Shown in pieces: positions 1 through 64,000 of a stretch of DNA of 64,000 nt (within the stretch, counting starts at the first letter, position 1; the number at the start of each line of letters is the position of its first letter). The notes under the pieces are model-generated. The model was not told the origin of the DNA. It saw only the letters and a program-made list of their open reading frames with translations, and did not search any database. A program made the position numbers and the translations under genes. The DNA is from Paecilomyces variotii (lineage: Eukaryota): assembly GCA_004022145.1 (NCBI GenBank), contig RCNU01000002.1, one strand, 5' to 3'.

Positions 1-1123
1 GAGTGCGGTTGTCCTTTCCGGAGGAGAGAAGCAAGTCCGGATCGTGAGTACACCAGGAGAGGGACAGGACACCGGATTCATGTCCTTTCAGAGTCTATAG
101 ACTGTCAGCCGTATGCGACGGTCACGGCGGGCACGAACTTACTCTTTCTGGGGCATGTGAGTTACGGAGATCCCAGACAAGAATGACGGGATCTGACTCC
201 AGAGGAGTAGCGGTGATCAATTTAGTTGGCTGTTCCAGGTCAGAGCGAGTCCACAGCAGGTTCTGAGTACTCGTACCTTCTCCGGGTCCCAGGCCACGGC
301 GCTGACGGCTTTCCGGCCGAGGTTGTTCAGCGTCAGACTCTCCTTCTTTGTCTTAACATCCCAGACGGTCACGAAGCCTGCGCTGCTTCCAGTGACCATG
401 ATATGGGCGACCTTCTTGTTCCAATCCAAGCACTCAATGTCATCAGCGCGGGCTGCAGTATTTCCGAGGCGGAATGGGTTGTCGAGGTTGTTAATATCAT
501 TGATGTAAAGCTGCGAACGAGTCAGTGTGCTCCGATGCGGGACATTGACTCCTGATTGTAGGGCTGTGACCGTACCTCTCCTTTCGCTCCTCCGGTGGCC
601 AGGAGGTTCGAGTGTCGGGGGTTGAACTGGAGGGCCTTGATCGCTCCTGTATGCTTGCTGGTTCTCGAGACGAGAGGGTCACTGGAGAGAATTAGGTCAT
701 GTCGATAACTCTACGTAATTTGTCCTCGTACCTTGCTCCGCTGAGCAGCTTGTCGGCATCCCAGATATCCAAGGAGCCGTTCTCTAGACCACCGGCGATG
801 ACACCTCGCGTATTATCATCGGACTCTGCCCAAGCCAGGTCATTGAACCTGTAAGCGAATTAGATCCCGATCATCTCTCCATGCAACCTGTATTATCGAT
901 TCGAATAGCCATACCCTGAGTCGGTGGAAACCTTGGCGGTGGGTTGCAACTCCGTGCCCGCGTCCTCGCGATCCAACCCCAGATCCCAGAGCTCGAGGCA
1001 CGTCTCATTCGAGAAATTAACATCGACTGCCCCTGCTCGGGTTCCGGTCGCGATCAAGGGCGATTTGGCACCGGGAGACCAAGCGAAGGTGGCCGTCCGG
1101 GGAATTTCCCTTAGACGGACCAT
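1..1123 (-). CDS. SEC31: COPII coat WD40 protein Sec31, 5' part (gene runs off the left edge)
   Basis: ATG at 1123 gives [18 protein letters not shown]...[25 protein letters not shown], the Sec31 N-terminus. Later exons include [37 protein letters not shown] introns at about 849-914, 682-731 and 511-575 keep the frame. Confidence 0.93.
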
Positions 1124-1599
1124 ACTGACTGATGACGGAACGTTCTGTATGGGGTTTAACAATAGGCCGTAGCAGGAAGACGTATCATGAATAAAATCCG
1201 CAATGGAAATTTAGAACAAAAAGAAGGACAGCCGGAATATGGCAGGATGCCCTTTTCTTCCCAGAAGCACCCTGGAAGGGGTGTAGAGATGGCTGGAAAT
1301 GCGACACTGGACAGCAACAGTAAATACCGGGATGCCTCCAAGTGTCCTTCTGGATGCGATCTTGGGGCAACTCACGACTAGTTCACACGCTAGCCTGCGC
1401 GCGCGGGTCCCCGGCACGTGATACCGTCTTTTCGGGTCCCGTTCAGAGACAGCGATGGAGGGACTCGAGGAGGATAATTATACATATAAGTTAGATAGTG
1501 TCTGACAGTCTCTCGCGACCACGCTGCTCCAGTCTTACAGCGTCCATCTACTGTCTTTGTGTGGCCTAGTAGAAAAACAGAAGGGCCTCATCCTCCACC

Positions 1600-2125
1600 A
1601 TGTCGGAAGCAGAACGCCTCAAAGCAACCGTCTATGTGGGCGGGCTCGACCAAGCGGTTACCGCTCACACGCTGACCGAGGCCTTCCTCCCCTTCGGCGA
1701 GATCGTCGATATCTCTCTCCCCAAGCCTGATCTGCCCTCATCGACCGATCTGCACAGGGGCTTTGGCTATGTCGAATTCGAATTTCCCCCGGATGCCAAG
1801 GAAGCGATCGATAACATGGACGGAAGCGAACTGTACGGCCGGACGATCAAGGTAGCGGCTGCCAAACCGCAGAAGGATAGCAACGAAGGACTGGGTAGCA
1901 AGACTGCAATTTGGGAACAGGTTGGTTTTATTACTGTGCTACTCGACCTTGGCATTAGCAACTTACTGACTACGCATCCTACAGGAGGGCTACCTGGCCA
2001 AACATGCCGTGAGTGAAGAGGATCGATTGGCCGCTGAAGAAGCCCGGATGGGCGCCAACGGCCGTCCTGAAGATCCCATGCAGGGTCTGGAAGGACTCGA
2101 CGTGGCAGGACCAAAACCTGAATGA
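1600..2125 (+). CDS. RRM-domain protein resembling the RRM of cyclophilin E (Cyp33/PPIE), with no PPIase domain
   Basis: RNP2 TVYVGGL and RNP1 HRGFGYVEF are followed by AIDNMDGSELYGRTIKV. Intron 1921-1985; exon 2 reads EGYLAKHAVSEEDRLAAEE...GPKPE* with TGA at 2123-2125. Confidence 0.85.
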
Positions 2126-2377
2126 ACTTCATGTGCGGACGCGACAATCATGAAAAAAAGAAGAAAAAGAAGACGGAGAGTAAAAGGACAGTAATGTTGT
2201 CATATTCCTCCGCGGAAACTCCTCAAACCGGGTCATACTATATACACATATGCTCCCAATGACTCGGTAATCCCTGGCATTTTCTGCAGAATCAATGTTC
2301 TGTCATTATTGCCGGCCCGTGCACAATTCCAGTCCCATCATCCTCCATCATACAGTCCAAAAGAGATGGTGGTACAT

Positions 2378-2988
2378 TTAGTGGGCACGGTCCTCAGGGC
2401 GGTTGCGGGACAGACGGAGGGTCTTGTCCGACGTGAGCTTGTGGATGCAGGAGTAGATACCAGCTCCGACAGCGACGCTGAGAGTGTCTGGGTTAGCTGG
2501 GGGAGAATAGGATGGGATAGCATAGGATGTGATGTAGATGTGGGAGGCCCAAGCGGAAGCGGGCGCTTTGGCATTGGAGGTAGATATTAAGACTAGCACT
2601 TACCACAAGACGAAGCCTGTTTTTGGAAATGTTAGTTTTCTGTAGAATTTGACATTCTGGGGTGCAGTGTAGGTCACAACATACCCAGCGGGATCAGCTC
2701 TGGGGGCATCTTCTTGATCTGGCGGAGACGCTGAGAGATCGTGTGGGCTGGTCAAAGCAGTCAGTTCCATCCAATTGATCCAATTGCATCTGCGAGATCC
2801 TCGAGAGCATCATGGCAGTCGCAGTGGGAGAGCATACCGCTCTGGGCCTCCTTCTGTGAGAGCACGTTAGCATGACCGTGGATCGAGAAAAAGGTCACTT
2901 GAGGGGGACCCCACGAGGGCAGACTTACGGGAGAGGCATAGTACAAGGGCCGCGAGGGCTGCATCCTCAGAACACGAGTGGGATACAT
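2378..2988 (-). CDS. Small mitochondrial membrane protein of the NDUFA4/MLRQ (B12D-like) family, 83 aa
   Basis: Five exons (2929-2988, 2838-2853, 2685-2747, 2604-2616, 2378-2477; 252 nt) with canonical splice sites give MYPTRVLRMQPSRPLYYASPKEAQSAHTISQRLRQIKKMPPELIPLGFVLCVAVGAGIYSCIHKLTSDKTLRLSRNRPEDRAH. PPELIPL followed by one TM helix and D-x-x-L is the MLRQ/NDUFA4 pattern. The ORF track shows only fragments. Confidence 0.8.
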
Positions 2989-3296
2989 GATGGACGGTGG
3001 TGGTGGGCTGTCGAGATGGTGACGTGAAGCTAGGTCAAGGTCGAAGGGAGGAAATGTCGTAGTCTGTCGTAGTCTCGGGTGTTTAGGAAATCATGCGCCA
3101 CGAGTGGCTCGCTAGCCGTCTGCGGCCAGGCCGGCTTCCCAGCTCCGCCGGTCATTCCACCAGCACCAACTCGAACCCAACCTTACCTTCTAACGTCCTT
3201 TCTTCGCAGCTCTTCCATCCCACCGTCGCCGCCCGACCACGCCTCCATTGCGCTTGTTTCGACCTCAATTGCTCGTGCTCTTCTTCTCTCGTCAAA

Positions 3297-4036
3297 ATGG
3301 GTGCCATTCCTGAAGCTGATCCCGATGAGCCTCTCGAAACCAAGCCCTTCAAGTTCGTGACAGGTGAGCCACTTTTCACTGATCTCTCGAGGCTTCACGC
3401 CCGCGCATGAACGTCAATTGCTAACAAGATCGCAGCTGGTATGTCCTGGTCATCGTGACGGCCGATTGCTCTCAAACATCGCCGTTGGCTCTGCTGAGCC
3501 CACCACTGACAATCTCATCCATCGACAGGCTACGATGCTCGCTTCCCGAACCAGAACCAGTACGCGACTTCCGTCTTGATATCATGCCCATACCACGGTG
3601 GCTAACTCACACTCTGCAGGACCAAGCACTGCTGGCAGAACTACGTCGACTACTTCAAGTGCATCAACGCCAAGGGCGAGGACTTCCGCCCGTGTCGCCA
3701 GGTACCGATCCATATTATCTCTTTCCATCTGGTCCCCGTGCCTCGATGCCGTCGAGGATATTATGAATCCCGATCGATCGAGCGGTGATTGGCTGTGCAT
3801 GGACCCTTGCTGATGTAACCGTCTGAACTTGCAGTTCTACCTTGCTTACCGCTCTCTGTGCCCCAAGTCCTGGACCGACCGATGGGATGACCAGCGTGGT
3901 AAGTCGCCTTTTGTGCTCCGTTGTTGAGCACTCGCAGTTCTTCTTTTTCCTTTATGTAAGAGAGCATGTGGCGTCAGCGGTTCTAACTTTGTGCTATCCA
4001 GAAGCCGGAAACTTCCCTGCTCGTCTGGACGCGTAA
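3297..4036 (+). CDS. COX12: Cytochrome c oxidase subunit VIb, 93 aa
   Basis: Exons 3297-3363, 3436-3438, 3529-3559, 3620-3701, 3835-3898 and 4002-4036 (282 nt) give ...FVTAGYDARFPNQNQTKHCWQNYVDYFKCINAKGEDFRPCRQFYLAYRSLCPKSWTDRWDDQREAGNFPARLDA. This has the COX6B DARFP motif and four Cys. Confidence 0.95.
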
Positions 4037-5168
4037 ATGACGAGATTCCGCTGATCGACGCACGAGATCTCCATGTTCATGATCCAACGTGTAAAGTATC
4101 CGAAGCATCCGGGCCGAAAGTTCGACTCTTTGGATCTCTTGGAGGCAGGAATGTTGTACAGTACATAGAGTCGCGTCCCCTAAAGAGCAATGAGAACCCC
4201 AGGACTTTTGATCTGGCTGAAATATCGACTATCGTCCTTTCTACTAGCGAATGCATCTCTAAATAGAAACACCGCCAAACCCATAGACCCGTCTCCTGGA
4301 ACCCCTTTACTCTGCAGGCCTGACGCCAAATCAAACTAAACTATTATACGTCCGTAGCTAAGGTATTCAAATTACTCCCGTCAATGCGAACTCGGGGCTA
4401 CGGGGGGCCGGTCTGCTCACGTGACTTCGCTTAGCCGCATCCCTGCCGTTTGGCGCCGGGGATGTTGGCGGAATCTGGCAAGAGAACCATGAGATCCAAT
4501 TCAACGCTCCGTCTCATTGATCAACAGCATTCTCGGCTCTGAAGAACTCTGGCGCTTGTTCTCCGCAACTTCTCTGCAGCATTGAGCAGGTGGACTGGGA
4601 CGTTTACTGATCTGCAGGCCCCCCCAACTAAGTTCGGGTCGCTAGGAACATCTACATCGGGCTCGCCGCTCAAGATGACTATAATTTGAGTCTATACAGC
4701 CAGGACAACCGTGGTAGACTACCTCTCTCCGTTCCCAAAATGTCGATCCTGTTTCTTTAAGGCATTACGCTGCCGTCAGGGCTATGGGGCCCCAAGCATC
4801 AGATAGAGATCTAGGTCCACCCTGAACACCCGGAGTTGCTTGGCTTGGAAGAATGTCTCTCCCCTACTCCAGTGTGGGTAAGTCATATCTGTGAGGGGAG
4901 GCAGCTGATGCTGTAGATATAACCATCAAGCACCCTTCTGACAATCTTGTACGATGTCGGGCGCCCCGTCTCTTTCGCCGTCTCTCTTTGGCCCAGTTGT
5001 TCCCTTTCTCTGAAATGTGTCACTCCCATACACTCATTTGTATTGATTAATTAATATTTTTCCCCGGTACACATTTAAACTTTTGTTTAATACTGTTCTT
5101 CATATTTCATATTACTACTATAATTGTTGGCCCTTGGCATCAACTCCCTCCGGTTGTGAAGTGACAAG

Positions 5169-7011
5169 ATGCGTTTCGCATCCAGTATCAAGTATATCCT
5201 CGGATTCTGCACGGCGTTCTCAACGCTGGCAGCGGCAGATATCTGCCAGACGCTCAAGCAGCAGAATGAAAATGTGGACTATGCCGCATCTATCCAATAT
5301 GAGACCGAAATTAACCATTACTGGTCTGCGGCATGCTCGGATCTCCGTCCTTCCTGCATGTTGTTTCCCTCCAGTGCAGAGCAGGTCGCGGATATAGTTC
5401 GCGCTCTCCAGGATACGGACGACTTCTTTGCCGTGAAGTCCGGTGGCCATATGCCAAACAATGGGTTTGCCAGTATCCAGAATGGAGTGCTTATCTCGAC
5501 CAAGAATCTCAACCAGGTGGTTTACGACCCGGACACTCAGACTGCTGTTATTGGACCCGGTCTTGCTTGGGAAGATGCTCAGAAGGGGCTGGACGGCACT
5601 GGCCGTACCATTGTAGGTGGTCGTATCGGTGGTGTTGGTGTTGGAGGTTATCTCCTTGGAGGTGAGTCTCTTGCAATTCAGTCTTGGGGACATTCCTGTT
5701 TGGGCGTCTAACATACCTGATAGGTGGCTTGAGTTTCCTCAGTTCCCAATACGGCTGGGCGGCGAACAACGTCGTTAATTTCCAGGTAGTCCTTGCTAAT
5801 GCTACGATCGTGAATGCCAATGCCAAGGAGAACACCGGTAAGACAGACATTCAAGAAAGACGGGTCGGGAACAAGACTAAACATTATAGACCTCTTTGCT
5901 GCTCTCAAGGGAGGCGGTAATAACTTCGGTATCGTGACGGCATACACCATCCAGACACACCCCATCTCGGAGAAGGTAAGCCAGACTATATTTCCGCTAC
6001 TGAATGAAAACCTAATTATAGCAGGTTTGGGGAGGTAACTATGTTTTCGACTCGAAACAGACCCCTCAGGTTCTCGAAGCCGTACGCTCTTTCACCGAGA
6101 GCTATCCAGATGATAAGGCTGCTGTCATTGTCACGACTGAGCATGCCGCTGTGCTCAACACCTGGATCATTTTCTTGTTCTACGATGGCCCTAGCCCTCC
6201 CGAGGGTGTTTTCTCCAACTTCACGGCTATCGGACCCGTCATCGACTCTACGAAGACATGGGATTCCTACTATGACCTGGCCAGTGATACCGCTGTTTTT
6301 GAATGAATAAGGAGTGCTGACTTTATCTTGCAGCTTAAAAACAATGACCAGTTCATCCTGCAGTAAGTTCGCCCATATATGCAGAAGGCTTATTTATAGT
6401 GATTGACCGGATACAATAGCGGACAACGATACACCATCGCCACAGAGACAACGCCCCTTCCGAACAAGACCGTCGGTGCCGAAGTCATGCAGTCATACTA
6501 CGACCACTTCTTCAACGTGTCTTCGAGCATCCTGGAAGTGACCGGATTGATTGGCTCTTTTGCTTTCCAGCCCATGCCTCGCACCATTACCAGCAAAGCC
6601 AAAGCTCTCGGCGGGGTAAGCGCTCCCCTAGTCTCCTTACCGCATGGCGGTTTGTTTCATGGTCACACAATATACTGATCACCCTTCAAACAGGACATCC
6701 TCGACCTTCCCACCGACCAGGACTATATAATCTTCGAGATGGACTTCTCCTACTCTTTTGCCATCGACGACGAGAAGGTGGACGCTGCCAACCAGCAGCT
6801 CTATAACGGTCTTGGTGAGCTAGTGGAGAAGCACATTGACGGGGGTCTGTTGCCTGATGTCTACCGACCCCTGTTCATGAATGATGCCTACTACCGCCAG
6901 GACTACTGGGGCCGTGTCCGCACGAAGGAGACTGCGTTACAGACCAGACTCAAGTACGATCCTGATGGATTCTTCCAGAAGAGAACCAGCGGAGGATTCA
7001 GACTCAACTAG
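5169..7011 (+). CDS. Secreted FAD-linked oxidoreductase (FAD_binding_4, VAO/BBE-like)
   Basis: Signal peptide MRFASSIKYILGFCTAFSTLAAA; FAD motif FAVKSGGH; GVGGYLLGGG; DLFAALKGGGNNFGIVT; C-terminal KYDPDGFF. Several short introns, one of them GC-AG (6280-6333). Confidence 0.88.
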
Positions 7012-8964
7012 ATACTCTGGGTTCTCGACAACGGACCGAATGTACTGAATTCGGGCGCCTTTTGCGTTTCCCCTTTTATATTTTGGATATAGCATCCTAT
7101 AATCTCGACAATACTTGGGCCATACAGCCTGCAGGCTTCACTTAGTCTGCGTACCTTACGTGAATTGGTATAATCCTTCCACTCATTGCTCCTTCAAGCT
7201 TTGATTCCATATAATCTCTCTTATCCCTGCGCCCTCTGATTGTTATTATCATTATTATGATTATCGCCCTCAAGGAGCGAAGACGAGAGTTCCGCATACT
7301 CCAGCGACAACAGGGGGTGTTCCTTTAAAGTTAAACTAAGTAAGCTAGGCTTATGTCAAAACTACTCATTAGTTCGGCTAGGTTAGTAAATCTCTTAATC
7401 ATCATTATCAACGTTGCACAGCCTACGTAACCTACGTAACTTGACAGGACGCAGCTAGCCGTTAGATTTGAACTCGAAGAACTAAATCGCGCCTACTTAA
7501 CTTACCCCTGTCCCCGAAGACCTTTTTGTTTGGTTCGGTTTTCTTTTCCACTCTGACCGCCTCACTTTTTGTCTTTCCTCTAACAATGCGCAGTATAGAG
7601 AGTACATAATCACCAGCGAGCGTATACATTATAGTACGGGTATTTTCAACATCAATGCAGACACACTCAGGTAGACGTATTGACCAATCGACTGAAGCTA
7701 CTAGAAAGCAAAGCAATCTACAAAAGTAGAACCTATACGCAAGAACTAGAACTATTGCGTAATTACGTACATACAACTGTAAGTAAGAAAGTAGAGCTAC
7801 AGCTGTTCTCACTTTTTCTGTTTTTAATAATCATTTAATATCTATGAGTTTTCGTTCTTTGATTGGTTGGTTGGTCGGTTAGATAGACGCTTCTTCTCCA
7901 TCAAGTAGTATCTATGACCTATATGGGGCATCTTGTAAGTTTATTGTTTATTTCACTATCCGTTTTCGAAGAAAGATATGCAAGTGAGAGAGAAAGGCCC
8001 CTACTCGGAGGCTGGAGGGTGGTTTCGGCTGATGCGCAGTCGATACTTCGCTGCTTGCCGCCCAGGAAGAACGGGTAGGTATTAATGGCCTGGTTTTCGT
8101 GTTGCGCGACTCCTTGTATGGCCGTTGAGGCCAAACTCGCAGTCCCACAGCTATTCCTTTGCATACGTAGGCTCTGCTAATCACAATTAAAATAGCGTAT
8201 AAATATTCTGAGGTCAAAAGTTACTGGTGTTGGACGTCTGCAGTGTCTTTGGTCAGTGCTGCGCGGGTAGCAATGTATGTATGCAGCGCCGATTGTGCAG
8301 CAAGTATAATCGCTGAAATTATAGATCCCGAAAATCCAATAGAAAGCTGGTAATCAATTTGGAAAGAACATATTTATTTCCCTTTTGTTTTGCTATTAGA
8401 CGTTTCATCGTGAGAAACATAAAAGGGACGCATACATAGTATTTGAGTGGCCAGGTGATTCATATTTCTAGAATAACAATAAAGGGAACTTCTCATACTC
8501 CTATCTCACTCAGAGTTGGCTGGTACTTGGAATTTTACCTCGCTTGCTAGCAAAAATAAGGAATATATGCAAGGCGAGACATGGGTAAGTCACTTCCTGC
8601 AAGTCCCTATATTGTAATATAAGATCTCATTTGCAATATTTGAAACCTTGCCTTGGCCATCCATCGATATTCCCTATCGAGGTATATACTTAATCTAGCA
8701 ATCATCCTGGATTGCGCTTCAGACGACTCTCCCGTCATGGATTTTGGTCTCAGGCGGCCATTCCGAACCGAGTTTGTCCCATTTGTCTCTAATATATATC
8801 CCAAGAGATTGCCGGAGAGATTTGCAAATTGTAGAGCAGAAGCCATTCTTCGATGGCTATCTATTGGCGGACTGGGGGATCGGTGGTGCTTATGCATGAA
8901 TTTTGGAAGGATACTTAGTAGGGGAGAACGGCCGTGGAGAACTGCGACAGCCACGTCAAGTTAT

Positions 8965-8966
<2 letters not shown>

Positions 8967-9041
<75 letters not shown>
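8967..9041 (+). repeat. Poly-T homopolymer, 75 nt
   Basis: Uninterrupted T run, counted directly. Confidence 0.95.
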
Positions 9042-9044
<3 letters not shown>

Positions 9045-9539
9045 TCTCTTTCTCTTCTTATTCTTCATTTTCATATCTGAGTTTCCAGCTACTATACGAT
9101 ATATCCGTACTACTATGCCCTGGACAACCTGGCCATCGTTGGCTGTATGTACTATGGGACGTTTGCTAGATGTTCTGCCCATCACCGCCTGTGCCAGTTG
9201 ATGATTTAACTATACTGTAAAATAATACGCGATTTGTACTTTTCTTATTGATATCCTCTTGGTTCGTTGGCGCTTATCAGGCTCTTAGACCTGGACAATA
9301 TCTATTTGAACAGATTTGATACAGACCACACTCTCCAGTTAGATCCCCTGGGTTTGTATAACAGTTCAATGCAATTTATATACCTCACGCTGACCTTCCA
9401 TAACGATATCTAAGCAATCCTGTGTCGAATCCTGTGTATTCTGAACTCTCTTTTTCAACTCATCCTACGTAGAGCTTTCAGATTCCGATCTTGTAATAGC
9501 TCCGATACAACTTCCATCCTAACCAAAAGCAGCTCTGGA

Positions 9540-9840
9540 ATGGCTTCACGTGAAGCTACTGTACCAGTTGCTAATAGTGGTACCCCAAAACAGAAAACGA
9601 AAGAGTGTGTCAGCTCGGACGTCGAGAAGCTTTTACAGCAGACAATCGACCAGCTTGTTTGAGAAGGAAAAGATGGAAAGACACACTCAATCCGAACGAG
9701 ATAATCGTAAAATGCAAGAGAAATTTTGGTGTAAAGAGGATAGGAACCGGAAGCTTCAAGACCAACTGTTGGAGCTCTCATTTCCATATGATCCACAAGA
9801 TCGGCACAACAAAGAACAACTGTTTAAGGATCAGATTTGA
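9540..9840 (+). pseudogene. Possible frameshifted relic of a coiled-coil protein gene
   Basis: ATG 9540 reads MASREATVPVANSGTPKQKTKECVSSDVEKLLQQTIDQLV*. An overlapping frame continues EKEKMERHTQSERDNRKMQEKFWCKEDRNRKLQDQLLELSF. Both halves are charged and helical-looking, but I recognise no family. Confidence 0.3.
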
Positions 9841-10579
9841 TATTTTGGTCTCGAATTGCAGTAGTCCTGAGGGATCAATTCAGCTTATTTGACGGAAAGA
9901 ACGCCCTCACTGTGGATGATCGTTGAGCCGAGCTATTCTCTTAACCGCTGTGCTTTTCGTACACTGCTTTTAATTTAAGTCGTTTGTCTGTATCAGTATA
10001 TATATTCAATCTAGATTTCCGGACATATATCCCCTCCCTATCCCAAATCCCAATACTCCAACCCAGCCTATTCTAATTCTAGATGAGTCATGTATATGGT
10101 GTAATCTGTTGTACACATCAGTTTCTGTACTGTACATGATGAGAAAAAATAACTTCTGTATCCTGGAGACCAGGTATCTGTGCGTGTCGCAGGGGAAAAG
10201 ATTGAGCGGCACGGCCTATGATAAGTCAGATTCGTCAGTATTATAGCTCGATGAAATGAGCAAAGATAGGGAGGATCCCCGAGTTCTAGAAGTCAAGTGC
10301 TGCTCCACGTTCCTCCAGCGGTTGGGTTGTATTATCCTTTGGTAGGTTGCATCGAGTGTGGAGGATAGTGAGAAATTTCGGATGACGGTTGTGGACAGCG
10401 CTTCGCTGTCATGTCAATCTCCGCGGAGATATCATCTGCTTGGCCGCAGACTCGGATCAAGGAGTAATGGATCAGATGGTCTCATCGGCTCGATTAGTTT
10501 ATCGGAGCCGGCTCTTTGTCTCCCCTCTTTAGTTTGACACCCCACGAGATGCCTCTAGTGTTGCCCTGATGGGGCCCAT

Positions 10580-11738
10580 TTAGATCTCCTCGTGAGGAAT
10601 TCCCTTCAGTCTCCGATAAATCTTCTTGTGCTCCTCCAGGAAGATGAACGTCGCAATGGTCTGGGGTCCCAGACGGATGAAGCTGGGTGTCCATCCGCGG
10701 AATGCCCAGCTGATGCCTTCCTTCCGACAAATCTCCTTCAGCAAACCCAAGAGACTGTGGCCGTGAGACTCCGCGGGCGAAGCGCTCATGACACGGGTCT
10801 TGATCACATCGGCAGGACTGCAGACGGTGGTTGCTACAAACCCTGCCAGGAAAGAAGCCGTGAAGTGTGTTGTCAGATTGTCCGACATGCCGAGTTGGTG
10901 GATGCAGAGGCGCTTGAAGCTGTCGTACGACGCGAGCTGTGAGGCCGTCATGAGCACCGCTCGGGTGGAATTAGGCCAGAGACCACGGAACATGCTCCCT
11001 GTTCCTTCACTCTTGACCATCTGGATTAAGCCGTGGAAGGCGTGCTTGTAATTGCGCCGTTTCTCCGGAGGTAGCGCAGCGTCGGATTGCATGCGAACGT
11101 TGATAACATCTGCCGGGTTTCCCACCAGGCCACCGATGAAACCGGAGAGACATGCTATACCAACGAGTGTAGTTGTCGAGGGAGGGGAGGAAGAAGAAGT
11201 GGTCGCACGATTCTTGAGCTCCTCGTACACACCGAAACGAGTCGTGGAATACGTGATCTGCCGCAGGAGGGATGCGGAGAGCTATTTTTTTAATCACACA
11301 TGACATTAGCAACCACCATCTAGTCTTGCAACGTCAAGATAAGCAATTCAACGTTCCACATACCCCATTGTACAGACCCAACACACCATTATTCTTGACC
11401 ACATGCACGAAAGTCTTCAGCATACCCTTGGGATCTCCATGCTTACGGGTTTGTAAGCGGACCTATATGGAGAAGAATTGAGGTCAGCACGGGAGAAAAG
11501 GGTGACAAATGCCGTGATTCTGAACTCTGGCCGAATATCTACCTTCACTAACCTCAAACAGTCAGTAAGAAGATGTGTTGTGAAGCCTCAATGGCATGGC
11601 GGAAATAGACTCACCCAGATCCAAAGGATGCGTTACCGCGGCGGCGCAGCATGAGGCCGAACCGCCAAACCAGAAGGGATAATGGACCTTCTGCCGGGGC
11701 GCAGACTGCGCATCTCCTGACGACCTGCTACCTGTCAT
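10580..11738 (-). CDS. DIC1: Mitochondrial dicarboxylate carrier
   Basis: ATG 11738 gives ...HYPFWFGGSASCCAAAVTHPLDLVKVRLQT (via a 5-nt exon at 11543-11547), then LSASLLRQITYSTTRFGVYE, GNPADVINVRMQSD and CSPADVIKTRVM. These are three PX[DE]XX[KR] carrier repeats with DIC-type motifs. Confidence 0.9.
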
Positions 11739-12374
11739 CTCGACGGAGCAGTATACATCAACAGCCCGGGAGGAGTGGAGAGTTGCAAGAGGAAAAGTAC
11801 TGTACCATCAAAGGCCTTCCTTAAGGGAGAAACCGACTTAACGCCGTGCCGGGACCGTCCCGTCGGAACGTCCCGAGGGCGATCGGATGTGCCAGACTTT
11901 TCCCGATGCTCGGGATCATTAATTAAACTAGTTAACAGCTAGATAGTTAAGTTAACTACAATCTGTCGCGTTGAATACTCATTCCAAATATCATTCCTAT
12001 TCTCACAACCTCTGCTCGCGAATTACCGATTTCAACATGGAACCAGAGTCAGACGGGACCCTTGCCGCACAAGTTATTTACAATGCATGTGAGCAATGAG
12101 AAGGACAATGCAAAAACAGTTAACTATCCAGAGTACAGAAGAACTATTGCCACACCTAAACTGGGTCTGATCCTGCATTAAATGCAAAAGACAGGGACTG
12201 AGAAAAGCCCCCCGGACAACGAATGCTCGAACATGGGAGAGGGGAAATAGACATCGTAAGAACACAACACCGGGCAGAAAAAGAAAAAGAAAAAAAGATA
12301 TACTGTCGTGAGGTCATGGCTACGTTACAGGACATTATAATAGGCATAGAAAGGCGGTAGACGAGACGAAGAGC

Positions 12375-15300
12375 TCATGAGACATTCCCATCAGTGCTTC
12401 CATCATCGCCCCGCACGTCGGCTGCGCTTGCGACACGAGAAGTATTTTCAACACGCGGACGATGTTCTATGTGCACAGATTGGAATTGGTGCCAGCAGCT
12501 GGAGAAGTTAGTGTCTAACAGACCCCAAAGCCGTCCTGGGTACAGTACTTACTTTGGCGCGTGGAGCACATATCGAGCCATGGCTTCTCGGAAACGACTC
12601 TTGTACTCCTTCGGACTGGTGACGGTGGGCCGGTTCTTACCACCACCTGCGAAGCCACGGTCCTTGATCCACGACTCCAGTTTCTTGTCCCACGTATACG
12701 TCCGGATGCAGTCGATGATGCCGACAACAAGCTCCTGGCGCTGTTCGTCAATGGCGATCATAAGAGAATAATCCATGACGTTCTGTCGACCCAGGAACAA
12801 GGTATCATTCCAAACGCTCTGGCTGAGCAGCTTTTTCGAATGTTCCCGCGCGAATAAAGGGGTCTCATAGATGAAGTCGACCATGTTCTCGTCCAACAGT
12901 ACCTCGTTGCGCTCCCCAGTACTCTGCACCTTGCGATTCCGCATGGACCCCTTCAGGTCAAAGATGCGTGTCGGAATACGGTCGTAGAAGAGGTTCTCCA
13001 TCAAGAGAAGATACCAGTTGAACTCCACGCCCGTAGAGGGATTCTTGATGATCACTTGGTAGAATCCAAACATCTTAGCAATGGCTGACGGTAATTCGTG
13101 GAAAAGCGCCTCCGACATGATCTGGAAGTAGGCTGGAGCAAACTTCAGAAAGGCCTGGGTCTCGATGGGGGAGAGTGACTTGAGAATGAACCGATCGTCT
13201 AGTGTCTTCAGGAACAATGATTTAGTCTTGCCACCCTTGGAGTCCCATTTGGCGCAGCGAGACAGCGACTCAACAATGCGGTCTGCAATACCGCATTTTC
13301 TGCGGAGAGCGTCGAATTGCTCCGCATAGAACACCTTGCAAAGCATCTTTGCTTGTCCTTCTTGGAATTGATACTTGAGGTGTGTTCCTGTGGCCCTCAA
13401 CAAGGAGTGTTCCACTTGCGCCTCGTCATCGTCACGATCGCCGATTGACTCCGTCTTCTCTTCCGTCTCTTCGAAATGCTTCTGGATGCTGGCGAGCTTT
13501 TGCTTATAGTCCGACGAATCTAACGCAAAAGCGATCAGGGAGCTAGGCTCATCTTCGCGCACAATGATGTCGCAGTCAGCGAAGACATGATCAGACACCT
13601 TCAACGGATAATCCAGCGGCGCCCATCCACTCGCAGAACGTTCAGCCCAGAAATTGGTCAGCATTCGCACCAGCGTACTTCGTTCATGTTTCGGCAGTTC
13701 CTTTAGATCCAGACTATCGTCTGGCTCGAGCTTTGAAAGTTCGTCAGGGGTCTCAACCAACTGAAGCTCATCGGTCAAGCTCCTCTCTGCATCGCTATGC
13801 TCCTCTTCAGCTTCAGATGCAACTTGACTGGTTTCACGAGTAGGCTCCTCGATCTCCGTCGATTGCACCGTCACCTCCTCCAAGGCAGGCTCTTTCGTAG
13901 AAACATCGGCAGAGTTTTTCCGTGTGAGCTCTTCGCTTTCTCGGCTCTGGTCATCCAAAGAAGCAGGCCGTTCGGACGACATGAAATCATCCCCTTCACC
14001 TGATGGCTCCCGTTCTTCCACTGCCTCTCGCACGTTTCTGTAAACCTCGACGATCGGTTTTGACGACGCCCGTGGGAAGGCACGAGAGTGTTTGCCCTTT
14101 GCTGCTCGTTGTTGTCTCTCCCTCTGGCGTTCTTTTTCAAATTCTCGACTGAGCTGCTCAAAATGCTTGGCCAGATTCGAGACACGGCTGCTCTTCTTTT
14201 TAGTAGGGACGGAGCGAGGAATTAGCGAGTGTCCGCCCGTGAGTCTTCCGGTCTTCAGAGCGCTGAATCCCAGACGATCCGAGAGCTTCTTGTCGTTGAC
14301 TTTGATTTTTGGCTCGTACGGCGGGATAGCTGCTTTATCTACGTTCCTGGAATTGGTGTTGCCAAAGCCAGACTTCAATGCCCCTAGTGGGCCAGTTGAG
14401 CCATTGCTCCTTTGTCGTTGTAAGCCAACAGGCTGGGAATAAGTCCGGAACAACGGAGGAGATCGTGCTTTCCCACCACTGGAACGCATGCCCCCTTCGA
14501 CGGGCCTCGGGATTGCTGAAGGTGGAAGAACAGGTGTGGCTTCCGGAGTCGCTCCATTCGACTCACGTCTCTCGATTGCAGGTACCTTTTCGGAACGCAA
14601 GGGTAAGCCTGGGGGTGATAGGTTACTGATTCTCTCATCCAGATCCAGAGAAGGAGTAGCAGGCCTCGATACTCCTACGCGATCTGCATAAGTAGACTCC
14701 AAGGTTGACTCTTGCGAGAGACTAGACGGGATAGCCAGATCCAGATGCTGAACCCCTTCTGGATTCGTCGCTTCAGACGGCGGAAGGCGAGAGTCTTTGT
14801 TTGCCTCAGGACTCGCAGGGGGCGCTTGTTCCTCAATATCATCCGGTCTGGCGGAGAGAGTCGGAGAGTCAACGACAGCCTGAGTTGCGTCTTTGTTCAT
14901 TTTTCCAGAGTGCTCTTCGACGACAGAGACGAGTACGTCCTGCGCTTTTTCTGGGGACAGGGTCATTCGGCGAACTGGCCGTGGTTTCTCTGTGTCTTGA
15001 GCAGCCTCCTCGGCTCCCGGTTCTGAAGGTGTGGCAGCAGCCTCTTCTGTCGAAGTCAATGAAGTGATAGATGCGTCTCTGTCCAAGAATATCTTCTTCA
15101 ATTGCAATGCTGCCAATCGTCGAATATCCTTCTCGGAGGGAAAGAAGTTCTTCTCAAATTCCGCGAAGGCAGCGTCCCATTCCACAACCTTCTCTTGGAC
15201 AGAACGGAGAACCTCGTTGAGAGGTATAACCGCCCAGTACTGTGAGTTCATATACTTGTCCTGCAACTGTCTAATCAAAGCTGCATGGTCATCATTCGCT

Positions 15301-18300
15301 TTTTTCATCAGAGCCTCTGTTTCCCGTTTACAGCTCTCGACCAATTCCGGCATCACACTTTCCACATTTATGCTTTTAAGTCGAGCTTTCACGGATGCCA
15401 TGAACTTGTTGATACGGTGTTCGGTCTTTGAATACACCTCGTTTCTGAGTCGCAAATCATTGTCCACTTTCCACGTTACGCGAGTTCGCGGGACGATGAT
15501 TTCGAGTATATTGATAGGGTCATAATGGATACGTAAAGCCACATCCTTAAACCCGAAGTAGCGAAGGTGGTCACGGTGCAAATCGTGAGGGCAGACACCG
15601 GCCCGCGGATGCAAGTTTGCACACCAGAACGACAGCTCCAGATACTTTCCGAAGGAATACTTCCAGGTGCTCTCAGACATCGGCATGACCTGAGTCTCAT
15701 TGCCACATATCTTGCAGCTACTCCACATAAGGATTGTATCTTGCATACCGCGGAGCTTACTTGGATATGGTTGAACAAAGACGCTGATTTGAGCCTCACC
15801 GTGGACATATTGGCGGTGGTGCTCAAACATCCTCTTCTCGCACCCGTTTGCGGTGCAGATAGCATTGGCACTTAAGCAAAGGTCCTCTACATATTGCCCG
15901 AGCGTACAGTCAGGTTCAAACATTCTGTCGCTTTCGTGCTCGTTGTAGAACTCAATCGCGAAGACATCTGGGCCAGAGCAAGGGATAGACGTGGTCGTGC
16001 AGACCAGGCTGAAAAGAACGACAATATTTTGGTGGGCATAAGGGTCGAACAAGTTCGTGTTACCCGAAACGTAAGCCTCCCATTGCCTTTTCTGGGTCAG
16101 GTAGTTATGAAGAGCCCTGTCAAACTCTGCGTCGTGAACAGCATGAAGAACCTCCCTGACTTTTGGCGGAGCACCGCGAGGTGATTGATGCACCATCTCC
16201 GGTGTGATCAAGACAAACTTCTGTGATTTCGCTTTCTCGTCGGTTGATTGATCTGCGGCATCATCCTGATCACGGAGGCGCTTAAGGTAAGCAAGCCTGC
16301 GTTCTAGTTCCCGCGCGCGCATGAGGAGATAAGGAGGTTCAAATTTGACAAAGGGAGAGGCCGATAATATCTTGGTCTGATGCTTCTCGACCATATCTTC
16401 GTAGAAAGTAGGCATGGGTACGTCATCCGGAACGTCATTGCTTTCACCAGTAGCTGTCATAACGAGATCTTTCGACGGTACCACCGCGGTTGACTGTTCG
16501 CCTGCCGCTTCCTTGGAGTCGGTCAGTGCCTTCGCATTGCCGCCCTTGCCAGAGGTTTCACCTCCATTCTTGACGAGCTCGTCAGGAGATGTGGGTATCT
16601 GCGCAAATTCATCCCTCATCAGACAGGTCTCCAACTTGAGGTTGTACACGACGTAAACCATAAACTCCGTGATTCGCTTGACATTTACGAGGACGTCGTT
16701 ATCAGCTCCGCGCAAAACAATGGTACAGCCAAGTTCCTTTGGGCAGCCAGAGATATACATATACGTCTTTCTGCGGCCACCGTAGACGTAAGTTTTGACA
16801 TCGAAACTGCCACAGTGGCCAGTATGAGCTGGAGTGGTTACGAGTTTATCCATAGATGTGATAATGCGTGTCTGGGTGCATCTGGACACTGCCTCCAGTA
16901 CAGACGGCTTCACATTGTACGCAGTTGCGATGTTGGCTTTCTCAAGAAGCTCGAGTGCTAGACCGGACACATTCTTCTCGACCAGAAGCAAATTAGGGCG
17001 CAAAGCAGCAATGCGGCTGACAAGGTTCTCCAAGAATTCGCGCTCTTGCCGAATCACCGGCTCGAGACTCATAAAGTGTTGCTGATACCGCGCATACTCA
17101 AGCGGAAATGTAATGATGAGAATATTTGGCTGTGGGATGCTTCGAGGCATGCTTTTCAGTGCAAGGTTCTTAGTGAATACAAGTCCTGACACATAAGAGG
17201 TATCGCCGGGTCGGCCACCAGGTATCTTTTTCAGCTTGATATAGTGGCGAATATCCATGTCGTCTCCATGTTGAACGTCTGGATCCACCTCATCGGTGGC
17301 TTTCAGAAGAATAGGCAGAAGGGCATTCTCCCAACTATGGGCATGAGGTATAGCAGTGTCTTTTAGCAGTTGTCCGAGTAGCTTACGGACATGCTGCAGG
17401 CTCGCCCTGTTTAGCTCGATCGCCGGGGCGCCAGCACCCCTCATTGAGGAGCTTCTTGTCATTTTGAACCCACTGGATGCTACACCAGTAGAGCAGGCAA
17501 CCCCTTGTGGACTTTGAGGGAGAACGCTGAAAATACCCTCTTTGAAGATCCTTGGTGAAGGTCGCTGGTGAATACTACTGGCAACACTCAGATTGCGGCG
17601 GCGACCCTGACGCGGTAGATTCACTGCTCTCGAGCTAGTGATGCTACCATCCTCAGCGTCGCGACCAGAATGGATACCGCTAGCAGCGCTGCGGTCGCCA
17701 AAACGAGATCTACCCTTTTTGACAGCTGCCAAAAGCCCGCCAAGCGTAGCTTTCTCGTGATCACCACTACCTTTGGGCAAGGAACCATCGGAAACAGCAG
17801 CGAAGATGTTTGGTTGTTCATCCCCACTAGACGCATCATCAGAAAGATACTGAGCTAAGTCGGGATCGATGATACTGTCTTTATGGAAGGCCGGAAGATG
17901 GGCCTCTGGGCCGATCTCTTCCACATGCCGACGCTGAAAGGGGGCCCTGTCGTCGTGGAAAGATTTAAAGTTGCGTATATACTGCTGACGGGAATGGTGA
18001 CGTTTGTGGCTCATGCTATAGGGACGTCCCCCATGAGATGACTTCAGAGAACGAGACGAAGTCGGTCTCGCTAAAGGTCGGTCAGAATCGATCTCTAAGA
18101 CAGCTGAACGACGATTATGACCTTCTCCCGCTCGCTTTGTGGCAGGAATAGCCATTGTCGGTGTTTTCATGACGTGCTCTATAGACTGAGAAACTATAGA
18201 AGCTGAATCGTCATCATCAATCAGCGGTCGAGGAGGGTTCACGTGTAAAGGAGAGTTGGATATGAGAGTGTGGGGCACGATAGGGCTGGCTTCGTTCTCC

Positions 18301-20045
18301 GTGAAGTCTGATGAGTCGTCTTCGTGAGCGTTTATCATGACTTCGCAAGGTTTACAGACACGTATCGACCCGCTCTGCCCAAACTGCGCGCCAGGGATCA
18401 AGGAGGTACACTTCGAATCGAAGATCTGGCCACATGTCCGACAATGGTGTTTCCGTCGAAAGGTCGAGAAAGGCTCTCCACAGTGGAAACAATCCTTCGC
18501 ATTTTCGTCACGCATCCAGAAGTCTTTGCTCAGTAGTCTGCTCCTCAATTGTGTCATAACATTACTTTGGTTTGCTGTCTCGCCAGCCGGATATGAAGGG
18601 CGTTTGTCACGGGAATTTTGGCTATTCGAGCCATTTGTAGACCCTCTTGTAGCAACAGGTGAGCTTGTTGTGGCAGTATCTGTTGACGATGTTCGGGACA
18701 TGATGTAGCCTGGTAGGCGACTCTGTACGGTGTGCGGAGTCGCTTTCTGTCGTGGCTTGTTAACAGAATGCCTGGAGGAAAGAGCCGACTTATGCTCATT
18801 GTCAGTCATCGCAATGGACGTCTCCAATGTAGTAGGAGTCCGTGCTTCGGGTCCGGAGCTATCATCGTTAGGGATTCTAGAAAGGCTGTTTGTAGCAGAG
18901 CTTATGCCCGCTGACTCTTCTGACGCAAGCGCGACTGATGAGCTGGGCGCCGAGCTATCCTGAGATGAGAGCTGAGTGTCATGTGCGCCATCAGTTTGCT
19001 TCGTTTTCCATGTTGAGTTGGGCACAGATGTGTCTAATTCGGGCAACGGGTGGCGATCGAGGGGGACATAACCAGCTTTCTTCGGTTTATCGTTACTCAA
19101 CGGTTCCCGTCCTAAGCTCGGAGAGCGGGTACTATCGGGTACATTTTGCCCATCGCCATACAAGACGTTGGAAGATTTAGCAGTAAGGATCGGAGAATAA
19201 GACTTGCGGGGACTCAATCCTAATGAGCTTTGACCCTGAGAAGGGTTAGGTGAACTTTCATCTCTGCCGGTCGCGACTGGATCCGCATTATACATGGCAT
19301 GAGAAGATAAGCTGGCAGAATTGCTCCTAGAGCGATCAGGAGCATCCCTGGTAGCGTTCACCTTGACTTCCGTAACTGTGGGATCCGCCGTAGAGACATT
19401 ACTTGTCGTCTTAGGGAGAGGCGCAGTGGGTGACTTCACGGGAGGAGCTGGCGAGACGGAAGCTTTTGAGGAGATGCTAGCAGTCTTCGAGGAGAACCTC
19501 GAGCTCTTCGCTGCCTGCGCTTGGGCAGAGGCATCTGCATTTGACGGGAAAGCGTTCAAAATCGGCGAATGGATCTTTGACCCTTGGGCCGAGCTCGGGT
19601 ACGAAGAATGGGAATCTGCAGTCGGGACAACAGGAGTCGGAGCAGCGCTCGACTTGGGACTAACGAAGTCACTGTTGGGACTCCTGATGCCAGATCCATC
19701 TGCTGAAGGGGCCCCATCCACTGGCTTTCCAGAGCCACCGACGATGTCTTTGACTCCTCCAACAGACGCCCTGAGTCGGTTATACAGTCCACTCAAGCCT
19801 CCCTGAATATCCCCGGTTAAACTTTTGTTATCTGTCACATTTGATGAATTCGGAGGATGCGTAAACTCGTTGAAGACTGTCAGCGAGTCTGACTGATAGG
19901 CGGCAGAATGTATTTGGTCCAAGGCCTCGTTCAGATTTTCCCGTTCCGCCTGACTCGATATCGATGCTCGAGAACTACGTCTCCCTAGAGGTAGAAAGAT
20001 CGACGACGCAGATGGGCTCGCGCCCGGAGACTTCTGCGAAGCCAT
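12375..20045 (-). CDS. FAB1: 1-phosphatidylinositol-3-phosphate 5-kinase (Fab1/PIKfyve)
   Basis: FYVE domain (FWMRDENAKDCFHC...RRKHHCRTCG), CCT/chaperonin-like domain, Cys/His-rich CCR region and PIP kinase domain (GGKTKS, FDLKGS, MDYSL, IIDCIRTYTW). Likely start MASQKSPG at 20045. A final intron at ~12499-12552 leads to the last exon NCWHQF...* with stop at 12375-12377. Confidence 0.97.
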
Positions 20046-20783
20046 ACCAGGTACGCTTGAATCGTGAAGGTCACAGAGCGACTTGGGCAAGCGAACGACA
20101 AGATATCATGGCGCGTCAAACATATCACCATTCCAGGTATCGGATATCACGAACTGGGGAAGCTTCCCCAGATAATAATCGATAGAGACAGCAAGCATCG
20201 AGTCTATTATGAGGTGGGTAAGTTACCCATCGTCTCCAGGAACCTGCCCAATACGCAAAGTCAGCAAACCCCGCCTTCAGAGCAGTTTCTAGAATAGTGC
20301 ATGCTATCTGACCATACCAATAACAGAATAGGATGCAGTAGTAAACCAAGACTGACCAAGATCGCTGATGTTCATAAAGGGCCGATAGACGACCAGCTTC
20401 TTCTCTTCTCTTTGTTTCCGACGCAGGCAGGCCTACGATATGAACGTCTCTGCCCAATGACGTGGTGTGGCGCCCACGGCACGTGGAAGTGATGGATGAC
20501 TCAGCACAAATTGTCCGGCAGAACTTCTCGGGCGGTGAAATCACGTCTCCAGATCCCGTGCGTGTCGCGTCTGGAAAGTGATCAGGGAGTGGGCAGATGT
20601 CGCATCAATGGCCGCTATAATGTGAATAAAACAGCAGCTGCAGTGATGAACAGCCTTTATTATCTTTCAATCAATTCTACCCCATTTTGGCTCCGTTCTC
20701 CCGAGACTAGCCGCAGCAGGGATTCCGAAATGAAGTTTCTACAGCGCCCTCTAAGCTCTACCGACATTAAACCATAGGTATTA

Positions 20784-21325
20784 GATTCTTCGGACAGTTG
20801 GATTCGCCCTGTCGCTAAGAGAGCTATATCTTCAGTTGCGTACCGATCATTCAGATAAGCAATTACTACGGCATTCCCCGTCAGCCTCTAAGACGCCGGA
20901 GAAATTCGCAATTTACAAAGTTGGGCAACTCAGGAGACGCAAATAGTCGAAGTACATACATACAACAGCCTTTCTTCCCGTTTATCCTCTCTTATTGCTG
21001 ACTCTTCTAATTAGTTCCTTGAAGAACCACGTTGAATTTAAGCCGCCAAGTGCGATGCGAATGTCACAATTCTGTTCAGATCCTCTTCGCGAGCTTATAG
21101 TAACAACTCACTTGGTCGTTCTCCGGTACATGTGGGTTCAAAGTATGCGGCGACAGCAGAATTGAATTATTTCAAATACACGCCTGAGATCCAATCTATA
21201 TCGAAAGTTTCCAACTTCAAAAGGAAAGAGAATCGTCGATTCGGAGCTCAGCCAATCACTAAGACGGGAAACGTCTACGAATACGTGAATAGGCATTCAA
21301 GCATATCAAGGCTTCTTGAGGCACT
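20784..21325 (+). pseudogene. Eroded 5' exons (probable TPP1/Est3 OB-fold) of the downstream gene
   Basis: One frame reads DSSDSWIRPVAKRAISSVAYRSFR*AITTAFPVSL*DAGEIRNLQSWATQETQIVE. A putative intron follows at 20952-21014 (gtacat...gctgac...tag), then FLEEPR*I*AAKCDANVTILF...ELNYFKYTPEI. There are four in-frame stops, no ATG at the expected start, and the frame differs from the ORF at 21326. The OB-fold resemblance is from recall. Confidence 0.5.
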
Positions 21326-23977
21326 ATGGATGACCCAGAGGCAGACGCTTCCCAGTCGGACGGCTCCATGAAATCGCAGGCTAGTGTACTGTCTATGTCC
21401 AGACCAGATCAAAGGAACGGGTCTGACTCTCAGGAGAATCTTGCAACACAAATTGCGCCCACCCAAAGTGCCAACCTTTCTGACTCTATTCCGGCCCGGC
21501 AGCAGCGCTGTGTAGCGCCTGGCAAATATCTCTTAGGTGTACTGGGACAGCCCTCCAGATCTACTTCTAATACGCAAGTCCATACCGAAACGCCTCTTCA
21601 AAAACCTCTTCCTACTAGTGAGCCTCAGAACGCGACGGAAAAGTGCGCTCCTAATACGACTCCCAAACAAACTACAAGCCAGAGTTTACCGCTGGAGAGC
21701 AATAAGTCAGCCTCTAAAGAGGACAGAAACAAGCCGGGCGAGCAGACGCAGTCCTCTACGCAGAAAGCTCCTATTAACCTCTCACAGCTATCTTCACGCG
21801 ATTACGCTGGTAACACTTGTTCTATCGGCAGCTCCAGACCTGCAAATGGCAACCATGCAAACAATACGCGTCTCTCACAGACTGAGCAAGGTCAGAAGCG
21901 GAAGATAGACCGATCTCCACAGGGAAGTCAGACAGTCAGTCGAAAAGAGGCCGGCAGAAGCCCACGCAAACGACGAAAGCACTTACATCTGCCTCTAAAT
22001 GCAGAATCTGATCCTTCTAGTCCTTGGTATGGTATGACGAGGATACGTCGCAGGGACGTTCGAATCCCGAAAGATCAGGCCAGGTTGCTAGAGGATAGTC
22101 CCTGCTGGATGCCTCCAGCTCCTGGCGCTCCGCCGCCCCATTGCCATGTACCTCCGGCTCTCTTGCAGCAATGGAACGACGCGATAATTCGAAGGTTCTC
22201 TCGGTCCAAAGATGTCTCAGACCAAAGCCCGCCTTCGCAGATCGGATCTCCTCCCCTCCCTACTCCCGATGACCATGACCGATCTCAGTCGGACTCCGAA
22301 TCGGAAGCGTCTTGGGAACCGAGCCCTCCACATCACCTGCGAAATCCGCTCGTGCCGCCCGATAGTCCCGATGACCATGACCGATCTCAGTCAGACTCCG
22401 AATCGGAAGCGTCCTTGGAAGCAAGCCCTTCACATCACCTGCAAAATCCACTCGTGCCACCCGATTCCAGTCCGCCTGAGATAGCTGTTCGCACCAAACC
22501 GGCTAAAGATAAAAGCCGGGATAATCCTCAAGAGTCGCATTCTTCGTCTAACAACGGCCCTGAATCTGGCTCTCAAGCCGCTTTAGCTGCTGATGAACGA
22601 GAAGAACTAAGGGAAGGAGAAGAACGAGAAGAACGAGAAGGAGGACGAGAAGAATCAAATGACGAAAGTGATGAGTCAGATATGGATATCTCAATGCCCC
22701 ATCCGCTCCAGTCAGGTACCCAGCAGAGTGAAACTTCTGCTGCGGTCAGTTCCGGTCAAAGTCTCCCGAGTCAGAAGCTTGTACACGAAATTCAAGTAGT
22801 GGAAACGCCAGCTTCAGCCTTTGAACGTCTCCGGGCTAAGAGGATCGATGGCAATACGGTTTATCCAAAGCCCGGACACCAGCACTCGTCCCAGAGTACG
22901 AAGTTTTCGTCAGAGTCGAGGATTATGGCCACATATGGCAGCAGTGCTCCTGAGACAAGTTACTGTCCTCCCCCGGAAGCTTCCTCGGCTCATCCTGAAC
23001 GCGCCATTTCCCACGATCCCGCTGAAATCAGCTCTGCCGAACCCAGAGACTCCATGCTGAATTCACAGATGTCCGTCGATTCCAACTCACAGTCCCAGCG
23101 ACCTGAGCTTGAGGAGTCCCAGCATGAACGGTCGATTGTTCGGCGAAGGACAGGGAGCCCTGAAGAGAGACCACTGGGCGGTTCGTCTGGACAGCATCCT
23201 CCTCAAGGAGCCAGCAACTCTGGGGAACAGTTAGACCACTCATCTCCGCGCCTACCTTCTCCAGACCAGGAACATGCGGAGAAAGAATCAGCAGAAAACA
23301 TATCTCCGCGTCATCATCCTGTTATGGACCGGCCTGAGAACGATGTCGACCTATCTTCCTTGAACCAGTCAAGAGATGAAATACGTACCGACGAGATCTC
23401 CTGTTCAGAGCCTCCCGCAGAGCCACCTGCAGATTTCGCCTCTGATATACAGAAAGACGCCACTCCTAGAGCCAGTCCCGTTGTGCGAGCTGATCAGCAA
23501 AATTTGTCCGTGGGGAGTAATCTCGTCAAAGCCCAAAGAGCATACGAAAAATTCTGCCGTGACTACCCAGTATACCCTGGGGATTTCAGGCACTTTACTA
23601 GGATGTGTGTCAAGCTGGAGGCTGTGAGAGCCGGGGGACAGTTGCGACGATCGTTCCTTTGGGACGACTTTATCATCCGACATTTGGAAGACTACCCGCG
23701 TTATCTCGAGGCCTGTATTTCTGCCGTCGAAGAGCCCTGCAGATACGAAGATTACTTCGTTGGCACTTTCATGCGACCTTTGTACAAGAAGAGGAGTCTA
23801 ACAGCGGCTGCAGTGGAGGCTTCCGCAGCAAATTGCGCTCCTAGTAGAGCCTCAATTAGCGGCTATTCCACTACGCAGAGTGTGGCGAATCATTCTTTTA
23901 CAGGTAGCCTCGTCAACCAGCTCTCCCGGCTCCGGACATCCTCGTTTCAAGAAACGGCCGACTACGGCACCCCTTGA
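21326..23977 (+). CDS. 883-aa low-complexity protein; probable central portion of a TPP1/Est3-domain (Tpz1-like) shelterin subunit
   Basis: Long intact ORF, rich in S/P/Q/E. Two conserved-looking blocks, PWYGMTRIRRRDVRIPKDQARLLE...WMPPAPG...HVPPALLQQWN and YEKFCRDYPVYPGDFRHFTRMC...RRSFLWDDFIIRH, match what I recall of Eurotiales 'telomere replication protein EST3'-annotated proteins. The ORF is solid; the identity is less certain. Confidence 0.6.
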   Translation: MDDPEADASQSDGSMKSQASVLSMSRPDQRNGSDSQENLATQIAPTQSANLSDSIPARQQRCVAPGKYLLGVLGQPSRSTSNTQVHTETPLQKPLPTSEPQNATEKCAPNTTPKQTTSQSLPLESNKSASKEDRNKPGEQTQSSTQKAPINLSQLSSRDYAGNTCSIGSSRPANGNHANNTRLSQTEQGQKRKIDRSPQGSQTVSRKEAGRSPRKRRKHLHLPLNAESDPSSPWYGMTRIRRRDVRIPKDQARLLEDSPCWMPPAPGAPPPHCHVPPALLQQWNDAIIRRFSRSKDVSDQSPPSQIGSPPLPTPDDHDRSQSDSESEASWEPSPPHHLRNPLVPPDSPDDHDRSQSDSESEASLEASPSHHLQNPLVPPDSSPPEIAVRTKPAKDKSRDNPQESHSSSNNGPESGSQAALAADEREELREGEEREEREGGREESNDESDESDMDISMPHPLQSGTQQSETSAAVSSGQSLPSQKLVHEIQVVETPASAFERLRAKRIDGNTVYPKPGHQHSSQSTKFSSESRIMATYGSSAPETSYCPPPEASSAHPERAISHDPAEISSAEPRDSMLNSQMSVDSNSQSQRPELEESQHERSIVRRRTGSPEERPLGGSSGQHPPQGASNSGEQLDHSSPRLPSPDQEHAEKESAENISPRHHPVMDRPENDVDLSSLNQSRDEIRTDEISCSEPPAEPPADFASDIQKDATPRASPVVRADQQNLSVGSNLVKAQRAYEKFCRDYPVYPGDFRHFTRMCVKLEAVRAGGQLRRSFLWDDFIIRHLEDYPRYLEACISAVEEPCRYEDYFVGTFMRPLYKKRSLTAAAVEASAANCAPSRASISGYSTTQSVANHSFTGSLVNQLSRLRTSSFQETADYGTP
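22265..22468 (+). repeat. In-frame 102-bp tandem duplication (2 copies)
   Basis: 22265-22366 encodes PDDHDRSQSDSESEASWEPSPPHHLRNPLVPPDS and 22367-22468 encodes PDDHDRSQSDSESEASLEASPSHHLQNPLVPPDS. Confidence 0.95.
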
Positions 23978-26537
23978 GCTGTCCCTATATCCGGTCAACC
24001 TGGGACTCGGCCGGTTGTTGCATCCGAACCAAACAAAATTACAAAGGTTACGGGCGCTACGAGTAGATTATCCCCCGAGAAGAGAGGGAGTCCGATCCCG
24101 CGCGAGTTCACGGAGACTCGCGATGAAGCAGCTACGCAAGAGTACCACGAAAGAACGAGTGCTGGGCTCTGAGATAGAGGGTTTGCCAGTATATGAAAGA
24201 AGGCAGGCTCATACTCGTTCACCAAGCCTGCAGCATATAGGCCATGGCGGTTGCTATACATTCTCTTGCATTGTTCTTTGTATCGACAGACACATATATT
24301 AACTCTAACGGGACACCCTTATGAAACATGCCCGTGATCATGATCTTGCCTCTTTTCCTTTTTTTTTTTTTTTAGCATGATACCACCATAGTTAAATTGA
24401 TTTATCAATACATGAGTTTTTAACTCCTATAAGAAATCGCTGCCTTTGCCTGCGGAGATCGATCCAGCGAGAGACATTACTACTTTAGCTAAGAGAACAT
24501 TTACAACTAATCAGAAATCCCAGCGGTGGCAACTATGTCGACTCTATTTTGTGGACTCTGGTCCCAAATAGTTGTATTGCGGATATATATTTTCCGACAG
24601 ACCATCATGAACTTTGCGCATGCACATACAGTACTTACATTTCAGACCCAAACTTACGAGACAGACTTATAACGAATCACATCCATAAAAACCACAAATA
24701 AACCATCCAATCTTACCGAGTGAAATTGAATCAAAAGCCCCAGGCATCGTTTTACTCAAGATCAGCTACGTATTATTACCTGAAGTCTAGAACGTCCAAT
24801 AATGACCAGAGTTAATCTCTTTTTAGTCGCCTCGCCCCACCATCTGGGCATATATCTTGTTCGAGACCGTGGAAGATGGGGAGGGTAATTTAAACATGCT
24901 ATTATTATTGCACTACGGTCCTGGAATAAGTGATAGAATGTATGTATGTACAACAGGGCATGCATAAATTCGGGAATGAACCTTGGGCTTTTTTGTTTGA
25001 CTGTTGTTCCTGGCCATGTGGGCGTGCTTGGCATTATTTGCCTGGATGGTTCGCAGCGGCAGACTTGACGAAGACGGACACGGGAAGTCCTTGTGATAAT
25101 TTTGGAGGATTTGCTAATAAAGACTACCTGCAGTGTCTCGTTGAAAGGGGATGAAAGACGTCTTGTGTTACTCTGAAAGCGACTTATCCTGGATGATGTG
25201 ATGTTGAAAATACGTCCGGATACAGCATCGGAACTCGGTTGTTGATCGATTTACCTTTCATGAGCAGATTGAGAGATGATAGTAGATGATGATATTTAAC
25301 TAGTATATATACATGTGGGTGATCCTGTCGAGTATTGACCTGCTTGATATGTAGAGTAGACGGGGAAGAAACAAGCATTGTTGTGAACGGCAACTATCAG
25401 AAGGTAAAGTGATAGACTTCCTGTCTACCAGAAATGGCTTTCTCCTTTCCTCAAATTACTACCTCGTTATAGTTACCCTCTTCTCTACGACTGTCAAAGA
25501 CTCAAAAGGGAACAGAACATCTACATCCCTGGCTTTGTAGGAGAGGGTTGCGCGTCCGGATCTGCTTGTAATGTGATGATTCCTGGCCGTGAGTTCCGTA
25601 GGATGATTGTGCTCCCTTCTCTCTAAGAATAGATACTCTCTACTCTCGAGTAAGGGAAGATGGCGCAGTTCTCCTTGTTCCCTATCCCCGTCCATGTCCC
25701 TGTGGCATCATGCTGATGTCTAGTAGTGCTGTGGCTCCAACGGGCTGGATTGGACTGCCTGGCCAATGTCCAACAAGCTGTCAACAAAGCGCGGCCATTT
25801 TTAGAGTCCCACTGGGTGACATCAAGCTGTCTCAGTCAGATACAGACCGGCGTTGGATGTTTCAGCAGCTGCGGCTGCGCGGACGGGCGCCTCGACGACG
25901 CTCTCGACCGGACGAGCTGGCGCCCCGGATGGGCTTCCGTGATGTGACTGGGTCTGTGGGAGAAGATCTGCTGTGCTGGGCGCTTATGGTTGAGCGTCTT
26001 GAGGGTCTGGAGAGGCGCTGATGAGTCTAGTTGGTGAAATCCCCTCGCCGGTGGGCTCGTGCTGGGGCTCGTGGTGAGCGGCTGAGCAACGGGCCTGCCC
26101 GAACACTCGCAGGGGGCAGTTGGTCTTGTCTCTTGTTCTTGTTCTTGTTCTGTTCTGGTCTGGTCTGGACGAACTTCCATCAACGCTGCCCATCGCACTT
26201 TTTTTCTTCTTCTTGCTTTGCTTGATTGCTTGACGCTCGTTCTCCCCTTTCTTCTTCCCATTCTCTGTGTGTGTTGTTGAGACTTGCTCGTCCGTGAGCT
26301 GCTCGCGACTCCCGGCTTGGATCGACCGCCGCCGGGCTCCGACGCAACTGCGCCGCGTGTACGCTGGACCGCCTAAGTGAGGAGTAACTAGTCGAACTCT
26401 CCAGTATCTCCAAGGCTCCAAGTCGAACCTGTCGTCGCTTCTGCCTCTGAATTCTCCTCCCAGTTCACGAGCTGGCTGCCGCTCTGGCTGACCCAAACGA
26501 GTTGTTTCTGCCTTGTGAGGGGCAAAACAATCTCACA

Positions 26538-28161
26538 ATGTCTTCACCTGCGCCGCTGCTCAAACCCCCCGTCCCTCGTGCCCGCAACAACTCAGGATCG
26601 CGAACTCCTCGCCTCACACTGGGAATCCCGCCTTCGCCCAATGCCAGACCAGTGAATCCAGAGGGAAATGCCGCCCTGCCCGAACTCCCCAAGCTGCAAC
26701 GGCCCTCGAGCCGGCCAGCCCCGCCCCAGCTCAGACTGGCTACTCCCATGGGATCCCAGCAGATGCCACAGGAGGGAGGCTCGTTACGTCCCAGTGATCC
26801 AAATGGCCACTCGAGAAATGGGAGCGCTACGAATACAGAGGGCAAGGGAAGCGGTCCAGCGTCGGCATCGTCGTCGACATACTCCGCTTTGTCGTTCGCT
26901 ATGCTCCGGCAACCCCACGGTGGCACCCCGGATCCATCCTCAGCAATCAGTTCGGTGTACTCGGATCGAGATGGCGGTGTGTCGATGGAACGGGAAAACA
27001 GCGTGAACGGTCTTTTGCCCGATCTGGATAAGCTGAGTTTGGAGAAGGGCCGGCCGCTCGATGTCGAGGATCTGGATGACGAAGGCTGGCTAGCTGCCAG
27101 TGAGCAGAAGAAAATCATCGAACTGGGTAGTCTGGGAGAAGGTGCTGGGGGTGCCGTGACGAGGTGCATGTTGAAGGGCGGCAAGACCGTCTTCGCATTG
27201 AAGGTGGGAATTGACAGAATTTGTCTGCCGTAGAAGCTGGTTGCTAACATACGGTCTGTGTCCAGATCATCACCACGGACCCGAATCCCGATGTGAAAAA
27301 GCAGATTGTGAGAGAGCTCAATTTCAACAAGGACTGCGCGTCGGAACACATCTGTCGCTACTACGGAGCGTTCATGGATAAATCGACTAGTACGATCTCT
27401 ATCGTGATGGAGTTCTGCGAGGGAGGTAGTCTAGACAGTATCTACAAGGAGGTGAAGAAACTAGGAGGACGGACAGGCGAAAAGGTCTTGGGCAAGGTTG
27501 CAGAAGGCGTCTTGAACGGCTTGACGTATCTCCACAGCCGGAAGATTATTCACAGAGGTATGCTGAGACGCATCGATATATTGGTACTGCAGCTAATTCC
27601 CATAGATATCAAACCATCGAATATCCTGCTGTGCAGAAATGGTCAGGTTAAGCTCTGTGATTTCGGTGTTAGCGGAGAGTTCGGCACCAAGGGAGACGCA
27701 AACACGTTCATTGGAACTTCGTATTATATGGCCCCGGAGCGGATTACTGGTCAATCATATACCATTACTTCGGATGTCTGGTCGCTCGGTGTGACACTGC
27801 TGGAAGTCGCTCAGCACCGCTTCCCGTTCCCTGCGGACGGCACAGAGATGCAGCCACGCGCGGGACTGATTGACCTGCTCACCTATATTGTCCGCCAGCC
27901 TATTCCGAAACTCAAGGATGAGCCGGATCACGGAATCCACTGGTCTGATAATTTCAAGTACTTTATCGAATGCTGGTATGTGAACTCCAACGAGCAGGTG
28001 ATGATGCTCCATGCTAATTTGTCTCGTACAGCCTTGAGAAAGAGCCGTCCCGAAGAGCCACTCCTTGGCGGATGCTGGAACATCCGTGGATGGTGGATAT
28101 GAAGAACAAGAAAGTGAATATGGCCCAATTCGTGAAGCAAGTGTGGGACTGGAAAGATTAG
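26538..28161 (+). CDS. MKK1: MAP kinase kinase of the cell-wall-integrity pathway (Mkk1/Mkk2, MkkA-type)
   Basis: [13 protein letters not shown] start; [59 protein letters not shown]. Introns 27204-27265, 27558-27605 and 27976-28031; TAG at 28159-28161. Confidence 0.93.
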
Positions 28162-29231
28162 AGCATTCCAGGGTCACACTTGCTTCCTACCAGTCACTTC
28201 TCCACGCACCAGTCTCCGACTATTAATCACACCTTGCCTCAATTCTTCTCGACTTTAAGAGTGGCTGGCCCTCTCGCCGTTTCGACCTGGCTGTCACACG
28301 ACCGTTTCGTACATCACGACACCATCCTTTGCTCGATTGTATCAGCGTCAACAGCATGCCTCTCCTTTACACTTTTTTGGGAGAAATCCGGAGTTGGATG
28401 ATATACCTTCACGTCTTTCCTTCGATCACGACTTTACAGTCGCACCTTCACACTTTTTGATGAAACCTTGTGCTTTGTTTCGTCCCCAGATTACAGACAT
28501 TGCGTCGGATTTTGACTTCCCATTGTTCGATTCGTCGAGGACAGAAAAAAAAAAGAGAGAAGTACGAAAGCACCTGGAAACATGATCTGGTTTTCAAGCA
28601 GGGGGAGAATATGCAACCGGGACATAACCGGGACCGTGTCCGAAAGATGGGGAGTCTTTTTGTGAAAGATGGAAAATAAATTTTACCTTTTGCTCGCCCA
28701 TTCGAATATGTATTTTTTTTCTGATGCTGGACCAGGACGGGAATCTGCATTCGACCCGTTCTTATTTCTCTCTAGTTACCATTTGGCTCTTCTGAACAGA
28801 ATAATTGTACATATGCAAACGGGAATAATATCTGTTTGCTCGATTCCCACTTCTTGCTTGTCCATAATAACTAGAATATACTACTTAGCAAGTAACAAGA
28901 AATAACTAGTTAGTTGAGGAGGGAGCGTATATGAAAAGAAGGGAAAGAATAGCCTATATGGATAGAAATTCTAATATGAAGAGAAGATGCAGCATTCAGG
29001 TGCTTGATTCATTAACTTTTAACTGTTTTCTCTCCCTTGATATACCATAACTATCGACGACCTACCAAGCAAGATCAAAGAAGACAGAAACCCATCGGAA
29101 CTCCACGCTAAAAAGGAACAATGAAAAAAAAGAAAAAGAATATGATAAGTAATATGTAAATATGAAAAATACCCGTTTCTCTCTCTCTCTCTCTCTCTTT
29201 TTGTATTTTTTACTTTTCTTCTCATCTCATC

Positions 29232-32170
29232 TCATCGATTAACAGGCTGAGCGCCTAGAACCCATCCGAGTCCGGTAGCTAGACCGCCAGTGACCATGTT
29301 ACTGACCATGTCTCGTTTGCGGACGCGGCTTTCGCCATGCTCGCCTGTCGGGGAAGCGATACTGCCGTCTTCGCTGGGCCGGCCGTGGATGCTGGATCCT
29401 CCTTCAGCAGTGGCGAAGGAGGAAGAGGCGGAGGCGGAGATGGCGCTGTGGAGAGGGAAGGCGTTCTTGCTGATAGCGCGGGCGGCGCCGCGAGCAACGT
29501 CGAATAGACCCATGGGTGCTTCTTCATACATGGAGCGGTTGCTGCGGTCTTGTCGGGCGCGGGCGCGTCTGGCGCGCTGTTGTTCGTTTTCGAATGCGTC
29601 AAGTTCGCTGTCTGTTGGACCGAAGCCGCCTGGGACAGCTGTTAGGGAGGCTTTGTCGCCCTTCAGGTCCCAGAGCTCTGCTTCGTCGTTCTCGCGGGCG
29701 TGGAGGACGCTGAGCTCTTCGTCGCAACGGCGCCAGGCTCCAAGGATCTCGGGGAGTGGTTCTGGGGGGGCGAGGACGAGAGCGAGAGATAGTAGTTCCA
29801 TGCGCTGGGACAGATGGGCGATCTGTGACTGGAGATTGGGACTTGGCGACTCGGGAGTAGTGGACCGGTGGCGGCCTGCGTTATATGCTGCGCGCCACGA
29901 GATGTCATCCTCGATTGCGGGGTTTGGAGTTGAGGAGTTAGGGAGAAGAGATGGAGGCGTGAGACGAGTGAGGATGTAGGAGTAGGCGGTGCCGAAATCA
30001 TTTGATGCAAGAGCGGATGAGACGGCCAAGGATATGATCCGTCGCTCGGTCGTCACAGTAGCCTTCTCAGGGGGTTCAGCTGGTAAATAATCTTCGGGGT
30101 ACGATTCGCCATTCGGTGACGGTACCAGACCGGCACCTACGAGGTTGCGTCCGATTGACAAGAGATCGTCCAGTTTTGTATAGCTCTTGGGATTTTGCTC
30201 GAGGACCTTTTCGATCAGATAGATCGGATCAGGGTGGACCCGAATGCTGACAGGTTGGAACGGCACACCATGCTGCAGCGTGAGGGAGTAGAAAGACAAG
30301 GCATGCGTGGCAGCAATGAGCGAATCGATCTGTTTGAATGAGGTTGAGTTCGGGAAATGTGGTCGAAAAGCTTGTAGACTGTTTGCAGGTTAGCGATGCC
30401 ATAAGCTGAGACATTGGGAAATATGACTGACATCTCTGCGGCTCTTTTAATTCCACCTCTTGTCTTGTTGCCATTGCTTGCATTGTCATAGGCAGTGAAG
30501 ATAGCTTCCTTTACTGCAGATTCTACTTCCTCGGGACTCAGAGCAGACGCTCCAGATTTCGTGTAAATGTCCACAGCCACTTGGACATCTGGAAATAGTC
30601 AGTAAATAGGAACAGATCTGCATTTTGCATAGGACGTACCGGTTGGGCTTTTCGTTGCCAGCATCGCCTTGAGTATTTCGGTCTCAGCTGCAGCTCGTGA
30701 AACTCGCCAGAACAGACCATGATGGGCTTGGCCCGAACCATCGAAGGGGGCATCATCAGGGGCTCGCCAGTCTCGCAGCCAGAGCACCTGCTGACGTACA
30801 TTAACCCAGCTGCGCCCGGGTCTAGCATGCTTTGCTATCGTTTCCACGAGACCCCGCAACTCCAACAACTGGCTCTCATCGTTGCTGTGTAGGCAGATAT
30901 TGGCCGCACTCCTGCAAGGCATCTGACGGCCAAGCTCGTCCAAGGTACGGAGCGAGATCAGAAGGGCGTTAATGAACGCAACTGACTCTGGCGTAGGGAG
31001 CGTCAGCGGATTCGAACGAACCAACAGGTTGTTCTGGAGCAATGACGCTCGAGTTGTTGAAGAGATGGAGTCCATAGCGAATTCCAGAGTGGGAAGAACC
31101 GCCTCGTCCATTTCAGCAGAAAAATGCTGCTCCAAATCCAGTACTTGAGCAACCCTCTTTGCAATTTGGAAAGAACCCTCCAGCGCCTTTCTGCTGGTGT
31201 CTGGATTCGCATACACAGCGGCGAGACCAGTCTGTCCATAACGCCTTTTCAGCTCAGCAGCTTCATCGGGTTGTAACACCGTGCCTTCTTCATACCCTCC
31301 AAGGTCCACATCATCGGGGCCGTTCCAGTTTGCAAAAGCTCCCACGACACGGTCATAATCCACCAAACTTCGTGACAGCAACCATTCGTTAACGTCCTGC
31401 CAGCGTGACATTTGTATTTCTCGTCTAGCTGTCGTATTCTGCGAGGCTGATATCGAAGCATCCTGAGGCTGATTAAGCTTGCGCCGCTTTGATCGACCAG
31501 CTCCGTACATCCACGCGCCGATCAGTCCTCTCAAGTTTCTTGCAAGGTCCATGTTGTTCTCGTCAGGGCCTGTGATTGATAACAGAACATTGATTGCTGT
31601 CTGATCGTCCATAGACTCTATCGTCTCAATCGCAACTGTATCTTCTTTGTCCGGGTAATATTCATAGTTCAGTCGTAGCAGCGGTAGTATGACGGATATC
31701 AGCCATGTGCGAATCGTTTCGGAGCGTTGGTAGAAGGGCAACAGGAGATCCAGAACAAGGGTCTGCAGACCCGTCTCGGTGTCGATTCGATGAGCACGAT
31801 GGACTAGAAATTGCGTCAGGGGATCCTCGTCTTCTTCGTCGCCTGGATACCGTAACGGTAGTAAACGGAGCTTCCGCACACGCTTTTGCGCAACTGTGAC
31901 CTCTAAGTTCTTGACAGACGATACGTCAATATCATCTTCCTTTGTTTCAGCGGGAGAGCCGTCGACAAGCGCCTGGAGAACAGATGCGTAGCTCTGGGGT
32001 TCTGTGCTTTCCGGTAAATAGGTCAATATGATCCGGAGCAGGCGCTCTAGATGGAGCGCGTTAGGAAACCGGGCGTGTAGCAGCGGCAGCGCAGCAACAT
32101 GTCCATTTGCGCAGAGGTGAGTAGCGAGCAGAATGGCATGAGCATTTGACAACCCGGTAAGAACAGCCAT
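29232..32170 (-). CDS. SEC39: Dsl1 tethering complex subunit Sec39
   Basis: Three exons (introns 30589-30639 and 30379-30431) join the 523-, 121- and 355-aa ORFs. Motifs RILLT.LPE-like (RIILTYLPES), YDNASNGNKTRGGIKRA and HALSFYSLTLQHGVPFQP; C-terminal GLGWVLGA is typical of fungal Sec39. Confidence 0.85.
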
Positions 32171-32393
32171 GGTGCGATCTCACATGGCCGTCGAAAGCCT
32201 TGATCAGACCGGACAGCAAGCACTCCTCACTACTTACTGATGTGGCCGGATTCCGTTTGGCGGAGCAACGTCAAGGCGAAGCTTGGACCAACCGCGGCGC
32301 CTTTGCCGGCAGAACGTCAAGTCCAGCGTCGAACGTCCAGTTGCACCGATCTACCCCGGACGAACCCCTCCACCCCCGTTTTCGAGCGACAAA

Positions 32394-32952
32394 ATGGCCT
32401 CTGGTTACGGTCTCAATGGCGGTATGTCCTGCATTGGCACGCATTGATATTTGTTTCGCCCCCAATTAGGCTGTCTGCCTGCGCATTTCCGTCGTTTTTT
32501 GCAAAACGCTTCCGCGCCACCGGCTAACCATCCACTGCATCTCAGGCCCTTCACGCTGCTTTGCTTTCTGGCAAGAGCTCCTAGGATGCTACGTCGTCAA
32601 TGGCGGAGAGGGTGACACTGGAAAGAAGAAGTGTATCCCCGCCTACGAGGACTACTATGAGTGCCTGCACCACAAGAAGGAGGTACGCATGGAAACCCGG
32701 GATTCACACCCTCCCCTCTTGCCATCGACGGACCAGGGAAGGCGGGCAATGCTGGAGATTTGTAGTCTGAATGATGAGACGCTGACGATTGATGACTGGC
32801 AAAACCAGGCCCTGCGAACGATGAAGATGCAAGCCGCCTACCGCAAGGCGGAGGCCGCCCACCCACGAGAAAACGCACCCAAGGCCGAACAGATCCGGAG
32901 CCTGGGACTGATAGGCAAGGAGGAAGAGACAGCTGCGGTGCTGAAGGCATGA
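32394..32952 (+). CDS. NADH:ubiquinone oxidoreductase subunit NDUFS5 (11.5/15 kDa), 102 aa
   Basis: Exons 32394-32421, 32546-32682 and 32809-32952 give MASGYGLNGGPSRCFAFWQELLGCYVVN...KCIPAYEDYYECLHHKKE..., a twin CX9C pattern with the EDYYECLHH motif. Confidence 0.92.
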
Positions 32953-34466
32953 GAAGAAACTTGGCCGTGGGCGTGATTTGTTTTGGGGGTTCTCGTCTTT
33001 GTTCCTTTTTCTTCCCGGCTAGAGCATACAATTGAATGTGTACAGGAAATGCCAAACCATTGATATCCGATTTGACTGTGTGATTCTGCGTGTCCAGTCT
33101 GTTGCAGCATTCTTTTTTTACGTATATGTGGGGAGAGTCTGAGATCAGAACGCGAACTACTATATCTGCTACTATATGGTAGCGGTGGTTGGTTACCCGA
33201 AAGATCGCGCTTACTCCCAGAAAAAAAAAGCTATCTGCTGGAGTTGAAAAGAAGGAGAACAGGACTCAGCTTCCGCTGGCAGGGCTATTTGGAGCGCGAA
33301 GTAGATATCATATAAAAATATGCTCCCATAATGTCTGCTCGACGGAGGGGTTCCACATCCATTGTACACAGTAATCAAAGCACTCTGATTGAACCATTGC
33401 TGACCCGTTAGACGAAGACTAGAGTACGTCTTTCAACGGCCAGTTCCCTAAGGGGACAAGACAATGTAGAAGATTATAGCTGGAATGTACATATGTCGGC
33501 TACACAGGCCAGCAGCAGCGGTGGAATATTCCCGGTAGTTACATGTACTGCCACACGGGTAATCCCTCAGGTAGATAGAAGATTTAAGGTTGTATGTAGA
33601 TCCTTGTCAGGCAGAATACCCAAAGATCAAAGACTCATAGAGCGACCGACTAAGACTGACAGAATCTCGCCAGATGTTTCCTCTCGATCTGATGGTTAGA
33701 GCAGTCCTGCTCCACGTATCCCGCATACTCGATAGACGCTGTCATCCGCGAACCCCCGTCAGGTATCTGCGGCTGTGATGAGGCCATCTGGCATTTAGCT
33801 TGGCAGTTGGATGAAGACGCAGACCGACCACGCAGGGGGCAGAGAGTCGACGATCACGGAAGAAAATCGCCCACACAGCGAGCAGAGAATCGCGCGGCGG
33901 GATTGATCTCACGTGACCCTGAAAAACCCTTTGCCCGTGTGGAGGCGCTAGCACCGAAAGCGGTTTAGGGCACGGCGCGCAAAACATGGGTAGGCGCGCC
34001 GGCCTCCAGATGGCCCCAATGATATAAACAGGCTGCGTGACCTCGAAGAAAACTCGATGATCCAGCGCAGTCAGCAACCAAAGCCCGCAGCAACGACTCT
34101 TGCGACTCTGCCCTAGCTAACTGCCCTAGCTGAACCCCCCCTCCACTCGCCACCTCTTCCCCCCGACCCATCGTGCTGCCGCGGATGGACGACGCGTGCT
34201 GGCCTTAGCCATAGCTCTCTGGGCGTCCGGCTTGTTTTGTCGCTGTACCGTCGCTCGTCGCTCGCTCTGATCGCGCGCTGATACCCGGAGGCGGTCGGCC
34301 TCATTGCGCATGCTCTGTATCAATATTGCCTCGTGTTATTTACAGTCCCGTTCTGCTTGCGCCGTGACCTGAGGTCATCTACTTCCCAGTTGCCGCCTTA
34401 CTTAGTGGCGAGCCCGTTAATCATACTAGGTAATATTTATTATTGCATGATTATTGCAACGCCGCC

Positions 34467-37400
34467 ATGACTTCCAGGTAAGTTACCGTTTTCCGCCATA
34501 CCGGCCCTTGCATCCCGCGATACCGCGCTAACCGTTTTCCTCGCTAGGCTCGATCGTCTGGTCACGTGAGTATCCTCCCGCCGCAGCCAATCATGGCCTT
34601 CATCCGGACTGACCAATCATGTACGTAGGCTGCTCGAGACCGGCAGTACTCAGGTCATCAGAAACACGGCCGCCCAGCAACTGGCCGATGTGCAGAAGCA
34701 GCATCCAGATGAGCTCTTTAATCTGCTAGGTCGCATTCTGCCGTATCTCCGGTCCAAGTCATGGGACACACGGACGGCTGCCGCCAAGGCCATCGGGCTG
34801 ATCGCCGCCAATGCAGAGCCCTTCGACCCCAACCAGGATGATGGCCAGGGGATCAAGAAGCCAGAGGATGACCAAGACGTTGATATCAAGCAAGAAGGTG
34901 ATGGTCTACCGGAAGACGACTCGCTTCTGCAACTCGAGCGTCTCGACATCTCCTCGGTTCTCAAGTACGGCAAGAAGCTGCTTGGCACCGCCGGCAAGGA
35001 ATATGAATACTCTCTGGCCGCCATGGACCCGGCCTCCCGATTACAGCAGCAGAAGAAGACCTTGACGTCGCGGCTGGGTCTCGCTGGGGAGTATCTCGAG
35101 GACGAGCTCATTGACGATAATGACCTCAACCTCACCCTGCAGCAACAGTCACGTCCCAAGCTGGACACGTCTCTGCCGGCTTTGTCGCGCCAGAACAGCG
35201 TCCAAAACGCTTCCTCCCCTCATCCATCCCCCCTAGAACATCCCAACGGCGATGAGTCTGGTCTAAGCAAGCGCCAGCTGAATCAGCTCAAGCGCAAAAA
35301 CAAGCAGAACGCCAAGATGGGCGCAAACAAGGTCCGCGTGGTCGATGTGTCTGGTCGAAAACCTTCCGATCAGGTATCGACGCCCGCGCCCGTTCCTACC
35401 CCCCACCCGATCAAAACCGAGGAAAGCAATGGGGAGCAGAAGCCAGACTATTTCTCGCTCGACAGGGACGGCGGGGATGATGACTCGAAGATCGTCTCCG
35501 AGTTTAAGGGCGCCGTTGTCCCTGAAAAGCCTGTGATCCAGACGGAAGCCGAAGAACAAGGCCTGACATGGCCTTACGAGCACGTCTGTGAATTTCTCAT
35601 GGTGGATCTCTTTGATCCAAACTGGGAGATCCGTCACGGAGCTGCAATGGGATTGCGAGAGGTCATCCGGGTGCAGGGTTTGGGTGCTGGGCGTGTGCAT
35701 GGGAAAAGTAGGGCTGAGAACGATGCTCTGAACCGCCGATGGTTGGATGATCTGGCCTGTCGACTCGTCTGTGTCTTTATGCTGGACCGCTTCGGTGACT
35801 ACATTTCTGACAATGTTGTCGCTCCCATTCGAGAGACAGTCGGCCAGACTCTTGGCGCTCTGTTGTCCCACTTGCCGGCCAAGTCAGTCGTTGCAGTCTA
35901 TAACATTCTTCATAGGATCATCATGCAATCGGATTTGGGTCTGGATCGTCCCATTTGGGAGGTCTGCCATGGTGGCATGATTGGATTGAGATATCTCGTA
36001 GCGGTTCGAAAAGACCTGCTAGTAAAGTATCCCAAACTAGTCGATGGAGTCCTACAAGCTGTCATGAAGGGTCTCGGAGACTACGACGACGATGTCCGGG
36101 CTGTCAGTGCGGCTACTCTGGTCCCAATTGCCGGAGAGGTTGTCTCCTCTCGGGCTGGCGCTTTGAACCAACTCATCAACATCGTGTGGGACTGTCTTTC
36201 CAACTTGCAGGACGACCTGAGCGCGAGTACTGGATCCGTGATGGATCTCTTAGCAAAGCTCTGCACGTTCCCTGAGATCCTCGATGCCATGAAAGCGAAT
36301 GCCGCGGACGACCCGGAAGCGTCTTTTGCTAACCTGGTCCCACGTCTGTATCCTTTCCTCCGTCACACAATTACGAGTGTACGAGCGGCTGTTCTCAGAG
36401 CCTTGATGACCTTCCTCAAACTGGAGGGCGAAGGAACGAATGCCTGGGTGGATGGGAAGACTATGAGACTTGTTTTCCAGAACTTGTTGGTCGAGCGGAA
36501 CGAGGGTGTCTTGAAACAATCTCTCCAGGTCTGGTCAGAGCTTCTCCAAGCCCTGGAGAGTCGTGGTTTCTTCAAATCAGAAGGCGAATTGGTCTCTCAC
36601 GTCCAGCCGCTGATCACCCTGAGTCTGGGTCCATTTGGAGTTCCCCGATATCCGATACCGATGAATACCTCGTTGTTTATCAAACCATCTGGATTGCCCT
36701 ATTCGAGTGCAGCGATTACTCCTGCAAAGTCTGCCTCTCCCGGTGCTTCCACACCTGCTGCGGAACAACCAGCCAAAGGACGCAGACGTAAATCGGAGAA
36801 GAAGGAGGTTGCTCTCCCTTCAACCCACAATGTGGATGGCCACATGCTTCAAGGTGATGTCGACCTCGTGGGAGCTGAGACTCTCATGAGATCGAAGATC
36901 TATTCTGCGAAGGCTCTCGGAGAGTTCTTGACGCTGTGGGATAAACACGAGCTGCCAAGTCTTTGGCAACTTATTCTTTCCGGCATCAACTGGCCGGCAT
37001 CAAGCTCTCAACTCGTTGCTTCGATGATTGTCGAAGAATACGCAAGGAAGAACGGTACCAGCAGCAAGTACGTGTCGCTCCTGTGCGAATCGCTACGTCC
37101 AGTTGTCGAAACCGAACGCCCGTCATGGTACAGTGATATCGCTTGCTATCTGCAAATTGCCAGGGCCCAATGCCATTCTCTCCTCAATGCCTTTAGAGAT
37201 CATGGCCATGTGCCTCCTTCAAGACTCCCGACGCTTGCTGTCGTCGTCCAAGGTGATACTGAAGCTGGGCCCAATGCCTTTTCTATCGCCGACGCAGAAA
37301 AGGTTATCGGCCCTGACTTTGAGCGGTTGAAGAAGAGCCTCACGCCGGCCCAGCGCGTTACTGCTCTGCAACTCTTGAATGATACTCGATCTACTGCGAC

Positions 37401-40365
37401 GATAGCGATAGAGGAAGCCAAGGCTGTCAAGGATATCCGAGACATGCGTATCCGAGCCGCGGCCGCGGGTGCTCTGGTGGCTATGCAGGATATCCCCAAG
37501 AAACCAAGTCAGATCATCAAGGGCATGATGGACAGCATTAAGAAAGAAGAGAACGCTGAACTTCAGCAACGGTCGGCCACTGCGATCTCCATCCTGGTCG
37601 GCTACTACACCGCAGCTGCGAAACGTGGCCCTGTGGACAAAGTCATTGGCAACCTGGTCAAGTATTGCTGTGTCGATACTTCGGAAACTCCAGAGTTCCA
37701 GCACAACGCCCACCTCGAAAAGACTATCTTGTCCCTTAGGAAAGAAGAAGATCGACGAGACCATCCTGATGCTGCCAAGTTCGAGAGAGAAGCCAGGGAA
37801 GCCAGGATCATGCGACGAGGAGCCAAAGAGGCTCTGGAACAACTGGCCTCCAAATTCGGCCCGCTTTTGCTTGAGAAGGTGCCTAATCTGGCTGCGCTTA
37901 TCGAGCGACCTTTGCGGGATGCCCTGGCTGGGGAACTACCAAAGAGCATCCGGGAGCCTGATAATGAGCTCGGCCAGGAGGTTGTGGATGGCCTTTCTAC
38001 GCTTCGTGCCCTTCTTCCCAAGTTTGATCGTGGTCTCTACCCGTGGGTGATCGACCTAATGCCCATTATTGCCAAGGCTCTTCAGTGCGAGCTTTCGGTT
38101 ATCCGGTATGCGGCCGCCAAGTGTTTCGCTACTATCTGTAGTGTGATCACAGTGGAGGGCATGACTATGCTCGTGGAAAAGGTTCTTCCTACCATCAACA
38201 ATGCTCTGGATGTTCACTATCGCCAGGGCGCCATCGAGTGTATCTACCACTTGATCCACGTGATGGAAGATGAGATTCTGCCATATGTCATTTTCTTGGT
38301 CGTCCCTGTTCTGGGAAGAATGAGCGATTCGGACAATGATGTTAGACTTCTCGCCACTACATCGTTTGCAACCCTTGTTAAGCTTGTTCCTCTTGAGGCC
38401 GGCATTCCGGACCCGCCAGGCCTGTCGGAAGAACTTCTCAAGGGCCGTGACCGTGAGAGGAAGTTCATGTCCCAGATGCTGGATGTGCGCAAGGTCGAAC
38501 CGTTCCAGATCCCCGTCGCCATCAAGGCAGAGCTCCGTTCTTATCAGCAAGAGGGGGTGAATTGGCTTGCTTTCCTCAATCGTTACAACCTACATGGCAT
38601 TCTCTGTGACGACATGGGCCTGGGTAAGACCTTGCAGACCATTTGCATTGTTGCAAGTGACCACCACATGAGGGCCGAAGAGTTCGCCAAGACCCAGGCT
38701 CCGGAAGTCCGCAAGCTTCCCTCTCTGATTGTTTGCCCCCCAACACTGTCAGGACACTGGCAGCAAGAGATCAAACAATACGCACCTTTCCTCTCTACCT
38801 TGGCTTATGTCGGGCCTCCAGCGGAACGTTCCAAACTCAAGGGCCAGCTCGAGTCTGCAGACATTGTGATTACATCCTACGATATTTGCAGGAATGACAA
38901 TGATGTGTTTATGCCCATTAGTTGGAATTACTGTGTTCTCGACGAAGGTCATCTCATCAAGAATCCCAAGGCCAAGATCACGGTGGCAGTCAAGCGTCTC
39001 GTTAGCAACCATCGTCTCATCTTGTCGGGAACCCCCATCCAGAATAATGTTTTGGAGCTTTGGTCGTTGTTCGACTTCTTGATGCCAGGATTCTTGGGGA
39101 CGGAGAAGGTGTTCCTGGATAGATTCGCGAAACCAATTGCGGCTAGTCGCTTCAGCAAGTCATCCTCGAAGGAACAAGAGGCTGGTGCCCTGGCAATCGA
39201 AGCGCTCCACAAGCAAGTCCTTCCGTTCTTGCTGCGCCGCCTTAAGGAGGAAGTGCTTAACGATCTGCCCCCGAAGATCCTGCAGAACTACTATTGCGAC
39301 CCCAGTGAGCTGCAACGGAAGCTTTTCGAAGACTTCACGAAAAAGGAACAGAAGGACCTTGTGCAGAAGGTCGGAAGTGCAGACAAGGCTGCCAAGGAAC
39401 ATATCTTCCAGGCTCTGCAGTACATGCGTCGCTTGTGCAACTCCCCTGCCCTCGTTGTGAAGGAGGGACACAAACAATATGACGAGGTCCAGAGGTATCT
39501 CGCTGCTAAACACTCGCACATCCGGGACATCTCCCATGCACCCAAACTTACCGCTCTTCGCGATCTCCTCCTTGACTGCGGTATCGGTGCTGATCCGGGC
39601 AATGAAGGTGAACTGGACACTGGCGCCAGTTATGTCAGCCCACACCGCGCTCTGGTGTTCTGTCAAATGAAGGAGATGCTCGATATCGTACAGAACGATG
39701 TTTTCAAGAAATTGCTTCCTTCGGTACAGTATCTCCGCCTTGATGGTAGTGTGGAGGCCACGAAGCGCCAGAGTATCGTCAATCAATTCAACACCGATCC
39801 CAGTTACGATGTGCTGCTTTTGACAACGAGTGTGGGTGGTCTTGGTCTTAATCTCACTGGTGCCGACACGGTCATCTTCGTGGAACATGACTGGAACCCG
39901 CAGAAGGATATCCAGGCTATGGACCGTGCTCACCGTATCGGCCAGAAGAAGGTCGTCAATGTCTACCGTCTGATTACCAGAGGCACACTAGAGGAAAAGA
40001 TTTTGAAGTAAGTTACCATGCTGCCCATATCAACTCACATTACAAGCACGTGCTAACCCTTGCCCAGTCTCCAACGCTTCAAGATCGATGTCGCCTCGAC
40101 GGTGGTCAACCAACAAAACGCCGGCCTCAACACCATGGATACCGACCAGTTACTGGATCTTTTCAACCTAGGCGAAACAGCCGAAGGCGCCGAGAAACCC
40201 GGCGACGCAGCCGTGGGCAACGAGATCGACATGGTCGATATCGACGGCGAAGTCAAAGAAAAGGGAAAGAAAGGCTGGCTCGACGATCTCGGCGAACTCT
40301 GGGACGACAAACAATACCAGGAAGAATACGACCTAGATTCCTTCCTGCACACTATGAAGGGATAA
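34467..40365 (+). CDS. MOT1: TBP-associated SNF2-family ATPase Mot1 (BTAF1)
   Basis: Short exons 34467-34477 and 34548-34565 plus the exon from 34629 give MTSRLDRLVTLLETGSTQVIRNTAAQQLADVQKQHP. HEAT repeats, then DDMGLGKT, LDEGH, SGTPIQNN and QAMDRAHRIGQ. Last intron 40008-40067; the protein ends LWDDKQYQEEYDLDSFL. Confidence 0.97.
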
Positions 40366-41670
40366 CCTACCTGAAGCCCCCCTTCCCTCCCTTATCCCCT
40401 TTTATGTACTTATGTAACTTTTTTTTTTCTCATTTTCTCTTCTTCTCCCGATTTGGATGCATTTCATCTTGGGCTTATCTTTTTTCCCCTTTACTTGGTC
40501 GAAGGCGTCAGGACGGAGACACGAAGAAACGAACGAACCCTGTTCTATTATTAGCATCATTTATGAACTACTTTTCTTTTTTTTTTTCTTGTTATTTTCA
40601 TTATCCTGAATTGGTACCCCGTTTTCGTTGCATGTCTTTTTTTTTTGCTTAGCATATGCAAGGAAAGAAGGGGGAAAAGAGAGAGAGAGATGAGATGACC
40701 TTTTTTTTTTTTTTTTTTACTTTCTCTTGTATTAGTATTTAGTTAGATAGATATTAGTACACTGATGATTTTCTTCCAGAATCAGATGCGGAAATGGAAA
40801 TGGAAATGGTGCACATGGGAGAGATTCTTTTACGATACTTTCTTTTTTCCTTTTCCTAGAGAGAACAATATCATTGCTACCCCGAAAATTAATTATGTGT
40901 ATCTAAATAATAATAGCAATATAGTACAACGTACATGATTCCTTATTGAATATGATAATATCTTACTCAGATTCAAAACAGCAGATAAACTAGTTACCCC
41001 AATTTACTTTACACAGGAAGCAAGATAGCAAGAAAGAAAAAAAAAAAAAAAAAAAAAAAAAAAAACAGCAAGCAATATGCACTGGTGGAAAGTAGAAACA
41101 GAAAGCATTTTTGTGGTAAATTAACCCCGTAGCAAGTAGGCATGCTTTCGGAGGAACCCAAGCATTAACAAGAAGAGCAGAGAGATGAAACGTGATCCAG
41201 TCACATCCCACACAAACAGGAACCCATGAAGATTTGTCTTGATGATAACTATGTGAGCTCCATTCGCATCCCTGGATCATGCACACGTATTTGGAATGGA
41301 ATGGAAAGATCTGAGAGGAAAGAGGAAAAAGGGAAGATCACAAAAGGATTCAACCACAAAACGCCAAACGACCATCACTCTGGATTCTTTGATTAGAACG
41401 CCGAAAACAATGTGTCACTGAGACAAAACTCAACGTACGAGGCGTCGAGGAGAAGTTATTTCAATCTAATGATTCATGAAAGGCGTAAGGGGTGAGTTGA
41501 GAAATACACCCGAGTTTTGCGGTGACATTTAGGAACCAATACTGAGCAGAAGCTCACCAGGCTGTTGTTCCCCGGGCCCCGAGTCCTTGGCTCCGATAGA
41601 TGGGAGCCCGGAGTGTTGGTACAATTTTCGTCGAGAAAGTGACTTTCCGACATGAGTCGTAGGTAGAGAT

Positions 41671-43807
41671 TTAGGTGCGCTGCTTTGGCTTGGCGAGCAT
41701 GTTCAGACGACTCAAACTCAGGATTCGTTTGCCCCTGTCTCGAGCACTAGCAGGAGTCGCCTGCTTTTTCTGGAGGATGCGGCTGGGAGTCGCACTCTTG
41801 ATAGGCTGCTTCTTCAGAGGGCTAGGGGTCGCAACCTTGGCCACGGGAGTAGAGCTCATCTTCTGACGTTTGCTGCTTCGTTCGTCATTCGCTTCTGGTG
41901 GGATATTCTCCACGTCCTTCTCATCTGTGCTGTCCCGGTGGCGCTTCTTATTGTTGATACCATGCGGAACAGCAGGCATGTTGGGGAACGGACTTGGCGG
42001 CGCAGCGGATCTTCCAACACGACGAATGGCAGGGGTCTTCGGCTTGTCGCTGTCCTCTTTGGATTCGTTCTTCTCCGGCTCCGCGTCCTTATCATCTTCG
42101 TTATCCCGGTGGCGCTTTTTATTGTTGATGCCATGTGGAACAGCAGGCATGTTGGGAAACGGGCTCTCTGGGGCAGCTGGAAGGGCAGATTCTCGAACAA
42201 GACGGATAGCAGGAGTCTTCGATTTGTCGTTGTTCTGTCTAGGTTCGCTCTTCTCCTTCTCGGGAGTCTGGAGCGGCAGAGTTGGATAGACGACGTCAGA
42301 CTCGAGGGTGTTGGTGGAGGGTGCCGGGATCTTGGATGGTGAAGGAGACGCTAGGGCAAATTCGTAACGAGACTTGGTGCTTGGGCTGAACTCAACCCTC
42401 TTCTTCGGAGAAGGCGTCTGGGCGGGATCGATGAAATTCACCGACGACAGTTTATCCAGCTGAATATCCGGATTGAAATCGGGAGAGGCGATGTGCGTGC
42501 CGGCTGCGATCTTCACCGGGTCGTTGGAGAACAAGGGTTGATGACGACGTAGAATCGACTTAAGGTTACCAAGACTCGGCAGGTTACTCTTCAATCTGGG
42601 ATTGAACTCCGTCTGAGGAGTGCGTGGGATGGTGGTCATCTTGGAGAGAGGCGAGCGTGCCACAGGCAGCATGGAGACCTTCGATGGTTTGGCAGTTGCA
42701 GAGCGCAATGACGAGGCCTTGGTTGGTGTCATCAAGGAACTGCGGATAGACGCCCTTGGACGAGAAATGGCCGATGGCCGCGATATCTTGGGCTGGTCCG
42801 CCTTCTTTTCAGATCGGCCGGTAGAGGCATCATCACCCTCCGACTTCTTGATGCGCTTCGCTGTGGCCAGTTCTGCGATGCGGGATGGGGTGGTCGGAGT
42901 TTTGGAAGGCGAGGAGCGCTCCTCCAGACAGGCTTTCGAGCTCTTACGCTTGAGAGGCTTTGTAACAGGCTGGAAACGGCCTGGAGTAGCTCTAAAAGCA
43001 GACGGATGACCTGCAATGGAGTCCATCTTCTTGAATTCGGCCATATGAGCCTCGCTGAAACGGCCAGTCATACCCTTAGGCTTTGCAATCTTCCTGGCAT
43101 TCTGTGAGTCTGTTGCCTTGCTCTCCTCACGAGCTTGTTCCGCTTTGTCGAGAATCATCTTTGCTTTGATTCTAGCCACATCTTCGCGAACGTTTTCCAT
43201 GAGCTTTCTTGCTTCCTCGCTCAGCTGAGCGTCCTGGGGGAATTTGAACTCGTATGCGGGCGTGCCAAAGTCGCTCCGCGGCGAACACCTCGCCTTGGTG
43301 GGAGTGCTCTCCAGGATTCCGTCCTTGATCACGTTTCCGTTCGCATCGCGTTTGATAGGATTGAAGCCCAAAATGAGGCCAGTGTCTGGTTGCTTGGTCG
43401 TGCTGTGCCGTGCTTTACTCGGATGCATCTCTTCACGCGGTGGCTTGACGTCGCCGGCAGTGGTGGGAGTCTTGGTCAGCGGCGACTTGGTAGCGGATGC
43501 AGACATCGTCCCCTGGACAGACTTGGTAGCCGGCGTCGACATGACTGTCTCGATGTTGGGCTGCGAGCCAACTTCGGGGGTTTCATCGCGTTCCGTAAGA
43601 GCAGACAGCTTTGCAACCGTTGCGGGTGATGGCTTTGCTTCCTGGGTTCGTATTTCCTGTTAGCGGCCCTACGTCGTCATCCGCACCGTTGGGTCTCCTG
43701 AAGGAGCGGGCAGAAATGGGGTTGCTATGGCCGAGTGGCTTTTTGACAGCGTCTTGACTCACCTCGGTTGGCGTGCCGCCTCTGAGGCGGGCGGAGCGGC
43801 GAACCAT
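41671..43807 (-). CDS. Basic, S/T/P/K-rich disordered protein with a NuSAP-like motif (putative microtubule-associated)
   Basis: Exon 1 (43763-43807, MVRRSARLRGGTPTE), intron about 43642-43762, then the 623-aa ORF. Many S/T-P sites and the motif RFSEAHMAEFKKMDSI. The CDS is confident; the function is inference. Confidence 0.75.
41914..42220 (-). repeat. In-frame internal duplication, period 171-180 bp
   Basis: KTPAIRLVRESALPAAPESPFPNMPAVPHGINNKKRHRD (42085-42220) and KTPAIRRVGRSAAPPSPFPNMPAVPHGINNKKRHRD (41914-42040). Confidence 0.92.
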
Positions 43808-43956
43808 GCCGATTGATGTTCAAAAGGAGTGCAGCAATCTGGATAGAGGATGATGGTTCGAGAATACGGTGGACGAGAGGATGAAGGGGTGAGGATGGAG
43901 AGAGTTGGTGGGATTCGAGAGCGGAACTTGAGAGTGCGAAGAGCGTTGATGTTCGA

Positions 43957-44000
43957 TTTCCCGAAACGGAAGTGTAAACAAACGGCGCGCTTGACGTCAA
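43957..44000. promoter_or_regulatory. Clustered MADS-box-like, forkhead and CRE sites upstream of the 43807 gene
   Basis: TTTCCCGAAACGGAA (CC-N6-GG at 43960-43969), GTAAACAAA (43974-43982) and the palindrome TTGACGTCAA (43991-44000), about 150-190 bp upstream of the ATG. Confidence 0.45.
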
Positions 44001-44376
44001 ACTTCACCGCCTTTGCTTTTCCCCGCGGGCATTTTTATAGATTATTATAGATTGATTCAACACGAAACACTCCCCCTCTCCTTATCGATTACGAGGAATG
44101 CGCTACGAAGTACATACTCCAATGACAACGATGATCCTATTTTGATACATAACTTAACTTATACCCAACACATCATGACATAACCGTGGAAATCCGCCTT
44201 GATCCCGTGTTCGCCGTTCATGCCGACTATCAATATCATCTCGGCCTTCCAGAAACCAAAAGAATGACCATCCTGCAGTCCATGACTCCATGGTAAACAC
44301 CAAGCGCCAGACGCGTTCGTGAAGAATGTCATCTGACATAATATGATATCATGCAACTCACAGCACACCCCCTGAT

Positions 44377-45723
44377 CTACAGACCGAACGGATAGGTCTC
44401 GTCGACTCCCAGTGGTGTCCTGGGCTGCACCTTCTCCAGAGGCTGCACGGCCTTGGTCACGTCGAACCAGATATAGGCGTCGAATTGGTTGTGGAGGTAC
44501 GCCTGGGAGTAGTGGGAGATACGCTCTGTATCGGGACGGTAGATGACGCCGATGAAGCGCTCCAGACGCAGGTTCTCCTCCCTCATGGCCGTCCGCAGCT
44601 CTGGATCAGTGCTCTTGGGCCGAAGATCCACGAAGAAACGAGGAATGCCCGTATTGTGCGCCAGAATCTCCCAACTGTCAGCGCGAGACGGGTTCACTCG
44701 CATCACTTCCATGTCATCGTCCCATTCATGAGCTGCGGCCACAGTTCCAGTATGGGTGCCGCAGCCCAGAATAGTGACATTCTCCCGGCCAAAGTGCTCC
44801 CGGCACAGTTGGCCAATGTTCACCTCGTTGCGGCGGCTGCCCATGGCGGTATATCGCGCATCGCCGCAGTGGGAGTTGTGCGCCCAGATGATTGCCTTGG
44901 AATCTGACGGCTTGAACTGGAGCAAGCGCCGCAGCGTCTCGAACATGTGGGTGTCTCGCAGATTCCAGGAACTGGCCGAGCTGTAGTACATCGACTTGTA
45001 GTAGGCTTCCGCATCCCGGACCACGAAGGCGTTCTGCTCAGAACTATGGAACTCTTCACCATCATGTATGTCTGCGGAATACAGCAGTCGTTTCTCCAGA
45101 AGCTCACGGAGCATCTGGACCACTTGTCTCTCGCATGACTCCAAGCCCTGGACAGAAGCCAATCCGTACATGGTTGGATCATCCACCCAGCGCTGCAGAC
45201 AACCATACCTCCGACGAGCAACCTTGGCCGCCTCTGGGTCAACGTGATCGAGATAATCAACAACTGCACGAATGGACGCTCCCATACTATAGAGATCTAG
45301 ACCGTAAAAGCCAGCCCTCTTCTCTGCAGGAAGTTTCGAATTCCGATCTCGCATCCATTCCACGAGGTCCTGCATTTCTCGATTCCTCCACATCCAAGTA
45401 GGGAATCTCTTGAACGGCTCTTCTCTGACCCCGGTCCCCATCTTCGCCTTGGGGCCGGGACGCAGTCGTACATATCGGTCAATGACTTCTGCATCGGGCC
45501 AGTCGGCCTCGACAGCGACCATATTGTAGCCATGTTGCTCGATCATCCGTTTAGTGATCTGCGCGCGAGCAGAGTAGAACTCGGATGTACCATGACTGCC
45601 ATCCCCGAGCAGCATGACCTTGTAATCTGCAAAGGAATCGAAATGCGAGCCAAAGCTCGGATCTGAGATATCAGGCAGCGGACGCGCCGCGGCGGCCAGT
45701 AACTGTTGGACTCGGGAAGCCAT
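44377..45723 (-). CDS. Erythromycin esterase (Ere)-family hydrolase, intronless
   Basis: LLGDGSHGTSEFY...VAVEADWPDA, RFPTWMWRN, FYGLDLYS, WNLRDTHM, IIWAHNSHCGDAR, ERFIGVIYRP and C-terminal ETYPFGL. Likely ATG at 45723 (MASRVQQ). Confidence 0.9.
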   Translation of the reverse strand: MASRVQQLLAAAARPLPDISDPSFGSHFDSFADYKVMLLGDGSHGTSEFYSARAQITKRMIEQHGYNMVAVEADWPDAEVIDRYVRLRPGPKAKMGTGVREEPFKRFPTWMWRNREMQDLVEWMRDRNSKLPAEKRAGFYGLDLYSMGASIRAVVDYLDHVDPEAAKVARRRYGCLQRWVDDPTMYGLASVQGLESCERQVVQMLRELLEKRLLYSADIHDGEEFHSSEQNAFVVRDAEAYYKSMYYSSASSWNLRDTHMFETLRRLLQFKPSDSKAIIWAHNSHCGDARYTAMGSRRNEVNIGQLCREHFGRENVTILGCGTHTGTVAAAHEWDDDMEVMRVNPSRADSWEILAHNTGIPRFFVDLRPKSTDPELRTAMREENLRLERFIGVIYRPDTERISHYSQAYLHNQFDAYIWFDVTKAVQPLEKVQPRTPLGVDETYPFGL

Positions 45724-46148
45724 GGGGAATAGAGCCGGAAATCTCATCCACAACACTCTATAATTCTTATTTGTTTCTTGTTTGGTTTTTTTATTTATTT
45801 TTCAAAGCACACAATAAAAACAATAACAATAACAATCAACGCAAGCGTCTGTCGAGGATTCACCTTTTTCTTTTCGCCTTCCGGGAAAAACGAAACATGA
45901 GATCATAACCGGGTAACGCCAACCAGGATCATTATGACTTCAACGTGAAGTACATACAAACGATCCCGCGGTTTCTTTTCCGATAATCCATACGGTAGTC
46001 AGTAGGAGCTAATCTGGGAGAAGAAGAAGGTTGCTTTTCGATATTATACTGCTTGTTTTGATTCATGTATCACCGTCTGGGAGCAGCATCGAAGTACATA
46101 ATACTCCACACCATCATCAGTATCAATATCAATATCAGAAGCAGAAAC

Positions 46149-47531
46149 ATGGCCACCATAATAACCCACACCCAACCATCACGTCTCCACCGCTTCCAAC
46201 AAGCAATGTCAAGTGTATACGGAGATCTCTCCACCATCACAGACCCATCGAACTGGACCCCCCCTCCCAAATCCGGCGGCCATCGCGGCCGATATCTCTG
46301 GACAGACGCCTTCGGCGTCCTCAACTTCCTCACCCTCCACCAGGAAACAAACGCACTCGCTCCAACCGGCTCCAAAGACGACAAATACCTAATCCTCGCT
46401 CGCCGTCTCGTCGACACAGTCCACAACATCCTCGGCCGCACGCGCGATGGCACCGCTCGTCTCCCCGGCGCAACAGACCAAGAGCCCCTCTGGGGCGGAT
46501 TACGAATTGGCAAAATGGACGAACGAGGCCCCGACGGAGACGGCCAGTATCATCATTATCTGACGATATGGATGTTCGCTCTAAACCGCGTATCGCTCGC
46601 GAGCGGTGATCCGCAATATAACCGTCTGGCGGTGCAGCTGGCGGAGGCGATTCATCCGCGGTTTTTCATTAATCGCAAATCAACCAGGCCGCGAATGGTT
46701 TGGAAGATGGCGATGGATCTGTCGATTCCGTTGGTTTCGTCAGAGGGGAATCTAGATCCGATTGATGGGTATGTGGTGTTTAGGCTCCTGCAGGCTGCGG
46801 CTATGGAGATGAATGAGGGGAAGAAGCTTGATGAGGAGATTGGGGATTATAAACGTGTGATGGAGAGAAAGGGGGAGCATTTCGTCTCGAGTGATCCATT
46901 GGATTTGGGAATGACGCTGTGGACGGCGCATTGGTTTGCGGATAGGGAGGAGTGGGCGACGAGGTTGACGGGGAGGTGTTTTGAGCAGATTTGTATAGTT
47001 CATCTTTCTACCCCCCAGATCATGCCCGTTCTTTCTTACCTTACTTTGATTCATGTTATATTGCCAAAAAGGAATGGGAGAAACAGAGACTAACCAATAC
47101 CTTTCCCCCTCGCTTCTGATACAGACGAACTATTCGAAATCGACCGATATCTAGAACGAAACATCAGATATCGTCTCGCATTCCGCGAATTCGGCACCGC
47201 GCTAGGCATCAGATGCCAATCTGAACGAACCGCAGACGACAAAGAGCGTACTAAGGATTTGACCAGCTACGCGGATGCAATTGTTGACGTCTGGGATCCG
47301 TATATGGATGTGTCCTTGTCGGACGGGTTTGATGAGGATGATCTTAGACCTATCACGAGGGTGATGTATGCGACGGCGTTGATTCCGGGAGGTAAGTCTA
47401 CGTCTACTTTGGTCCTTGGATACCTGGATACTTTGTTATGCTCCGTCAAGTGGGATAGCATGTGTGCTCATCGTTCTATTTTAGCATTTCGATCTGGGTA
47501 TCTGGGTCCGGAACCGAAGACGATTCCTTAG
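46149..47531 (+). CDS. Conserved hypothetical protein with RYLWTDAF / DGQYHHYL / RLAFREFG motifs
   Basis: ATG 46149. Introns 46993-47124 (weak gtatag donor) and 47392-47484 restore the frame: GRYLWTDAFGVLNF...GDGQYHHYLTIWMFALNR...RMVWKMAMDLS...YRLAFREFGTALG...ITRVMYATALIPGAF. Confidence 0.85.
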
Positions 47532-47681
47532 TAGGTTGTTGAGTGCAAGAGGCTCAGAAATGATGATAATGTACAAGTATATTATTACCAAGCTAATCGC
47601 AAACGGAACATCATACGAAAAAAGTCTGATCCAGGAATGAATCTCATACATGGGATATACACATATTTCCTCGTCATTTAT

Positions 47682-48714
47682 CTATACACCGGGAAATCCG
47701 ACAATATCTCTCCAAGGGGACAGAATCCTAGGAAGGAAGTAGCTAATATAAACAGCGCCAATGGCGATGGCCAAACCGGATATCTGAAACACGCGCGTTA
47801 GTAAAAGCTAGTCATGGCGAGAAATAAGGCAATATCAAGGAATAAGACCTCACCTTCTCCAACCATGTATGGAACCAGATGGCAGTCATGAAGAGCATCC
47901 ACCAGCTCAGTCCTGCTACTCCCCACACGAACCGCAGGCCCCAGACTTTAACTGTGTCATCTGGGGAAAGATCTGACTGCTTCTCAGCCGGTTCTTCACT
48001 GTCCTGTTTCGCTTTGCTGCCTTCGACAGATGTTCCGCTCTCCGCCCTAGACGCGCCCAAAGCCTCAAAGACCAAGAAGGCGCTTGCCAGGACGAGCATA
48101 AACACATGTCCGCTCACATCATGCCCACCGCGCCATGCACCCCCGGCCGCTTTGCACGCCGCAGCCGTAAACACCGCACTCAGCTCCGAAGCCGGATGTC
48201 CCGGGGTCTTGGGCCGTACGTCCTCGCATCTGCCTCCAGTAAGGACAAAACTGCGATCAACTATCGCCGGCCCGAAGAACCACTGCGTTGTCAATATCCA
48301 CGCAAAGGTCACAATCCCATAACGCGCCAACGCCTGGACCGTCCTTCTGCCCCGCGTCCTCGAATTCGAATACGCCGGCTGCGTCAGCAGCAATACGACG
48401 AAAGCGAGCGTAGTCCACAGCCAGCCAATCTTGACAAAGTACAAGTTGAAGATATTGTCCTTGCGAGCGAAGTAGTTTACCGAGGATGGATGATGCGGTA
48501 CGTTCAGATCAGATGCCAGCGTGGGTGCTAGAGGCTTCTCGACGCGGGCATCCCTCGCGGTGGGAGAGATGGTTCTGAAGATCGCTCCAACGATCAACGT
48601 GATGGGGTAGACGAGTAAGATGAGACCAGGAGGCTGGGAGGAAGGTGAGAAGCTCGTCCGCGGCGTAACGGACGGAGAGCCGTCTCGTCGTGCTGAGGCC
48701 GTTGTGCTGGCCAT
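47682..48714 (-). CDS. SCS3: FIT family (Scs3) ER acyl-CoA diphosphatase / fat-storage-inducing transmembrane protein
   Basis: NYFARKDNIFNLYFVKIGWLWT, TQWFFGPAIVDR, GGHDVSGHVFML and WWMLFMTAIWFHTWLEK. Intron 47784-47853; last exon ISGLAIA...FPGV*. Confidence 0.9.
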
Positions 48715-49238
48715 TCTTAGCCCATCAGAGTGTCGCTTAATCGAAAGGTGCCTCAATTCCACGAGTGCTGAATGCTGAATGGTCTGGACGAGCAGAATAA
48801 GATCCAATGTTCGAAATAATAGTCGAAAAGGAGAGAGAAAAGAGCGTGAAAAGAGACCGAGAGTTGTAAATATTCCTCTCTCTCGATCCCTGCCTTGATG
48901 TGCTTCCCAATCGACGTCAAAGGAGAAGAAGAAGCAAGTCGGAAGTTGAAGGCAGAATCGCTTCGGCGGTGATGACGTCGCGGTCATGTGCCTGTTCCAG
49001 TTTACCGCGGAGTAAAATAGGGAATACGAGACATGGTCTTCATTTGATGGTACTGTTTGTTCGCGATTTATTCTCAAGTGTTTTACTAACCAATTAAATG
49101 GACAGCATGAAATAATTCCATTTGAGCGATGAGTATACATTATTATGTACGAATGTGATGGTTTTCTAATTATTTATAACCGAATTTCCCCAAACCCCTC
49201 GAATCATTGCATGCTATTCAAAGCCTCCCATGCTTCCC

Positions 49239-52196
49239 TTAAGACAACGCGGGGAGCGGTGCCTGAAGAGGCAGCTTCCGCGAAGAGCTGCCGACATAGA
49301 CCGTCTTGGGGTACTCGCTTATGACCCAGTTCTGGCTGGCAACGTCCCAGTTGGAAATATCACGACGGGTCAGCGTCGTGGTCCACTGGTACTGCTGGCC
49401 AGGAGCAAGGGTGATCCGGTCAAAGCTGCGGAGGACAACCTTGGGGTCGTCAGGGCCACCGAGGGACACGTACTATTGCTCAATGTCAGTGATTCAATGC
49501 TTCTCGAGGTGATCGCGCATTGCAAACTTACCAGTTGGGGAACCTCATCACCGGCCACCTTGCCAGTGTTGGTAATTATGGCGCTGACACGGTACACCTC
49601 CTCGTACAGGCCTGGGTTACCACCAGGGCCGCCACCAGCAGGAAGAACGGGCTGGGGAGAGCCGTCGGTGGCACCCGCGGGGACATAGTCTTCAGTCTTC
49701 ATTCCATAATTGGGGTCGGCGGAAGCCTTCTTAGGATCCGTCGAGTTCAGCCATGGGTAGATGTACAATGGAATCTTGTCAATGTTGTCCGGGTAAAGAT
49801 AGTCGGCGTAGTCGGTGCTGTAGTTGCCCAAAACAGGGGCTGCCTTGGTCTGAGCGGAAACAGGTCCATACGTCGCGACGGGGATGGGCTGCACATAGAG
49901 GTTAGAGTAACCAAAGGTGGTATAACTGAGCCCATAGCCGAACTCATAAACGGGGGTGTCGTTCGCCTTGTCGAAGTGTCTGTAGTCGATGAAGACGCCT
50001 TCGGTGAAGTCAACCTGCGGCGCACCCTTGCTATTGTTGGGTTCCATGAGCAGAGGAGTGCCATAGGAATCCAGGTTCTTACCCCAGGTGAAGGGGGTCT
50101 TTCCACCTGGGTTGACACGACCGTACAGGACATCAACCAGGGAGTTTCCGCTCTCCTGGCCGGGAAGACCGGCCCAGACAATAGCAGTGATGTTGGGGTT
50201 ATCGTTCCACTCCCCGGCCTCGACCGCACCAACACCGTGGATGACAAGGATGGTGTTGTTGCAGTTAGCCGTGGCAGTCTTGACAACTTGATCGGCTCCC
50301 TGCCAGACAGTAATGTTGTTGCGGTCTCCCATGTTGCCGGCCACGTTGAGATAACCCTCACCGGAGTCCGAGTTGACGAACACAATGGAGACGGTAGCCT
50401 GAGAGGCATACTGCTGTATCGCATCAACGTCACCGTTGTCGGTGACGGAGAAGACTGGACCCTTGCCCTTGGAGAGGATCTCATTCTGGATCGCTTGCTC
50501 CGGCGTGACTAGGTAAGGGAAGTTATCGCTACCACTGCCCCAGCCCATGGCCAATGTACCGTTGTCACAGCTACGGTCACTGCAGCCGTTGGCACCTCCC
50601 TGGGGTGATCCAGCATCTTCACCGAGGATGGCGGTGAATTTCTCATAGCCTGTCAATGGAAGTGCTCCGTTGTTCTTCAGCAGGACAATGCTCGAAGATC
50701 CAATCTTCCGAATGATATCCGCATGATTGCCGCGCACGTCTACCTTGTCGTTTACCTTGACGTAGTTCTGGCCCACGAGTGCATGCTCGTAACCATATTC
50801 GTCCGTCGTCCAGGAGTCGAAATTGATCGGCACCTGGTGGCGGTCACGACCGACCTTGTAGTATGCAGCGATGATGCGGACAGCCATGTCATCCAAACGC
50901 CATTCTGGAATGGTACCGTTGACAACAGCGATAGTCAGGTTGGTGCCCCAGAATGTCTGGCCATTGCCCATGATGGCGTCACCCGGCATCGACATATCGA
51001 GGCCAGCCAATGCATCGCCAACGCCACTGTGGTGAGCCCCCCAGTCGCTCATGACGAATCCCTGGAAGTCAAGCTCACCCTTCAAGAGCTTGTTCATCGT
51101 GTAGCTGTTGGAGCATGCGTAACTGTTGTTGATCTGGTTGTAGGAACACATGAAAGAGCCAACACCTGCGCGAACTGCATCGGCAAACGGCCACAAGTAC
51201 AACTCATGAAGCGTCTTATCATCGATATTGGAGCTCACGCTCTCGTCGATGTCGAATCCATACCCCTGAGCTTCTGAAGCCTGTCGGAAATGTTCTTGCT
51301 CATAACCGATGAAGTGCTTGGCGCATGCGATGATACCGGCGTCCTGCATTCCCTTGATGGTCTCCGCCATAAGCGCACCTGTCAGAACAGGATCCGGAGA
51401 GAAGCCCTCCCAGTTACGACCGCCGTTAACTGATCGTCCCAGTGGACCAGCAACAGGGCCCAATTGGACATCAACCCCCTTTCCATTGTGCTCCTGGCCC
51501 ATCGCCTGGCCGCGAAGATAAGCCAGCTCTTTGTCCCAGGTGGCTGCGACATTGACACCGGCAGGGAAAGCCGAGACGAAGTCCGCTTGAACGCTAGTTA
51601 GCATGTCTGACCAGGTCGGTAGTGATATTGTCTCTGCTCTGGAAGCTTACCGAATCGCACACCCAGAGGAGAGTCTTGCAGGCATAGTCCACGGAAACCT
51701 AACCGGGGGATACTGCCCGTTTCACCCACACAACGCTCCTGCTCCCAACTTTCTAGCAGTCAGCCAATCTATCCAGACCGAAATGCAATTGGAAATAGTG
51801 TGATGAGCGCCAACGACCTACCCAGTACCAGTTGTCAGGTTGACTTTCTCAGCCAATGTCAACTGCGATACAAACTGCACGGCCCTGTTGTATGCATCGG
51901 CCCATTCGCCCTGACCGTTCGCCCATGGTGACGGATAGAAGGGCGGTGAGTATGCCAAATCCTAGGGAAGTTTGTCAGAATTGTCGCTAGTTCTCTAATC
52001 GATCTTTGTTCCCAGAGCCCAGCAACAATTATGGTATAAACGAAACAAAGATGAAAATGGAAAAAGAGAAGTATGCGCGCGCTTGCTGAAGCACCGAAGG
52101 GTAAACCAGGGGGCGGATGCGGAGAGAGCTTCGTACCTTGGCGCTGACCACGGTAGCGGCCGCGACGCCAGCTACCTCAAGCCATCCAAGCCTCAT
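49239..52196 (-). CDS. bglA: Secreted GH3 beta-glucosidase (BglA/Bgl1 type)
   Basis: Signal peptide [20 protein letters not shown], then [39 protein letters not shown], nucleophile motif FVMSDW, GQESGNS and an FnIII-like C-terminus. Four introns. Confidence 0.95.
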
Positions 52197-55100
52197 ACTT
52201 AGTTGTCTGAGGTATAGATAGTCTTGTCTGCTTGGTTGTTACACTGCAAACTAGACTAGATGAGCATGCAACCACAGCAGGATGAAAAGAGGACACCGAG
52301 AGTATCTACAGCAAAGACCCCTCAGCGCTGTCACTGGGAAACTGGGGTCTGGCCGGATCTTCAGTGATATTTAATTGCTGCCACCAGCGAGGGACGCGAT
52401 CAAGGACCGCGACCGGGCGCGGCATGTCGATCATCCATCATATTAATGGAAACAAGCGATGGAGGCCCGAATTCCCCATCGAGAGGAAGGTCCAAGTGGA
52501 AACTGAGTGGCCATGTCCCTGGATAATAGTTAGATACTACCTGATGGAGACTGGTGTCACCAGAGAGCATCCATCATTGACGCTACTCTAGTTATTCGGC
52601 CTAAATCCTCATCTCGTCTGCATCTTTCAGAATTCAGAAGGTCATTAGTTAGTTACTCCGTATATCATGATCCACCACCCCATGAGACACGCAGGAAGCA
52701 AATAAATTGGTCGGGTTTCGGCATCGTTGCCATCGCCTGGCTTCCCAGCAAGCGTGGCTGGGACCCTAAGGAGCGCCTCCCCCGCAGTTGGCCCTGCAGA
52801 GCTCATTATTGTTAGGGATGCTACGTTGCTATGGAGGACGAAAAGCTTCGCCTGTCCATCTCTGTAGCAGTGGCTGGCCGGTTAAATCGGCCATGGCTGC
52901 AGTTCGGTAGCACGGAAGGGGTACATCAATAATAGTCTGTGCCCTGAGGACTCTGCTGACACCGCTCGATCTAAACGAACTGAAGACCTTCTGGAAAGAG
53001 GGGGAGATAATCCGTATTATTGATTAATGAGAAAAACATATCTTGGCAGTAACTAAGGTAACTAACTAACTTACAACCTTACTGATCCGATAAAACTCCG
53101 TCTCTTCTGGGCCAGTTAGTAGTGGCAGGCTAAAGCTATATTCCGCAAACAAGGGGTTTCTCCAGTTTTCCGATCAAACAACCTCGATGCTTATTTTACA
53201 AGCAACTATCATATCATTCACCTGGCATTATGAACCGCCTAGAGATCAGAGTCGCTATAGTTAACTAACTATTAGTGAATTACCAGCCTCCAGCTTACTG
53301 AGAAAGAGAAAAAGAAAAGGGGATGGCTGCAGACATCCTGTATGAATTATCCCCTGAACTACCGCTAACTAACTAGTTATTATTGCCAAATCCTCACAGC
53401 TGACCTTGAGTATGGAGTAGAGTTGATACAGAAGATTTTAGCAGCAGCGGAGCAAACGGTCTGCCAATGAAACGAACACCAGTCTACGGGATAGTTAGCA
53501 TCCACGAAGTAGTATTTTAGATCAACTGCTTTCGCTCTCTTCACGACGTCACATTCCCCACACGACGCGAGCTGGTCCTGGGGGAGGGGGGCGACATTCC
53601 GCGGGAATGGAAATCTGGAGGAAATTTCCAGACCGTCAGCACAAACGGTCAGATATTACGATCTATACGAGGATGATTACTGCTCAATTGGCTGGAAATG
53701 AAATGTGACCGTTGTACATACTACACAGACATACTTTTCTCCTGTTTATCCAGTGGTTTTGATCACATGGAACTTTAAACTCCGGGCCCAACTGATCCAA
53801 CAGTTGAAAATAAGGTAGATCAATAATCTACCGTTTGGAAGACTACTGCCGGCAAATGATACGGAGAAACAGCAGAGTATCTTATCCCCGATACTCCTGC
53901 GAACAAGCGGAGGCAAAAGGGAGTGAGACAGAAAAACGGTGATCCGGACGGTTCTTTCGGGAGCCTACAGCAGATCCATGGTCATCGATAAACCCCTGAA
54001 GATCGATTCAGATCAACACCCTTTTCGGGGGTCCTCGCTAAAATTAGATAGTTATGAATAGTAATTATTATTATTACTGAGGGTTCCCTACAATCTACTA
54101 CTATGGTACATGCAATTCTCGTCTACGAAGCAGTAATACCTCGTACAATAAGAACATGACACTCTACCTGGGCATTATTGACGGAAATTTCGCGAAGATC
54201 AACCCCGCTTCACGAAATAATTCCTATTTACCCGGAAACGAGCATATCGGATATACGCACTGACCTGGCAGAAGCCACCATTCCCACACAACATTGGAAG
54301 CTTCGGCTCTAGCCGTCGAGATCCAGATGCTGTTTCTGAGAAACCACAGCTAGGTTGGTCAAATCAACAAAAGTTGAAAGTTAAAAAAAAAAAAAAACCG
54401 GAGATGCCATCCCTCTCCCGTTTTCTTCTTTTTCTCTTTTGTCTCTCTTCGTTATACCCCACTACGTCTGGGCGTCCAGTATTTAACCTTGAGTTTACCC
54501 GAAAGCTGAATCTCCTTTTTCGAACAGTTCCACCAATTGGGGTAAAGCTGCTACATAACTAACTCATTTATGTCTCGACGGGATCCGGGGAATTTCCCCA
54601 GACTTCCGAATTAATAATAACCAACTACACCATGACGGAGAATTTCCTTGATTCTCTGGCCGATATCGCCGGGGCAGTTGGACCGGAGAGGGCAAAAGAC
54701 AATATCTAGCGCGGGATTTGTTCCCCGCAAACTAAGTAAGGAAAAAGAAGGAGGTAGATAGCCTGGTAGATGAACACATCGAACGATGCAGGTCATTTCG
54801 GCATCTGACCGAGCTATTCGAACGAAGCTGGCTGCTTAAATTCCCGCGGCGGATAATAATACTTTCTCATAAAACCAATACATATCCTGCCTTCAACTCA
54901 CTCTCCCAGATTATCTCATATTATGACTCTTCTAAGCCGTTATGTTCTCTACACCACCGACCTACTCGATTCCTGTAGTAGGCTAGGTCTGTGATGGATT
55001 TCGGTATTTGACCTCAACCGCCAGCTACCGTCTACCAATGTGATAGGTATTTTGCCTATATAACTAATTCGGGAGCTAGAACTGACCTCGTGGACAGTTC

Positions 55101-56242
55101 AATTCTGTCCTGTCGCTGGTCCAGTTATAAATCCTCCAGTCCCGGCCCTCTACAAGTGCTTTTTTGCTGCTTGAGTAGCGTTTGTACGTCTATCCACCAT
55201 CCACCTCGAACTTCTGACACCATTGCGTGGACAAGACTTTATGAAATCCACCAGAGAAACTGTCTATCAAGGATCTTCTTTGATTTGCAAATATAGTTGT
55301 CGTCAACAGTACTCATTTACGACCAGGATAGATCTGTTTCTTTCTTTCTTTCTTTACACTTTATCGACTACCATAACCTACTACAGCGTAGGATAGACAT
55401 CCAATTTCCAATACACAACGTGCACTAACTAATATCTACATCGACAAATCCACAAGCACGGGAACAAGGATGGAAACATAACGTGAGTTTTAGGGATTGG
55501 TAAATTATCTATTCTTTAGTTAAATTGCTTGCTTAAACTGTTAATTGTAGTTATTATCTCTTCTGATGGACATACGGGTTCAAAACAGATTATAGGAAGT
55601 GTATTGATTAATATACACAAATAGGAGAGAAATAATACGTGAATATGATCAACAGTTCAGTTCAGTTCTTCTAAAAGCACAAAAGATCCCATTAAGCGAG
55701 ACGAAACGCCAAAGCATCTGTGCACTTGATTTAATTATTCTATTCGAACAACTTCCCAATATGGTCGAGAACGGGAGAAGTTGGGGGGAACAGGCGAGAC
55801 CGGCCTAAGTACGTGGGAAGGCAAAATAAATGTCATCGCGGCACGCTCATTGGTTGAATGGGCGGTAGAGCCAGCCAGACGCTTTTTTTGCCCCAGATCG
55901 AAATAAGCTTACGAGGCCAAGATTGATAAAGGAGCGTAGGCTGTAGGGATGAGACAAGGTGGGAAAGGGATCGACGGTGTTGGTTTTTATCATTTTTCTC
56001 GACGAGTTCTTCTTCGCCTTCTTGGATGAGACTCGGGGAGAATCTTATATATTTTGATTTGGACTTTTTTTTTGTATTAATTCCTTGACCTGGTTTAATT
56101 TGTTTCCCAAGTGCCGCGCCCCGCTTTCTTTGGTATTGAGCTTTACCATACTACCTACCGACTTTATTTACTCGCAGAGGAAAGCTCAAATACTTATACG
56201 GCCAACAGAAATACCAGTTCGACGCCAGACATCATTACGGGG

Positions 56243-57657
56243 ATGGCAGGCCCCGTGATAACAGATGAGAAGCTCGCGGAAGGATACCAAGGCGAAACGA
56301 AGCCAACGCCAGATCTAGAAGTTGGAAATGCTTCTCCGGATATCCAACCATCCGTCGGCACAGATGGTCCAGAGGAAGAAAAGACAGAACGACATGTCTC
56401 AGCGTTCAAAAAATTGGGGATTCTGGATCGCTTTCTAGCTGTCTGGATCTTCCTTGCTATGGCGATAGGGATTATTTTGGGGAATTTTGTCCCTAATACG
56501 GGCCCGGCGTTGCAGAAGGGAAAATTTGTCGGGGTCTCGATACCTATTGGTAAGTATACTTGATGATGATTTTGATTCACCGTTCGATCTGAAGAATCTT
56601 CCCCTCCTCAAAGGAACATCGGTTTGTTCACGGCTGACATATCTTCGCCATAGCCATTGGATTGCTGGTGATGATGTATCCGATCCTTTGCAAGGTACGG
56701 TACGAGACTCTACATCGGACACTTCTCGAGAAATCGCTCTGGATCCAGGTCCTATTCAGTCTGATAGTGAATTGGATCATAGCTCCCTTGTTCATGGTAC
56801 GTTGCTTTCATGTTGTTTCTTGACAATGTATATGGAATCCTGACGAACAGCTCCATTCTAGCTGGCGCTAGCCTGGGCCTTCCTCCCTGATGAGCAAGGA
56901 TTACGGGAAGGGCTTATCATCGTCGGTATCGCAAGATGTATTGCAATGGTAAGCTAGAGTAACAACCCTATCTGCACTGCATGGGCTTCAAATGCTGACA
57001 GCTCTGGAGGTCCTGATCTGGACTGGACTCGCAGGTGGAGACAGCGAATACTGCGCCATTTTGGTCGCTATTAATTCCATCCTCCAGATGGTCCTGTTCG
57101 CACCGATAGCACTTCTCTTTATCGGAGTTATTGGAAAGGATGACGATCATAATTCGAGCAATTACTCCATCGCTGCCAAAAGCGTTGGTGTGTTCCTTGG
57201 AATCCCGCTGGGCGCTGCCATCATAACCCGATTCACACTGCGGAATATTTTTGGAAAGGATTTCTATCAGAAGTTCTTGAATTTCATCGGGCCGCTCTCA
57301 CTGATCGGGTTGCTCTTCACCATTATTATCCTTTTCGCCTCGCAGGGACGCCATGTGGTGCATCAGATAGTGTCCGTCATCCGCGTTGCGGCACCCCTGA
57401 TCGTCTATTTCCTCGTCATCTTCTTGACCACTTTGTGGATAACACATCGTCTCGGCTTCGGATACGAGCTTGGATGCACTCAGAGCTTTACTGCTGCGAG
57501 CAACAACTTCGAGCTCGCTATTGCCGTGGCCATTGCCACGTTTGGGGTCGATAGTGACCAGGCCCTCGCTGCCACTGTTGGCCCGCTTGTGGAAGTCCCA
57601 GTCCTTCTCGGGCTGGTGTATATCGTCCGCTGGATTGGCAGGCGAAGGAATTGGTAG
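56243..57657 (+). CDS. ACR3: Arsenite/antimonite efflux permease Acr3
   Basis: LDRFLAVWIFLAM, GLLVMMYPILCKV, NWIIAPLFM, GIARCIAMVLIW (conserved Cys), SNNFELAIAVA and VGPLVEVPVL. Introns 56550-56653, 56797-56861 and 56949-57009. Confidence 0.95.
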
Positions 57658-57721
57658 ACATGCTGATCATAAATTTTGAATGTCGATAGAGCACTCATGA
57701 TAATAGAGTATATGATAATAA

Positions 57722-58749
57722 TTAAGATAGATTTCCGCTAATTTCATTCAATATCTCAAAGAGCACCTGATTCTGCACTCGACAGCCCTCTTCTGCAGAC
57801 GATCCCTTCCGAAAACCAGCCCATAGTTTCTTGCGAATTTCGGTCAAATCAACACCACGAGTGTTGTACTGGCTGATCAACTCCCCCGCGACAGAGCACA
57901 GAGTAGTGTTCAAGACTGCATCACCGCTAGGCCAAGATTCAGGGACACCCTCAGAGGGAGGACATCCACATAGTTCCTCCACTGCCGGAGGACAGTCGCA
58001 GGCTTCTTCACTTTTAGGAGATTCCACCGGAGGTGTGGTGTGAGGCTGCTCTGTCTGAGGCGGCTCTGTCCGAGGTTGCTCCGGTTGAGACTGCTGGGGC
58101 TGGATTTGGCCGCAGCAGGACCCTTTCTGTTGAGATTGTTCCGGCTGGAGTGACTCCTGTTCACGAGGCCGAGGTTGCTGACATGGTCCTTGTTGGCAGG
58201 CAGGTTTCTTATTGGCTTCTATCGCAGCCATACTACTGGCTAGCGACTGCAGGGACTTTGCAGCCTCCGTAATACTTTCGTGGAGATTCAGGGGGCGTTG
58301 TGAAGTAGGTTGAGGGGGAGGTTGAGAGGCGGTTCTGCAACCAGACTTGCTCTCCACAGGAGCTGCCTGTATATTGACTTCCGGTCGACGCAGAGCTGGT
58401 ATTGCTACTTTCTGGGCCACGATAGGATTATCCTCTCCCCGTAGATACTCATCGACGGAAGGAGGTGCCACGCCGAGGCGGGACAAGAGTTGACGCAGTT
58501 TTGCATTTTCGACTTCTAGCTTCTGTATAGATATCCGGTTGTTGATATCTTGCTGATGAGCTTGCTTTTTGCAGACGGACAGGTTATGTTCCAGTTCTTG
58601 GATGTACTCCTGCTTTCTCGCCCTGCTCTTGCGCTGGTTCTCTCGGATTCGCGCCAAGCGCTGCCGTTTCTATTCAGTCGTTAGGATACAATAATGCCTT
58701 ACCAACTACTAGAATAGCAATTCACCTTTTGCTCAGTCTCGACCTCCAT
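57722..58749 (-). CDS. bZIP transcription factor with a cysteine-rich C-terminal region
   Basis: Exon 58726-58749 (MEVETEQK), intron 58670-58725, then the basic region KRQRLARIRENQRKSRARKQEYIQELE and a zipper. Cys clusters CQQGPC, SCCG, CDCP, LCGCP, TTLCSVA and GCRVQN. Confidence 0.88.
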
Positions 58750-59510
58750 TTGGCCTGGTGCCTAGTTTCACAGAGCTCAAGCTGTCGCTTCCGAGGTAGG
58801 TTAGACTCGCTCACTTCTAACGTCACTTTCAGCCGTTGAGACTGAAGGTCCCCAACCGCCAGTCTCGCGCATGCATTTCTTAGCTTATTCGATCGTGCGG
58901 GGTATGGGAGACAAGAGTAATAATTGCGGTCATTAAGAAGATTCTATTCTGCTGCCTCCCAGAATGCAGTCGGGGTTTTAACCCGCAAACGGTGATCACG
59001 TGGTGGCCACGCTGAGCGGCACGGGGAGATCTCCGATGGATGATTGGCTGCGCTGGAAATTAAGGGCTGGGGCCAAAGAACATGTTCATGTTAATAATTA
59101 TTATTATATCTGGAGTATCACGGGAATCAGCCAGTGTAGTAGAGCTTGAGTTGGGCCAGTAGCCAGTGTCTGGATGGAATAGGGTTGCTCATTCAGCCTG
59201 GTTTCTAAACAGCGTCTGTATCCAACTCGAATCGTTTCAAAGCCCAGGAGTTTCCAGAATGAGGTCCCCAGCGACGTAGACGTCACAGGCACGCCGCCGC
59301 TCTCGTCAGTCAGTCAAGCAACCATCGTCGCAGAACCCCCTATGCCTGTATTGTTTCCTCTTCTTCCAACATCTCGTGTGCTGAAGGTAAAGGACAACTT
59401 CCTCTACCAGAACCGCGCGCTTATCTATTCGAATTGAGAACTCCAATCACAACAGTACTTACCTACTTAGTTGACCTGATCGCGGCTGCGCAACAAAACG
59501 GGTAGAAGCC

Positions 59511-60396
59511 ATGGTCTCCACGCGACATCATCCCCGGGACTTCCCTCCCCCCACGACGCCTAGTTCCAATGCTGTCGCGAAGTCGACTCCATCGCCTACG
59601 ACGTCTGGAAGCAGTCGCTCAAAATGGGTTCACACGCCATCAGCAGCGGTCACTATTTGGCTGGTCTTCTCGATCCCATTAATCTTCTGGGACGCCGGCT
59701 ATGTGCTTCTGCGACCGCATAGCATGCCCGGAGGCAAGCTACATTCACCCATCTGGACTCCTTATGCGCTCTATGGGACGATCGACTATATATACGGCTG
59801 GCCAGCGTTTAATGCGCGCAATGGATTCACGGCCGCACAAACGGTGATGAACTTGGTCGAGACTGCGGGGTATCTGTATTATCTGTTCGTCGTCTACCGG
59901 TATGGAACGATCGTGACGAGCAGCGGTCGCGCATCCAGGAAACAACAGAAAGGCCTGGTCTGGCTCTTGAAGGAGGACAAGTCTATCGCTGGAAGGACAG
60001 GTGCCATTGCGCTTCTAGTTGCCTTCAGTGCCTCCGTCATGACTGTCAGCAAGACTGCCCTATACTGTCAGTCTCCCGCGCCATTTCGATCGCTTCCTAG
60101 GTAGTTTGTAGGATATAGCTAACAGCATTGCAGGGTTGAATGAAGTGTTCTCGGGCTTCGAAAACATCGGTCACAACAGCATTGGTATACTGATCATATA
60201 CTGGATCGTGCCTAAGTAAGTCATCAGATGGATAACTACGTGATGTCGATAAAACCCAGAGACATAAACTAACGGTGCATCCAGTGGTCTCTGGCTCATC
60301 TTCCCGAGCTACAACATCTATATTCTTGGTGCTGAGATCGTCAACTCCCTCGAGACGGCAACCGCACGCAGCAGAGGTCGGGCTAAGTCGACATAA
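59511..60396 (+). CDS. Multi-pass membrane protein, EXPERA/EBP-like
   Basis: WDAGYVLLRP, PYALYGTIDYIYG, SKTALYWLNE and YWIVPNGLWLIFP. Introns 60067-60133 and 60216-60284; TAA at 60394-60396. Confidence 0.75.
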
Positions 60397-63188
60397 TAAT
60401 ATTGAGAGATATGCATATATCTACGGGCCCTATGGATCAGTCGATGGTGACCTAAGAAGTCGAGAAGATCATGGTCCTACTAAGCAGGAAAGTATCTATA
60501 GTTATTCATCAGCTTCCTAGCTAATGGGCGGGAAATGGAGCAGCAAAACACTCTTCCAGATATGAGTATGTGGCGTACGGAAACTTTTTTCAGATATAGT
60601 ATCTGATACGCTTTAGGGTCTGAACCTTGTATAAAGACGGATATGCAATGTTTAATGCTCTAGAATAGTCGAGAGCAACCTACTATCTCATGCTACTCAC
60701 TCAGCGACAACTAATGCAAGTATCTCTAGTGGAGTGACAAGATAGATTTATTAGTAAATAAATGATGGTTGGATACGACGAATGGCAATAATTACTCCTA
60801 GAGCTTGTTCCATCCATTCAACTGGAGCACACACAGCTCAAGCAGGGCGTACTCCTCTATAGGATGCTCGTTGCTTAGAATGACACGTGATGGATGCCCA
60901 TATGGAGAAGTTAGAGTTCATCAGATCGAATTGGATAGGTAGCTCGAGGTAATAAGCTCACGACGATTGACTAGCATACCCAGGAGTACGGAGTATATCT
61001 ATTATCTAGCATCTAGTATCTACTAGTTAGTATGTACTAGGGGTTAAGGTCCCTGAAAGAACCACGCATACGGTTCAACCATAGTTTTCTCGAAAGGATC
61101 TCCGACATCCTATGTTTAGAATGGAACATTGGTGAAAAGCTACTAACTATTAAGAAAAAAGTACAGTACACTGTGGAAAACAGACCATGTCCTGCACGGA
61201 TCATCCTTCACTTCAATAATAGACGTCTCTCCGATCTGGGATGAACCCAGCCTTGGTCTGTTCTGCGCCGATCACGATTGGGCTTTTTCCGAGATCCTGA
61301 AACGCTGGATTCGGATCTCGTTGCATTTCTTTCTTTTGCCTTATTTTTTTTTTCTTCTCGTTTTCCTATCGGCTGCTGCGGTAGGGCTATTTCTTTTTAC
61401 TCGGTATGGATTACCAGGCCATCCCTGGTGGGCAGGGGAGAACGATAAATAGTCGACGCCAACTAAGAGCGGGTCGCCCAGACACCATCTGCTCGTGGGT
61501 CGATCTCTGTGCGCGCAATAACTAACTAGTTACTCTAATGGGCTGCCACGGTGGCTGGCCAGCTGCGGGAGGCGCCGGTTGGTTATAGATCTACTGGATT
61601 TTGGTTTTCTTTGCTAGATAGTAGTCTAGTTAGAAGAGACTATAGTCCGTAGGGTTATTATTATTATTCTGTTGTCTCCAGGACCGCAGATTTATAATCA
61701 ATGCTGCTGGATAGTTAGGTGCCCTGACTTTGTCCTGTTTCCGGATCCGGTGTGGTGGAACAGTTATAGGTCTAGGTAGTATGTAGTAGTAGTGCTAGTA
61801 CTAACTAAGTAGACTATGGTGGTATAGGTAGTTATAACTATCATAAACTATGTAAGAATGATCATAAGAAACGGGTCCGTAATAACTAATTAACTAGTAG
61901 CGTTTAGGGACCATCTGAATACTGCCCGTAGTCGGGACGTCTATTATTATTATCCTCAACTTCTGGCGTAAAAGAAGAGAGGAGAAAAGAGAGCCTACTT
62001 GTACAGTACTTTTTCGAGTATTAATATTAATTATTTTATTATTAGTTACATGCTCATCCGGAAGAAACCATATCCTACCTCGGTCATCCCAGCGATCGTC
62101 CTTCGGATCCCCACGGACTGGGAACGCTCGACTGGCTAATCATGATTAGAACGGTCCCGTTATAAACTTTTAAAGCCCCGAGTTAGCGTTACGATCGTGA
62201 AGAATCACCTGAAGCCACCGTCCGTGACTGGCTGGGATGTCTCGCTTCTTCGTCCGATCCCGTTTTTCCTTTTTCTCCCTTCTTGTCTTCCGTCTCTTCT
62301 TCCCCCGCATCCACAGTCCTGACTCCTCTCGCATACCAATTTCTAACTTCTAACTTCTTAGTCCTGTATTATTATTACCATATGTATTTTTCCATCTTTC
62401 CCCGCTCAGCGACGAGCGTCAGACGCACGCGTGCAGCTGCAGCGCAAATCGTCCACGTTCTGCTCGGCCGAGAAATGCGTATGGTCACTATGGTGGACGT
62501 ACCAGTAGGAGGTGATCTCCATGTCATCGACGCTGCGCCGACATGGTTCTCACGCACTTGCTAGTGCTCATTTACTAATAATCCTCTCGTCCGCAGAAAT
62601 TCAGCAAGTTACGGAGTAGCCAATGCTGTTCTAGAGTATCTATACCTAATTAGCTCCAGCTACGTACCTCCTCCAAGGTGTTTCTAGTCGATGATAGTCG
62701 CCCAACGTGTATGGTATTATTACCAGAAGCCCTTTCCTTTATTTCCCTTTCTGTCTTTCTTGTTGGAATGAGTAGAGACTACTGTCGAATGGGGTTGGCC
62801 GCAAGGGCAAAAGAACCGTTGACATCGGGGGCGTCGCCTATTGTGCAAGCTATCGGTCCCCCGAAGACGCTCCGGTCCCTGCGGATCCCCGACTAGAGAA
62901 GTCTCCCATCTCGTCTTGGGACGCTTTTACCCCCAATAGTCTATCAAGAATCCCAGAATTTCCCTGGTTGCTTGTTGGATTTCTCCGCTGCAACCACTAG
63001 CTGTTGACACAGCCGGCGGTCGCAAAGAAAGCGGATCGCCGCCGGTCGACTTGACTAGTCTAGCGGGAGACAAGGAAGAGCACAAGCACCAGGAAGCAAA
63101 GTCCAGGAAAACGAACCCAGACGCTGGATATCCTCTTTTTCCCCATCTTTGCTGTTCCAATCTCCTCTCTGGCCCTCTCCACCAAGTC

Positions 63189-64000
63189 ATGACCGAGGCT
63201 GATGGACGACGAGATGCCAAGCCGCCACTAGACGCCGATGGTCGTTCCCCATATCCGCCTGCGGCTCTCGATTCTGTTGTATCAACCTTCTCGCCCGCTT
63301 ACGACTTGCCATACCAGAACAGCTCTGCGCCGTCGCGCGCCCTGAACGTCGTCCACCGCAGCTCCCATCATACTGGCGACGCGAACAATGTGCCAGACGG
63401 CGTCGTATCTCAACAGCCGTCTGATGCGACAGGACTGCCTGGTTCCATCATGATGTCCACCGCCGATTCCGAGTCCTCCATGGGTGCAACAGTACCTACG
63501 TCAGGCCAGGACAGTCATAATAATTTTGTGGACGATGGCGACGCCATCAGTCCATCCAGCTCCCGGGACCCTGGTACCGCTCCGACGGATGGGAATTCGG
63601 AAGGAAGAAACCCGGAGCAAGGATCCCAGAACGACGGCGAGAAACTACCTCCATGGAGCGAATTGAAGACCAAGGCGGGCAAGGAGAGGAAGCGACTGCC
63701 TCTCGCGTGCATTGCCTGTCGACGGAAGAAGATCAGATGCTCTGGCGAAAAGCCCGCCTGCAAGCATTGCTTCCGCTCGCGCATCCCGTGCGTCTACAAA
63801 GTCACCACCCGGAAAGCTGCGCCGCGGACGGATTACATGGCGATGTTGGACAAGCGGCTAAAGCGTATGGAAGAAAGAGTGATCAAGGCCATACCAAAGG
63901 ATGAGCCCCGGGATTTAGCTTCCATCGGGCGAGCAGTCGTGAAACCAGCCCCTCCTGGCCAGACACCCAAAGCTCCCAAGACCGCGCAGAAAAAGAGGTC
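63189..64000 (+). CDS. Zn(II)2Cys6 transcription factor, 5' part (runs off the right edge)
   Basis: Open frame from ATG 63189 to the window end: ...PPWSELKTKAGKERKRLPLACIACRRKKIRCSGEKPACKHCFRSRIPCVY...YMAMLDKRLKRMEERV. It has no stop in the window, so it is absent from the ORF track. Confidence 0.93.
   Translation, partial: MTEADGRRDAKPPLDADGRSPYPPAALDSVVSTFSPAYDLPYQNSSAPSRALNVVHRSSHHTGDANNVPDGVVSQQPSDATGLPGSIMMSTADSESSMGATVPTSGQDSHNNFVDDGDAISPSSSRDPGTAPTDGNSEGRNPEQGSQNDGEKLPPWSELKTKAGKERKRLPLACIACRRKKIRCSGEKPACKHCFRSRIPCVYKVTTRKAAPRTDYMAMLDKRLKRMEERVIKAIPKDEPRDLASIGRAVVKPAPPGQTPKAPKTAQKKR

What the first reader, a model, noticed from the sequence alone, without database searches (positions are those of the whole stretch)
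20784..23977. Probable shelterin TPP1/Tpz1 gene with a decayed N-terminal OB-fold but 883 intact central codons
Seen: upstream of the 883-aa ORF a single frame runs across an intron-like segment (20952-21014). It carries four stops (TAA 20856, TAA 20889, TGA 21033, TAA 21039), has no start codon, and is out of frame with the main ORF, which has a TGA just upstream of its ATG. Its residues (WIRPVAKRAI, *DAGEIR, I*AAKCDANVTI) resemble the WI-x-P start and A-x-x-x-D-x-x-x-x-I strand I recall for Est3/TPP1 OB folds. Established: the TPP1/Est3 OB fold recruits telomerase. Inference: dense stops in the flank against none in 2.6 kb suggest the middle is still under selection while the telomerase-recruiting domain was lost. 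That would point to an altered telomere-maintenance system, a repurposed truncated protein, or an intact paralogue elsewhere.
Basis: partly seen in the sequence, partly recalled or inferred. Interest (0 to 1): 0.75.

Follow-up and report, generated by a model that had tools for sequence, protein, structure and literature searches.

The report
Telomere protein lost its telomerase-recruiting domain
In the mould Paecilomyces the gene for the chromosome-end protein TPP1 has turned its telomerase-recruiting part into non-coding leader RNA and lost its tail, yet telomerase and normal-looking telomeres remain, which suggests a way of bringing telomerase to chromosome ends without a part thought to be required.

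Summary
Confirmed and extended. The locus is the TPP1/Tpz1 orthologue of Paecilomyces variotii. The former OB-fold region (20781-21325) aligns end to end with the intact Thermoascus domain (score 44.7; 0 of 100 shuffles reach it) and keeps the ancestral intron, but has no ATG, seven stops and a frameshift. Spliced RNA contigs use it as 5' leader; a second intron removes the old start and WIRP segment. The family's C-terminal motif is also gone. Protein records of other P. variotii strains and of P. lecythidis are truncated at both ends likewise. The 883-aa middle is under purifying selection and keeps a block in the Pot1-binding position, an SWSSS-like motif and a helical domain. TERT, telomerase RNA, Pot1, Est1-family genes and Rap1 are present, and five contig ends carry TTTAGGG-type arrays fitting the RNA template. 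No second OB copy was found, with limited sensitivity and no positive control. Best reading: a truncated capping adaptor, with telomerase recruited without a TEL patch. Binding, translation and the substitute route are not shown.

The parts
20781..20951 (+). Relic of the first OB-fold coding exon: TTA where orthologues have the start Met, WIRP at 20799, TAA 20856, TAA 20889
20778..20835 (+). 58-nt GT-AG intron in the 5' leader; removes the old start region and WIRPVAKRAI; lies in what is coding exon 1 in Thermoascus
   Evidence: joint in RNA runs X17 and X18; sequence; Thermoascus exon 1
20952..21014 (+). Ancestral 63-nt phase-0 intron inside the OB fold, still spliced
   Evidence: joint in X17, X18; same position in Thermoascus L039 and two other Eurotiales loci L043, L045
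21015..21232 (+). Relic of the second part of the OB fold: TGA 21033, TAA 21039, 1-nt deletion near 21193
21233..21325 (+). Relic of the helix/linker after the OB fold, in the main-ORF frame: TAA 21260, TAG 21290, TGA 21317
20730..20777 (+). 15-codon upstream ORF ending at the first exon end; one of 13 upstream ATGs in the spliced leader counted from 20429
21326..23977 (+). 883-aa truncated TPP1/Tpz1 ORF; start Met shared with P. lecythidis, not present at this place in Thermoascus
22022..22195 (+). Conserved block (about residues 233-290) in the position of the Pot1-binding motif; binding inferred, not shown
   Evidence: 37 of 40 identical to P. lecythidis in residues 241-280
22310..22324 (+). 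SWEPS, with W330 kept in 62 of 63 aligned homologues; resembles the Stn1-binding SWSSS motif of S. pombe Tpz1
23477..23830 (+). Confidently folded helical domain (residues 718-835, pLDDT mostly above 90), conserved in Eurotiomycetes, no clear structural match
23978..24172 (+). 64 in-frame codons after the stop with EYHERTSAGL, like the family's YHETASIEL; possible relic of the lost C-terminus, not significant alone; the WSDDPNTPFKxWAR motif is not detectable
   Evidence: 7 of 60 shuffles reach the score
12549..20045 (-). FAB1-like kinase gene, divergent neighbour conserved in Thermoascus and two other loci (synteny marker; name from recalled motifs)

Best explanation
This is the only detectable TPP1/Tpz1 gene of P. 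variotii. In the Paecilomyces lineage its OB-fold exons stopped being translated and decayed into a spliced 5' leader, a new start Met was adopted just after the domain, and the last ~200 residues were cut off (shown for this genome; inferred for the genus from protein records). The remaining 883-aa protein is still selected (shown) and most likely works as a capping adaptor: it holds Pot1 through the 233-290 block and Stn1-Ten1 through the SWSSS-like motif (inferred by position and motif). Telomerase is intact and appears to build the telomeres (genes and matching repeats shown; activity inferred), so it must reach and extend ends without a TEL patch; the most likely route is Est1-mediated recruitment with RPA- or Pot1-assisted activation (inferred, untested).
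For: Relic alignment, lesions and shared intron; 7 stops seen against 8.8 expected for neutral DNA; spliced leader in RNA, with no gap and one difference over 21015-21302 in X18, so the frameshift and at least three of the four stops in that stretch persist in a spliced contig; another strain has a 2-nt deletion inside the relic while ORF indels sum to 6 nt; all 13 Paecilomyces proteins among 151 compared lack both OB and C-terminal motif; identity at family-conserved columns 137/169 versus 352/648 elsewhere against P. lecythidis, p = 7e-11; OB present on both sides of Paecilomyces in the tree; TERT ~1188 aa with catalytic motifs; telomerase RNA with ggacacc-tAACCCTAA-t template context; 5 of 161 contig termini end in T2-4AGGG arrays, on unrelated flanks in the four compared; Pot1, Est1-family genes and Rap1 present.
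Against: Absence of a second OB copy rests on searches without a positive control in an 86-contig assembly. In S. pombe a TEL-patch mutant loses telomeres even when Poz1 is removed, so loss of the C-terminal brake would not be enough there. The leader has 13 upstream ATGs and no protein evidence exists. Listed strain differences in the ORF are 16 non-synonymous to 11 synonymous (27 codons from the 40 of 122 rows shown), so the linkers are only weakly constrained, and P. lecythidis matches the family consensus at only 123 of 177 columns against 140 for P. variotii. No P. lecythidis DNA was seen. Five differences in the X17 piece covering TAA 20856 and 20889 were not displayed.
Confidence: 0.62

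Rival explanations
1. The gene was split or subfunctionalised: a separate, fast-evolving Est3-like OB protein elsewhere in the genome (or the second POT1-OB protein on C12) supplies the TEL-patch function in trans, as Est3 does in budding yeast.
For: The OB domain evolves fast (36% identity Thermoascus-Rasamsonia) and is split by an intron; PF10341 is weak in this clade (22-34 bits); a second POT1-type OB gene exists; budding yeast offers a precedent.
Against: No candidate in the genome with PF10341, Thermoascus OB, Rasamsonia OB, full-length Rasamsonia protein or the relic DNA; no Paecilomyces name among 29 OB hits over 300 aa; of 62 HMMER hits the two shortest look like gene-call fragments and one was a false bacterial hit (most of the 62 are unnamed); RIP is active in this species and limits duplicates.
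Confidence: 0.2
2. The whole gene is a decaying pseudogene and the central ORF is little or not at all translated; Paecilomyces caps its ends without TPP1.
For: Both ends are lost; 13 upstream ATGs; many non-synonymous strain differences in linkers.
Against: Frame open in 10 of 11 cluster members at 879-883 aa, in a strain at 87% and in P. lecythidis at 55% identity; significant depletion of change at conserved columns; spliced transcripts.
Confidence: 0.07
3. Telomeres are kept mainly by recombination (ALT-like), telomerase is dispensable or has another role, and the OB was lost because recruitment no longer mattered.
For: Microstromatales lost Tpp1 together with telomerase; RIP-mutated fragments of TERT and an EST1-family gene sit in a repeat on C67.
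Against: TERT and telomerase RNA are intact; terminal arrays are short (10-16 repeats), differ in T3/T4 order between ends, abut unrelated sequence and fit the template as read for A. terreus and A. carbonarius.
Confidence: 0.08
4. The OB is restored at the RNA or ribosome level (editing, readthrough, frameshifting as in yeast EST3) in some stage.
For: EST3 frameshifting and fungal stop-codon editing are known (recalled); the RNA seen is from mixed fermentations and contigs drop rare forms.
Against: It would need a start codon, seven stops of all three kinds and a frameshift repaired, and the splice at 20778-20835 removes the first helix; no A>G excess over G>A in the RNA contigs; a frameshifting deletion segregates in the relic.
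Confidence: 0.03

Closest known systems
S. pombe Tpz1 / human TPP1 (ACD), Pfam PF10341
   Same: Orthologues have the same N-terminal OB fold (Z 12.0, rmsd 3.2, 132 aligned to 7tre_C) and the same order OB, conserved block, SWSSS-like motif, long linker, C-terminal motif.
   Different: The Paecilomyces product has no OB/TEL patch and no C-terminal motif; the Eurotiomycete proteins are 1,100-1,500 aa and carry a helical domain with no clear structural match.
Full-length Eurotiales TPP1 (Thermoascus aurantiacus KAL2216675.1, Rasamsonia, Aspergillus, Penicillium)
   Same: Same locus beside FAB1, same OB intron, 30-35% identity over the middle, same conserved blocks.
   Different: They keep OB and the HETASIELG...WSDDPNTPFKxWAR end; Paecilomyces has neither as protein.
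Microstromatales yeasts (PMC13234504)
   Same: Natural loss of Tpp1 function in a fungus.
   Different: They lost the whole gene together with TERT and template-made repeats; here TERT, telomerase RNA and template-matching repeats remain and only the ends of TPP1 are lost.
Budding-yeast Est3
   Same: Shows that the OB and the shelterin-adaptor parts of TPP1 can be separated.
   Different: It is the mirror image: Est3 is OB only; the Paecilomyces product is everything except the OB (and the tail). No Est3-like gene was found here.
Arabidopsis POT1a-telomerase (PMC4199523, listing only; absence of plant TPP1 is recalled)
   Same: Telomerase engaged through a POT1 protein rather than a TPP1 OB fold.
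   Different: Different kingdom; no truncated TPP1 with a visible relic.

Membership tests
TPP1/Tpz1 gene family (orthology) | Orthologues carry an N-terminal TPP1/Est3/TEBP-beta OB fold | tested here: met
   PF10341 34.2 bits in Thermoascus, 40.4 in A. fumigatus; fold matches
TPP1/Tpz1 gene family (orthology) | Locus is the syntenic, single best match of those orthologues | tested here: met
Canonical TPP1/Tpz1 protein | OB fold with TEL patch in the translated product | tested here: not met
   No PF10341 in the ORF; relic has no ATG, 7 stops, 1 frameshift; model has no beta domain
Canonical TPP1/Tpz1 protein | Pot1-binding motif after the OB fold | tested here: inconclusive
   A strongly conserved block sits in that position, but a profile search found no solved Tpz1/TPP1 peptide
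Canonical TPP1/Tpz1 protein | Stn1-binding SWSSS motif (S. pombe) | tested here: inconclusive
   W330 kept in 62 of 63, WS.SP in many homologues, WEPSP here; resemblance only
Canonical TPP1/Tpz1 protein | C-terminal bridge motif (TIN2, or Ccq1 and Poz1 binding) | tested here: not met
   The family's terminal motif is absent from the product and undetectable in six frames of the window; that this motif is the Poz1/TIN2 site is inferred from position
Canonical TPP1/Tpz1 protein | Telomere localisation and telomerase stimulation | not testable with these tools
   needs experiment
Telomerase-negative (ALT-like) fungi | No TERT and no template-made repeats | tested here: not met
RIP-inactivated gene | Low GC, high TpA/ApT, duplicate copy | tested here: not met
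   Relic GC 0.44, TpA/ApT 0.80 like local intergenic DNA against about 0.2 and 1.4 in RIP regions; no second DNA copy
Recoded or edited gene (EST3-type frameshift, stop-codon editing) | One or few lesions at conserved recoding signals, corrected in RNA or by the ribosome | tested here: not met
   nine lesions of mixed kind; RNA contigs keep those that could be checked

The most novel reading that the evidence does not exclude
Paecilomyces has no TPP1/Est3-type OB protein at all and runs an essential telomerase through a TEL-patch-free recruitment and activation route, while a doubly truncated TPP1 serves only capping; the same loss may have happened independently in Talaromyces (5 of 5 T. marneffei records lack the OB), making the TEL patch dispensable repeatedly in Eurotiales.
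Probability: 0.45. Interest if true: 0.8.

Novelty: new variant of a known kind. Interest (0 to 1): 0.64.

Why it matters
The TPP1/Tpz1/Est3 OB fold is treated as the conserved, required handle for telomerase in humans and both model yeasts; a single TEL-patch change gives ever-shorter telomeres in S. pombe. A fungus that keeps telomerase and template-matching telomeres but has discarded this domain is a natural separation-of-function case. P. variotii can be transformed and crossed and its relatives keep the full protein, so the question of what minimally recruits and activates telomerase, including the recently proposed role of RPA, becomes directly testable. It also shows a domain turning into a spliced leader with the fossil still readable.

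Tried and rejected
Pfam and pairwise searches of the stop-masked single frame gave nothing; only the profile with the intron removed and a frameshift allowed was significant. Complex prediction of Pot1 392-634 with residues 222-300 gave no answer (0.18, mark 0.34; alignments not used): neither support nor evidence against. Fold searches of the helical domain gave no match above Z 4.1 (whole model, so weak). Profile search of solved structures found no Tpz1/TPP1 chain. No metagenome locus for the P. variotii protein; the alignment gave 8 loci, none from Paecilomyces by similarity, so other Paecilomyces DNA was not seen. A positive control for the genome search could not be run. TTAGGG x3 is absent only because the repeat is mostly TTTAGGG. 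I considered the extra T as a result of OB loss and rejected it: AACCCTAA templates give TTTAGGG in A. terreus and A. carbonarius, and A. carbonarius keeps PF10341. RIP as the cause of decay rejected. The post-stop C-terminal relic is not significant. Pfam found nothing else in 14.4 kb of the C67 repeat read through stops. Ccq1, Poz1, Stn1, Ten1 and Taz1/TRF were not searched. The Atlas search could not be run for this sequence.
Full report
Observation. The ORF has no Pfam match. Its relatives are P. variotii (87%, 850 aa), P. lecythidis (55%, 848 aa) and Eurotiomycete proteins of mostly 1,100-1,500 aa, many with PF10341 (91 hits among 8,000 scored candidates). The window's own cluster is named P. 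variotii; 10 of its 11 members are 879-883 aa and one is a 431-aa internal-start call. The sequence is not an assembly error: 10 of 24 listed runs hold all 384 sampled words, 5 of them not flagged as possible sources, in two studies, and an unspliced contig from another strain, with all 27 differences listed, keeps the four stops.

The upstream DNA is a dead OB fold. Pairwise and Pfam searches of the stop-masked frame fail, but a profile anchored on the intact Thermoascus aurantiacus protein (1,242 aa, PF10341 34.2 bits) aligns its residues 1-142 collinearly to 20781-21232, 36 of 142 columns identical, score 44.7 against 20.3 +/- 2.5 (0 of 100 shuffles; best of 48 window tiles 26.9). The lesions are TTA in place of the start, four stops, a 1-nt deletion near 21193, and three further stops in the main frame. 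Seven stops compare with 8.8 expected for neutral DNA of this composition, so decay is old and near complete. The intron 20952-21014 sits at the same phase-0 position in Thermoascus and two other loci, and FAB1 is the divergent neighbour in all three. The modelled A. versicolor orthologue has a confident N-terminal domain whose best matches are TEBP-beta (Z 12.1, rmsd 6.3, 157 aligned), human TPP1 (Z 12.0, rmsd 3.2, 132) and Est3 (Z 11.2, rmsd 3.1, 130). Composition of the relic is unlike the RIP regions of this genome.

RNA. Of four metatranscriptome runs laid (contigs only, two studies), two from one study splice both 20952-21014 and a 58-nt intron 20778-20835 that removes the old start and WIRPVAKRAI; one contig runs 20429-21999 through both joints into the ORF. 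In X18 the piece 21015-21302 has one difference and no gap, so the frameshift and at least three of the four stops there persist after splicing. Five differences in the X17 piece over TAA 20856/20889 were not displayed. No joint was seen near the 3' stop. A 2-nt deletion in the relic occurs in one strain, whereas insertions in the ORF sum to 6 nt. The spliced leader counted from 20429 is 776 nt with 13 upstream ATGs; the true start is unknown.

Both ends are lost. Among 151 collected homologues, 24 lacked the OB and 20 lacked the terminal HETASIELG...WSDDPNTPFKxWAR region at 20 bits; all 13 Paecilomyces sequences are in both sets (the profiles were built from these homologues). The other OB-less records are five T. 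marneffei and six probable partial gene calls, two of which have OB-bearing cluster mates. After TGA 23975 the frame runs 64 codons with EYHERTSAGL, suggestive but not significant (7 of 60 shuffles). P. lecythidis records start at the same Met, which Thermoascus lacks there, and stop some residues later. In a tree of 43 of 47 chosen proteins (four dropped for lack of a motif anchor), Paecilomyces groups with Aspergillus/Penicillium (98/92) and the OB is present on both sides, so the loss is derived, and separate from Talaromyces.

The middle is selected. Against P. lecythidis identity is 137 of 169 at family-conserved columns and 352 of 648 elsewhere (p = 7e-11); against the 87% strain 174 of 177 and 599 of 672 (p = 2e-5). 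Linkers are loose: 16 non-synonymous to 11 synonymous codon changes among those displayed. The model folds only about 223-302 and 718-840. In S. pombe the Pot1-binding motif follows the OB (PMC9333443, passages and section 8), then the Stn1-binding SWSSS motif (PMC6686008, passages), with Ccq1 and Poz1 sites at the C-terminus (PMC4199508, passages); metazoan TPP1 has the same three-part plan (PMC8653790, passages). The retained block and W330 (62 of 63 homologues) fit the first two by position and motif; the lost tail fits the third. These assignments are inference.

The rest of the system is present. TERT on C45 reads as a continuous frame of about 1,188 aa with catalytic motifs across five introns, the last with an atypical donor. 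The telomerase RNA is on C67 (47.5 bits) with ggacacc-tAACCCTAA-ttac about 1 kb upstream of the matched domain. Pot1 (634 aa in the species record), a second POT1-OB protein, two Est1-family genes and Rap1 were found. Of 161 of the 172 contig termini examined, five end in arrays of 10-16 repeats; in four of them 50 repeats were 6 T2, 31 T3 and 13 T4 AGGG, in different order and on unrelated flanks. TeloBase lists the same template context giving TTTAGGG in A. terreus and A. carbonarius and mixed repeats in A. bisporus (PMC10767889, passages and Table 1), so the repeats fit the template and are ordinary for the order.

No substitute OB was found. PF10341, the Thermoascus OB, the Rasamsonia OB, the full Rasamsonia protein and the relic DNA return no other locus; no Paecilomyces name appears among 29 OB hits; of 62 HMMER hits nine were looked up, none named Paecilomyces. 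These searches lack a positive control and the domain diverges fast, so a remote Est3-like gene remains possible (about 0.2). RIP is experimentally active in this species and limits duplicates (PMC6300479, passages).

How it most likely works. The truncated protein caps ends with Pot1 and Stn1-Ten1, and telomerase is recruited by Est1 and activated with RPA or Pot1 without a TEL patch. Against this, S. pombe tpz1-R81E loses telomeres with or without Poz1 (PMC4936895, abstract and section 6), and current models place the OB in an RPA-TERT-TPP1 complex conserved from yeasts to humans (PMC13577582, abstract and section 17). That conflict is what makes the case interesting; it is unresolved here.

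Known cases and novelty. Microstromatales lost Tpp1 with TERT (PMC13234504, passages); Est3 is the OB alone. Listings from searches showed no paper on Paecilomyces TPP1 or telomeres, or on a natural OB-less TPP1 with telomerase; the library omits most subscription papers, and I did not open the supplements of PMC10767889 or PMC10246852 (passages only), which may list this species. PMC3592445 and PMC4470284 were seen as passages, PMC4199523 as a listing. The scan's earlier notes had nothing on this protein; two notes on the same genome were leads only.

Verdict. Real, well-supported domain loss in a gene that is still selected, in a genome with an apparently working telomerase: a new variant of TPP1/Tpz1, interest 0.64, limited by the unproven absence of a remote OB protein and by the lack of functional data.

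Noticed in passing
G000:C67 about 25-93 kb (L019-L024, L007): An AT-rich, RIP-like repeat of about 21-23 kb period holds at least three stop-riddled 5' fragments of the genome's own TERT gene (near 37-38.5, 59.5-61.8 and 81.7-82.9 kb) and, beside the first, a fragment of its EST1-family gene from C5; changes are about tenfold biased to C>T and G>A. Part of the repeat matches the telomeric end of C56. Capture of two telomerase-related genes by a subtelomeric element is unexplained.
   Followed up: partly
G000 ends of C14, C6, C19, C56, C61 (L189-L192, L196): Telomere arrays are mixed TTAGGG/TTTAGGG/TTTTAGGG, each beginning with a TTAGGG unit; the C19 array is joined directly to 50% GC sequence, like a healed break.
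   Followed up: yes
Proteins P0057, P0117-P0120: All 5 Talaromyces marneffei records lack the OB fold but four keep the C-terminal motif; may be an independent loss or a gene-calling fault; no DNA available.
   Followed up: partly
G000:C12:1048097-1048489 (L011): Second POT1-type OB domain at the end of a 1,196-codon acidic open frame; possible alternative telomerase partner.
   Followed up: no
Proteins P0014, P0016 (unnamed): Basal Eurotiales homologues that keep OB sequence but end at about the same place as Paecilomyces, without the terminal motif; could be an intron-cut gene call or a second C-terminal loss.
   Followed up: no
window 22271-22470: Near-duplicate segment in the ORF (PDDHDRSQSDSESEASWEPSPPHH / ...SLEASPSHH) that repeats the SWSSS-like region with the second W lost; absent from the 850-aa strain and P. 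lecythidis.
   Followed up: no
window about 20270: One RNA contig has a poly(T) loose end before 20270, as if a minus-strand transcript ended there, upstream of the FAB1 start; may be an artefact.
   Followed up: no
G000:C34:716788 (L016): Second intact Est1-DNA-binding-domain gene (695-codon frame) besides the C5 gene; which one is the telomerase Est1 was not determined.
   Followed up: no
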